From NCBI GenBank assembly GCA_965113315.1, contig OZ220363.1: a stretch of 64,000 nucleotides of DNA; one strand, written 5' to 3'. This stretch comes from Podarcis vaucheri (taxonomy: Eukaryota). Under the pieces are notes generated by a model. The model searched no databases, was not told the origin of the DNA, and worked only from the letters and a program-made list of their open reading frames with translations. Made by a program: the position numbers and the translations under genes. The stretch's first letter is position 1. The number at the start of each line of letters is the position of its first letter. This document shows positions 1 through 64,000 of the stretch, in pieces.

Positions 1-265
1 GTGTTCCCAGAGCCGGGTGAGGCTGGGCTTTGGGAAGGAGGCGTGAGGGCTCTGATAGAGTCCTAGAGTCCTCCTTCCTCATTCCCAAATCCTAGTTTGG
101 GCTTTCCCAGTTTTGGGGAGGCAGTGTGAGGGCTGTGCCGGGGGGGAGGGCATGATATTATAGCCTTGCTCCCTTCGCCCCATCCAATGAGGAAGTGTGC
201 AGCCTGAGAGTTCTGTGTCAAAGTATTCTTGTGGCCCAGCAGATATGAAAAGTTGGACTGCCCTG
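1..265. mobile_element. Probable hAT-type non-autonomous element fragment (right end)
   Basis: Ends ...aaaagttggactgccctg, similar to the hAT terminus at 12821; left end outside the window. Confidence 0.4.
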
Positions 266-2300
266 ATTTAAAACATACCTTTGCTCTTCAAGGTTGAATT
301 CTATAAAGACTGGCTCTGCGTAAACGGTTTATGCATGGAGCTTATTAAATTCTATGATAGGAAGGACGTCTAATTTGGAAGCCCTTTACGAGCGTTCCTG
401 AGGGATCCTGCCTTATGCTACTGAGATAAGGTTCGTCTGGAAATAACAGAAGCTCCGCCTCCTAGTTGACAGAATTGGATGTCAGACCTTGTCTGCTGCC
501 AAAAGGAGGTGCATTCTCAGAAGTCAGACTGCCCTACTGTTACTATGGAGGCAAAGCAAAATCAAGAGATGAATCAGTGCTTAAATGAACAACCATGCAG
601 TACTTTACAAAAGATAAAGGCAGGGAGGGAGCAGCTTGCTTGAAGCATTATGGAGGGGCAAGGTTGGCATTCCATTCACTGATATGCGCATATATCATTT
701 CAGCTGCAAAACTAGTGCATAATTATTGTTGGTTGTTTGTGGTAAAAATTGCTTTTGTTTTTCCATCTTTCATGTACACATCTTTAAGATCACAGTTGAG
801 TAGGTATGATGCCCTCCTGAATTTCTCATGCCTTTTGTGGTCACTTGTCTCAAAAATACCTATTAACTGTAAACTCAGTAAAAATATTGGAAGGGGCACT
901 GCAAAACTAGGAGGAAGCTGGGTTTGCACTGCAATTGAGGTGACTGACAAACATCATGTTTCAATATTAAATCTGTCTTCATCCTGAGTAGAGGACTTCA
1001 CAAAGTGAAAGTAGAAGTTACACAAGTGTGCAACCATTTTATGTGCCATCCAAACTCTGGCTGGCTGCAAAAGACTTTTATGCAATAATTAAAAAAACTC
1101 GTTTGAGTTTGCAGCAAAGCATCAGGAGATCTATGGAGGTAATGTTTAAAGGAAATGATACCAAAATTCCACCTACAGGTTCAATATTATACACAGAGTG
1201 AAAATGGTATGTGGAAGGTCTATTTCTTATTCTAGGTCATAGCCCAAACATATTGTTAACCACTAGACTTTGTCATCTACACAAACATACTTATACAGTG
1301 TCTAAATATTTTTTTAATCCTCTGTTAACTGGAAGCATCAAATGTACCCCAAAAGGGGGGGGGGACTTTTCTGCCAGTCTTCTGTAACTGTCTATTAGAT
1401 CCCACACACCATTCTTGTGGGTTTATATCCTATACAATGTATGATGTTATTGATCCCAATGATTTATTTGCAACTATATTGTTTTACTAAAAAAAAAGGT
1501 GACGTTTTCAATGAAGGTGTAATTTTGTAGATATGCACTTGCTCTCATGCTTAATACAATTTCAGAGTTTTTTGTTTTAGTTTTCTCAGGGAAAAGTTGA
1601 CCTCATTTGGATATAATAATTTTTTGTTGTTGTTGGAGGGTCAAATCAAACAGTTTTAAAACTCTTAAGATATCTGCTTCAATATACACCTGACAATTAT
1701 TAAAAATTTGTTTTCAGATTAATTCAAAAGATCTCAAGTGGTAATCATTAATATAGTTATGTTCTCAGTGATCGTAAGCCAGTATGTGTAGCATCTTAAA
1801 TACAAGACTTTTAAGTTAATTATAGAATTAAAGATTCCCATGTTTTATTAGCTCAAACCACAAGTCCTCCTAGTTTCTGGAAAATGGGATGGAAAAGTAA
1901 ACATTAATTAGTAGTTGTCCCATTTTCTAGATGCTGACCAAGGTCTTTAAAAAATCAATTATTTTATACTTTATATTTGAAGTAATCAGATAAAATGCAA
2001 ACCATCAAATTTTGCTAGTCTAGTTTGCTTTCTGAAGTTCAACACAAAAATAAGCTGAAACCCATCATCAGAATACACACAAAAGCCTGCAGGCTTATAC
2101 ATTCCTTCAGTCCTTATTTTTATTCTCTTCATTTTGAAACTGATCATAACCATACTTCTCCAGAAGCTTCCATTGAAGTGACGTTGTCTAACTTGGGAAA
2201 ATTAGCAAGATGGAGAGCAGTCTGAATGCTGAAATACCACAAGGTGGACATGATAAGAAAACCTTTGAGAAATAACCACAAGACATAGCAGATGACTCAC

Positions 2301-2347
2301 CATTGGCGTCTTGTACTTGTGGCTCACCACTTCTTTAGTTTCAGGAA
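2301..2347 (-). CDS. MADD: MADD exon 35 (47 nt, dual frame)
   Basis: [16 protein letters not shown]|GTGAGT; reads FLKLKKW* if exon 34 is skipped. Confidence 0.95.
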
Positions 2348-5300
2348 CTAAAACCGGACGGGCAAGAGACAAAACAAAGAGTTCAAAAAACGACAAGAAA
2401 AATTGAGGGGTATAGTACAATGTTCCCAAAGGCAAGAGGAAAGGAAATGTGCAATGAGCTGCAGGGGGGAAAAGCACTCAGAATCACAGAATTGTAGAGC
2501 TGGAAGGGACCCAAGGGTCATCTAGTCCAACCCCCTGCAATGTAGGAATCTCAACTAAACAATCCTTTTTTACTAATGCTAAACTTTACTCATTCTTTTT
2601 TCTTTCTACCGTTAAACATTGACCTATACCTGTGCTGGTGCCATTAGTTCTTGCTTTAGATAACGTTCCAAAGGAAGATTTGGCAGGCGCCATCTTAAGA
2701 GCCTAAATACTTCTGTTAAATCATTTGTCAACGTGACAGGCTTAGTTTCAGATTTCACCTGTACATCAGCAACAGCAGATACATATTCCACTCTTATATA
2801 AACTAGCAGAAATTTACTTATGGATATTAAAAATTAAATGCCAGGAAGTCCAACTTCTATTCCCTCTGCAATAAGGAAGCAGAAGTAACAACGAAGGAAA
2901 TACTGCTCTTCTTTTATCGCATTCAAATTGACCACATCAAAAGCTTGTGCATTAGTACAATTTCTGATCTGAATAACGTAATCAAACAACTACAGGCGTC
3001 CCTCCAACTTACGCACGATTGACCACATATGCGAGCAGCACTGGGAAAGAAATAGACTCAAACCAGGAAATGGCAGGATTGCGCTAGAAAGTCCTCGTAA
3101 CTCACGAGGAGACACTTCCCAGAGTCTGAAGAGGACTTCAGTGAGGGCAGAGGAAGCCCCAAAGAGACCAGAGGCACAGCAGGGCTTTGCTTTGGCTGCT
3201 CAGCCTCCCCGCCTAGCAACTGACATACATGGGAGCAAGTCACCACCGATTTTCTGTGCATCCTCTAGCCTCCAAGTGGCCCCAGAGCTTCAACTCTAGT
3301 TTCAGAGAGAGCTATATGCAGAGAGAGCTGGAGAGCATGTAAAAATGGGCATTCAGAGGCTTTTTAGAGAGTATTCCCCACTTATGTGATTTTTGCTTAT
3401 GCGAACGGGGGCCCCAAAATGTAACCCAAACATAAGTGGGGGGGAGGACGCCTGTATATTCTAAAGTCAAATGATTATGGAATGATTTTGAATCTTTTCT
3501 TTGCAAAACATCTCAGATTTTCTAGGTTAACATAAAACAACTGAAGAAAAGAACCACTCTCCCCACTCCCCAAAAGGAATCCATGCATTTATCATGGGGA
3601 AAGATAGAGTAAGTATCTTATCATATAAACCCTGATATCACCTACTAAGACAGAATAAATGAATAGTCAATCTATGAACAAATGAATTCAGTGGTGAAAC
3701 AATATAACTCAAACAAACCCTTTCATACACGAGAACAAATGCTATCCAGGAGGTCAATACAAAACGATAAAAAACTAACCAATATTACAATGAGTCATAA
3801 CTCTAATACAAAACTATGTGCCAGCAGCTAGAACACAGGGCATTGCGGCATCAACATTTCTGGAAAGTTCTTAGGAAAATCCCACATATTTAACATATGT
3901 ACATGCCCAAAAGACACTATTCCATGCCACCAGGAACTAGATGAAGAGCAAGGTCTCACTCTAAACTACTTTAGTATCAAATAATTCTGGTACCAACTCT
4001 GTATCCCCATAAAAATGATTTAAACAACTAAAACCTGCTATATCATCACAAAAGGAATAAAAAATGATTAACACATTTCTGAGCTTGGAGTTAGTATGAT
4101 CATTTGAAAGGCAAGTATATTGGACAGAAGAAACTGAAGTCAAGAAGTCTGGACCAAACAGAAGAGGAGTTGCAAAGTTCCTGACCCTTGAGAACTGGTT
4201 TTAGGAAGGGGACCATCACGCTCACTAAATCCCCCTGTTCCCCAACTCCAAAAATGAAAATAGGTTTTTAGAAAGGAAACTGGAAGAGAACCGGGGGGGG
4301 GGGGTGTTACAAAGACCCAAGAAAGTTTGGTGGGGGAAGGGGGATAAAACATTACTACTGCATAGTATTAACAAACAAACCAAAAACGAGCTAAAAGGGG
4401 AGCATCTGATTTCTGAAGCTTTTACAGTTAGAAGGATGAAAGAAATAAGTACACAAGTGCCATCCTGCTTCCTCTTGCCCTGTGAATAAGAATACAGGTA
4501 CAAAGTACTAACAAAGGATTGGGACGAGGGGCAACACTTTACCTGCTGGAGAATGAAGGTTTTCATAGCAGCAACAGTGAAGGGGTCACCAAAAAGTTAA
4601 GCACAAATACATAGCAGTAACTCAAATCTCAGAGCCAAGGCCTGGTGCTTCCTACTTTCTCTAAGCAATTCTTTCCAGGAACACTTCCTTCCAGCTATAC
4701 GCCCTAAGATCTCATCTCCAACTTCCACATTGTCCTTTGTAAAGTGGTCTTGGATAACATGAGAAACATAAAAACAACCAAGCTGACAAAATGAAAATCA
4801 AGCAATGTGAAGTATAATCAGTAAGACCTACAGAACAACCTTATTACTCATTGATTAGCTAGTTATTTTGGATGGCGATTAAAAACTACAATTCTTCCTA
4901 TTAGGAAAAAGCAGGAAAATCTGCTTTAGCAATTGTGGATTCCATGCACTACCACTTTCATACTTTCATATGCAGCTGATAATGTCTTCTTTTGAAATTA
5001 TCAAAACATGAGATAATTATATATTATATACAAGGCTTGGGCCTATTGTCTATAGTCATTGAAATTTCGGTTTCAAGGTCTGTCAGACACAAACTGACTG
5101 AAACAAAGATGGAGACAAAGTGGCTCTTTGCTGGACCATAACTCTTAATAGTCTCTCACCCTTGGCCGCACTTATCAGGTTCTTCCTCGCAGGCTAAATT
5201 TGACAGGTGGGCAAAGCTGCCCGTCTGCTGATCACCTGATGTCACAAATGATATCAGGTGATTGGGTGCTTTGAAATCAGCCAAGTCCCACCCCTCCTTG

Positions 5301-8300
5301 CCCTGCAATTGACATCAGGTGTAGGCCGGGTGGGCATGGTGTGCACAAAGCAGTTTGCAGGCCAAATAGGGAAGCCTGATGGGATGCATCTGGCCCATGG
5401 ACCAGAGGCTTCCCACCCTGTTCTAACTTAGTAAACTTAGTAAACAATCACATAGCACAGGGGTGCCTGATCCAGATCAGGGCCATATCAAAAGGAAGAA
5501 GGGATGAACCTTTCTTTGGACAGGCCAAGACTGCAACAACTTATTTCTTTCCAGGGGAGTTTCTAGATGGGAAGTTTATTGTGGAACTGGTGCTGATCAC
5601 TAACACAAGTTTTTTAGAGTGTCCTCATGGCATTGTCATCAAACCGTCAGCCCATTTTTTTATATTTAATACAGATTTCCCCTTAACCTAGAAAATATAC
5701 ATAAAATTAACCTCCAAATACATCTTCAGCCACTTCTGGTCTGAAAGCTCATTAGCTTTTGGTGGGTGGTTTATTATGTGATGGCATTTTAGTAGATAGT
5801 CTCTGTCACATCTCTAGACATTTCACTTGCAGTGGTCCCCGGTACCACTGGAATATTGATCATTTCATGCTGAAGGCTTGCCTGTTTTGGAGAATCTAGT
5901 CTCTCAGTACCTTCACACCATGTAGGGAGATTGCCTTTGAGACTAATTGGAGTACATACACCAGGGTTTTAAAAAATGTTTAATATGGAGGTCTTACAGA
6001 AGACCTCTTATCATTCTTGCCCAAGCCTTATGGTAAATCTCACTCTTGCACAAGACCTCAGTGCTAAAAATTAAAAATCAAGTGAACAAATGAAAATGAA
6101 TATGGCCCTCACTATAGCAAAAAAGCACACTCCTCCATTTTACTCATTGTGAAACCAGATAAATGGCTGGATAAGACTGGTAATGTGTTCTCCTGGGATT
6201 TTTTGATTTTTTTAAAGATACACACATCGGTTCAGAAATACCTGTATACATGTATATTCAGACTAGAAAAAGGAGATTGGGGAGGGTGGGAGGAGTGGCA
6301 TAAAACTCAGCTCAGATACATTCTGTCAAGCTCTGCCCATGGTGGATGGCAAGCGGCAATCATCCCTTGATTGAACATTGATGACTGCAAATGGAAATGT
6401 GTGGCTAATGTGTCAAATGGACAACCAACCAAATCAGATCTGAAGGACCTATTCTGTGGTATAAGGCCACTCTCTGGAAGCACCCAAACAGTACTTTCAC
6501 AGTACTTTCACAGCAGAAAGGGTCTCCCAAAGCGAAGTGAACTGGAATATTGACTAGCAATTGCTCTGATCAGTCAGTCTGAGTATCAGTTGAGCATTTA
6601 TGTGAACCCCATGCAATGCCCTATGGTGCAGTGCAGATGGCATGGACTGCTTACAAACTGCTATAGAGCTTTGGCGTAACTGACCTGCTGATTTGTACCA
6701 GTGTACATACTCTCAAAAGATGTCTTGGAGAACCATCTACAGAAGATGGAATTCACTTTTACATTACATACCCCCACATTTCAATGAATTTGGAACATCC
6801 ATAAATATGGAAGTTTAAATTGCCCTGAGTTAAATTCTACACTCACTTCATTTAGCAGAAGTTCTTTACCTAGCTATCCCTTTCCCAGCTCTTCTTTTCC
6901 CATCAGAATAAGTTCCTTGTCAAAACAAAACAAATCACTATGCTGAATTTACTCCATTCAACGAAGTTTTCTTAAGCAGCAAAAAAGAAGTTAAGTTGTT
7001 AGCCTCATTTCACCTCAGATCAAATACAAATCAAAGAAGTGTAGACATTGTAGTCTGTTGCAGAACATACAACAAGAATCCTCTAACACATTGAAGTAGC
7101 AAATTATTGTGGCCTAAAATTCATGATCCAGAGCCCATTTCATCGAAACCAATGCAATGCATCAATACTATATCTAGTAACAGCCTAACTACTATAGAAA
7201 GATAGCCTAGTTAAAAAAACAAACAAACACAAAGTACACTAATTGCTGGTCGCCATCCCCATCTGCACTGGACAACCTCAGAAAAGTCAGCTATGTCCTG
7301 CTGGTCTCTCTCTCTCTCTCTCTGACACCCACCCACATGTTTCTTCCTGATAGCAACAGGGAGCATTCCTCAGTAACAGGAAAAATATACAAGGCAGTCA
7401 CACCTCACTCATTCCACATACACTCACCACACACATACAAACCGCAGATGCACATGCAACACTCACTCTCTCTCTCGCTCGCTCACTCATACACAACACA
7501 CTTCATACCTGCATTTCTCCCTGTCTCTCTGTCCAAGTCACAGACATGGGTGTCCACAGGAATTTTTCCATTGGGGGAGGCAAAATAAAGCACTGAAAGG
7601 ATGAAGCAGCCAATGTCTCCCCCAAAATGGGAAGAATATGCCTATAAGTTTTGCCTTATATCTCAGGTTCTAAAATTGTTAGAAATGTACTTTAAAAAAG
7701 AAAGGAATCTGGGGATTATAGTTCATCCTGGGGACACTAAAAAGGCTTTCGCATATGCCATGGTGATGTATTATACTCAGACTCTTGGGCAAGTAACTTG
7801 TTCTTTTTGACCAGGCAGATCCCCATAGTAGCTGCTTTGTGGTGGTGCCCATAAGAGTTGCTCAAATTCCTAAATATGCCCACAGACCCAAAAGGTTGGT
7901 GACTCCAGCTCTAAAATCTTGTTATCTAAGCTTAACAATGCCTCAAGTTCACTCATGTCTTCTCCAGTTCTAATAACCTGTTTAGACACAATTTATGCTG
8001 CTTCCTTTGACCTTTCCCTGCCACCCCCCAAAAAAGAAAAATCTATCAAGACGATACAGTTCTGCCTCATGGAGAGGATCAGAAATTTGAGTTACTGCCA
8101 TGTGAGTACAAACCTAATATCAAAATAATGTAATTACCAAATTCTTCCAGGACAAAGACTCCTCGCACTGTATTGCACTTTTTAATGTGATTCAGCTCTA
8201 TGAAAACCTGAAAGAAAAGAGGAGGAAGACACATGATTAGAATAAAGAATGCAATGTCAAAATAAAACAAGAACAAAAAGCACACCACAGCAGTTATAAC

Positions 8301-10881
8301 TTGGGATGTTGTAGCATATACTACCAGTTCAACTATAGTTTACTACTTAAATCAAAAGAAAGAGAAATTGGAAAATAAAAATCAAAAAATTGCCACAATG
8401 CTAGAAATCAAGAAACAACTTAAAAGGCTAAGAAGCTAAGACAGCAGAAGATGGAGTACCTTCCGCTCCTTGCAGGAGGAGAAAGCATGGAAGAGAAACG
8501 AAAGAGTTAGTAACTCTTGACATATCCAACATTGCTACCCCCTTCAGGCACTCAACTGATTTACAGCAAAAATAAAAACCAACACACTTTGAAATGAAAC
8601 AAAAGGAGGGACACAGACTGCTTCCAGATTTGGTCTGTCATTTGTGGTCTTGCCCCATCCCATTAAATGTCTGCCTCTCCATGCATCCTCCTCCGGCACA
8701 GAGGGCAGGCAAGAGGTGCCATGCTTCCCACCCAAACCAAGGGTTTTTCTTCTATATTTCCACACGTGATGATGCTCAAGATTTGCAGACTGCAGATTAC
8801 ACTAAGTGCTAAAACAAAGGGAGGTTGAGGAAAAAATGAAGCAGCAGGTTTTCACTTCTCTGACTCAGAAACAGAAAGTGTGCGAAAATAAATAAGCTAT
8901 CTTATTGTAGTAGTCCATTCAACACCCAAAGTAGCTTCTCAAACATCCATGCGCATCTTGGAAAGTGCAATCACACTGTTTCATTCAGGACGAGGGGTAA
9001 TATATGGCCTATGTGGAAAAGTACAGGAGGGAAATCAGAATATCTCTATACTAAGATCTCTCCAAACAATGGCAAAATCCCAGGTGTTTTTCTATTAGCA
9101 ATATACTTACACTAGCATACATAAAATGTCAATATTATGATATGCCATCCCCAAAGAATGGGAGGATAGTCTGTTTACAGGGATATGATGGGAGAGATAA
9201 GTAGGAGACTGCTTTATTAAAGGAAGATAGCCTGGTTTGTTTCTTTAAAAATGCACTTAAAAATCTAGCAATTTCTCATTTAAAAAAGTATAGTACTAAG
9301 TCCTAGGAAAAGTTGCAACATCCCTGAAAAAGAAATGCTTCTGGAGGGAAAGATGTTCCCCAACTAACTGAATAACAACATGTTTATTATGTTGTATATT
9401 GCGTAACTGACAAAGTCCTTAGAATCAATCATTTATAAAAATAAATAAAAAGCTTACAAGGGATGATTACACCTATCTCTATCCTTTTCTGTTTTACCAG
9501 AATCTACAATCTCAGTGTTTACCCAGTGCATGGCTGCAAAAAATAGGTTGTCAGTCTTTGAGCAATAAGTTTCCAAATCCGGACAATGCCACAACAAAGG
9601 GCTTGTTATTTGGGCAAAATACAGCAATACCTATCATGCTAGAGTCTATTTGGGTTTACAGTTTCGGGGTGCTTTGGGAATCTACTGCTGCATCTGGGAC
9701 TACAGATTGCAACAGTGGACAAAATTATAGCCCCAGAGCATGGTTTAAGGATACTGTACATGATTCTGCTACTTCGTTGGCAAACCATTGGGAACCCTGT
9801 GTAAGTTATCTTGTTTCCATGATGGAATAAAGGCATGAAAGGTATGTACAATTCAGTTGACACAGTCCCCCAAACAGCTTAAATACACAGAGAAGTGTGA
9901 ATTAGAATAAATGGTGAATTAGAATACACTTGGAAATTTATAAAGAATTGACTTGCTTTATTCCAAGGTTCAAATGGCAAGTTATGAGGCAACTATAGGA
10001 TTCCAAACTCTGTTGTTATAACATGGGTGTAGCCAAGGGGAAGGCAGGGGGGCAGCTGCCCACCTAAATCAACACCAACCAATACAAATTTGAGGTTCTG
10101 CCCCATAGCAAAAGCCTGCCCCTCCTAACAAAAACCCTGGCTACGCTCATGCATTATTGTGCTTGAACAGGGTGCTAGGGAGATTTGCAAGGGAGAACCA
10201 ACATGTAAGATTGAGATGTTAAATCCTTCCACTGCCCCTGTATTATCTCCTGAAAATTCCTGCCTTACTGTTGTTAACCAATTTTCCCCATATTGATTCC
10301 AAGACCAGAAGCCAGACCAACTGGGGGGAACAGCTAGTGGAGGGAGGCATTTGCAGGGGGAATCAATAGGTGCCAGAAGGTTCACACACGCCACTTCTGC
10401 CCACTGATTCTCCTCAAGAAAAGTCCCAATTCATGCAGTCATGTTACCCTGGCAAACACAGGTTTGGGTAGACACATTTGATGAGATAGCCCAAATGGTT
10501 AGAAATTCAAGGAAATCAGGTTTATACACAATGACTTCTGATCACCGCTTTCTGTGCTTCATTAGCTACACTCCCCCCGCCCATGTATTCAAAGTAGCAA
10601 ATGCTCAATCATTGTTGAAAAGTGAGTATGTAATCCCACAGAGCCATTTCTGCTGAAAAGCATCTTGCTTCTTGAGCAGTGCAAGTGGCTATACTGGAAA
10701 GTTAAAACGAAAACAAAAAACCTCCACCTGTATGTATATTTCTCCCCAGCATATGTGAACAGCTTCGCTGAATCTCAGCCTAGGGCTCCTAGGGACACCA
10801 GTAGAACTTAGAAAAAAACTTAGAAAAACAACAACAGAACACTGCACAAAAGACTGACTGACAAATTTAACTCTCTCCCCA

Positions 10882-10931
<50 letters not shown>

Positions 10932-13900
10932 AAACCCAACCCTAAAATTGATTCCACAGCATATGCAAAACAAACATGAACACCAAGCAAAAGAAAAACA
11001 ATGATCAAGAGAAGCAAAAAAGAAAACACATCCAGAGAAAAGAACAGAGTGGCACACAAATCCATTTGTGTTTCCTCTATACCTAGAGATAATGACAGAT
11101 TCAAAAGGGAATAAATAATTACGTCTGTATCTTTATGAGAAAAATTGTTTCTGTCTGATTTATTGAACAGCCTCCGCTTTCAACCACAGATGAACAAGAG
11201 CACTGCCCTGCCCTGCCCCACCCATTTAGGGGGCGCAGCCATGTGACGCGTTTTGTGACACCAGGGGCAGGACTCATGGAGGGTGGCAATCTTTGCGCTT
11301 GCTCGTCACAGCCCCCACCCGGCTCCTGGGCAAAGGCTGGCCAGTGGCAGCCCCCTCAATATTGGGGGGGCACAGCACCTTTCCCCTGAATATTAGGGGG
11401 CAGGAGCCCCTTGTGCCCCATATACCTGGCGCCCCTGCAGATGAATTACACATGATGCAGGAGCGGCTACCTATCTTTTAAAAAAAAGTTTGCTAATGCC
11501 AATTTTAGTTATTTTAGTTTATTTTTCCATACAACAATAGTTGTCATGAATTCACCAAAGTTAAATGGTGAGCAAATTGTTCCATAAGGCTGGAAAGTTA
11601 TTTTTTTTAATAATAAAAAACCAGTGTTTTTTGCTACGTCCATACAATATACCTAAGTGTTCCAAGACTAAATGTTGTTGGAAATTGTTTTGGAAATCCA
11701 ATGTAAGCAAACCTTACCATCACCTGAATTGCATTTTTTTCTTCAACTTGAAAGAACAAAATACATCTATAGCATCATTAAGAAGATTGAATGAACAACC
11801 CCATATGCTGGTTGCAGAAAAACTAAAGCTCATTTAAAGAATTATTTGGATTAGGGCCATTATTTTTGTTGGTAGTATGTGAATTCTGCGTACTAGTATA
11901 TAGAGCTAATATTTCATTCTAAGACAGATACTACATAATTTAAATACTAACACTGAGATTCTCTTAAGTGTGGAGGAAAAGAATTGTCTTTCTCCTTCAC
12001 CTCCCCAAGGGAAGAGGAAACACGTTTATTGGTGCACTTTAAGAAGCTCCATGCTCAAATACTCTTGTTCAAGGGTTCTTTCCTACCTGACTGTGCATGA
12101 ATTTCAGGTTAATCCCTTCCAGGGTGACTTGGAGAAGCCCCCCTTCACCAGTTTTCATATCCTGCACTGGGAATTCCCCACCCAGTTCAGGGCCTGCAAT
12201 GTAAAAAGAAAACAGAAAAAAGGAGGAAAATGCTTCCCAATACAAAGTGATTTACGTACACAGAAAAACATAGGACACTGCATTTAAAGGAGGATCCCAG
12301 AAGCAAACCCTTTCCTCAAAATGGTGCCATAGCACATCTTATTTCTATAGGCTGGATAACAATAAGCAATATAGAGATGCTAACTAGATATCTGCAAAGA
12401 CTGGGACTTTAGAGATCATGGTATGTTTTGTCATTTATGCCTGTTAAATTCTTATGAAGGATAACCAAAGAGCTCTAGCCCTAAGCAGTAGCCTAGCATT
12501 TCATTATGTTACTATAATGCATGGGTAGGCAAACCAAGGCCCGGGGGCCGTATCCGGCCCAATCGCCTTCTAAATCTGGCCCGTGGACGGGCGGGAATCA
12601 GTGTGTTTTTACATTAGTAGAATGTGCCCTTTTATTTAAAATGCATCTTTGGGTTATTTGCGGGGCCTGCCTGGAGTTTTTACATGAGTAGAATGTGTGC
12701 TTTTATATAAAAGTGGGGCATAGGAATTCGTTCATATTTTTTTTCAAAATATAGTCTGGCCCCCCAAAAGGTCTGAGGGACAGTGGACCAGCCCCCTGCT
12801 GAAAAAGTTTGCTGACCCCTGCTATAATGCCTCACTGACTCACAAACCTCACAACACAAGGGCCAATCTGTTGGTGTTCCTGCAACTTTGTACTGTTTTG
12901 ATCTGGCCTGATGGGCGACAATCTTGCTGTCTCTTAACTGTTATTTTCAGCGTGGACAAATGATGTGCTAATGTCACACATTAAATTGGGAGTGGTTTTA
13001 GCCTGCAGAATCATTTTGGCAATCTTTCTGAGCAAAAGAAAGGCTCTGTGAGGAGGAAATAAGTGACATTTCCTCCATTTCCTTATAGGCTATCTGCACA
13101 CCTACGAGTTGTTGAACATATATGGATTTTTTTAAAAAAATCTGCAAATGTCTACATGTGTAGCTGTGTACAATTTTGCTAATGGCGCTTAAGACTTCTG
13201 CAAAGGATCAGGTGTGTATCTTGGAGGTGCTGGGAGATTTTGGGTCTTTAGGACATTTGTGGGGCTTGGTGGAAGAAAAGATTTAAGAGCAACCATGTCC
13301 TTGTCATCTGGCTGCTAAGCTCAGTATCCCATTATTATTGCAGTATCAGGGGAAATAAATAATGTTTATTTCTCCCCCGGCAATTCCTTGGAGGAAAGTC
13401 AAATTCCTTTCTGGCATCAGCATTTCCAGAGTGAAAAGGAGGGGCAGTATTTTCAGCCCCTTAAATATAAAGGACAACACACTCCCAAAAACTCTTTTAG
13501 AAAGTTGTGGCACTTGCCAAAGTTCATCTATGCCCGTTAAGGCTCTTACCAGGTTTTGTGCTTTGTTGTCTTGCCGCTGCTCTCTCCATACTGTCTTTTA
13601 CACAATAATATAATTCCCGGCACTACAACGGATTAAAATAAAATAAATAAATAAATAGGTTTTCTGCAGATACATAATGGAGATTCATAAAACACAGAGC
13701 TAATACAGTGGCGAGAACTTAATAGCGCAAAGAATAATAAAGCATACAAACATTTCTGAGTACTTATTAATTATCTGCCACATTTCCTCCAAGCAGCTCA
13801 ACTTCTTGAAGGAAAGTTGGGATACAATGCACAGGAAATAACAGTAGTATTTTAGACCATACTTTTTAAATATTTGCTAAAAATAATAAAATACGGTTAT

Positions 13901-16900
13901 CTCAAAATACGCCATTATTTTGAAATACGTTTGGGATGAAAGGATGGGGAACTTTAAAGGCAGGACATTTTTATGATTATTCTGTTTTAATGGCATTTTA
14001 TGCTTCTTGCATTTGTAAATTTTCTTGAACTGATATCTTATATGAGGGACAATCTATATGTATTTTTTTAAACAAACAAACAGTGGTGTTTGGTCCACAT
14101 ATATAGCTCTATTTTTTCTTTATTTTATTAAATTTATATCGCATCTTTCTTTAGTCATAGAATCTCATGTCATAACTGTTTCCCTTACAAACAATTTGCA
14201 TCAGCTGAGTCTGAAATTCTCTATATGTGTGTAATTGAATGCTATCCAAATGTGTTATTTTATTAAAACAATGCACTATAATTTCCTCATGTTACAGGCA
14301 AAAATGTTACATAGGTCTCCAGATCCAAGATGCATCTATCCCATCATAAACCCAAGATTAGGATGTGAGCATTTCAATAGCAATGTTCTACCCACATCTC
14401 TCCATTGGAAACTATGCTTAAAATTGCTGTTATGGGTGGAGAGTGATGCAACTCAAACCATGGAAACAATATCTGGTGACACCACTTAAGAAAAGCTTCT
14501 CGCATTGTATGTCAGCTGCTGATCATCTCAGCATCAAAACTCTGAAGCAGATTCAAAGACAGATAAAATATAAATGGTCCAGTAAAATACTAAGTCATTG
14601 TAAACAGAACATTGTAGAAAATGTACCTTTTTGGTGTAGAACTTATTCAGTTGTGTCTCCTGGCCATTCCTCCTCCAGAGACAAAGCACTTTTGTTTTGG
14701 GACAGTATGTCATGTTGATGAGCTTCTCATACCACCAGCGTTCGTACACCGTGCCAATGTTACTCCTCAGCACAATACAATCATCGCATACCTGGAGACG
14801 TATATATTATTAGAGAGGAATCGCCATACAACCCAATTAACAGCAATCATTTTGTTAACTTTTAACCTGGTCTCTACCTCCATGAAGAAGATATCCCCGG
14901 TTGTGTCTGTGCCAGCATGTACAACAAATGTTTGCTTCTTGATATGTCTGCTGCCACTGGGTCGGATTTGGAGCTCTCTGCCATTCTAAATAGAAGGAAA
15001 AATCCTATTAAAAACCTTCCACTTTAATCTTTACTTCAGCTTCAGCAAGTCAGATCTCACCCATCTCCTGTACAAAAGTAAAATTGGATTAAAACACTGA
15101 AAAGCACCAAGTATTTTTTCAGTACTAGGGAGCAGTTTTCAGCCCCGTAAGGGGGAGGAATGGGGCAGGTTTATGAGTTTGTACATGCTCCACCAATGTG
15201 CACAATGACCCAGAACAAGACCCCTGTGCAAATGGGGAGTTGTCTATAACTCTGCACCCAAAGTTTTCAGAGTCAGAGGAGAATCTGGCTAGCTTGCACC
15301 CAATTATGTTTTTATAGCATACACTTAACACAATGTATCTACACACCGATAAAAAAAATGTAGCATGCACATGCAGCAACTATGCTTTCTAAAAACATGT
15401 GTATGGTGGGGGAGGCACAGCAAGCAAAAAGAACATGGGAAACCCATCAACTAATTTCTCTTTTAGTAGCACTATCAGAGAAGTAAAGATGGAATTCAGT
15501 GCTGTGCTCTTACAATTGTTCTGTCTGCACAAGCATTGCAGCTTGTCAGGTGGAATGATTCCCCCCTCTCCCCCACAGCTGTTCTGAGGGTTCTCACTGA
15601 ATCTCAGGATATAGCATCTTCAAAAAGCCCCAAAGACACCCACCCTGGAGAAGCAGCCAGCAGCTACAGCAATAAAAAGAGCTGGTTTTCCCCAGAAGCA
15701 GCTGGTTCAGTTCCTTACCCAGGATTGTAACAAAACGACAAGAGATTATGTTGGATAAAAGCAGCAATGCAAAAGCCAGCTCCAGATGGCTGGAATGCAA
15801 AACAGGATGTTGTGGTTTGCAACTGTACTGTTGGCAAAAAGGAGGAGTCTATTCTCTGTACTGAGCACCGGATGTTAGCTCAGAGTGTCATGTGACCTGT
15901 GCTGGAAGTGCAGGGGCGGAGTTGTGACTCTTCTGATGGAGTCTGAAGGGTGCAGTCACGTTTTCTATGTACTGCTGAATGACAGGAATAAAACATGTAA
16001 ATAGGTCTCCTGTCTGTCTCATTTCCCCTCCCTGGGGGAAAGCTGGGAGAGTGAAGCAGAGGGTGTGTTCTCTTCACATCTAAGGGAGGAGAATCGACCT
16101 AGCCCGCCAGGAGTAGCAGACGGAAGGTAAACAAGTATCTAGCTCAATTGCCCGGGGGAGGCCAGTTTACCTCTGACTGTGAGCTGAGATACTGACAGAT
16201 TAAGCCTAGAGAAGCTGCTTACCCATTCAGCTACTAAGGAGGAATTTAGGAAGCAGCAGTTAGTGCCTCTAGTCCAGCAGGAAACTGGCAGACCCCAGCC
16301 CGGGCAACAGAGTGAGAAGGCAGCTTGTAGCAAGAATTTCATTCTACAGCTCTTGAGAGCAACACTATAAAAAGTTCAGAAAGATCTGACCTCTGTGTCT
16401 ACTGTCTTGAATAAAACAGGTGAGGAGTCTGATTCTCTGTCAAGCAAGGTATTGCTGAGTAAATCTATACCATCCAAAGATCTGGGTCCCACTAGCCCTT
16501 GCCATTAAAAAGTACATGAAGAAGGCAAGATATCAGAATGTTTCTATCTGCAGTATTTTAATCTTGTACACAATTTGTGAAATACATTATAAAAGAGGAA
16601 CATAACTCTTTTCAGATTTGTAGCAATCAACACTGCCATCTGAACTGCAGTGAAAGATAATCCTCCTCTCCTATCGAAGGAACAGAGATATAGATACAGA
16701 GGTGGTCAAAGACTTACTATATTGGCAAGTTTGTCGAGTATTTCATTTATTTCTTGACTATGCACTAGGCCAATGTGAGATTTCCCCATCAAACGGCGCA
16801 CTTTCTTCCTAATATCATTCTTGGACACCTACACAGCAAAATACAGCATTTGGTTACTGACATCTCCCTAGGCACTTGCATATATATTTATATTTCAGTA

Positions 16901-18154
16901 CATAGACAAGAACTCATTTGCTGTGTTCCAAAGAGTTTAAACTACCATAGAAACAGGTCAACCAAGAGAAGAAACTGTGTAATAACAAGTAACTGCAGAA
17001 ATCAAGTAACTGGGAAGAAAGAAGTGATCAAATACATCCCATTGACCTAAAAACAAAGCAAAAACAAAGTATGACATGGCATTATTTCTGCAATTAATAT
17101 GGGTTTGCTCTTGCATATTTCTCCCATACCCTACCACAAATCTCACAAAAAATGTGCAAAAATTAAATTAAAATAAGAAAAAATGGCACCTTCAACATAA
17201 GCATGTAGGCTATCATATTGTGAAGAAGCGTAGCCAATAAGCGGTCTTCATCATCTTCTAAACGCTTCCGGTCATGTTCTCCTAGAGACAAATACCTACA
17301 AAAGGAACACACATGTACTTGAGTCTCCGATGGACTTTTAGCCACTAACTGCAAAGAAAGATGCAAAATGTTCTGCATCCTCTTCCTTCTTTTATCTTTT
17401 TTAACGGAATTAAATCTCTCCACCGACCCAGTACCAGATGACCAGAAATTAAACTTAGCCTTAAGTTACATTTCCTTTTATAGGCCCAACATTAAAAGAC
17501 AAGCAAAGGTTCAGGGAGGTCCAAGGTGGTGGGAGGGTTTTTTATTAGTTTTTAGTTTTTGTTCTTGCTTTTATCATGTATTTTGCACTTTTATATTGCA
17601 TTTTATGTTGATATTCATCCAGAGATGTACGGATGAAGGGTGGCATACAAATTTAACTAACCAACTAAATATTTCAAAAGACAGACTTTGTGTATAAAGA
17701 AAATTAAATTTGGAACAAAGTCTGAAATGTTTTATTTATAAAAAAAAGTTAGAAAAAATTGTAATCTGCTTAATAAAAAAACTCTAAGCAGTATACAGTA
17801 CATAAATTAATATAAAGTAATTATTTATTTCAACAAATTTACTCAGAATAAAATCACATCCTGAATTCCCAGAAAGTTGCTAAACTAAATAATGCAGAGG
17901 GAGAGAAAAATTGCAGAGAATTTGTAATTTACCTGTCAATCATCTCTTGAGGCCCCTGATCCATCCCCATTCCTTCTCTTTCCAACATCACAGCATCTAG
18001 GTAAGCATCTTCCCAGAACTGCATATGGTCCCACAGGGTTGATCGCTCTTTGCCTAGATAGCAGAGAATAAATTAATCCAGAAGACCAATAATTTTGCAA
18101 GGAAAAAACAGGAAAAAACCTTTTTCACCACAAGATGTGCCGAGTAATCAACAC

Positions 18155-18193
<39 letters not shown>

Positions 18194-21100
18194 AGTACCG
18201 CCACAGCAAAATCAGTTCTGTTAAAAACACAACTGAGATCACAACAAGCCAGGAGATGCAAGGTTCCCTGTCTTAACTCGCTGTATATATTGCAAACATT
18301 AATGGTCCCATCTTGCTACCTTGCCTAAAGCAGTGCACCAACTTTATTGCGTTCTGTGTTATTGTTTTCCTCTATCAGTATTCACCAAATGAAGAATGCA
18401 GGAACAAGAAAATAACAGTGGAGTGTATAGGAATACATGTGAGAAATCTTTTTAATACACACAGAAAAGCAAAAAGAAGAATTATTACTCATAGAGAAGG
18501 TTTCCATGGCAGCATCCTCTAATTGGTCCCAGACAGATCCTTTATCCCTCCCTTTATAGTTCCAAGCAAGCAGCAACATGGCAGCAAAGAGGAGAAATGA
18601 GACATATAACAAGACTGAGCAACCTTTCTGGAATAATGAGACTCAGGAGAAAAAGTGCAGTGAAAAATATGCTACATATTGCAATTGTGGTCGAAGGCCA
18701 TGCCTCTTCTTATCCACCAATATAATCTGATCTTTAGCATACTGTGTTACGAAACAACTTCCCTGCTCAGGATACCATTTTAAATATATACTTGATTTGA
18801 CAGCATGTACCTAATATGATAAATCTGTAGCCCACTGATTGAATGTGGCCCACACGGCCTTCCCATGCAGGCTTCTGGCCTGAACCCCATCCCCATCCTT
18901 GACCACATTTTCTTTGCTGCTGAGCTATAATCTCTTAGCAGCTAAGCAGGTGGCAGGAGGGAGAAATTCCTGCCACGCAGCATAGAAGCATAGTGAGCTC
19001 CTTCTTCCCTGCTCCCGGGCTGTAACCTTTTATCAACTGGGCAACGAGGGGTCGGGACAGAACCACCATGGACTACATGTACCTCATGCTGGAAACTTTG
19101 AGGGTGATCGCACCCCCCACAAATCAACAACTTTCCACCGCCGCCACCGAATGTCTGGATTTTCATTTCTATTTTAGAGTTTTGTTTTCTTAATTTGGGG
19201 TTCAAAAAAATAGGGGTCGTCTTATACACGGGGGCGTCTTATACACAGAAAAATGTGGTATACTAATGACAAGCACTTCTTATGAAATGTTTTGAAGAAA
19301 ACCATGAGTTTTTAGCTGATGATTTGTCTATGGTATGTTAGAGAATTCAAAACTCATCTATGGAGGTTTCACTTTAGTAGATCAGATTGTTGTTCTTTAA
19401 TTTCTTTTTGTTTAGAAAATACTACGAAGAAGATTAGCATGTTAAGTGCTATTTCACTAAAATGCCTATGCTTTGAACAAATTTGCTTCAAACAAAATAA
19501 ATGCCAACACGTACCCAGAAGACCCTCATAGAGATAAACTCGTAGGCTTGCATCTTCTGGTGCTCTCCCAGGACTGCTGCATTTATTGTCTTTCATGGTC
19601 TGCTTCAAGCTATGAGATTTACCCTTTAAAAAAAAAATTTAAATTCCAGTTTAATCAGGCATGCTCTATTGCTCTGTATTATGTATTCGACTACCAAGAT
19701 TATTCTGCAAGCAATATATATTCCTTGTAAACAGAAAGATAATTCAGAAGGTAAAAAGTGGACAGCAGAAAAAGCTTAAGCCTCCTCTCAAATTCAACTC
19801 AGTTCAAAGATACTTCATTCTCATGATATAACATTTGAGGCCTTTAAGATTTCCAAAGGTCTTTAAGAGGTCTATCACTCTAAGCCAATTTACACTTACA
19901 AGGTCAGTGTGCTTGCCACATATATAATTGAGTTTACAGTGCATGCACACCCTGGAATATATATGCTGGCTCAGAATTGCTGGTACTTCTTCACTAAGGA
20001 TGGACCGTTTCTAATGTGATTGCTTTCCATAAAGTAATAGGTCTTTTACACTACCCACCATCACTACAATAATTCCTAAGCAAAACCAAAGCATGTTCTT
20101 ACAAAGATAGTGCTAGTTGCTGAATTTGTCTCAATCTCACTGTCTGACACGGTGCCTCGTGATCCTGTCAGATTTCCACCGCTTTCTCCACCAAGGCCAT
20201 CACCAGCATTGCTGCTCAAATCACTATCTGCTCCTAATGTCTCCCCAGAGCTGTTGCTCACCTGAAGAGGAAAACAAACTGTTTAAATGGTCAGTCCTTT
20301 ATTCAATATGAGTAGTTAATGTGGAGACAAAGATTTATTAAGAGTGCCACTCCAGAGAAAGCTAAATCTCAATAATTCCTGCATCCCAACCAAACGTAAA
20401 GGGGCAGGTTTCTGCTAACTCACGTTACATTGGGACCCAGCACAGTATACTTTAGAATGCAAAGTGACTATTTGCAGGGCACTGTGTTTAATGTTTTAAT
20501 GCTTTTTTTTTCTTTTTTAGAGCTTCAGTCATTAAAAATAAAAGGCTGGGCCTCAACTTTTAAATTAACATTAGGAAGAAGTCAGATTCACTTTTTTTAA
20601 AGAAAAAGAACACTAATAAATGTCTATTCTTTGGCCCAACAGGACAATTTAAGATAACTGTAGACATTGCCACAATCATTAATTTACAACAACTATTTTC
20701 CGAAAACAAATGTCACAATTTAACAATATAAACACAAAATATGTAAGATTACAAAACAGGAGCAGTGGATAGGATCCCCATACCTACCAGAGCATTTTAT
20801 GTACAATTGGGGGACATGATTAAATGTAAAACTGGAGAAGGATGGAGAGTGTATGCCCTAGAGATGCACTCAGCGCTTCCAATTTACACAGGTGTAGAGT
20901 AAGAAAGTGCATGCAAATGATCAAGCCTGAAAAACACCACTAAAACAAAGCACAAACATTCCACTTCAGCCATGCCCTACCACTGTGCTAACTTCAGAGT
21001 CTTGGCTGGTGCTTCGGATCATAACAGCAGGTCCCACACTTGCCACAGAATCCAAATCACTCTTCTGAAATCATGAACAAAGAAGAAGAAAAATAATGCA

Positions 21101-24100
21101 CATTAGTCATTACTATTTCTGCTTGGAGACTTGGACCACACATTTTATTTGGGCCCAGACTACTAAGGAACTGCAAATCTCATGCCTCATGTTTCTAGCT
21201 TCCCAGAATCAACAACACTGGAACATGTGTTGCTTTCACATAATTATCAATGCTTCCCCAAAGTGAGTACATGCCCCCCCCCCATGAAAACCAGAATCTA
21301 TGGACAAAGACACAAGGAATTCTCACTACCTTCTACCCCCATGTCAATCTCCTTGAGGCATTTCTCAAATAATAAATAAAATGTTCAAGACACTCACATG
21401 AGAGCTGGAAGTTAAGCTCAACCCGCTATCTGCACTGATCTGGGATTTCTTCTCATCTGTCTCCCCGAGATCATGAGAGTGTTTTTTACCTTCTGACCCT
21501 AAAGAGAGGGAAAGTGATATTTCATTACTGTGAACAAGAAAATGAAAGAACCAGAAGGCAAATGATCGCTTTGGTGCATGAGAAGTACCAAGAGGGGGAA
21601 CCAGAGGATCTTCTCCTGTACTCTTGAAATAGCATCAACCAGAAATATAGCCTGGCCTGGCTGGTTGCAGCCACCATTCTGTCCAATACATAAATGCACC
21701 TGAGAAGCAGACCAACTGCCTTAAACAGTCACCCACTGGAGAAAGGAAAAGGGGGAAAGAGACAAAGCAGGCACCAGACAGATTCCAGTTAATACAAGGC
21801 ATGCCAAACGGTCGACACATGACTCTGGAAAGCCACTTCCTTATGTCACAGATACAAGATTGCTTTTGTTGCTGTTTGTTTTTTGGAGAGGGGTAGATCT
21901 TATTGTTGGACACTTGGTACTTAATCTAATATGCTACCATCTACAGCCGAAGTTATTATTTTTCTCATGTTCACCAAGTGACTCATGGTGTGACCATCCA
22001 AACAGTCAGCAATAATAATCTGCATACCAGAAATGAGAGCTTCAAATGGGACATTTTGGGGCAAAATAGCAATATTATACAGTCACTGTAGGGATGTATT
22101 ACATGGCTCTCCAGAGTTTGTAACAACAAAGGTGAAGCAGTGAGTTTCAGCTGCTACGAAGACATGCATTCATCATCCCACCCTATCCATCTAGAAAACA
22201 AATGGTGAAGGGGTTTATGCCATGATCATGCAGCTTAATGTTTTTTTACCCTCCCGTGATGAGATGAAAGACAGAAAGAAAATGGATGAGAGGAGAGACA
22301 GAATTGAGAAGGGTTTGGAAGCTGTGTGCAATGGAAGTAAGGAGGCAGGAGAAGAATACACTGCAGACTACACAGTTCACCATTAAGAGCTCGAAGGGAG
22401 AAGAGACTGAATACAACCCTTCTGCCATAGCCATATCTGCCAACCGTTCCTTAACAGGGACACATGACCAGCAGCTGGAGGATTTTATTTTATTTTATTG
22501 CAGATCTAGGATGTGTACAAATAATGGTGTGTGGCAACTCTATGTACACAATACAGCAGTACCTTACATACCACTAAATATGATGAACTAAGAGTTAGGA
22601 GTGCAAGTGGGATGTATGATGTCTATCACTAGATACTGCCAACATCAGAAAAAGTGAAACAATGTGCAAGAAAGAAAGAAAAATTATATATATGGTGTGC
22701 GTGAAAAAAAGACTATTGGTGTGCATTTTTGAGATGACCATATTATTCATGAAGGTAGAATTGTCAAAAAGATGGGCAGCTTATCCCAAAGGTTGTATGT
22801 ACTAGCCATGGAGTATATTTAAAGAGAGAGTATCATATATAGAACATTCAAAAAAATCAACTGGCATTGGTTTATAAACCTGTCTTTAACATACATTTCT
22901 AGACTATGTTGGTACTTAGATGCCTCTAACTATGATGCTAGAAGTAAACAGAAAGTGGAATCATAAAATTCATTGGACTTGTTTTCAGATTCTGTTCACA
23001 ACTTAGGTACATTAACAACAGATTCTTTTTTTAATAAATACCTTTAATCAGTCAAAAGCATGATTTAAAAAGGTGTTATGAAAACACTGGGTAAAACCTC
23101 AGCGCCTAGAGCTTGCCCATCGCATGGTCGGCGGTTCGAATCCCCGCGGCGGGGTGAGCTCCAGTCTTTCAGTCCCAGCTCCTGCCCACCTAGCAGTTCG
23201 AAAGCACCCCTAAGTGCAAGTAGATAAATAGGTACCGCTTTATAGCGGGAAGGTAAACGGCGTTTCCGTGTGCTGTGCTGGTGCCAGCTCGCCAGAGCAG
23301 CTTCGTCACGCTGGCCACGTGACCCGGAAGTGTCTCCGGACAGCGCTGGCCCCCGGCCTCTTAAGTGAGATGGGCGCACAACCCTAGAGTCGGACACGAC
23401 TGGCCCGTATGGGCAGGGGTACCTTTACCTTTATGAAAACACTAACTGGTTAATTTACGTATTATTCCAATCAATTTAATAAGCACAGAATTTAACTGTG
23501 GATTTTTAATCATACTAAAGATTATGACTGACTGTTATTCACAGTTAAGGACTGTGAATGAATATTCACGGTTCAGGGCACTACTGGAAACAAAGTTATA
23601 CATACAGAGAAGGCAATTCCTTCAAGATGACTTATCTGTAGGGATTGGCCAAAAATATACCTTTGTCAATCATACTCAGAAGTTCCTTTGTATTTCAGTT
23701 AATTGATCACACAACAGAGAGAGTTAGTTAAGTGAGGAGGGGGGGAAACAAACCTTTAATACTTGGTCAGTCTAAGTCAAAAGTCCATAAAGATGGAAAA
23801 TAGCTATTTCTTTAAATAAAAAACCCTACACAAAGTTATATTTGACTTGAATGACTGCATTTCAAAGATTAAGTGACTAAAAGGACATAAGGACCATATT
23901 CTGGAGAACAGGGAACACTTAAATTTCACAGAAATCAAGGGGAGTTAAAGTTCAATTCTATACACATTTGTCTGGAAGTAACTCCTGTGAGACTAATGCC
24001 CGAGTTGATATGCATTGGATTACACCGCACAGCAGTCAAATAACACGATTAAATTATTTGACTTCTCAGCAATCACTGGCCCAATTAATACGTTATTTTT

Positions 24101-27100
24101 GCTGAGCAAGGGTCACTTTTACAGAGTCTAGTTTTAAAACATTCTGCTGTCAGAATGAGGCAAAGGCTTCTCCAAGTCTCTTCTACTTCTTCAGTTAAGT
24201 ATGCAAGTAACTTTTCCACCTAAATACGGAAGATCTCGAAAAACATGGGCACAGACTTCAGAGATCCCCAGTCTATTAGAATAATTGTCTATTACTTATA
24301 AGATGGGATACAGCCTAATAAAAGCATCCTTGAAAGTTTCCCTACTAGCCTGTCTTTTAAAAGGAATACTAAAGAACCAATGACTAAATCTGGCCAGCTT
24401 ACTTTATGAAGCAAACAGGCGTCTTGGTTACATACTTCTATAATGTGAATTAATATCTTCTCTATACAATCCAACGAACTTTATATTCACAGTATTTAAG
24501 TAGTGATACTCTTTTTTGCGTATTCTCAGTGTGTTCTCTAAAGCATTGTAGAATAAGATTTCTATAGATGCTATAAAATAAGCTACTATAGTGGACATTG
24601 GGGTTGCGAACATGATCCGTGTGGGAGGCACGTTCACAACCTGCAACACCGCGTCTGCGCACGCGCGGATCGTGATTTGGTGCTTCTGCACATGCGCCGA
24701 AATCCAGAAGTAACCCGTTCCGGTACTTCCGGGTTTGGTGCGGTGCGCAACCCGAAAACGAGCAACCTGAAGCGTCTGTAACCCAAGGTATGACTGTGTA
24801 CATAAGTTCTTAACCCGAGGTACCACTGTATAGAAACAGATAGAAATACTATACAATGTTGCTTCTGTAGTTAAGTCAGCAATATTTTTTTCAAATATTC
24901 AATAAGCGGCATACTATAGGATAAACTAATGGGACGCGGGTGGCGCTGTGGGTTAAAGCCTCAGCGCCTAGGGCTTGCCGATCGAAAGGTCGGCAGTTCG
25001 AATCCCCGCGGCGGGGTGCGCTCCCGTCGTTCGGTCCCAGCGCCTGCCAACCTAGCAGTTCGAAAGCACCCCCGGGTGCAAGTAGATAAATAGGTACCGC
25101 TTACCAGCGGGAAGGTAAACGGCGTTCCGTGTGCTGCGCTGGCTCGCCAGATGCAGCTTTGTCACGCTGGCCACGTGACCCGGAAGTGTCTCCGGACAGG
25201 GCTGGCCCCCGGCCAATAGATGTGAGATGGGCGCACAAACCCCAGAGTCTGTCAAGACTGGCCCGTTCGGGCAGGGGTACCTTTACCTTTACCTTTATAG
25301 GATAAACTATATGTTACACTGCAGAAATTCAACTGCCTCTCCTTCTTTACAAAGAGCCTGTAGGCACTTTAAATTGGAGAAGGAACATGGGAAGGCTGGT
25401 GGTAGAGTTTCAACCCTTCCCCAACAGCCTATTTTCACCCAAAACTGCAGGGAGCAATCTACTATCACTTTCTACTTTATTCAGGTGCTACTGAAAAGGA
25501 ATCGGACATATATAGCAATATATTTTTTTAAAATCACACACTGTATATTGAAGATACAGTCTGTAAATTTAAGAAGTTGCAATTTAAGAATGTAAGAAAA
25601 TTTGAGAAGGATATTGACAAGCTGAAATGTGTGCAGAGGAGAGGGGCCAAGATGATCAAGGGTCTGGAAATCAAAGCTTATGAGGAACTGTTGAGGGAGT
25701 TGGGTATGTTTAGCCTTGAAAAGAGAAGACTGAGGGGATACAATAGCCATCTTCAAATATTTAAAGGACTGTCACACAGAAGCTGGAGCAAGCTTGTTTA
25801 TGCCTGCTCTGGGGAGTAGAACCTGAACCAATGGGTTCAAGTTAGAAGAAAGAAGATGCCAACTAAACATCAGGAAGAACTTTCCAGCAGTAAGAGATGT
25901 TCAACAATGGAACGGTCTCTCTTGTTGGAGGTTTTTAACCAGTGGCTGGATGGCCATCTCTCATGCATGCTTTAGCTGAGATTCCTTCACTGCAGGGGTG
26001 GAAACAGATGATCCTTGGGGTCACTTCCAAGTCTACAATTCTATGACTCTGTTATTCTAACTATGTGCATTATTAAGCACTATCAGTTTTATGCACTTGA
26101 CGAGAACAACAACAAAAGCAGAATGTTGAAGTGGGGCTTAGCTGGACATTCCACTCTTTCGTCCCAAGGGTGGGAATCAAAGAACAACAACCTAGAAAAC
26201 AATACATCATCCCTGTGGATGGAGAACTTCACATTCCATTTCCCGTCAACCACCATTCTTCATATTATTCCTCAAGGTTACTCCCAACCTCATACAAAAT
26301 AATTAATCATCAAACAATAATTGTGGACCTTTCACATTGGACTTGAACTTTACACTTTATATCTGCTATTGGTTAAGAATTCAGGACGAACATTTCTTTA
26401 CACAGAACACTCCATGATGCATATATTGCAGAAAACGTTGGTTTACCACCAAAGAGGGATTACAATTTCATGGGGGAAAGACTGTCCAAAATTTAATTTA
26501 TAATTCAGTGGTAAGGAAGGATTTGAAACTTGGCTGGAAGAGACTGTATTTTCCCCCTCTCCTCTCCTGATACAAAAAGGGCTATTCAGTGAACCCCAAC
26601 ACTAGATTTCTTTAAGAAATAGTGACCTCCTTTGTCTGCCCTATGGCTCATGTGGCATGGGTGTTCAATCAAAGGCTTAGAGAGTTGGCAGTTATGGGGA
26701 GGCTTGGAGGAGTGTCAAGTTTCTGTCCTTTTATCATATTCTTACTCAGTTTTTCCAAAGCTTTTTGCTTTGACACTTCGTTGTGCTTGTTCCACAATTC
26801 TACTCAAGATGCAATGTAAGCAGGAGAGAAAGACAGAAAAAATGTCAGATGCTGATCAGAGGCGGAAATGGAAAATAAAAATAAAAAATAAGCCACCCAA
26901 TCCTGCACTATCAAAGCAGAAATTAATGATAACTGGCATGTGAATAAATTAATCACATCTTCAGTCAGATCAGGGTAGAGACTTCCATCGCTTTCATTCA
27001 CAAAATTTCAAAAATAATACCTACATATAATTAACTGGCTGAGTAGAACAGCTAAGTGAGACTCACCTACCTGATCTCATTTGCCTTCACAGAAATGACA

Positions 27101-30100
27101 GATTAAAAAGAGACAGTGTCAGGTTCTTTATGTCCAACATTTAAAGTTTCTTATCAGTGGGTTACACAAAGAATACAGTATGTATTTTATGTATCAATGC
27201 GTCCCAAACCACCAAATATATTTCAATTCAAAGTGTAATAAGCGATAAGAAAAACTATTTCTATAAACACTAAAAAAGAACCTATGTAAAAAAACAATTA
27301 GTTTGGGTCTGAATATGCCTGTAATAACCACTAGGCTTCTTCTAGCTTTACGTATGTTAACTATATCAGACTCCAAATCATTTTCATCAGGGCAAAAAGA
27401 ATAGCAAAAAATGGGGAGGGGATCTAAAAAAGAAATACACACCATTCTATTCAAATGATACCCTAAATTTTCATCCCTGTGGCAGAAAACTTCAGATAAT
27501 TCCAGATGCTGGCCCAATGGGCCAGTGGCAGAATCATAATAGGCTTAATGGAAATTCAAGTTGGAAATGCATTACTGTATTTTAATATTTTGTTGAAAGC
27601 CACCCAGAGTGGCTGGGGAAGCCCAGCCGGATGGGCGGGGTATAAATAAATAAATTATTATTATCATCATCATCATCATCATCAAGTACTAGTAGTGCAC
27701 TTCATTTCCCCTCCCCAAAAAGGAAGGAAGAAGCTGGGAATGCTACAATGTAAGAAGCAAACTCAGCTCTTACAAGAGCAGAGAAAGATAAGTGCAGAAA
27801 GTTTCTTCTGCTATGGAAACAGGGCATGGGAAAGCACAGATAGAAATGGGAGAGGAAACAGGCTCAGAACACTTGAGAGCAATTCAGGATTTGTCTGCAG
27901 TAGGAGAAAGACAGCTAATTATAATTTATCCAGAAAACCTAATCAATTTCCCCATGCTTTATTTGATGGAACAACACCAAATAAACAAACAGCGATAAGC
28001 ACATTCAAACTGAAAATGAGATTTCTGGAGGCTCCCTCGATTCCCTGGTGCTATTATTTATTAAAGGTATACACACCATGGCTGCCCTTCTTTCCCCATC
28101 CATCACAATTCTGCTTGCTCCCTATGCACATTGGTACAGAAGGTTACTGTATCCATTAAAGGGAATTCATCTCAAACTATGGGAGGGGAGTCATGCTTCA
28201 GAAACCCATCTGACAAATATGTTTGCAATTATATAGTTGTCTTTGCACAATCTCTTGAGACTGGGTAGGCTCTTTTTTTCTACATATGCATGGCATTGTC
28301 TGCTAGAAACCCTCAAAACTATATTTCCTTCTGTCCTTTGGATGGTGAGTGAACGTAGCAAAAAGTATTATATTTGTTCTTGTAGGTTTTGCTTTGGTGG
28401 AAAATATAAGATTATATATTATACAGAAACACCCACAGCACAAGGGCTAGAATTGAAGATGAATGAACATGAAGTCCAAAGCTGCAATCCTGCACACTTG
28501 TACTTGGGAGCAGATCCCCAGAAATCAATGGCATAGTACTGGGCCATTTTCCTCTCAATAGTAATTTGTTTTTGTGGCAACTAGTCCCTGGTGCACACAC
28601 TCCCAAGAAACTGTTTCCATTACAGACCAGACTATTCTGCCTGTAAGACTATGTGAACAATGATTAAAGTTCCCTATGCCAGCATCATACGGCTATCTCC
28701 ACTAGCCTAGCCATAAAATTCCAAAAAGCATAGAAACACCAGAAATGCTTAGCCAATATTTCTCCAAGCTGTGAGAAGAGCATATATGAATAGTCTTTGC
28801 AGTCCGAGTGAGAGTGAAGCACATTACTGCAGCAATGATAAGGCAAATGTTTGAATGGGAAAGATGCAATCAGATTCTAATGCAGTGCACACTTTCCTGC
28901 ATTCCATATACACATAAATACACACCAATAGAAGCTACAAAATTTTCCTCCTTTAGACTCCTTGTGTCAAACTCCCTCGGCCCTTTCCCTGCAGGGCTTG
29001 GGGCCCTTGGCATGAGCTGGGGTACTGGCAGTTGCACCTTGGGTTTCGGTTCAACCCTCGTGGCTAACATAGGGTCCTTGCCAACCGGAGTGCTTGCTCC
29101 ATCTGTTGGGCTTCGTTTTCTTTTTTCTGGCTCTTTAAAAGAAAGGAGGAGAGAGAAATCAGCAGCCAAAAAAGAAAAAGAAAAAAGGAAAACACATACC
29201 AGCAATGGTAAAAATAGAAGGATTAAGAAAAAAATGGGAGAAGAGTACAGAAGAAAAAGATTGTTCAGATGGCGTTTACAGATAATGAAAAAACAGCTCT
29301 CACATTTAGATCTCAAAATCAATATTCAAAAGCAGTACTCAAAACACAGAGTCTAAAGTCTTCGTACCCAGTATCTCAAAGTACATTTCTCACATGAGAT
29401 TGACTGGCTAAAATTTGCTTCAGAAGACTTTCTGCAGGAAAGTCTAAGATCCAGTAAGTAGTACTATGTTATGGATTTAAACAAATTTAATACTGGGCAA
29501 TATCAAACTACATCTCATAAGGGAATCCCTTTGCTCTGTCCCAGCTTCTGCCAACGTAGCAGTTTGAAAGCATACCAGTGCAAGTAGATAAATAGGTACC
29601 GCTGCTGTGGGAAGGTAAATGGCGTTTCCATGCGCTCTGGTTTCCGTCATGGTGTTCTGTTGTGCCAGAAGCGGTTTAGTCATGCTGGCCACATGGCCCG
29701 GAAAGCTGTCTGTGGACAAATACCAACTCCCACGGCCTGAAGCGCAATGAGCACCACACCCCATAGTTGCCTTTGACTGGACTTAACTGTCCAGGGGTCC
29801 TTTATCTTTAGCTTACTAATAATTATTAATAATTCCAGCTCCCCATCTTTCTAGTTCTCATGGCAAGTTTCAAAATGTAAAGAAAAACCAATTGTGCTGG
29901 GGTACAACATGGATACTAGATTTAGATAATTTAGATTTAGATAATACTGCTCTTTGCAACCCTCTCACCTCCCACACTCCACCAACAGGATGTACTCTTT
30001 TAAATTTCTCAGCCTCTAGTAAAATTTGAATGGGTGCCAGAAGCTCCCTGTATATAATGTTTCCTCTCCCCCCCCCCCCATCATAAGCTTGGTAAGGCAA

Positions 30101-33100
30101 GATGCTGGGTAACAGGAGCGGGGAATGGCTGGCCCTCCATATGTTGCTGAATTACAACTCCCAGCAAGCCTGATCAGTGATGATGGGAGCTGTAGTTCTC
30201 ATCAAGCACAAGCTCTGTATGCAAAATGAAAGTATATTATACACTAGATATCTCAATGCAAAGCATAATATAACACAAAATAATACAGACTCAAAGAATA
30301 TATGTACAGTCTCGAATCAATCTTGGAGATATATATGCAGTCTTACAAATTACTATTCAATGTCTCTGAGTTCAAGAGTTCAACTGTAATGTACTGAAGG
30401 GAGGTGTAGTTCAGCAATATCTGGAGGGCCAATGGTTCCCCACACCTGCTATTTATATACACACCATTGCCCTTATATACAACTGTATCATCCCCACTGT
30501 GCTTAATAAATAAGTGCTATTGGGGCATGGGCCTTTTCCTTAAGCAGCTAAATATTTGCACTTTTTCTCATGGCTGAACTGCTGAAATGACAGACATTTG
30601 GATGTGCCAATGAAAACAAAGTAACGGCATTCTGTACTGGAGTTGACTGAAAATACATTGATCATTTTCGCCATGAAACTATTTGTACTTATAGAATTAT
30701 AGATGCAATTCAAAATACTTATTCCAATAAATTTCTTTTACATGGTTCAGTAATTACTCAAAATCTAAAGCTGTGATAAAATAAATGTGATTATTGGTTA
30801 TGCCAGAAAGTCAGACTAGCTCAGCTCTACAACAAGTAGGGCATTTCACAGATTTACGTTCATTTATTTTATATATTTCATTAGTTTATCTTATTCTCTT
30901 ACCTTTGTTATAGTAGTGAGTATGAGCTATTTCCAGTAGACCAAAGACGCTTGCCATTCCCCCAAGTCCAGCATTTGCATATGACTGCTCAAGGCTTGAC
31001 ACAGTACATTTCAGCAAATCCAACATCCCTTTATAAACCTTGCGGCTGATCTCCTACAATGGAAACATTCATAAGGGTAAGGATGCGTCATTTATTAGGA
31101 ACCTGGTTCAGCTCATTAACTTCCACTAAAGTAAGCCATAATTCCCTTGCATTCTAATTAACTTTCTGTAGCTTAACTACGCCTCCTTCAGCTTAGGACC
31201 ATAGGAAGCTGCTTTGTAGCAAGTCAGGCCAATAGTTCCTCTAGCTTAGTATTCTCTATGCAACTCACCAATGTTTCAGACACCACACCTCAAGATACCA
31301 GAGACTGAACCTGGGACCTTTTGCATACAAACATGTGCTCTACTACAGATCTATTTCTGTACCTAAAAGAGAATTTATCTTTATAGAATTACCTCTGTTA
31401 ACTAACTGTGCAAATGCTCTTTCTAGTAGGTGGAGGTTCTGACAGCACTTAAGCAAACTGTTGTGAAGCCTCCCTAGAAAAACCATTACTCAAACTCACT
31501 CAATCCCACTGATCTCAGTAGCTTTCATCAGTTTTTAATTGGCTTTTTTCAGTAAGTTACTTCAGTGTAATCAGTTCTAGGTCTTCATGGTTTCCCTCAA
31601 CCCTCCACAGCAGATCTAGGGGTCACACAGGTGCATGGGGAGAAGAGAGAAAAGGAAGTTCCATTACACAGCCAAAAGTGCTTGTGCTACTAGAACTGTT
31701 TGGTTGGATACCCTTCTGATTGTTAGGATCCTTTCTAATCTGGTTTCTGACCTGGTATTTGGAACAAAAATGGCCTTAGTCACTTTGGTAGATGATCTGT
31801 ACCAAAAGATGGGCATGAGGCATCTGACCCAGTTGATTCTCCTAGAGATCTCAGCAGCTTTTAGTATTGTCAGCCATGGCACCCATCTGGGCCACTGAGA
31901 AAGGATGGAGTTGGGAGGCACAGCTCTGTAGTGGTTCTGGTCTCCCTCACCAGCACCAGCACCCCACCTCTCAAGGGTCTCAGAAGGTCTACTACTCAGC
32001 CCCATGACCTCTGGCTTATGGAGTGCTTCAATGGCCCATCTTGTCCTCCATGCTACTTAACATGTCTGGTTGAAGTCACCCTGAGCTTTTGGCTTGGGTA
32101 TCATCAGTATCCAGATGACACTAAGCTCTACCTCTTGTCTGCATTTCCTGATCACAATGAGGCAGTATAATCACTCCCATTAAGGGAGACGAGAATGATA
32201 TCACCCTGGTCTTTCATCAACTGCCCTGATTATCAATTGGTTTCCTGGCTCAATTCTCTGCCTTGCTCTAAAGCCCTATATGGCAAGGTAACAAGACTGT
32301 TTCAGAATTACTTCTTCCCATTTTACCCAGGAACTCTGCTGCACTTCAAAGGCCCTCTCCACGTTCCCTTCCCATCCTTTGTATGGGCATGAGAGAAATA
32401 GGTTTCTCTATTGTGACACCTAGATTTAGAAACAGCTTGCCTAGGGGGATGCACCTTTCCCATTGTAGCATGCTTGCCTTTTGGGAGGTGATGAAGGTAT
32501 GTTTATTCTAGACACCATTCGTCTAACTCGGCCTCTGATATTCTAAGTACTGGGTTTTTAACTTATTGTTGTTTTGTAATCTATGATTTATTAGTTATGG
32601 TTTTACTGTGAGCACTGCAGCAGAAAGACGAAATAAAACCATTTAAAAGAAAAGAGGAACAGAGAACTGACCACATCCTGGACAACATCCTGCCGTGCAT
32701 CTTCCTCCGATTGGATGGTGCGATTAAGCTTGCTTAATACAAAGACACGGAGCTGCTCACTCTCCAGGAGACGGCGGACTCTCTTCATGTGAAACCAACC
32801 AACTCCTTGTCCATCTAGGACATTGTGCACCACCTCTTTCAAGAACTGCTGGTTCTCACTATATTATATGGATACACAAGCGATAGGGGGCATAACCCTC
32901 CAGGACACTTCCATAGGTATATTAGACTTTACAATAGGAGGATACTGACACAACATAAATCTACCTGTATTTAGCCATGCTGACTTCAACTCTAACCATA
33001 ATATGCTAGGTATCCTTGATGCAACCTGCATCGGATCCTGCTATATATCTCTATCACTGACTCAAGTGGAGCAGGTGGAATAACTAGGCTGGGGTAAGAA

Positions 33101-35499
33101 TTGTGGCTATCACACTTCCCCAGCCCTTTCTGCCATGTGGAGCGCCATTGCAGAAAGGAAGAGATGGGGCTGTGCCTAGATCTGTGGCTCAGCAAAGCAG
33201 AAACAGCCTGTAACTATCATTTTGGGTCAAAGTGTCCTGCTGCCCATCTAAACTAGACTCTTGTAACCTAGCATCACACTGTTGATTTGTTATGAATTAC
33301 AATCTCTATACTTTTCTCAGTAATATGTCTAACCATTAATACCTCCTTTTATTTCTGCATTTGGCTGTTTCTTATTTGTGCAAACAGAAGACGTTTTGTG
33401 AAAGTGGGTTTCCTAGTCTCTCCTCACCATATTGTCCCTCCTACCCTCCCTAAAAAGCAGCTTTCAAGAGTCACAAGATATACTGGAATAGGGTTGGATG
33501 TGGTGTAAGATCTACAGGGACAGAAACAGCCAAAACTAAGTGGAGACAACTTGCATGAGCTGATCAATTGTGTAATCCATTACAGTGATTCAAAGATAAA
33601 GTATAGGTCACCTTCTTTAATTTTTCCTTTTAGAAGTATCACCAGATCTTCTTATACTCAGAGCAGACGTGCCCAGGGCATGCCACATAAAGCTCATTTT
33701 GCAATGTACAGCAACTCTAAGCAAATGCTTTTACCTGGAATTACTGCTTCGTCCCTGTGGTGAAGGAGACTCTCTTTTCACTGTCGGGCTGTGCTTTATA
33801 ACAGAAGACTTTTGATCCACAAGTGCTCGTCTATTTCCTGAATAAGAGAGGAAGCAGAACAAGAAAACAGTTACTGAAAAGGATGCCCAAGTCCAAGAAC
33901 AGTACCAATGAGACACACAAAAGTCAGCTAACACTTAATTAAATGGACATACAAAGAAACTTGGAAAAGCAGCAGCATATTTTGTATTATTGCATCATAC
34001 ATCGGCAGAAAACAGTAATGGGAATGAGACAGAGACAAAAGAGAAGATGGTAACAAGAGCAGAAGGTGAAAGGCAGGAGTTTGGCTGCTCTGCATGCATT
34101 TCTGCCACAAGAACCATCTTCTGATTAGGCAACATATGGAAAAGCAATGTGTTACGGGAGTGTGACTAGTAGAAATCACATGATACTGGCTTCCAGTGGA
34201 AAAATTGCCCAAAAGACAGGCACAAGAATGCTTGCTGGGAGTTGGTATGTCATGCACAGTTCATAATGCAAGGAACCCACCTTCATTGCTTACTGGCCCA
34301 GCTTCAGTAATAATCTCCATTATAGTATTTAGCCCAAATACTGGGACACAAAATAAACAATTAGTAGTGCACTGCAAAATCACCACCATTTTTATATTTG
34401 ATTAGTTAATTGATTAATCCCCTCTCTTTCAGAAACAGCCCTAGATTAATGTTGGGGAACATCTACATTGGGGTGGTCCAGATAACAGCTTCCCCCATGG
34501 CTAAATAGGAATAAACTAAACATGGAAGGAAAACTTACGGAAGAGGTATTAACTAGCCAGTGTAGCAGGGGAGGTTTCCTACATTCCCTGTTCTATCGGC
34601 CCACCTGTAATGGTGCTTGTTCTTGATTTGGTCCTGGGATTAGCACTGCCCTTGTATGCCTTGTGAGCATTAGCTGTGCTCATTCAGTATGGTAGAGAGA
34701 CTCAAAACAATCATCTCTGTAGAAGCACATTTTGAAACAAATTTCCCAACCCTAATGGCTTCGAAACACAAAATCACAAGCTCTCATTTCTACTGTAAGG
34801 TCACTTGAAGGCTCAAAAGTTACTCTGAACCCCATTCAATTCAGGAATAATGCTTCTATTTTAGGAATTATTGTCATCTTTTATTTCACAGGAACTGCAA
34901 AAAATAAAGCTTATCTCCCTTCAGAACATGAAGGTAAATAAAACTAAACATTAATGAATAGTTGAAAAGGGTAATGAAACAATGGCAATGAATGACATGA
35001 AAAAATATCTAGCCATCTTGTATCTCAAAGAATTCAAACATTAAGAAAATTGTTATTTACCTGGCATACACAAATCATTAAATTGTAGAGTTGGAATGGT
35101 CCCCCAAGGGTCATCTCGCCTAAATATCTACTATCATGCCATCCCCACCACTCAACCAGTATGATACCTGTCAGGTCAGTCAGGTTATAATTTTTTCTTT
35201 ATATATGAAACTGACTAAATTACTGACAATTTTATCCTATAGAAAATTGGAGATGCCACATGGAACAAGAGTCATCAAGAAATGGCAATAAACTGCAGAA
35301 GATGAGACACAAAGCATGGAAAGACACGGAAAAACCCATCACTGTTTTCTTCCAATGTGTGTTATCAATAATAGGTTTAGCTAACAGAAGATCTCTGCAC
35401 AAACAAATATAGGAATATGACTAAATGGAAATATCCCCAGAGACCATGCAGAGTCTTCACCAAACTACTCACAGTCCTTCTGCGTTGGTTTCTGGTTTT

Positions 35500-35538
<39 letters not shown>

Positions 35539-38500
35539 CTAAGAAAATGTTAACTCTTATCCAAAGTCCAATGCAGCAACACAAAACTAACTTTTGGCCT
35601 TTATTACTAAAAGGTCAAAGGTCAGCAAACATCATACCAACCTTCATCCACATCCCTTCCCACTTCCAGATTAAAGTAATCTTTACCGATGAAAATGGAG
35701 AGGGGGAAGAAATAAATAAAATCAACTTATTAAAAACAACTTATTAAAAATAAAGCATTCTTCCAGCTGAGCAACCAAAAAAATTCAAAGCAATGGTAAA
35801 TTAGATTATCTTTCCTTTAACAACAGCAATGACAAAAACCAACTGTAGTACAGATAACATGGAGTAATTTCTACAGATTCTACTCCATATTTTTCAAGAT
35901 TTAAGAAGTCTACCTTAGGCTAAGTCCTATTGCTCCAAATGAATGGCTTTCAATAATTTTCCTCTTAAGGTAAGTTTTAGCCCTTTAGATAAGGGACAAT
36001 TAAAATGTGATAGCCTTTCCCATGAAAGTGTTTCACGTAACTGGTGAAAAGTTGAAAAGGTTGGTCTCCCTCTATCTGGGCTGACAGTGTCCATGTGCCA
36101 GGAGAGCCAACAGCAGTGATATGCAGCTGTATACATCTGAGGCAACACACATACACTAAGGATATGCTTGCCACATAGACTGTTGCCAGGGAAAGGGCTT
36201 TTAAGCTGCCTCCATGTGGGGTCTGTGAAATTAAATCAGTCCAGAGGATTAAGACTTTGCATTCACTTTATGCAAAATCTCTTTCCACCAAATTGCATCT
36301 CATACAGCCGGTGCATTAAAATAAAGACAGACCAAAAATAATACTCCCTTCCATACAAAAAAGTGTAATTAATAGTCACTTAAAGAATTCTGCTTAAGAA
36401 ATCTGAAGCATCACCCAAAATGAATTCCTAATTCTAGAATGCCTGGTTTCCCAAAATGATTTTTTTTAAGGGTTGGGTGTAATTCTGTGACTGCTTGGCA
36501 ATCAAAGGGATTCTGAGAGCAGTAAAAGGCAAGGAAAAGTGATTACCTTTCAGGCTAGGAAATGGAGTGTTTTTGTCTCTCCCAGCTTTGGTTGGAAGGG
36601 CTAAATTGGACAGACTAAAGCTTGTGCTGTGGTTCTTGTATAGGCTACCTATAACAAAAATAAAATAAATCAAGTGATCTAATCATCCCCTTATCTCATT
36701 CAGAAATTTACTGTGCAGTTTACATCTGAACAGCTTTCTGCACTCTGGGATAAACTAGACATGACCTTAAATGCAGCATAAAGGTTTTTAAACATGAAGG
36801 TAGCATCAGCTGGTGGGCACTAACGGGAAATTCCCCCACCCCAAGAACTTCCAGTTTCAGAAGTGGGATTTCATCAGGACCACAGCAGAAAAGATAGGCC
36901 TGACGGGCTGCCCTTCATGGCCCCTTCAGCACTTATTGGGCCCTTCCCAGTGCCTGTCATCACTTGGGTCTTCCAATGGCATTGCTACTGCAATGGCATT
37001 GTCATCCTCCTTACGCTTTTCCATGGGCATATTCTTAGTGGAAGCAGCCCTGTAACAGGCCACAGGTTGGGCAGCTACTTGGCGTCCAGGTCACTATGTA
37101 CTTTTGGCTATAAAGTAAGCTTTCACGTGAAGGGCAGAGGAAGTTGCTAGTAGCCTCCTCCTTCCTCTTATGTATGGCACCACAAACACCCAAAGGAAAG
37201 GGATGGAACAGCCTGCCAGCCTCCCCTTCCCTTGTGAAAATAACAACAACAACAACAACAACAACAACATTTATACCCCACCCATCTAGCTGGGCTTCCC
37301 CAGCCACTCTGGGCAGCTCCCAACAGAATATTAAAAACACGATAAAACATCAAACATTAAAAACATCCCTAAACAGGGATGCCTTTAGATGTCTTCAAAA
37401 AGTCAGATAGTTGTTTATTTCCTTGACATCTGATGGAAGGGCATTCCTCAGGGCGGGCGCCACCACTTTGCAAGAGCTCCAGGGGAAGGCTGTGGCCATA
37501 GAAGCACCACTACCAGGTAGGCAAAGGATGGCAGGTACAGGGGTGGAACCAGGGCATGAGTCCCAGTGAGCTTTGCTGGGGCATGTGGGTCCCAGCAAAT
37601 GACAGGTCTGAGGAGGAGGAAGGAGGTTTGATCCCCAAAATTAGCAGCCCCCCATCAACTGGTACCATTTCAATTTCAAAAATCTGCATGTTACCACATT
37701 TAGCATCATGTGTAGTTTTGCCCTCAACAGCAGGCTCTCTCTCCCTCTATGAGAAATGGAATAGTTCCTTACTTCTGCTACAACTCATGAAGATATTTTT
37801 GAAATGAGACAAGGGGAGGAGGAGGCAGAATAAACACTTTACTTGTTTATCCTGTCCCTCTACTTCTCCATTTAATTTATTCAATGAAATGAATGTATTT
37901 AATTCAAAATCTTGACATTCCATCATTTACATTCCACTATCTCATTCTTAAAATGTGCAAGGCAGTTAACATTCAAATCATTTAAAACATCAAATCGACA
38001 CAGCAGATAAAATTCAGCTTTAAAAAAGACTGGGAACTAACACAATGGTTAGGTAAGGATCAAGAGCATGTGAGACCACAGACCTGCTGGAACAAAAATT
38101 ATTTTGCTGATGTCTAAATGTCACTAGAGAGGCAGCCACCCAGATCACCCCAGCCTGGGTGCTATTGTGGGAAAAATGACAACTGGTAACCAGAGTAGCA
38201 CATTCAAGTTTATTGGCCCAAGGCTTTAGGTAACCAGCTCTTTAAACTGGGCTCTGAAACAGACCAGAAGCCAGTTAAACTGATAGAGTAAGAGCTCATC
38301 CAGACTTCCTTTGTGCCATATTTCTAGGCAGAGCTTTGCACTTCAAGGCACTGTGTCCAAGCACTCTCTTTTTTTTTATCCCAGCCTTTTCCCACTCTTT
38401 ATCGTTGAATTGGAGCAAATGGCAAATCGGAATTGCCGTTTGTTCAAATTCAGTATTAAAGAGTGGGTTTTCCTGGGGAAAGCTCTGGGGGGGGGGGGAA

Positions 38501-41500
38501 GTGTTCAGACATGGAGCTTTAAAGCACACACCTGTGATTAGAAAGTGTGGAGCCAAAGGCAAGTGTGGATGAGCTCTCACTCTCCTCCAAAATCTGAGTC
38601 ATGCCTAAATTTTGTTTGCTGGTTTTTGCACTAGTTGTAGCTTCTGTACATTTTCCCCAGGCAATCCACTTAAGGCACATTATGATAGTTCAAACTTGAT
38701 GTAACCAGTGCATACACAACTTCGGCTATTATCTGCCTTCTCCAGGAACAGGTACAATTGGTGCACTACCTGATTGTTCAAAGGGAGCGGGACCCCACAC
38801 AAAACACAGGTGAACCACTATTTTTGAGACAGCAGTACTATTGAACAGGAGAATTAGTAGCCCTATGACAATGTTGCTCACCTGACGTGATTGGAAACAA
38901 ATGAAGGAAGACCTGAGCTAGCTCTCTCCCTTCCACTGCATTCTCATCTCCTGCCCCTCCATTGTTGGTGTTTTGGAGGGCAAATATCTGCAAGCAGGGA
39001 ACTTTAAGTGCATGGAGATCTAGGACAAATACAGTAGGCTGCACACTGCAGTTGTTTGCCATACAAGGAAAACAGTGGGGCTGTGAAAAGTTAACTAGCA
39101 CATCCCAGCTACAGTGATTCCTCCATTGCATGAGGACACCACCTGAATAGGGTTTGTGCCCTATCTGAACTAATTTCAAAAAGGAGCTAGCAACACCAAC
39201 CTTGTAGAAAAGAGCACTACATAACTAGGGCCCATCACCAAACATGTCTTGTTGCTAGTTTCTGTCAACCTCACTCACCCTAGTTGGAGAAAGGTCATGG
39301 AACAGGTCCCACCAGAAGATCTCAACGCCCAAAGCTGATTCCAAAGCTATGAAGGGCTTAACTTTTCAGGATGTCATGAAATGAGTGTGGGGCTTCTGCT
39401 CAATTCCATGGCACTATGTCCTGTGGAATCCAGAAAAGTTCCATCTCCACCCACCCCCTTGCTGTTTAATGTCTATATGAAACCACTGGAACAACTCGTC
39501 CTGGAATTTAGGGCTCAGTGCCATCAATGTGCTTAAGACACTCAGCTCTCTCAATCTCTATTCCATCTGAATCAGGAGAGGCTGTGCAGGACTGGTGCCT
39601 AGGGGCAGTGACGGACTCAGTGAGAGCCATTAATCTGAAGGTGATTAATGTAAAATGTATGATGGAAGTGCTATAGGTGGGTGGTCCAAGTCCAGGAATT
39701 AGGGAGACTCCCTATGAAGGAACAAGCACATAGCATGGGTGTTCTTGATTCAAACCTGCCATTGGAGACACAGGTGGCCTCAGGGATCAACTATGACTGG
39801 TTAACCATCTAAAGACGCTGTTTGACCAGGATAGCCTGAAATCAATAATTCATGTACAAATAACCTCACAAATGTAGGGGAGGGATAAGGGAGCAATTTG
39901 ATTCAATTCACATTTAAAGCTGAAAATATCAAATCTGCACTTTTCAAAACAATATGGGAAACGGTCTTCCCTCAAAATTTGCGCTTATCTGAATTTTGTG
40001 ATGCAGTTCTCCAACCAACATTTACAAAAATGCATACCGTATTTTTCGCTCTATAACACGCACCAGACCATAACACACACGTAGTTTTTAGAGGAAAACA
40101 AGAAAAAAAATTCTAAACGAAACAGTGGATGTATGATTTTTGTGGTTCATGCTGTGGCCACAGACATGTGATCTGACAGTGAGTTTGGAGTAGCCCAATG
40201 CAAAAATCCTTGAGGATCCATGTGGATCCATGCTTTGTAACCACGTTTTTGCACCACTGCAACCCCAGGCAACAGTGGGTGCGTGATTTTTTTGGTGCAA
40301 GATGTAGCCATGGACATGCTATGTGATCTGATGGTGAATTTGGGTTGACCCAGTGCAAAAATTCTGAGGATCCATGTGGATCCGTGCTTTGTAACCACGT
40401 TTTAAGTGGGGAGGGAAGGAAAAGCACCCAAGGGACAAGGAGCACGCATGGGGTGTGTGGAGAAGGATGCTGCTAATAATGCTATTTAGCGAGCTGAGTG
40501 GGGAGGAGAGAGGGACAGAGAGCCTGCTTGCTTTAAAGGAGCCAACCGGACAGTGGATGTATGATTTTTGTGGTTCATGCTGTGGCCACTCTCCCACTTT
40601 GCTCCTTTAAAGCAAGCAGGCTCTTTGTCCCTCTCTCCTCCCCACTCAGCGGCTCTTCTCCCACTTTGCTGTTTCAAAGCGAGCCACGGAGGAGGGAAGG
40701 AAGGGGAACCATGGATCCTCTGCTCACGACTGCAGCAGATCCCTCCCGCCACCCGTAGGCATTTGCTCCATAACACGCACAGACATTTCCCCTTACTTTC
40801 TAGGAGGAAAAAAGTGAGTGCTATGGTGCAAAAAATACGGTATATGAAATTGCATAGAAATGACTATATTGGTGAAAATAACATACAAAATGCATCATAT
40901 TAGGAGAATTTGCTTGCAGAAATGTGGGCATCAATCAAAAGTATATACAAATATGTGTTTATGAGGAGAAATTCAGGCTAAAATCGTGAAGCATTTTCAC
41001 AAGGCTTTTTTCTTAATTTATTGCAAATTGCTTCAGAAATGTGGGGAAGTGAAGAGAAGATTGGTAAAATGAACAACTGAGAGAACCAAAACTGATAGAT
41101 TCTTCCATACCTAACCTGGGGTTACCCTTGAAGACAGCCCAGAAGCAGCAGCAACTGAAGAATGTAACAGCAAGGCTGTTAAATAGGGGAAGTAGATGGG
41201 ATCATTTTACAGCAATCATCAGAGCTCTGCACTGACTGCCTGTGAGCTACTAGGGCAAATTCCAGGTGTTTGTACTGATGTAATTAAGCCCCAAATAGCT
41301 TGAGGCCAAAGCAAATTGAAAAGCCCCTCCCTCATAGAGCCATCTCGGTGGCAGATCCACAACTGACAAACTCCCTCCCCATGGAATTTGTGTTGTTTCC
41401 CACATAGCTACTATTCAGACAATAATAAAACATATTTTGCCACTTTGTCATTTTGGCCATAAATTGGTCCTGAGATTGAACAGTACAATGTTATCATGCT

Positions 41501-44500
41501 GCTTTGTTATACTATTTTTAATTATCAACTGTATTTTTTATGTTGTGCACCACCCTGAGCTCCTTTAGAAGGAAGGGCAAGATGTAAATAAAAATCATCA
41601 TCATCATCTTCACACCAGTTCCTGCTATAGCCTTTGCATATGGTTTATTATACCTGCAAACCTCAGCAATTGTGAAAGAGGAAGCAAAATGTAAATATTA
41701 AGGGTCACAGAGGACATAGCATACTATTAGTACTGAGTAAGTGACTATTAGTACTGATTAGTACTCTTCCTTCATTCAATTTGGCACCAAGCACACCAAC
41801 GTTGCTCTCTGAGCTACCCAGACTAATTTCCAGCTCCCAATTCCAAGGTCTGCTCCCTAGTGCTAAAATTTAACCAAACCCAGTTCCGATTCTTCTCTGC
41901 TAAGCCAAGACTCCTGTTGCTTCCCTTTCCTTCTGCTTTTGCAAAAGATGCAAGCAGTAGATGAATGTCATGTATTAAGCAATAGCCAATGACTTTCACA
42001 GGGCTGGTGCCTTTGGGTCAAATACTTTATTTCCATTAAGTATTCTTCTTTCTGTGGGTCTCTTCCCCACTTTCTTCCCACCTGCTGTTCAAATCTGCAA
42101 ATAAGAAACAATTATACATACTGGCAAAGGACATAATGCCCCCAAAACCTTCACTGCTGTTGTTGGATATTGTAGAATTTGGGGAACTGGCATGGGAATC
42201 CGATTCAGCATCAGACTCGTTGCCTAGCTTTAAGCTGTTGGGGCGCAGAGGCTGCAGAGGCCTATAAAAGAAAAGACAACGGTTACATTGTTGGCATCGT
42301 TATGTATCCTGCAACTCAAAGTTTGTTGGGACCCATCTCATATCAGTAACACAAACAGCTGATGTAGCTGTGGTGTCAGTTTGGCAGTTGCCATGTCAAC
42401 TGATGCCTATTTTAGAATAGAGCAAGTATGAAAACAAAGGCAACAGAGAAGTAATCTTCTGCAGATTCCAAGTACCAGCCATCTACCAAAACAGAAAACA
42501 TATTGGAATACTTCCAGGAGAATAATTACAGGCCTCTTCCCCAAGTAATTATATGTCCCACTCAATACAGGGACTCATCAAAGTGCTGTGGTCCCAAGCT
42601 GCTACATATGTGGTTGTGAATACTGTAACTATAATAATAATAATAATAATAAATTTTATTTATATCCCACCCTCCCCAGCCGAAGCTGGGCTCAGGGCGG
42701 CTAACAACAATCAAAATAGTTCAACATTCTAAAACATTCATTATAAAATTAATTAAATCAAATTAAAATCAAATTAATGGCAACCATCAAGCAAAATTTT
42801 GTGCAGATTGCCAGAGGAAGGGGTCAGGCTGCGCCCTGACAAAAGGCCTGGTGGAACAGCTCTGTCTTGCAGGCCTTTTCCCTCCAGCTGGCTGTCACAT
42901 GGGGAAAACCCACACAGATCCTTCCTTCATGTGTTCCCCCAAGTGGTGCAGGACTGCACCAGAGAAAAGATGCTTCCTTGATACTGTGGGTCCTGAAATG
43001 CTGATGTGTTTAATATATATCCCTCTAGGTCTGAGGGAATACGATAAAGACCTAAGAAAATCATTAGAAGATATCTGAACTGCAGGGGGATTTTCGGAGG
43101 ATAACGCATGGTACTAAGCACAAAGTAACAAGATTAGTAAAATTCCAGTGTGGCCTTCATGGAGTCCTGAATTTAGTAATATCTCACCGATTGCCATTGA
43201 GGTTCTGATTGAACTTCGGTGTATAGCTTTCTTCCTGTTCATCCTCTTCTTCCTCTGCTGGGAACCCATACTGTGGTTCAAAGTATGGGTTATCATACTC
43301 TCTTTTCTTCACCATTCCATCCACGGAACTCAAACTGTTTGCTGGATTCTCACTATCACGTCGTTCAAGACTCATTTTGGGAAAACTTGGTTGTAAAGGC
43401 AAACTGGGGAGGTGATTTGAAAATCCAGCTACCATCTTCTCCTCCATCTCTGCTGAATCAGCAGACTCCTTTGTAAAACAAACAAAAATCCAATTTGTCT
43501 ACAAATACATATCCACCTAACACCTGGTGTCAGGCCCAAGAGGGCCCTAAGATTCTGAAGGCCAATTGTTATCTTTATTTCTAACATTGCCTATACTAAA
43601 TGAGCTTACATCATCTCCCTGCAATTTTGTCTCCCATGTCTAACATTTCACAATTTATTTGCCGCATTAGACCAACTGTTTTCTATATAATAAATTGTAT
43701 TAATATTAAATGTTCATCCATTTTCTAACACTTCTTAAATTGTCTCAAATATTGTCTCATGATTTCATCACTGTACTAGCTCATCACTACCTCTAAAGAA
43801 ACATGGCTGCTCACTTGAAAAAATCCATCCAAGGTACAGTGTTGTTCACAGGGCTTCCATACAGATCTATGTATAATACTTATTTCACAAAAAATCCAAT
43901 AATTATATATCATAACCAGTTTACTTCCCCACTCTCAGATTTTAATTGTTTTAAGCATTCCTATTGGCTTGGAGAATATGAATATGTGAGCACCTGTCTT
44001 TTATTGGTGAGGAATGAACCATATGACTGCAGTTCACCATAGTTTTATATCAAATACGTAATTGTGACATATCTCAAATACATAATAGTGACATAAATTC
44101 ACTGTCATCTACTTTTCTCTAGTCACATTGGCCATGTTTTCACATCACGGTAAGTCATAAACTATGGCTTCCCATACATGAGCCAATCATGCCCAGTTTG
44201 CTTCTCCCCACAAGAGCTAAGAAGGGGGGAAAGCACAACCCTTGGCTTAGTGTTATGGATCATAGTTTGTTTCCTCCATGTACTACCAGGGAGAACAAAA
44301 GAGCCCAGAGAGGTCCATTCATTGTAAACTAATAACCATGGTTTACTGTGATGTGCATATCAGACCAATATTAAGAACACAAAATGACAAGAGTTTTTTA
44401 AATTATTCATTCTCCATCTATCTTCCAAAAAGAAGTCCAAAGCAGCTAAGAAATCCTTTCCATCTCAAAGCTTCAAGGAGCTTTATGCCTCAGTCTTTGC

Positions 44501-47500
44501 CTCAGGCTGATAAGAAGTGGTTCATGAGGGAACAAATGCCCCAAACAAATCCAGCCTTTGATGAAGACCAAAGTAGTAAAACTCCAATCATCTTCAGGGT
44601 CCTTCCTATCATTCCTGTATCTCTTGCCTCCCTTACTTATACAATAAGCCCCATTACACACATGATTCACTCCATGGATGACAGTGCTGGGGCTGCTGCT
44701 GGCTGTAGTGCTTGAACTTGACCGAGGCTGATTGTTGTCTTGGGAGTTTTCACTATCAGGGGCTTGTTCATCCATATCACCCGAGTACTCCTGGAAGTCA
44801 TCAAATTCCACTTCACTTGCATCACCCAGAGCTGCATGGGTTAGAGGATCCACATCTGTAAATAGATATTATACACATAAGTTCATAGGGTCAACAAAGA
44901 TCACAAAGGCCCAGTCTGCATGTAACACTAAGGCAAACCATGGCTTAGCATGTCCTCCTCCCTGATCCTGCTGCCGCCATGCTGCCTAGGCTAAGTGATG
45001 GTACGGCTTAACATTACATCTGAATCTCGGCTTATGGTTCGTCTCCTTCAGACAAACCATGAGCAGTAGACCAATACCAAACTTTAGTTACAGGTTGTGG
45101 TTTGTCTGGAGCAAGAAAAGCCATGGTCCCAGATAAGGCGTAACTCTATGCCAAACCATGACTTAGCCTACAAAGCAAGGTGGCAGTAGGACCAGTGGTG
45201 GGGAGCAGCTGGGAACTTTCATATTTGCGAATTTGCCATTTGAAAACTGGATCAAAATCTAACTCTAAACAGCAAAACATGCAAGCTATTCAAAATGTAG
45301 CTTTATAATTCTTTACTATAGGGGTAGCTAACAATTTTTTTTGCCTGTAGGCAGCATTCACCCTTGTCCAACTCTCTAGGGGCCATATGCCAATGGTGAA
45401 AGCGGCCAGATGTGGATGTGGCCACCTACACTCTCATACACAGGCCCTCCTTGCTTATCATATGATTGATCTGATGAGTGCGAAGGGAGCTATTTGCATC
45501 CACATTAAGGCAGTGGCCACAGGGCATCCCAGCACTATGTTCTACTTTTTTTGCCACCCTTGCAAAAAACTAGTGGGGTCTGAGTTGGGGGACAGGAAAA
45601 AATGCTCGGGGACCACATCATCATGTGCCTGGGTCATGAGTCAACCACTCCAGCTTTAAAATGTAAAAAATAAAGGGAAGTAGTGTCCACGTCCATTTAC
45701 TTGATGAGAAAATATGAAATTTACAATGTAAGTACTGACCAGAAACCTCAATAAAACAAAAGCCAGATTTTCTCCAGTATGGCTTTTTAAAAATATTTCT
45801 ATACTGCCCTTCACACTGCCTGTCACAAAGCTGTTTACAATATAAAAATACAAAAATGCATAACATAGTAAAAAACAATACCACCAGCACCCCACTGTTT
45901 AAAAGGCCATAGATTGTACAATTAGCCAAAAGCCTGGGAGAAGAGGAATGTTTTTGCCTGGTGCCTAAAGATATGCAATGAAGATGCCAGAGGAGCCTAC
46001 GTGAAGAGATCATACCAAAAGCAGAGAGCCACCACTGAAAAAGCCCATTCTAGCTGCAGATGACATTCTAGTCACAACGCTGCTGGTCTATGACTGTAAT
46101 AAACTGATTGAAATTCTAGTCACAACTGAAGATCCCTGACCAGGCAAGAATATGTATCTTTAACCAAAAAAGCAGCCAATCAGCTTTTACCTATACTGTA
46201 CTGAATACTCTCTTCTACAGTCTTCAAGAGTGATATGATTATAGTAAACAGTAAAACTTTTGGCTGGGTGGCACAAGATGTGAAAAGTAAATATACCTGT
46301 TTACCTAAACACAACATATCTTCCCAAGTCATTCACAATTATCTTAGGTTCTTTCTCTCCCAAAGCAATTAAATCAGACCTAAGCATGCACGTGGAGCTA
46401 ATTAAATTATTAACTCAAAGTTACTCACTTGGAGTGTCACCGTTGATGTCACACTTCATCATTTCACTAACAAAATCACCAAGGGATGAATATGAAGAGC
46501 TGGAGTCATCATAATCCACACTGTCACTGCCACTATTTTAAGGGGGAAAGGGTGAGAAAGAATTAGAAGCGGCAAAAAAGGAAAGAAAAATATAAAGCAA
46601 TAGAGAATGAGAACAGACCAGCAATAGAAAGAGAAGCAACTAAATGGAATACTGCAAGGCTATGGTGGCATAGGTTTTGTTAAATGAACAGCTTCTCTTA
46701 AGTAGTAGGTCATCATATATACTGTATAACTCTGTGTTTGGAAATATAATTTTTAAAAAGAAAGGGGACAACTGATTTTTACTCTACCAGAAGCATTTTT
46801 AAAGGGTGCAGAAGATGGAAGGTTAATAAGGAGGTGTTACGAGTAGCATACTGCAGCAACAGAGACTGGCGCCTACATGTTATATTTTCAACACTAGCCA
46901 AAACCCTTTTTCTTCTGCCAGTCTTTTAAAAATGCTTTTCAGAACCTTTACATTTGGATTATATGATACCCTGAACCTCTGATTTGACTGTATTTTTTTT
47001 ATCTTGCATTGTTAATGTTTTGTCAGATTATCTGTTAAACTGCTTTGGAAATGAGTGCTGGAAGCAGCATTGAAATTTTTCAGGGGGAAATGGAAAAAAA
47101 CCAGAAAGACAAAGGCCACTTAGAACCAGCTACATAAAGTTGCTCTACCCACTAACCTATCATCAGTCGGTTCAGAATCTGTTTCTCTCTCTATTGGGGC
47201 ACTCAGTGCTTCAGCTAGTTGAGAATTGCTGTCATAGACACGGTAATGAATTGGCTGCAACTGATGAGCATACCACTTTGGCTTATCACCAATCAGAGCA
47301 GGGTCAAACATGTCTGTAGAAATAGTAAGAAAAATGAAGTTATTTCCATGATGTCATCCCCCAAAGTCTCAATCAAGTGGGGCTGCAGCTGCCCTACAGA
47401 AATTATATTGTAAATGGTAGGCAAAACATCAGTCCATAGAAAGATATTTGCTTAATGGGGTTTGAAATTAAACTGAATGTAGAACTGTCCCTCCATAGAA

Positions 47501-50500
47501 CAGATACATGCATAATTTTATTTGTATGCCAACTTTCCACAGTTCAAACCATGCTCAAGGTGGCTTACAGCATGAAAAAATACATAACTACAACACAACA
47601 AAAGCAGTCATGAGCAATAAATAAAACAATAAAAAATACACAACCAAATATAAACCACAACAATTCTACACATCTGAATTAAGATACAAAAAACAGCAAC
47701 AGTCCCCAACCCAAACACACCAGCCCAAGAATCAGTTCAGCAGCCTCAGCTTTTTGTAGCTGGAGTCAGTTAGGGCCCTACCCTTCTAGGTCAGGTGAAA
47801 AAAGGCCTGCAAGGCAAGGGGTAAGTCTTCCAGGTCTCACAGCCAAGATGGTCAGATAGGATGCAGGAGACACTATTTCCTGACACTACTTTTGTATTAG
47901 AAGATTCAGCATTAATCAAGAGGTAGCAGTAAACACAAGGCCAAAACTTACTGTTGTGGATTCTTTGGAAAGCATAATTAGTTGGGTTGAGTGACCATTC
48001 CCCAAAGTATTCCACTGCCTGTGTCTTCGACAATTTATCTGCAAAAGGTGTCTGTTTTGGTCTTGAGGCTAAGAACGAATTGGCCTGAAATGCAACCACA
48101 GGCCGGGGGAAGAGGCGAAGTGTGCGGGTATGCATCTGGAATCCTTGTAAAACATTTGGTGAATTGAAGAATCTCACCATGGCAACCCTAAAAAAATCCA
48201 AAAGGTTGGTAATATATTCATATATTCATATATATATTCATTCATATATTCATGACAAGTCTGAAGGACACAGTACATTCACATATCATGAAAATTCTAC
48301 ATTTGCCTCTAGTAAGGGAAGGACAGCGGAATAAGTTCACCCATTCATAGCTAATATCAACTGCGGCCTCAAGACAAAATATGCCCTATGGAAATAAAAG
48401 AAACACCAGTGCCCCTATTGCGCTGTGACCAAAGAAAAATATATTTGGCTTCTATTCTCACTTTCTTTCCAGCAAGCCTAGGATACAAAGATGATATTGA
48501 GTTCCATTATCAACTCTGAAGGCAAATAATCTCTTTTACAGTAGTTGGGCCAAACAGCCTAAGCCAATAGAAGGCACTCCACACCACCGAAGTCTCAAGT
48601 GGCAGAAGTAATGGAACCAGGAGAAGTCCCAAACTATGATCCCACTCTTTCAGAGGTAGTGCGACCCCTTCTAGAGAAGGCTGGACATTGAAGCTGGATA
48701 GAAGAACCATCCACTAACCGTATCTCAGTCTTGTTGGATTATGTTTCAACTTCACACAGTTGAAATCTGGCTGGTTGAAATCCCGCAAATTGATTGCTCA
48801 CAAGGCAGAGAGCTTCGAAGTTCCTTTTGCTTTGGGTTTTCCCAACATGAAAAGAACTTTTAAGCTCTCAGACCTGCTAACTGTGCTCTGGAACACTCTT
48901 GAGAGATCTTGTGGAAACTTGGATAGTCCCGCAATATGTCACGGGAGCATCCCAGAGCCCAGTAAGCAAGTCTGAGAGCTTAAAAGCTCTCTGCCTTCCT
49001 TGAAAAGAAAGACAACCACACAGGTGTGATTCCAAGGGTATATGCATTTTTCCATGTACATGTCATTTCTGGAACGTAACCCCCCACAAAAGATTCAATC
49101 ATACAATACTACAATCTAACAGTGACTCGGTACATTCACTGTCTTGCCTGCAGAAGAAGAAAAGGAGAAATGAAGCTGCTTGTCATCAGCATAAAGAGGA
49201 CAATGAGCTATAAAACTCTGTATGAACCTACTCAATGGTTACCTCTACATTTTTTTTTCTATTTTAAATTTTTAATTAGAAAACATAGTCAGATTTAACA
49301 GAATATATATCTCAAAACAAAAGACTAGGAATGGCCAACAGGATGCTCTCCAAATGGCGTAAACCACAACTTTCATAATCCATGACCCACTGATCGTGCT
49401 GGGCTTGGGCCAATGTTAGTCGTTGTCCAAAATATATCTGGAGGGCATCACACTGGCTGACCGCTGTAATGGACTGTGTGGAATCCGTATATACACAAGA
49501 GAATCTCATCCTCTAGTCTTATGCAGCCTAAGCAGTAGAAAATATTGTTAAAAACTGATGGTAGCTCACATAGAGTGTGTTCTAGTTTATAACAATAAAT
49601 GTTCATGAAAAAGTCAATGAAAAAGCATTTGCTTTTTTACTGGAAAGCCACAGCATTTCAGCTAACATTTTCTGCAGGACAGAGCAGAGACCTTCCACTG
49701 TATTTGGAAATTTAACAAAAATACATTGCTCAGACTCACCGAGTGGCCACATCCACAGAGTCTACATCATTGCCATAGATCAGGGGGTTGAACTCTGTAG
49801 AAGGTGTGGACTGCATGTCATTCTGAGATTTCCCCGTAAGCAGTGGGATCTCCTGGCTTTCATGAAACTTCTCTAGGTTAAGAATAGGCTGGGTATTCAA
49901 GCTCATGCTAGCCAAAGCCTGAAGGGCAATAGGTCACAAGGGTAATAAATAAGAACGGCATTGTCAAAACTGCTTAAACTCATGGACAAACACAACCCAA
50001 GTGCAATGTTCTAGTTCCCCAGAATCAAAATACACCTCTTTCAGCAGATCAGTAAACTTTTAAGCACTCTTTGACTAACCTTTGGCTGCTCCAAGCAGAG
50101 AAAAAGAGAGGACATTACAACCATTTTACATAACAAATTTAGAATGCTGAATGGTAAATCTAATGACTTATTGGTTGACTAATTTAGTCACTTTATCTTG
50201 CCCAAAGCAACCCAAAGCAACTTAAAATCCCCCAGGCTAACTAGTATTAGGAGGAGGGCAGGTGAGTAAAACAAGATTTATAAATATATCCCCCCCCCAA
50301 ATATACTGGAAACTAACACGAGGAAGGTGAAATCCACCCTTTCAGTAGCTCAACTGTATAAAACCAGAGGATGGGTGTGTTAAAAATTAATAAACTGAGG
50401 CACTCCACAGAGTACCCCAAACACCAGAGATAAGGCAGATAGTGGCACAAAAAAAGGACTTTTTCCACCTGTAGTATTCCAGTTGTAAAACACCTTTCCT

Positions 50501-53500
50501 GAAAGAAGGCACCTGGAGTTCACTTTGTTATCCTGTAGGCACAGGGTTATGCCCCAAGGTATATTTCACATTTGTTAAGTACTGGTTGTTTTACAAATAT
50601 CCACTGCTGTTTTTTAATGATTAATGCCTTCGTGCATATTTTATTCCTTTTTTTATTTTTAATTGCATTGTAAACCACCCTGTGATAATTTTATTTATTT
50701 AAGATATTTGTATGCCACCCTTCATAACAATCCACTCAGTATTATTCTCTGCACTGAGATCCCAACTCCATCAATTTAAAAACTATCTTTTCAATCCAAA
50801 TAAAGGTGTAGGGTCACTGTCCCCTTTCTCATAACTGCTAGTCAGGGAAGCTCAGATTTCTAGGACAGCGCACTGTTTTAAACCCTACAGTCTTCTGCAG
50901 CTCACATGGCAAAGCTAGTATTTTCACAGAACTAACATCTCATGGTCTGACAACATCACCCAGAACATGAAGCATATAAGAGTTAAAGTTTTCACTTCCG
51001 CACGTAGTACACAATCTCATCAATCTAATTTTGCCTCGTCCTCCACTTCTTAACAGTTGTGGCCATCCTACAAACCTTGTGCCTTTCCCCTCGGCCCGAA
51101 AAGTGAGATGAGTGCCACATCCCATAGTTGCCTTTGACTGGACTTAACTATCCAGGGGTCCTTTACCTTACCTCTTTTTTTTAACCTAATCATCCCCGTT
51201 TTTCTCAATGTCTGCCTCTCTCTCTCAACCTCCTTGTCCTTCCGTAAAGTTCATTTCCCCACCCCCCCAAAGCAAATAAATCAAAACAGGTTAAAAAATA
51301 ATCCAATGGAAACTTGAGGCAGAAAAGAGTAAAATAAAGACACCTTTTTGTCAGGCGTGAGCAGCTGTTTCTGAGTGATTGCAGTCATGCTAACCAGACA
51401 CTGGAGGCAAGATGGAAGATCACATGACAACACCAGCGGACAATCAGAGGCAAGACGAACACATGATCACAGAGAGACAGATGGAGAAAAAACTATTACT
51501 ACTAATACCACAGATGAGAAAGGAAATAAAAAGGGATCATAAACAGTCACAGTTCCTTAGCAAGGCCAGACTGCTTTCACCCCACACATCTGCTTGCATA
51601 CACTTTTTTTAAACGGACTACTAGCCAGCTGTTTTCAATATAAATATTTATAATGACACTGATCTGAAAGGGCAATAATAAGCCCGTATATATTTGTTAA
51701 GTATTTATGCATGCATAATACTGTTGCGCCAATATTTCCCACTACCATAACTATGTTTTGTCACAAGGCAGCCACCTTCACAATGTCACCCACATTTCCT
51801 TTGTTTTACCCTGTGGATAGTAAGGTTTTGTGTCTTGCATCATAGAATGAAAGGAATGGTTATTATTCTTTTGTTAATTCACTTCACACTGCTCAAATGT
51901 GTGGGAGTTTTGCTGAATAGCCCCTAAACTGTGGAGAGAGAAAAGCAAACAGATTCTGAACGAGCGGCTGGGGATTCTACTGTAAGGGTCAATGGCTGTT
52001 CACTGCAACAGGTTACACAGGAAATCACAAACGGTTAAATGTGTAGTTCTGCTCTTCTATGAGAGCCAGAAACAGCAGCTTTTGTACTGCTAGTCTTAAC
52101 ACTTTACCTTTAAATACTGCATGCAGCATGCAAGGAGGTGTGGGGGAAAGAACAGAAATAAAATCATAAAACCTATTTTGACAGACTCATTCAATCTGAC
52201 TAAAACCAATAAATAGCTTCACAGGATTAGAGAAAGAGAAGAAATATGGGCCTCATAGGCAGCAATATGAAAATGGAGAAAATGATCATTAAGGAAGGGG
52301 AAGGCAAGACAACTGAAAGCCCAGAGATTCTAAAGGGTGTATCATGCGGGAAAGCAGATTTGTTTGTAGATATTAAGTACTGGTTTAGATGACCATTTTA
52401 AATGTAATGATGAATCATTTTATGTAGTGCACAATATGCCATGAAGCTCTGATGTGTATGATTATCTTACAATACCACAGGTTTTAAATGGGGGTTGATT
52501 AAGGATGAGATAAACCACAGCCTACCACAGCTTCAAATACACGAAAATGAGTTAACAATACACAGTAATAACACCTGCTGATTTCAATGTTTCATGACCA
52601 CACCAAAATGCTCATATGAAAACACACTGGTGGTTTTTTGTCCGGGGGGGGGGTGTCTCCCAATCCCTCAGAGCCAACTGGGGGAAGCCCTGTTGTGCAA
52701 GCAGAGGTCCTTGCACAGGGCTTCTGCTGACAGAAGCGATTAGTTGACTCTCACCCAGGATCCCAAAACATAACAAAGTGACCTGGTTTGGATGTAACAC
52801 TAAATCATAGTTCGGTGTTAGACTCACATGTTCCCCCTTTTCCTTCTGTCAGGGCTTCAAGGAGTTCAGAAGCTTTCCCTTCCATGTTAGATTAACTGGG
52901 GCTTACTGTGCCATTCAAACCTGGAGAATGTGTGGCTCATGTTAACTATGATCAGCTGAAACAAGCCAAATTCATACCGGTTTAGGAAGCTGGCTTGTTT
53001 CAATTAATTGTAGTTACAATGAACCATAGTTTAGGGATTGGACAACCCACTCAACTCTGGTGGATCTACAACAGAAGCAGAACCTTCAGTTTTCCGCCTA
53101 AAAGTCACACCAGAGGAGAGGCCACAAGCCTGAGGCTTGCTTTCATAATTCTAAACTACATACTTGCCTAGGAGTAAATCCTACTATTAAATATAGCAGG
53201 ACTTACTTCTGCATAAACATGTGTAGCATAGGATTGTAAAGAATCTGAACAGGTAGAAAGGCAAATCTAACAGAATTTTGGAACAAATTCAAAAATGTTA
53301 CTAGATCAGAACTTTTTTTTTTTTTAACAAGCTTGACTGTTCACAGTGTGGCACAACGGCATCCTGAAAGATGGGACTCAACAGTATTTCAGCTTAATAT
53401 ACAGTTGTTCCTTGTGCCAAGTGTTAAGGCCAGTGCTTTTTTCAGGGGGTATGCAGGGGTACGGATACCCCTAAACATTTTGTGAATCTAAGTTTGGCCT

Positions 53501-56500
53501 CATTGAGGGGCAGAATTTCAATATAAGTAGGAAAATGAGAGCACCCCTAAACATTTTTTTAGAAAAAAGCACTGGTTAAGGCTTTTAGCTATTTACAAAT
53601 CTGATCCAAAGCCTTTCTTACTTTTTTATCTCTAGAGGCTCCTAGGCATTTTTATGTGAGCTTCTCTAAAGTAGAAACAGAAACAGAGGACAGAAAAGTA
53701 AGAAAGGCTTTGGATCAAATTGTAAATAGCATGCCACGAGAAGATTATTGTTCAAGGAAAACAGCTGAAAAATGTAAATGGAAGGTCCTGCAGTTTCACA
53801 AGCCATGTCAAATTAAAAAATAAGTGAATCTTAAATTAATATAGAAAGGCAATTTTTTGTTATTAGGGGAAATTTACAATGTGCTTTGAAAACAAGACTA
53901 CAACTTCTACTTTGTGCCACTTAAAAGAGAATGAACTGGGGGGGGGATCAAAGTGTCTCCTCAAGGGAAAGGATACTTATTGGACCTTTGTTCAATAGTA
54001 TAATTGGACAGAATCTGCATCTAAACACACACCGGCTTTCCCTAGTCATCCTCTAACCAAGACTGAATGTGTTCCAAAGGAGCCATTGCAAAGATATTTT
54101 TTTATTCATGGCACAGAGCTACAGAAGTCCCATTGGACAGCAGAATTTCCTGCATTGAATGAAGTATCACTAATGTACCCACTATCAGCTACCTGATATA
54201 ACTCTCTTTAACCACATTTCTCATAATTTAGAAATGTTTCTTCATAGAAGTTGAAATAGTCATATTTATATTAGAGAGTCCACTTTGAGTCTGAACTTTA
54301 GTAATAAGTTGCCCCATTATGATGCTGCAAACTGTGACAGCATCCTTAGTTATCTAATATACTAGTAGTGGAAATTCTCCCAGCCACATTCACTAGAATC
54401 CTTACATACCTGCTTTAAGTGCTTTTTCAATTCTAAAGATTCTGGTTCCGGCAAAACAGGTAATGACTCAGCATTTGTAGGAACAATCACCTGGAATAAA
54501 AAATTTATGGAGAAAATTGCATTTACAAAAACTCTTGGAGTGGACAATCTTTTATGACTTCTTGGAAACAAGACAGAAATAGGGGCAGGAACCTTGAAGT
54601 GGATCTAATTTTTCCTATTGCTTATGCATTATTGGCTGTGCTCTGAGATGAATTCAGAACTGTCAAGCAGATGATTTGGTTTTCTAATCTGTCAACAAAT
54701 TAAAATGTGACCTAATTATGTCACTTTGCTCCTTGGTAACAGTTGTTTTAGAAAACTTTTCTTTGCCCTTTCAATGGAATATTTTTTTAAGTGTCAAAAA
54801 CAATCACCATTTAATTATAATTTTAAATTGTTCTTTTAAATATTGTTTTAACATAAAAGCCCTATAAATATATTAAACCAATAAACATATTTCAATTTGT
54901 CTTGCACATCAAGAAACATTTAACAAAGGCTCTATGGGTGTGGCTATCCGAAATGTGTATTTGCTAAATTATAAATGTGTTTTTAAGCTGTCTTTTAGGG
55001 TCTTGCATGCCCAATGCGGCCTACATAACACAATATAAAATATATTAAAAATCAGTAATCAAACAGTTACAAAGGACAGTGACTTAAAAGCCTAACCAGA
55101 ACCATTTCAGTAGGTTATTACAAAACAACTTCAAGCAAATCTGCAATTTAAAAAACGAGCAGCTGTTAAAACCCTTTAATACATAAACAAACAAGGCAAC
55201 ATCTCTTTTGTGTTAATTAAGAGAAGGAGGTGGGATTAGGAAATAAAATCAAAACACCCACACAGTCCCCATCAAGATGAATTATATATAAATGCTGTTT
55301 TATGAATAGGAGTTACCTACCTTATTAGTATCCAGATCAACTAGCCATACATCATCTGGCATTTTAAAGTCTAGTTTGTAAAGAAAGAAGCTGGCTGGGA
55401 CTCCAATGAGATAGGGTGTTGGGGCCAGAAGCAGCTGTAGCAGGCAGAAAATATTAATAAGGAAAAAATCTGAATCCTTACAGCTTTTCTGCTAACAATC
55501 CACCCGCAATCACTAAAAGCAAACTACTGGAGAGATGACGACACTTAAAAGCATAAGCAAATGTTGCTACAAGAATTCATTAAACTTTAGGCTCAGTAAA
55601 TTACTGTGAAAACAATAGATGCTATAGCATTACTGAGGTAAAACAGGTGCACATCTGAATAGTAATCTGGATAGGAGACCACTGTGAACGTAAGAGCAAT
55701 ATATTCACATAAATAAGTATTTTTAAAAAGAATTTATCAAACACTGAGGACAGCAGAAGCTGAGAAAACATCTAAATTTGGGAAGGCCTCCTTGCACAGG
55801 TAGAAAATGAGCTTTTCATCAAAGGACCAGATTATAAATGGAAGAAAACTGGTGCTTGAAAAGGCAGCCTGTGGTAAAAATGGCAATCAAAATGATATTG
55901 TGTTTGGAACAGCACAAAAAAACTGCAGAGGAAATAAGTTTTGTGGAGACCAGCAAAAGAAAACATTTGACAAAATAGGCCTTGCTAAGAAATATGTCCT
56001 TTGCAAACATTCTACGTTCTTGTAAAAGGTAAAAGAATAAGCCTAAAGCTTTAACAGCAGCAAGTAATGTTGCTGGAAATTGTTTTCCCTGTTTTACAAT
56101 TATTGGCTCTTACAGGAACTACACTTCTAGAATCACAGGTTTCCTGCAGGAGTAACATGACCCTTCAATCTTCTAAAGTAACTGTGGACCAAATTGCCTA
56201 TATGGCATCAACAGCTTTGGAAAAAAATATACCATATAACCACAGATATAATATGGAACATCTCAAAGTAAAGTTTACTCTTTTCTACACTGTCTGCCAT
56301 TTCTATTCCTATCATTAAGCTTCACTGTAATTTGTAGGAACATCTCAGTAGTTGCCAGGCACATTAAAAAATATGCATTTTAATTTAGACAGGACAAAAC
56401 CCAGGAAGAATTCGACTATTCTCCTGATAAAAGATTTCAGCAGTGTCACAGCGGTACATCCTTCACTGAAACGATGGCATACCTGCTCTGCAGAAGCCAT

Positions 56501-59500
56501 ACAGGTAGGAAGGAGAGGAATCACTGGGAACATGTACTCCAGTGGGTAGATCATAGCCACAAATGCCATGACAGACATAGAGAGCGCATTATAGTCCCGG
56601 GACTGCAACACCACCTGCAACCAAGGAAACTCTTGTCAATACATCCACACAATTATTTTCTCATGATAATAAGCTCTTACTTAGGCTTCTTCCCATGGGC
56701 CTTCATGTGATAAGTATTCTAATACTGCAAAAAGTTTTCCCTAATCAAATACTATTTCATGCAGAAGCCTCAGAATCTTTATTGCTTCTGTTAATAGGAA
56801 ATTGAACATTGTGATAAAAACATACATTCGTCCTTTAACATGGTCTGTGTTAAGTTTCTGTTGAAATGTTGAGGAACAGACAATGCAGCCTCTCCGTCTG
56901 AAATGTCTACAAGTATATTGATACATGTCCCTCTCACCTTATGTTCCAGAAGAATGCAGGATAGCACCTGCAAACATGCATCCACACCTAAGAGCTCCAA
57001 GGGCAGGTGCAGGGGGAAATCCACCAGAGAGAAGCGGGATGGGTCAGGAAGGGCAAACGTCAAGGCTGGCTGCAATTCATGGGGTAAGACTTCCACATCC
57101 ACGCGCTTCTGGCCAGCAACAGGCACAGGTGAGCGAAGCAGCCGGTAAATCCACGCCTCAATTTCACGCAAATCATGTAGCAATGCACTGGATTTCTCCT
57201 CCACTAGAAGTGAACCTGTGAAAATCCGCCATATTGTGTCCCTGTGTAAAAGCAACAAGATTAACCCCAAACACATATACTTGGTAGTTCTACTGAGAAA
57301 CCTGCCAAAATACTCAGGCTATGTGAATTCTTCCGTAAGAAGTCAGACTAGGGGGTATACGCATGTCCTATTATTTTATTTTGTTAACAAAATGCATATA
57401 CCATTTGACTGTAGTATAACCTTTGAGCTATTGTACAACGCAGACCTAGGTGAAGAGAAGTATGGCAAAGCTTTAATTGCATCTTGTTGGAAGTATAAAA
57501 TTCCTTGCAATGTATGGATTTATCTTTGCACTTATGTCACTACTAGAGACTCTAGCCCTGCTCAGTTTGCTCGACAATCCCATCTACCCATGCTTGCCAA
57601 AGTCGCCCACTCTCTCCCTTACAGAGCTTTGGGCTGCCACACCCTGCAGTGGATGTCTCTCCACAGATTTCCGGACCTGCCAACCCACTGCTTCTTGTCA
57701 CACTATAAAACCACCTGTTGCCCACCAAGTAAACTGCAGAATGATGACATTCTTACATTTATATTGTATTGTATTGTATTGTATTGTATTGTATTGTATT
57801 GTATTGTATTGTATTGTATTGTAAGATAAGAAAGCAATCAAACTCCAAATAAATCAGATGCTTCTTTGACTCCGAAAAGGTACCCCAGGAATTGTTATTC
57901 TGTTGTGCAAAACAGAAGAGTCAGGTTGATAGTCCCCAAAGATATTTAAAGCGTTTTATATAGCATATAATTCCTCCACTGTATCACACATATAGTCAAT
58001 CTATAATGTATATTTTTAGAAGGCTCTAGCAGTTTTAACAGCATAAAACGAGGGGTGTAGAGTTACCGAGAACAGAAATTGTTTTTTTAAAAAGGAATCA
58101 CAAATTCGCTTTCCTGTGTAGTTTCATATTAGAATGCTACAACTACATGTACCTAGTTCTCTTTTTATGATGTATTTGTACACAGAACATGAGACAAAGC
58201 AACAATGCTCCCGGCAGAGCCTACCAAACTAACTAAAGCTGATCCAACCATGCAGATATAAGAGCCGGGGAAGTAGTCACTTTCAAAACCACAAAGTAAC
58301 TAGAACATAGGGAACAACTACAAAACTGAGCTGATTACAGACATTATTGGTTCAACTTAAGGCACAAATGCAAACTGGGAACTTGGCCCACTAAGAGGTA
58401 TATGACATCCTAGGCTGGCTAAAATATGTAAGCACATAGTACATATCTTCTGCAACGGGTGTCAAGTTCTGGCACACTATCAGAAGTAAGGAAAGCAGTA
58501 CCACTAGGTAGGGTGTGTGTGTAAAAGGACAGTATGGTATGATACATTTATGCCTGCAGTGACTATTCCTTTGCACTAACTCTGTGGCCTGTGTACAGCC
58601 TGCAAGTCCTCTCATGTGCCTTATGAAAAAACAGTGATTCTGTGTCTACTCCCTTTTTCTTGGAAAATAAGCACGCTTCATCAAACCACAGCAGAAAATG
58701 AACTGCATCATCTAGATATGGTATTAAGAGGGACGTTTGCATCCCTTCATGTACCTCTGCACGCCTCGAGGGATCCCAAGCTTCTTGCCCAAGAGTCTCT
58801 CGCTGCAGCAGTCCACCAATTTCTTCAGGGTATACAGACATTCACGAAAAGTAGAGAAAAAGGGATAGTGACTAATGATGCAAAGTGAGGTCAGGGTGCT
58901 GTTACGAGAACGGTGGGTGCCTTTTGCAGAACGTTTACTACGAGGTGATCGAGTAACATCTGGCGCAGACTCTGTGCTCGGTGGTTGCAGAGAACCACCG
59001 CTCTCTGAACTCTCATTACCCCTCTCTTCTTGGGTAGTGGGTGTATCCCCAGACTTGGGTGCTTTCTGCCCATCTTGGGAACGATGTCTGCCACCGCCTT
59101 CTCCCTTCTCCTTGGGCACACGCTTTTGGAAAGAACGGTAGAAGTTGACGCATATCCCATAGCGAGTGAGACCAGAATCTTTATCAGTGAGTGTAAAGAC
59201 AAAAGAATTATCATCTCGCAGGCTCATCCGTTTCTGTCGCACACTTAAACATCCCTCTGGCTGGCAGAAGAACACTACATCAGGAGGAAGTGGAAAATCA
59301 GTGTGATCTTCTAATGGGTAGCAGCGCAGTAGTTCAGGTGTCTGTGCCACACTATCACTGCTTGGTTGCCTACAAGCAAAGCAAATGCAAAATTACTTGA
59401 TACTGAAACGCCACACTGGTTACACATTTGAACAGTGGAAATACGAGAGGGCCTATTTCTGTAAGTGGGAGCTGCAAGCACCACGACTCTGGGTTGCAAT

Positions 59501-60231
59501 GTAATTAGGGCAATGAATAGTAAGATCTGCATCAAGAACAAATGAAAGCAAATTTGTGCTTGGCGAGGCTCTGACAGGGTGGCCAAGGTACTCAACCCAA
59601 TCAAAAAGCAATGTGTGAAGGTAGGGCAGTAGCTGCGTGCACAGCTTGCTGGGTGGGAAAACTGACACCAAGAAGAAAGGACGTTGAGACTAGTGACAAA
59701 AGGAGGCCCCTGCCTTCACAAAGAGAGAAGTGGCAATTGTCAGAGGAGCTTGATAACATCTTCTAAAGTGGCAGGTATTGTCTGTGTGGTCTGTACACAC
59801 AGGTGGACATGTTTTCAAACATAGCACAACAGTGTTCTGTTTCCCTCTCCTCAATTAGCATTTCTATCTCTCTCTCTCTCTCTACACACACACACGCAAC
59901 CACAAACATACACCTGGCACTTGTGGCCATCCACTACCAAGTGCTGCATGAATGCACCACTGCCTCAGATGCCTCCAATGGATGTTCACTGGTAAAGCTG
60001 CAGGATGCCCTCCCCCATAGCTACTCCACCTCACTAGGCATCACTGGCCAAAACACAACTCCATGTATGAGGTGGCTAACCTGTGGGCTGCGTCTGGCCA
60101 CCTAAGGTTTTTTTGTTTATGAATATATATGTGACAAGGGTGTAAATTCCATCTAGGTTGCTACTGTACCTGGCCCCAATAATCACAAGGTAATCAAGTA
60201 AACGAGGACAGCTCCTCTTCTTCTGCACCAT
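2301..60231 (-). CDS. MADD: MADD (MAP kinase-activating death domain protein, DENN-domain Rab3/Rab27 GEF); spliced CDS span, 3' end outside window
   Basis: 34 exons with GT-AG ends and consistent phases join to 4887 nt. Translation runs from [21 protein letters not shown] to [16 protein letters not shown] and matches vertebrate MADD as I recall it. The last exon (AHEICYSVLCLF...) was not found in 1-2300. Confidence 0.98.
2479..2565 (-). mobile_element. CR1 LINE 3' end fragment
   Basis: agaattgtagagctggaagggacccaagggtcatctagtccaacccc is the reverse complement of the CR1 tail also seen at about 25970-26050. Confidence 0.7.
2993..3454. mobile_element. Tc1/mariner (Tigger/pogo-like) MITE
   Basis: Terminal inverted repeats CAGGCGTCC.../...GGACGCCTG flanked by TA on both sides. 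Confidence 0.75.
8138..8207 (-). CDS. MADD: MADD exon 34 (70 nt, known alternative; skipping shifts the frame)
   Basis: [24 protein letters not shown]|GTAATT; phase 0-1. Confidence 0.96.
8460..8468 (-). CDS. MADD: 9-nt microexon (ERK) between exons 33 and 34
   Basis: ctaac branch point, tctttcgtttctcttccatgctttctcctcctgcaag|GAGCGGAAG|GTACTC; phase 0-0. Confidence 0.75.
10022..10151. mobile_element. Short hAT-like MITE
   Basis: Termini catgggtgtagcca / tggctacgctcatg are inverted repeats; target-site duplication (TSD) degraded. Confidence 0.6.
10882..10932. repeat. Compound (TC)n(AC)n microsatellite; reads (UG)n(AG)n on the MADD pre-mRNA
   Basis: Direct inspection. Confidence 0.95.
11195..11437. 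mobile_element. hAT-type non-autonomous element
   Basis: 8-bp TSD cagatgaa at 11187-11194 and 11438-11445; termini caagagcac / gcgcccctg; GC-rich interior. Confidence 0.7.
12087..12193 (-). CDS. MADD: MADD exon 33 (107 nt)
   Basis: [36 protein letters not shown]|GTAGGA; phase 1-0. Confidence 0.96.
12520..12821. mobile_element. hAT (Charlie-like) non-autonomous element
   Basis: 8-bp TSD ctataatg at 12512-12519 and 12822-12829; termini catgggtaggcaaac / gtttgctgacccctg. Confidence 0.85.
13550..13622 (-). CDS. MADD: MADD exon 32 (73 nt)
   Basis: [25 protein letters not shown]|GTAAGA; phase 0-1. Confidence 0.96.
14627..14791 (-). CDS. MADD: MADD exon 31 (165 nt)
   Basis: [34 protein letters not shown]...NKFYTKK|GTACAT; phase 0-0. 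Confidence 0.96.
14878..14985 (-). CDS. MADD: MADD exon 30 (108 nt)
   Basis: [36 protein letters not shown]|GTAGAG; followed by an 86-nt intron. Confidence 0.96.
16718..16828 (-). CDS. MADD: MADD exon 29 (111 nt)
   Basis: [37 protein letters not shown]|GTAAGT; phase 0-0. Confidence 0.96.
17190..17295 (-). CDS. MADD: MADD exon 28 (106 nt, death-domain region)
   Basis: [35 protein letters not shown]|GTGCCA; phase 2-0. Confidence 0.96.
17933..18053 (-). CDS. MADD: MADD exon 27 (121 nt)
   Basis: [41 protein letters not shown]|GTAAAT; phase 1-2. Confidence 0.96.
18155..18193. repeat. (CAT)13 microsatellite
   Basis: Direct inspection; explains the spurious poly-His and poly-Asp ORFs. Confidence 0.95.
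18489..18551 (-). CDS. MADD: MADD exon 26 (63 nt, known alternative cassette)
   Basis: [22 protein letters not shown]|GTAATA; phase 1-1; tgctgcttgc upstream of an AAG acceptor. Confidence 0.94.
19090..19258. mobile_element. Tc1/mariner-like MITE fragment (right end)
   Basis: Repeated cgtcttatacac subterminal motif and an end aaaaatgtgg-TA resembling the terminus at 40840; left boundary approximate. Confidence 0.5.
19515..19623 (-). CDS. MADD: MADD exon 25 (109 nt)
   Basis: [12 protein letters not shown]...[10 protein letters not shown]|GTACGT; phase 0-1. Confidence 0.95.
20103..20261 (-). CDS. MADD: MADD exon 24 (159 nt)
   Basis: [22 protein letters not shown]...[10 protein letters not shown]|GTAAGA; phase 0-0. 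Confidence 0.96.
20981..21064 (-). CDS. MADD: MADD exon 23 (84 nt; 72 nt with the internal donor, ending at 20993)
   Basis: [24 protein letters not shown]|GTTAGC or +VSTV|GTAGGG; phase 0-0. Confidence 0.93.
21398..21498 (-). CDS. MADD: MADD exon 22 (101 nt)
   Basis: [33 protein letters not shown]|GTGAGT; phase 1-0. Confidence 0.94.
21700..21735 (-). CDS. MADD: Candidate 36-nt cassette exon ([13 protein letters not shown]) between exons 21 and 22
   Basis: ctttgtctctttcccccttttcctttctccag|TGGGT...TTCTCAG|GTGCAT; phase 1-1, open. Confidence 0.5.
23089..23430 (+). mobile_element. Sauria SINE, slightly 5'-truncated
   Basis: tRNA-like B box ggttcgaatcc, (ACCTTT)n tail, 13-bp TSD ttatgaaaacact at 23076-23088 and 23431-23443. 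Confidence 0.9.
24589..24828. mobile_element. Tc1/mariner-like MITE with two right termini in tandem
   Basis: Left tagtggacattggggttgcg; right ends aggtatgactg (24796) and cccgaggtaccactg-TA (24828); shares sequence with the MITE at 62731. Confidence 0.75.
24931..25295 (+). mobile_element. Full-length Sauria SINE
   Basis: gggacgcgggtggcgctgtgg head with A and B boxes, (ACCTTT)3 tail, 14-bp TSD tataggataaacta at 24915-24928 and 25296-25309. Confidence 0.92.
25598..26052 (+). mobile_element. CR1 LINE, 5'-truncated 3' end
   Basis: [23 protein letters not shown]...[13 protein letters not shown] is a typical CR1 ORF2 C-terminus; ends in attctatga. Confidence 0.88.
26746..26799 (-). CDS. MADD: MADD exon 21 (54 nt, known alternative cassette)
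   Basis: [19 protein letters not shown]|GTAAGA; phase 1-1; ttgcatc just upstream of the acceptor. Confidence 0.94.
   Translation of the reverse strand, partial: NCGTSTTKCQSKKLWKN
27575..27683 (+). mobile_element. L2-type LINE/SINE 3' tail
   Basis: gaaagccacccagagtggctggggaagcccagc...aaataaat followed by (TTA/TCA)n; the same tail occurs inverted at 37242-37330. Confidence 0.6.
28926..29132 (-). CDS. MADD: MADD exon 20 (207 nt)
   Basis: [12 protein letters not shown]...[13 protein letters not shown]|GTGTGT; phase 1-1. Confidence 0.95.
29531..29810 (+). mobile_element. Older, truncated Sauria SINE
   Basis: gtgcaagtagataaataggtaccgct core shared with the other two copies; degraded tail cctttatcttta. 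Confidence 0.8.
30903..31053 (-). CDS. MADD: MADD exon 19 (151 nt)
   Basis: [25 protein letters not shown]...[10 protein letters not shown]|GTAAGA; phase 0-1. Confidence 0.96.
31480..32600 (+). mobile_element. Decayed L2-clade LINE (reverse transcriptase fragment)
   Basis: [15 protein letters not shown] and [11 protein letters not shown] (RT YADD motif) remnants; boundaries approximate. Confidence 0.7.
32672..32858 (-). CDS. MADD: MADD exon 18 (187 nt)
   Basis: [21 protein letters not shown]...RQDVVQDV|GTCAGT; phase 2-0. Confidence 0.96.
33735..33837 (-). CDS. MADD: MADD exon 17 (103 nt)
   Basis: [36 protein letters not shown]|GTAAAA; phase 1-2. Confidence 0.96.
34281..34340 (-). CDS. MADD: MADD exon 16 (60 nt, known alternative cassette)
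   Basis: [21 protein letters not shown]|GTGGGT; phase 1-1. Confidence 0.94.
35503..35536. repeat. (AC)n microsatellite; (UG)n on the pre-mRNA
   Basis: Direct inspection; about 105 nt downstream of the 39-nt candidate exon. Confidence 0.95.
35642..35680 (-). CDS. MADD: Candidate 39-nt cassette exon ([13 protein letters not shown]) between exons 15 and 16
   Basis: Long pyrimidine tract ...ccattttcatcggtaaag|ATTAC...GATGAAG|GTTGGT; phase 1-1, open. Confidence 0.65.
36547..36648 (-). CDS. MADD: MADD exon 15 (102 nt)
   Basis: [20 protein letters not shown]...TPFPSLK G|GTAATC; phase 1-1. Confidence 0.95.
37242..37470 (-). mobile_element. L2-type LINE 3' end with (AAC)n tail
   Basis: (AAC)n followed by tttataccccacccatctagctgggcttccccagccactctgggcag; translates in part to [22 protein letters not shown]. 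Confidence 0.7.
39880..41113. mobile_element. hAT-like AT-rich element inside the L2, itself interrupted
   Basis: Termini agggat... / ...atacccta-like; AT-rich body continues across the MITE at 40037-40840. Confidence 0.5.
40037..40840. mobile_element. Tc1/mariner-type MITE with internal direct and inverted repeats
   Basis: Inverted termini CCGTATTTTT / AAAAATACGG, TA on both sides. Confidence 0.85.
42122..42261 (-). CDS. MADD: MADD exon 14 (140 nt)
   Basis: [22 protein letters not shown]...[10 protein letters not shown]|GTATGT; phase 2-1. Confidence 0.95.
42632..42890 (-). mobile_element. L2-type LINE/SINE 3' end
   Basis: (TAA)n tail then tttatttatatcccaccctccccagccgaagctgggctcagggcggct. 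Confidence 0.6.
43188..43468 (-). CDS. MADD: MADD exon 13 (long form, 281 nt)
   Basis: [11 protein letters not shown]...[13 protein letters not shown]...NLNGN CG|GTGAGA; phase 0-2. Confidence 0.93.
44662..44855 (-). CDS. MADD: MADD exon 12 (194 nt)
   Basis: [17 protein letters not shown]...[13 protein letters not shown]|GTGTGT; phase 1-0. Confidence 0.93.
46429..46532 (-). CDS. MADD: MADD exon 11 (104 nt)
   Basis: [35 protein letters not shown]|GTGAGT; phase 2-1. Confidence 0.95.
47157..47313 (-). CDS. MADD: MADD exon 10 (157 nt)
   Basis: [17 protein letters not shown]...DSEPTDD AG|GTTAGT; phase 1-2. Confidence 0.96.
47952..48187 (-). CDS. MADD: MADD exon 9 (236 nt, dDENN)
   Basis: [16 protein letters not shown]...[10 protein letters not shown]|GTAAGT; phase 2-1. 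Confidence 0.96.
49740..49918 (-). CDS. MADD: MADD exon 8 (179 nt)
   Basis: [20 protein letters not shown]...[11 protein letters not shown]|GTGAGT; phase 0-2. Confidence 0.96.
50080..50085 (-). CDS. MADD: Candidate 6-nt microexon (PK; 9-nt QPK with the upstream AG) in MADD intron 7
   Basis: cctctctttttctctgcttggagcag|CCAAAG|GTTAGT; phase 0-0. Confidence 0.6.
51091..51172 (+). mobile_element. Sauria SINE 3' fragment
   Basis: cccatagttgcctttgactggacttaac...ccaggggtcctttacctta matches 29760-29810. Confidence 0.75.
51344..51400 (-). CDS. MADD: Candidate 57-nt cassette exon ([19 protein letters not shown]) in MADD intron 7
   Basis: cttccatcttgcctccag|TGT...AAAAAG|GTGTCT; 19 open codons, phase 0-0; weak donor. 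Confidence 0.65.
52108..52116 (-). CDS. MADD: Candidate 9-nt microexon (YLK) in MADD intron 7
   Basis: Long pyrimidine tract, then ttgcatgctgcatgcag|TATTTAAAG|GTAAAG; phase 0-0, in frame. Confidence 0.6.
53431..53574. mobile_element. 144-bp hAT MITE
   Basis: Inverted termini CAGTGCTTTTTTC / GAAAAAAGCACTG; perfect 8-bp TSD gttaaggc at 53423-53430 and 53575-53582. Confidence 0.9.
53588..53730. repeat. Inverted repeat, about 37-bp arms with a 68-nt spacer
   Basis: gctatttacaaatctgatccaaagcctttcttactttt versus aaaagtaagaaaggctttggatcaaattgtaaatagc. Confidence 0.9.
54410..54490 (-). CDS. MADD: MADD exon 7 (81 nt)
   Basis: [27 protein letters not shown]|GTATGT; phase 0-0. Confidence 0.96.
55321..55434 (-). 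CDS. MADD: MADD exon 6 (114 nt)
   Basis: [38 protein letters not shown]|GTAGGT; phase 0-0. Confidence 0.96.
56483..56614 (-). CDS. MADD: MADD exon 5 (132 nt, cDENN)
   Basis: [18 protein letters not shown]...TCMASAEQ|GTATGC; phase 0-0. Confidence 0.96.
56938..57241 (-). CDS. MADD: MADD exon 4 (304 nt)
   Basis: [16 protein letters not shown]...CILLEHK|GTGAGA; phase 2-0. Confidence 0.96.
57762..57821. repeat. (TATTG)12 pentanucleotide microsatellite
   Basis: Direct inspection. Confidence 0.95.
58755..59369 (-). CDS. MADD: MADD exon 3 (615 nt, uDENN)
   Basis: ttgtag|[23 protein letters not shown]...[12 protein letters not shown]|GTACAT; phase 2-2. Confidence 0.96.
60170..60231 (-). CDS. MADD: MADD exon 2, coding part (62 nt), start codon
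   Basis: ACA-ATG-G strong Kozak; [21 protein letters not shown]; donor AG|GTACAG. Confidence 0.95.
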
Positions 60232-60342
60232 TGTCTTTCCTCCTTCACTATGTCATCTCAGTAAATTCTTCCCTCATTGGACCAGCTGGTTTCTGATAGC
60301 TGCCTCAGAAAACAGAATGCTCATGGAAATTGCGACATCAAC
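60232..60342 (-). other. MADD: Probable 5'UTR part of MADD exon 2
   Basis: Acceptor tcttttgttgtag at 60343-60344; an alternative acceptor ttctgttttctgag near 60304 is also possible. Confidence 0.55.
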
Positions 60343-60497
60343 CTACAACAAAAGATATTCAATTCAAGGTCAGACTCACATTCATCAATAACAATGCTCT
60401 GATCAGCACTTTCAGTATAAGCAGCATATTTGTCACAGGACAGGCTGTTCAAGCAAAATATCCACACTTCCATGTCTTAGTATGAAATATACTTGTG

Positions 60498-60738
60498 CCG
60501 ATAATTTTTTATTAATATTACATATATATGCATATAAACATATACAAAATCCATTACATAACTTGCCCATTTTATATCCACTCCACAAATCATAGGTATA
60601 ATACAAAGTTTTTACAAATCATACGTATAATATAAAGTTATTTTAGGCTCAGCCGAGCCTTGAACTTCCTTCCACTCCTTTGGTAAGTATCAAATAAGTT
60701 TTACAGTCACGTATTTTATCTCTTTTACCTAATAATCA
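60498..60738 (-). mobile_element. 241-bp insertion with 22-bp direct repeats, probably a truncated non-LTR retroelement 3' end
   Basis: cttagtatgaaatatacttgtg at 60476-60497 and 60739-60760; AATAAA and an A-rich end on the minus strand. Confidence 0.65.
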
Positions 60739-61419
60739 CTTAGTATGAAATATACTTGTGAAGGGTAAACAACAGGGAAGACTTGTTCACATAAGACAGC
60801 CTCCGTGAAATCACTTCAAAAGATTTGGGGTCACTTGCTAGAACCACAGCTGGGCAAGGCTTGCACAGGAAATGGGGTTTTGTGAACTAACACCAATACA
60901 TGAATGATGTAGATACAGCTGTCCCAATTTCCATTGCATTGTGACTGGCACCATGTGCTACTAACATAATAGCAGTTGCCTTCACACAACTTAGAATTAA
61001 CTTGCAGAGTCCACTATCTCTGGATGGGACTCTGATTGGTAGTTTAAATGGATCTGGGTTTGGCGGGAGAGTTTATCATAAATTAATGAGGATGGTTATA
61101 TCTGAAACTCTGCTTTTCTCTTACACAAATTAGATCCAATTATTCACTATGTTCAAATTAGGACCTTAAAAACAGGAATTGGTCTAAAGCACAAATTACT
61201 TTAACTATACTTCTGCCCTTGAGTACAGGGTTTCCCTCAAATTGCCACTGTGAGGGGACTTAACCTGGGTTGGGATCTTAGTAGGGGGGGGGGCTTTAAG
61301 ACTTTGCCTCCTGCTATTATCCTGGTCCATATTAGGCCCCATGAGACCATTTTTTGCGATGCAAATTTCAAGTGTGGGCTATCCCAGCTATCTGCCTACA
61401 TTGCTAGGATAACAACCTT

Positions 61420-62050
61420 GATGACAGTTTTTTAAACTGTATTAACCATAATCAACCAAGACAAAGATTGTAAAATTATTGTTGAATAAGATAAAAAGAA
61501 CATATAAAATTGATAACGCAACACAATTCTTAAAATGCACAATTCATAACAATTCACAAAGCCGTTTACTAATAGCAGTAGCAGCAATAATCCTTTTATC
61601 TGATCGGGTCTCTCCTTTCCTAAAGGCTGCCAAAAACAGTGTATCTTAACCATTCGCCTAAAGCTATAAAGAGATGAAGCCAGATGCACCTCAGTACAGA
61701 GGGAGTTCAACATGCAAAGAGCTACCAATGAAAAGATTGATCTTTGGGCTCCAACACCACATTCAACAGGGCATCATATGCTGATCTCAAAGCATGGACA
61801 GATTGATATGGAAGAAGGTGTTCTTGCAGATATTTGGGTGCCAGGAAGTTTAGAGCTTTTAATATCAGAGTGAGCATCTTGAATTTGGCCCTGAAACAAT
61901 TTGCAACTGCTGCAGCTGTTTCAAGAAATGAATAATATGCTTGCTCCTTCCAGAATTCTTGCTATAGCATTTTGCGCTACCTGTGATTTTCAGGCCACCT
62001 TCACGGGCATATTATAATAGTCAAGCTTAGAGGTTACCAATGCATTATTC
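61420..62050 (-). mobile_element. Decayed L2-type LINE fragment
   Basis: Resembles the other L2 3' pieces (ttggtaacctctaagcttgactattataat; gaactccctctg); boundaries approximate. Confidence 0.5.
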
Positions 62051-62730
62051 AGCATCTGGAGGGGGGGAAATGTTTTTTACAAGTGTGATAGGATATATTT
62101 TGACAAAATTTGACATCTTTTTGTTGCTATTGTACGTTATAAGTGCTTGTGCAGCCTCCATTTTAATTCCACTTCTTGCTAATACAGTAGTGAAAAAGAA
62201 ATGCCTCAGCTGAAAAACAAAACAGGCTGAGATGTGGAAGCAAACTTATCTTGGGCACCTGAAATATTATAACTTTTCTACAAAAATAGAAAAGTAAATC
62301 TCTATTGTGATACCATCTACAAAACAACACTTTAGCAAGTGTGTGATTTTCAAATAATCACAGTCCACACAGCAATCATAATCATAGCTTATTAGTGCAT
62401 AATCATACTGCACTTTATTAGTTGGAAGGAGGGAAGATTGTCTGCGTCTCAAGACCAAATGGAATCAGAAGAACCTTGGATCAGCTAGGTACTTTATATA
62501 CTCTTTCCAAGCCCAAACGAGATGAAACATGGTTAAATTCTATTTTCATAAATCTTAGCTAAAACCACTTACCCTATAAAGCCTAGATAACACTTATAGT
62601 AGTACACAAATATGGGCTGATTAATCTGATTATCCATTTATATAAGCAAATCCTTTTTGGCTCAAGAAGGCTCTCATTTACTGCCAGTCCACTGCAGCAA
62701 GTTCCTGAGTCCCAGTTCTATCCACAGATA

Positions 62731-62956
62731 CAGTGGTACCTCAGGTTACAGACGCTTCAGGTTACAGACTCTGCTAACCCAGAAATAGTACCTAGGGTTA
62801 AGAACTTTGCTTCAGGATGAGAACAGAAATTGTGCTCCGGCAGCGCAGCGGCAGCGGGAGGCGCCATTAGCTAAAGTGGTACCTCAGGTTAAGAACAGTT
62901 TCAGGTTAAGAACAGACCTCCAGAATGAATTAAGTTCTTAGCCCGAGGTACCACTG
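62731..62956. mobile_element. Tc1/mariner (Tigger-like) MITE
   Basis: Inverted termini CAGTGGTACCTC / GAGGTACCACTG, TA TSD, internal repeats of ggttaagaac. Confidence 0.9.
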
Positions 62957-64000
62957 TATACTGCAGCACTGAGCACTGCAGATGTCAGAAACACGTTTTT
63001 CAGAAGGGAAAAAAATCATTTTTATTATTAAGTAACAAACACATAAAAGTGACCATTAAAAAACACAGAACAGAGAAAAGTACAAGTCATTACCCAGAAC
63101 AGCATTTGGCATTCTACATTTATTTCTGGAGAGTGTTACTTCACTCAGGGAGAATATTTATCTTTTCACTTTCATCTCACACATTCTCATTTCAGTAGCT
63201 TCCACTGATACATAAAAAAGCAACTGCTTACTCTTCTGATTTTATATTATGTGCATTCAGTTACTTTCATAAACAACAGAAAACAATATATTCATTCATA
63301 TGTCACATGTCATAATTCCATAGCCTCCATAATTTCAGACAAATAAATTAGGAATACTCTTGCATGCTTTATAACAACTTTTCTACACTAAAGAACATGA
63401 TCTGATGGACAAACTAGATGTGAAATTAACAATGTCATTGCAGTTAACATATCTAGCCATTTAAATTTAAATAGACACTGGGGGACACCAATCAGGTTCA
63501 CAACCCCAGTTCATGGGAGGAGACTAATCTTTCTCCATGCACCATAGTCACAATTCCAACAGTACTCCCCCTTGCAGTTCCTATTTAAAACTACATATGT
63601 TTATTGAAATCATGCAATTAATCTAATGTCTAGTTTTTCTTGAGTATCACTGCCTTCTGAAGCAGGAATATTAGTTTTTCCTTGCAAAAAAACAAGCAAA
63701 AATGTTTAATGGAACATTTAATTTCACAATGGATCTAGCTGTACTTACTATACAATGGCTTCAACTTGCACATTCCAAAACTTTCCTGATATGCACGTAA
63801 GTGAGGGTTGAAGAGAAAGCATTTTTTCTTAGACAAGCAAAAAAGAATATACTTGGCTCTGCTCAAATGACATAAAAGCAAAAAGGATGCTGTTTCATAT
63901 GGCTCCTGTATGGTGCTCCTGACAGTTATTTATCTATCACATTTTGCACCAGTTGCAACTTCTACATCATCTTCAGGGGCAGCCCCACATACATCATTTT

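Follow-up and report, generated by a model that had tools for sequence, protein, structure and literature searches.

The MADD intron and its flanking exons

The stretch of DNA that was analysed, termed the window, is 64,000 nucleotides in length and carries the MADD gene on its minus strand. MADD, which is required for regulated secretion, acts as the exchange factor of Rab3 and Rab27. The intron of interest is 4,491 nt long, has GT..AG ends and lies between two constitutive exons that carry the numbers 7 and 8 in the original prediction for this locus (Table 1). Exon 7 is supported by its splice sites, by tblastn with MADD proteins and by RNA contigs that end or join at 54410. Exon 8 is supported by sequence reading, by RNA contig joints, by a protein word search and by tblastn. 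Most matches of the word search, made with exon 8 by itself, were gene calls of a single exon on genomic contigs, which have little bearing on splicing. No chain matching exon 8 was found in the PDB. At the amino acid level, the Pfam DENN (cDENN) match ends 28 residues before the KKHLKQ/ALASM junction of the two exons. The proposed position at about the cDENN/dDENN junction is roughly right; a Pfam search of MADD gave no dDENN match by which to place the exact boundary.

The original prediction held that this intron conceals an array of three microexons. Three AG-exon-GT units of 9, 57 and 6 nt are indeed present on the minus strand between exons 7 and 8, at the positions proposed. All three are stop-free and of phase 0-0, their acceptor regions contain TGC and they end in AAG/GT, as read from the sequence. 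By itself, such a splice-like pattern is feeble support for exons. Stop-free, in-frame AG..GT units of up to 60 nt number 195 in this intron, and in 30 of these the pyrimidine tract reaches 70% or more. Along its sense strand, the window as a whole has 0.22 per kb of units that also end in AAG/GT, which predicts about one for 4.5 kb; three independent ones are seen. Self-BLAST of the window placed no unit within a recurring repeat, Rfam gave no match at any of the three, and none of the mammalian MADD isoforms retrieved has any of them.

Table 1. Positions in the window of the MADD exons, candidate exons and conserved intronic regions.
Feature	Position	Strand	Remarks
Exon 7, constitutive	54410..54490	-	81 nt, encodes 27 residues, ends ...KKHLKQ
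Conserved island of intron at the 9-nt unit	52048..52278	-	lizard vs bird blastn
Acceptor region of the 9-nt unit, tTGCATGcTGCATGcag	52117..52133	-	UGC and (U)GCAUG motifs
Candidate 9-nt microexon, TATTTAAAG (YLK)	52108..52116	-	lizard-bird conserved; no RNA joint
Conserved island around the 57-nt exon	51268..51606	-	lizard vs bird; takes in ~120 nt of intron upstream and ~50 nt downstream
57-nt alternative cassette exon	51344..51400	-	inserts 19 residues between KKHLKQ and ALASM
6-nt unit CCAAAG (PK), or 9 nt CAGCCAAAG (QPK) via tandem acceptor	50080..50088	-	sequence pattern
Exon 8, constitutive	49739..49918	-	180 nt, starts ALASM..., ends VDVATR
Known 9-nt neural microexon, GAGCGGAAG (ERK)	8468-8460	-	primer mapping, before the ...ELNHIKKC... 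exon at ~8207-8139

An ancient 57-nt cassette exon

The 57-nt unit, with acceptor ...atcttgcctccag, exon TGTCTG...AAAAAG and donor gtgtcttt, is a real, alternatively spliced cassette exon. The RNA evidence consists of assembled contigs of related lizards from four runs (X1, X4, X6 and X7), and the joints described here are all of the GT..AG type. Inclusion is seen as a joint of 54410 to 51400 in X1, X4 and X7 and as a joint of 51344 to 49918 in X1 and X7; in X4 the former is found alone, in a contig that retains the downstream intron. Skipping is seen as a direct joint of 54410 to 49918 in X4, X6 and X7. Inclusion predominates in X1 and X7 and skipping in X4 and X6; accordingly, the cassette is clearly regulated. 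Of the up to eight combinations of units that had been envisaged, the contigs display two only, one that skips all units and one with the 57-nt exon alone.

The exon preserves the reading frame, and orthologous exons are found in other species. The island around it shows 77.5% identity to a bird contig over 356 columns (blastn, E = 3.8e-69). Within the exon 55 of 57 nt are identical, with one synonymous change and one K>N, and the flanks are strongly conserved. This contig comes from a metagenome; the identity of its exon peptides to those of pigeon and turkey MADD is the reason for taking it as bird, and it is the only bird contig in all conservation comparisons given here. Residues 531-551 of pigeon MADD align by tblastn to 51403-51341 with 90% identity.

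A 19-residue insert between KKHLKQ and ALASM is present in protein models of Meleagris gallopavo, Columba guinea, Acipenser sinensis, Etheostoma spectabile and Knipowitschia caucasica, and segments homologous to the exon are found in Scyliorhinus torazame, Pristiophorus japonicus and Dissostichus mawsoni. The inserts of other vertebrates have 10 to 18 of the 19 residues identical to those of the lizard. These inserts, for example those of turkey (XP_010709733.1) and catshark (S. torazame, GCB80473.1), share junction and length with the lizard cassette and are orthologs of it. The catshark model joins the cassette to the exon that precedes exon 7, with exon 7 skipped, an arrangement that may be genuine or an error of the model. 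In Etheostoma, the model has three additional residues (VLQ), resembling use of an acceptor 9 nt upstream. To judge by these sequences, the exon is at least as old as the common ancestor of jawed vertebrates. It was not found among the mammalian models retrieved, and the best 120 of 7,633 matches in a word search with a mammalian full-length protein have no insert.

The 57-nt exon is thus not new, as it is present already in public gene models of other vertebrates. The term hidden does not suit an exon annotated in birds, sturgeon, teleosts and sharks, nor does the term microexon (3-27 nt); because of its length it is a short exon. A literature search found no paper that describes the 19-residue (57-nt) exon. 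Inclusion adds 19 residues right behind the catalytic DENN core, with a consensus of C-L-V-S/R-M/L-T/S-x-I-T/M-Q-x-Q-L...K. The insert probably lengthens a helix that spans the exon junction, a proposal made with low confidence. Two AlphaFold models hint weakly at such a helix; both are poor (pLDDT 32 and 38), and the structural consequence is therefore a guess.

The 9-nt and 6-nt units

The 9-nt unit consists of acceptor ...ttgcatgctgcatgcag, exon TATTTAAAG and donor gtaaagtg, and is conserved between lizard and bird. Its bird counterpart is TATCTAAAG, which also encodes YLK; the sole change inside the unit is TTA/CTA, both Leu, and the AG acceptor and the GTAAAGTG donor are identical. The last 16 nt of the acceptor have four UGC triplets and two (U)GCAUG motifs, the latter as TGCATG at 52132 and 52125. 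The bird contig matches at all of these 16 bases (52132-52117) and differs at 52133. The surrounding island has 66.5% identity over 233 columns (E = 5.6e-18, blastn, one bird contig). Of the 35 positions of the core, 32 match, and 20-nt windows with at least 18 matches are found in the island only across 52134-52098. The identity peak coincides exactly with the 9-nt unit and its splice sites. The islands at the 57-nt exon and at the 9-nt unit are the only significant lizard-bird matches in the intron.

The 9-nt unit has the length of a microexon (3-27 nt), keeps the frame, has UGC close to the 3' splice site and is conserved in the one bird compared. It also has, as a sequence motif, the conserved (U)GCAUG near the exon that is expected of Rbfox-type control. 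In the four RNA runs, the contigs of which drop rare variants and the tissues of which are undisclosed, no joint touches 52116 or 52108. Both joints of the 57-nt cassette are at the same contig depth in X1 and in X7 (52.3 and 22.6, respectively) without a 9-nt insert, and thus 9-nt inclusion is not the major form in these two runs. YLK is found at the junction in 0 of the 196 MADD proteins that cover it, among them eight isoforms of turkey MADD, of which one has the 57-nt exon. A pattern scan with the 9-nt core gave nothing in prokaryotic and viral contig collections, as expected there. On balance, the evidence leans slightly towards a real microexon.

The 6-nt unit (50085-50080, donor gttagtca; the tandem acceptor variant starts at 50088) has no conserved block or counterpart in the intron of the bird contig, and in lizard relatives its first base (50085) is changed from C to T on the sense strand. 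No RNA joint to it was seen in the four related-lizard runs, and neither PK nor QPK is at the junction in any of the 196 MADD protein models covering it. Neither presence in mRNA nor conservation was observed. With about one unit of this kind predicted to arise by chance in the intron, the 6-nt unit is most likely a chance splice-site look-alike.

The proposed array is thus supported in part only: the 57-nt cassette stands as real, both spliced and conserved in bird; the 9-nt unit has the architecture and the bird conservation of an exon and was found in no transcript or protein model; and the 6-nt unit, with no RNA joint and no bird counterpart, is probably chance. Of the three units picked by pattern reading alone, one is a real exon, another a good candidate and the last a false positive.

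Interpretation and relation to known MADD splice events

The reading we consider probable, with moderate confidence, is that of a real and ancient 57-nt cassette, a conserved 9-nt candidate exon and a chance 6-nt look-alike. The 9-nt unit is then a second, conserved candidate exon (YLK) in the MADD intron. Its UGC-rich, GCAUG-bearing acceptor fits recognition as a microexon under the control of SRRM3/SRRM4 and/or Rbfox, which may be its regulators. If used, YLK would be a minor or cell-type-restricted form. The chances appear even that it is a genuine, unannotated microexon, sauropsid-wide or wider in distribution and used, with SRRM3/4 and Rbfox in control, in a limited set of neurons or of neuroendocrine cells, which together with the 57-nt exon would yield helix variants of +0, +3, +19 and +22 residues.

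Perhaps the conserved 9-nt block is instead a non-exonic intronic splicing regulator of the 57-nt cassette, which lies 707 nt downstream. We hold this to be possible and somewhat unlikely, and the same applies to the mechanism that would go with it, in which the Rbfox-type GCAUG pair and a U1-binding pseudo-donor bind factors and never enter mRNA. The two conserved GCAUG motifs, the absence of YLK from all transcripts and protein models examined and the clear regulation of the neighbouring cassette (inclusion in X1/X7, skipping in X4/X6) would fit a regulator. However, conservation does not stop at the GCAUG pair and covers without a gap the AG, the nine bases of the unit and GTAAAGTG, and the frame is kept, with no stop and a single, synonymous change. 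A regulator would have no need of such properties.

At the other extreme, all three units might be used, as a combinatorial neural cassette array with up to eight isoforms. All have pyrimidine tracts, TGC motifs, AAG/GT donors and an open frame, and their number is somewhat above the expected one or so in 4.5 kb. Such an array is nevertheless highly improbable, given a 6-nt unit that has no bird counterpart and differs in its first base in related lizards, only two splice patterns in the RNA contigs, and PK, QPK and YLK in no protein model at the junction. No more credible is the proposal that the 9-nt conservation is a chance island, a functionless stretch of intron that evolves slowly. The comparison is of two species only, which leaves some room for it, but the intron outside the two islands shows no significant lizard-bird match, the E value is 5.6e-18 and the identity peak is exactly on the unit and its splice sites.

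Under the preferred reading of a real cassette with a conserved candidate microexon, the insertion of this ancient cassette, perhaps together with the microexon, right behind the DENN module would allow cell-type tuning of the catalytic part of the protein, perhaps with an effect on its exchange activity. Biallelic MADD variants are described as leading to a severe neurodevelopmental and endocrine disorder (PMC11126384, PMC11141940). Extra exons at the DENN module would be additional sites where splice-site variants could matter.

Alternative splicing of MADD is well represented by the IG20/MADD isoforms (IG20pa, MADD, IG20-SV2, DENN-SV, KIAA0358 and IG20-SV4), two of which are neuron- or neuroendocrine-restricted (PMC3994957). 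The likeness to the present case is that of alternative splicing of the same gene. These isoforms differ at exons 13L, 16, 21, 26 and 34, in every case far downstream of the DENN module. To our knowledge, no classical IG20/MADD isoform involves the exon 7-8 intron.

In zebrafish, a 57-nt MADD exon, DreEX0044314 (human HsaEX0037217), is neural and Srrm3/4-dependent (PMC12626424, supplementary file 1). It is similar to the lizard cassette in gene and in length (57 nt). However, the exon next upstream of it in zebrafish is DreEX0044313, a neural alternative exon of 204 nt, and that of the lizard cassette is constitutive and 81 nt long; thus the two are probably not the same. A literature search for HsaEX0037217 found nothing.

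A 9-nt neural MADD microexon is also known, the zebrafish event DreEX0044304 of VastDB, inclusion of which falls on Srrm3/4 depletion (PMC12626424, supplementary file 2), and a 9-nt MADD microexon has been reported as ancestral to bilaterians (bioRxiv 10.64898/2026.09.05.749416). DreEX0044304 shares gene and length with the YLK unit and is an event of the kind proposed for it, a neural microexon. The two differ in position: the reverse primer of the zebrafish RT-PCR translates to LNHIKKC, which puts the known exon directly upstream of the exon at 8207 onwards in the window, at the ERK microexon (Table 1). Identity of YLK with the known 9-nt microexon is therefore rejected, and the bilaterian exon is assumed to be ERK. 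The ERK microexon is within the Pfam PH_MADD match near the C-terminus and is present in 22 of the 71 mammalian isoforms retrieved; the YLK unit is ~44 kb upstream of it in the gene. If the proposal for YLK is correct, YLK and the 57-nt exon would constitute a second, independent splicing control point on this Rab3/Rab27 exchange factor, besides the C-terminal ERK.

Candidate exons in MADD intron 7 and their chance expectation

The intron between MADD exons 7 and 8 is 4,491 nt long with GT..AG ends, and contains the three units of the original prediction exactly as described (Table). Each unit is preceded by a pyrimidine-rich acceptor with TGC and ends in AAG/GT. Mapping of full-length MADD proteins by tblastn placed 13 to 30 further MADD exons across the window and confirmed the exon order.

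Table. MADD exons, candidate exons and conserved islands in the window
Feature	Coordinates	Strand	Sequence or product	Remarks
Exon 7	54490-54410	minus	ends ...LELKKHLKQ	
Island around 9-nt unit	52278-52048	minus		blastn lizard vs bird, E = 5.6e-18
9-nt unit	52116-52108	minus	TATTTAAAG, YLK	
Island around 57-nt exon	51606-51268	minus		blastn lizard vs bird, E = 3.8e-69
57-nt unit	51400-51344	minus	19 residues	
6-nt unit	50085-50080	minus	CCAAAG, PK	alternatively 9 nt from 50088
Exon 8	49918-49739	minus		
Known 9-nt neural microexon	8468-8460	minus	GAGCGGAAG, ERK	

The intron holds 195 stop-free, in-frame AG..GT units of up to 60 nt, 30 of them preceded by a tract of at least 70% pyrimidine. Across all 64 kb of the window, 14 units on the sense strand also end in AAG/GT, or 0.22 per kb; thus about one is expected in intron 7, where three independent ones are observed. 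The pattern alone is weak evidence, and every unit requires outside support.

The 57-nt cassette in RNA and in other vertebrates

For the 57-nt unit this support comes from RNA. Contigs of 14 small runs from two related organisms were mapped onto 49700-54550, and are taken as RNA because they carry splice joints with GT..AG ends. Exon 7 is joined to the 57-nt unit (54410>51400) in runs X1, X4 and X7, and the unit to exon 8 (51344>49918) in X1 and X7, while exon 7 is joined directly to exon 8 (54410>49918) in X4, X6 and X7. The unit is therefore an alternative exon, spliced in at times and left out at others. X1 assembled the inclusion form only, and in X7 that form has the greater depth; in X4 and X6 the skipped form prevails, and record coordinates there show its exon 7 and exon 8 portions abutting, with no additional bases in between. 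The main cassette-containing form in X1 and X7 clearly lacks the 9-nt and 6-nt units. In one X4 contig (51120-51400) exon 7 is spliced to the 57-nt exon and the downstream intron is retained, which suggests that the upstream intron can be spliced out first.

Elsewhere in the intron, RNA contig depth at 50996-51319 and 53426-53587 is thousands-fold above the remainder, and many contigs there continue into unrelated sequence. Both stretches resemble interspersed repeats transcribed genome-wide. Arms at 53588-53625 and 53694-53730 form a long inverted repeat, which matches several unrelated miRNA precursor families at 29-44 bits, below gathering scores of 83-211, and is probably a hairpin-forming repeat and not a known miRNA.

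Protein searches with exon 8 alone returned mostly single-exon calls on genomic contigs. A profile-free search of representatives found a catshark (Scyliorhinus torazame) model, GCB80473.1, with CLVSLSVIMQQELVTAEKK before ALASM. With this region as query, an equivalent 19-residue insert between KKHLKQ and ALASM was found in turkey, Columba guinea (18/19 residues identical to the lizard cassette), Chinese sturgeon, a darter and a goby; a sawshark and an Antarctic toothfish have partial forms. Given its presence in birds, sturgeon, teleosts and sharks, the cassette dates from the ancestor of jawed vertebrates or earlier. It is a real and ancient cassette exon, and not hidden as had been proposed, being already in public annotation of other species. 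Five of the 196 proteins that cover the exon 7-8 junction carry it and 191 have no insert.

Two models deviate: in that of the catshark the cassette is joined straight to the exon preceding exon 7, with exon 7 skipped, and that of the darter (Etheostoma spectabile) has three additional residues, VLQ, ahead of the cassette, as if the acceptor lay 9 nt further upstream. Each deviation may be genuine or an error of the model. The cassette residues also resemble, in register, the 19 residues with which exon 8 begins (49862-49918, minus strand), with the pattern xLxSMxxxTQxxL and 6/19 identities in lizard and turkey. Depending on species, 69 to 811 of 20,000 shuffles reach the score. The likeness may reflect either an ancient partial duplication of the exon 8 start or a common helix pattern.

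Conservation and status of the two shorter units

A degenerate pattern for MTAITQ[KQ]QLLTPD, scanned against metagenome contigs, had a sole hit, Ga0065711_1036281. It is taken as bird host DNA, not human, because the peptides encoded by its exons match those of pigeon and turkey MADD exactly. By blastn, the lizard intron and the bird interval align at the exon on either side and at two islands only within the intron. One surrounds the 57-nt exon, which is identical at 55/57 nt (one change synonymous, one K>N), with about 120 nt of nearly invariant upstream intron. The other surrounds the 9-nt unit; here 18 or more matches per 20-nt window are reached only across 52134-52098. The core in both species is TGCATGCTGCATGCAG-TAT(T/C)TAAAG-GTAAAGTG, and the sole difference inside the unit is TTA vs CTA, both leucine. 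The 6-nt unit gave no alignment in this comparison, and the bird's shorter cassette-to-exon 8 intron has no comparable unit. Its first base (50085) is altered in lizard relatives. It is best explained as a chance pattern. The proposed three-cassette array is partly supported: the intron holds a real 57-nt exon annotated in other species, a 9-nt candidate that is well conserved in the bird contig, and a 6-nt unit that is best regarded as a false positive.

The 9-nt unit displays all the sequence hallmarks of a regulated microexon. Its size and frame fit, its donor is good, and the last 16 nt of the acceptor hold four UGC triplets and two GCAUG motifs. SRRM4 and SRRM3 are recruited by UGC motifs adjoining a 3′ splice site, and their eMIC domain helps very short exons to be defined; GCAUG is bound by Rbfox proteins. 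The motifs seen here are putative sites for these factors. Over the roughly 280 million years that separate the lizard from the bird of the one contig, the unit has been kept, and its sole change is synonymous. A real microexon, of low inclusion or restricted to certain cell types, is somewhat more likely than not. The related-lizard RNA contigs, mapped over 49700-54550, show no joint at the 9-nt or 6-nt unit and no transcript evidence for the former, but absence of a joint is weak evidence in contigs that come from relatives, with rare variants dropped and tissues coded. YLK, PK or QPK occurs at the exon 7-8 junction in none of the 196 MADD proteins; as a positive control, the protein set shows the known ERK microexon in 22 of 71 mammalian isoforms, with identical sequence in each of the 22. 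Possibly, the element is instead a conserved sequence within the intron that regulates the neighbouring 57-nt cassette; this would accord with its silence in RNA and protein, and the conserved reading frame and donor speak more for an exon. Chance conservation, together with readings not conceived of, appears unlikely.

Protein position and comparison with known MADD exons

The units had been placed at about the cDENN/dDENN junction. In a mole-rat MADD isoform the exon 7-8 junction lies at 430/431, behind a Pfam DENN match whose last residue is 402, and the proposed position is roughly right; no dDENN match was found there with Pfam. Two AlphaFold models of low confidence (pLDDT 32 and 38) have a helix spanning the exon junction, which in the turkey model runs on into the cassette. 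This is only a hint that inserts may lengthen a helix that closely follows the catalytic core, or shift its register.

A limited literature search found no published description of the 57-nt cassette or the YLK unit. To our knowledge, none of the classical IG20/MADD isoforms involves intron 7. Six such isoforms are described (PMC3994957). A 9-nt neural MADD microexon has been published in zebrafish, DreEX0044304 (PMC12626424), and a 9-nt MADD microexon is reported as ancestral to bilaterians (bioRxiv 10.64898/2026.09.05.749416). The YLK unit is not DreEX0044304: the reverse primer used in its RT-PCR gives LNHIKKC on translation, which places that microexon before the exon at 8207. The ERK microexon is found there, 250 nt upstream of the next exon and inside the Pfam PH_MADD match. 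Zebrafish DreEX0044314 is, like the cassette, a 57-nt exon, and is a neural MADD exon; the two are probably distinct, as the immediate upstream neighbour of DreEX0044314 is a 204-nt alternative exon.
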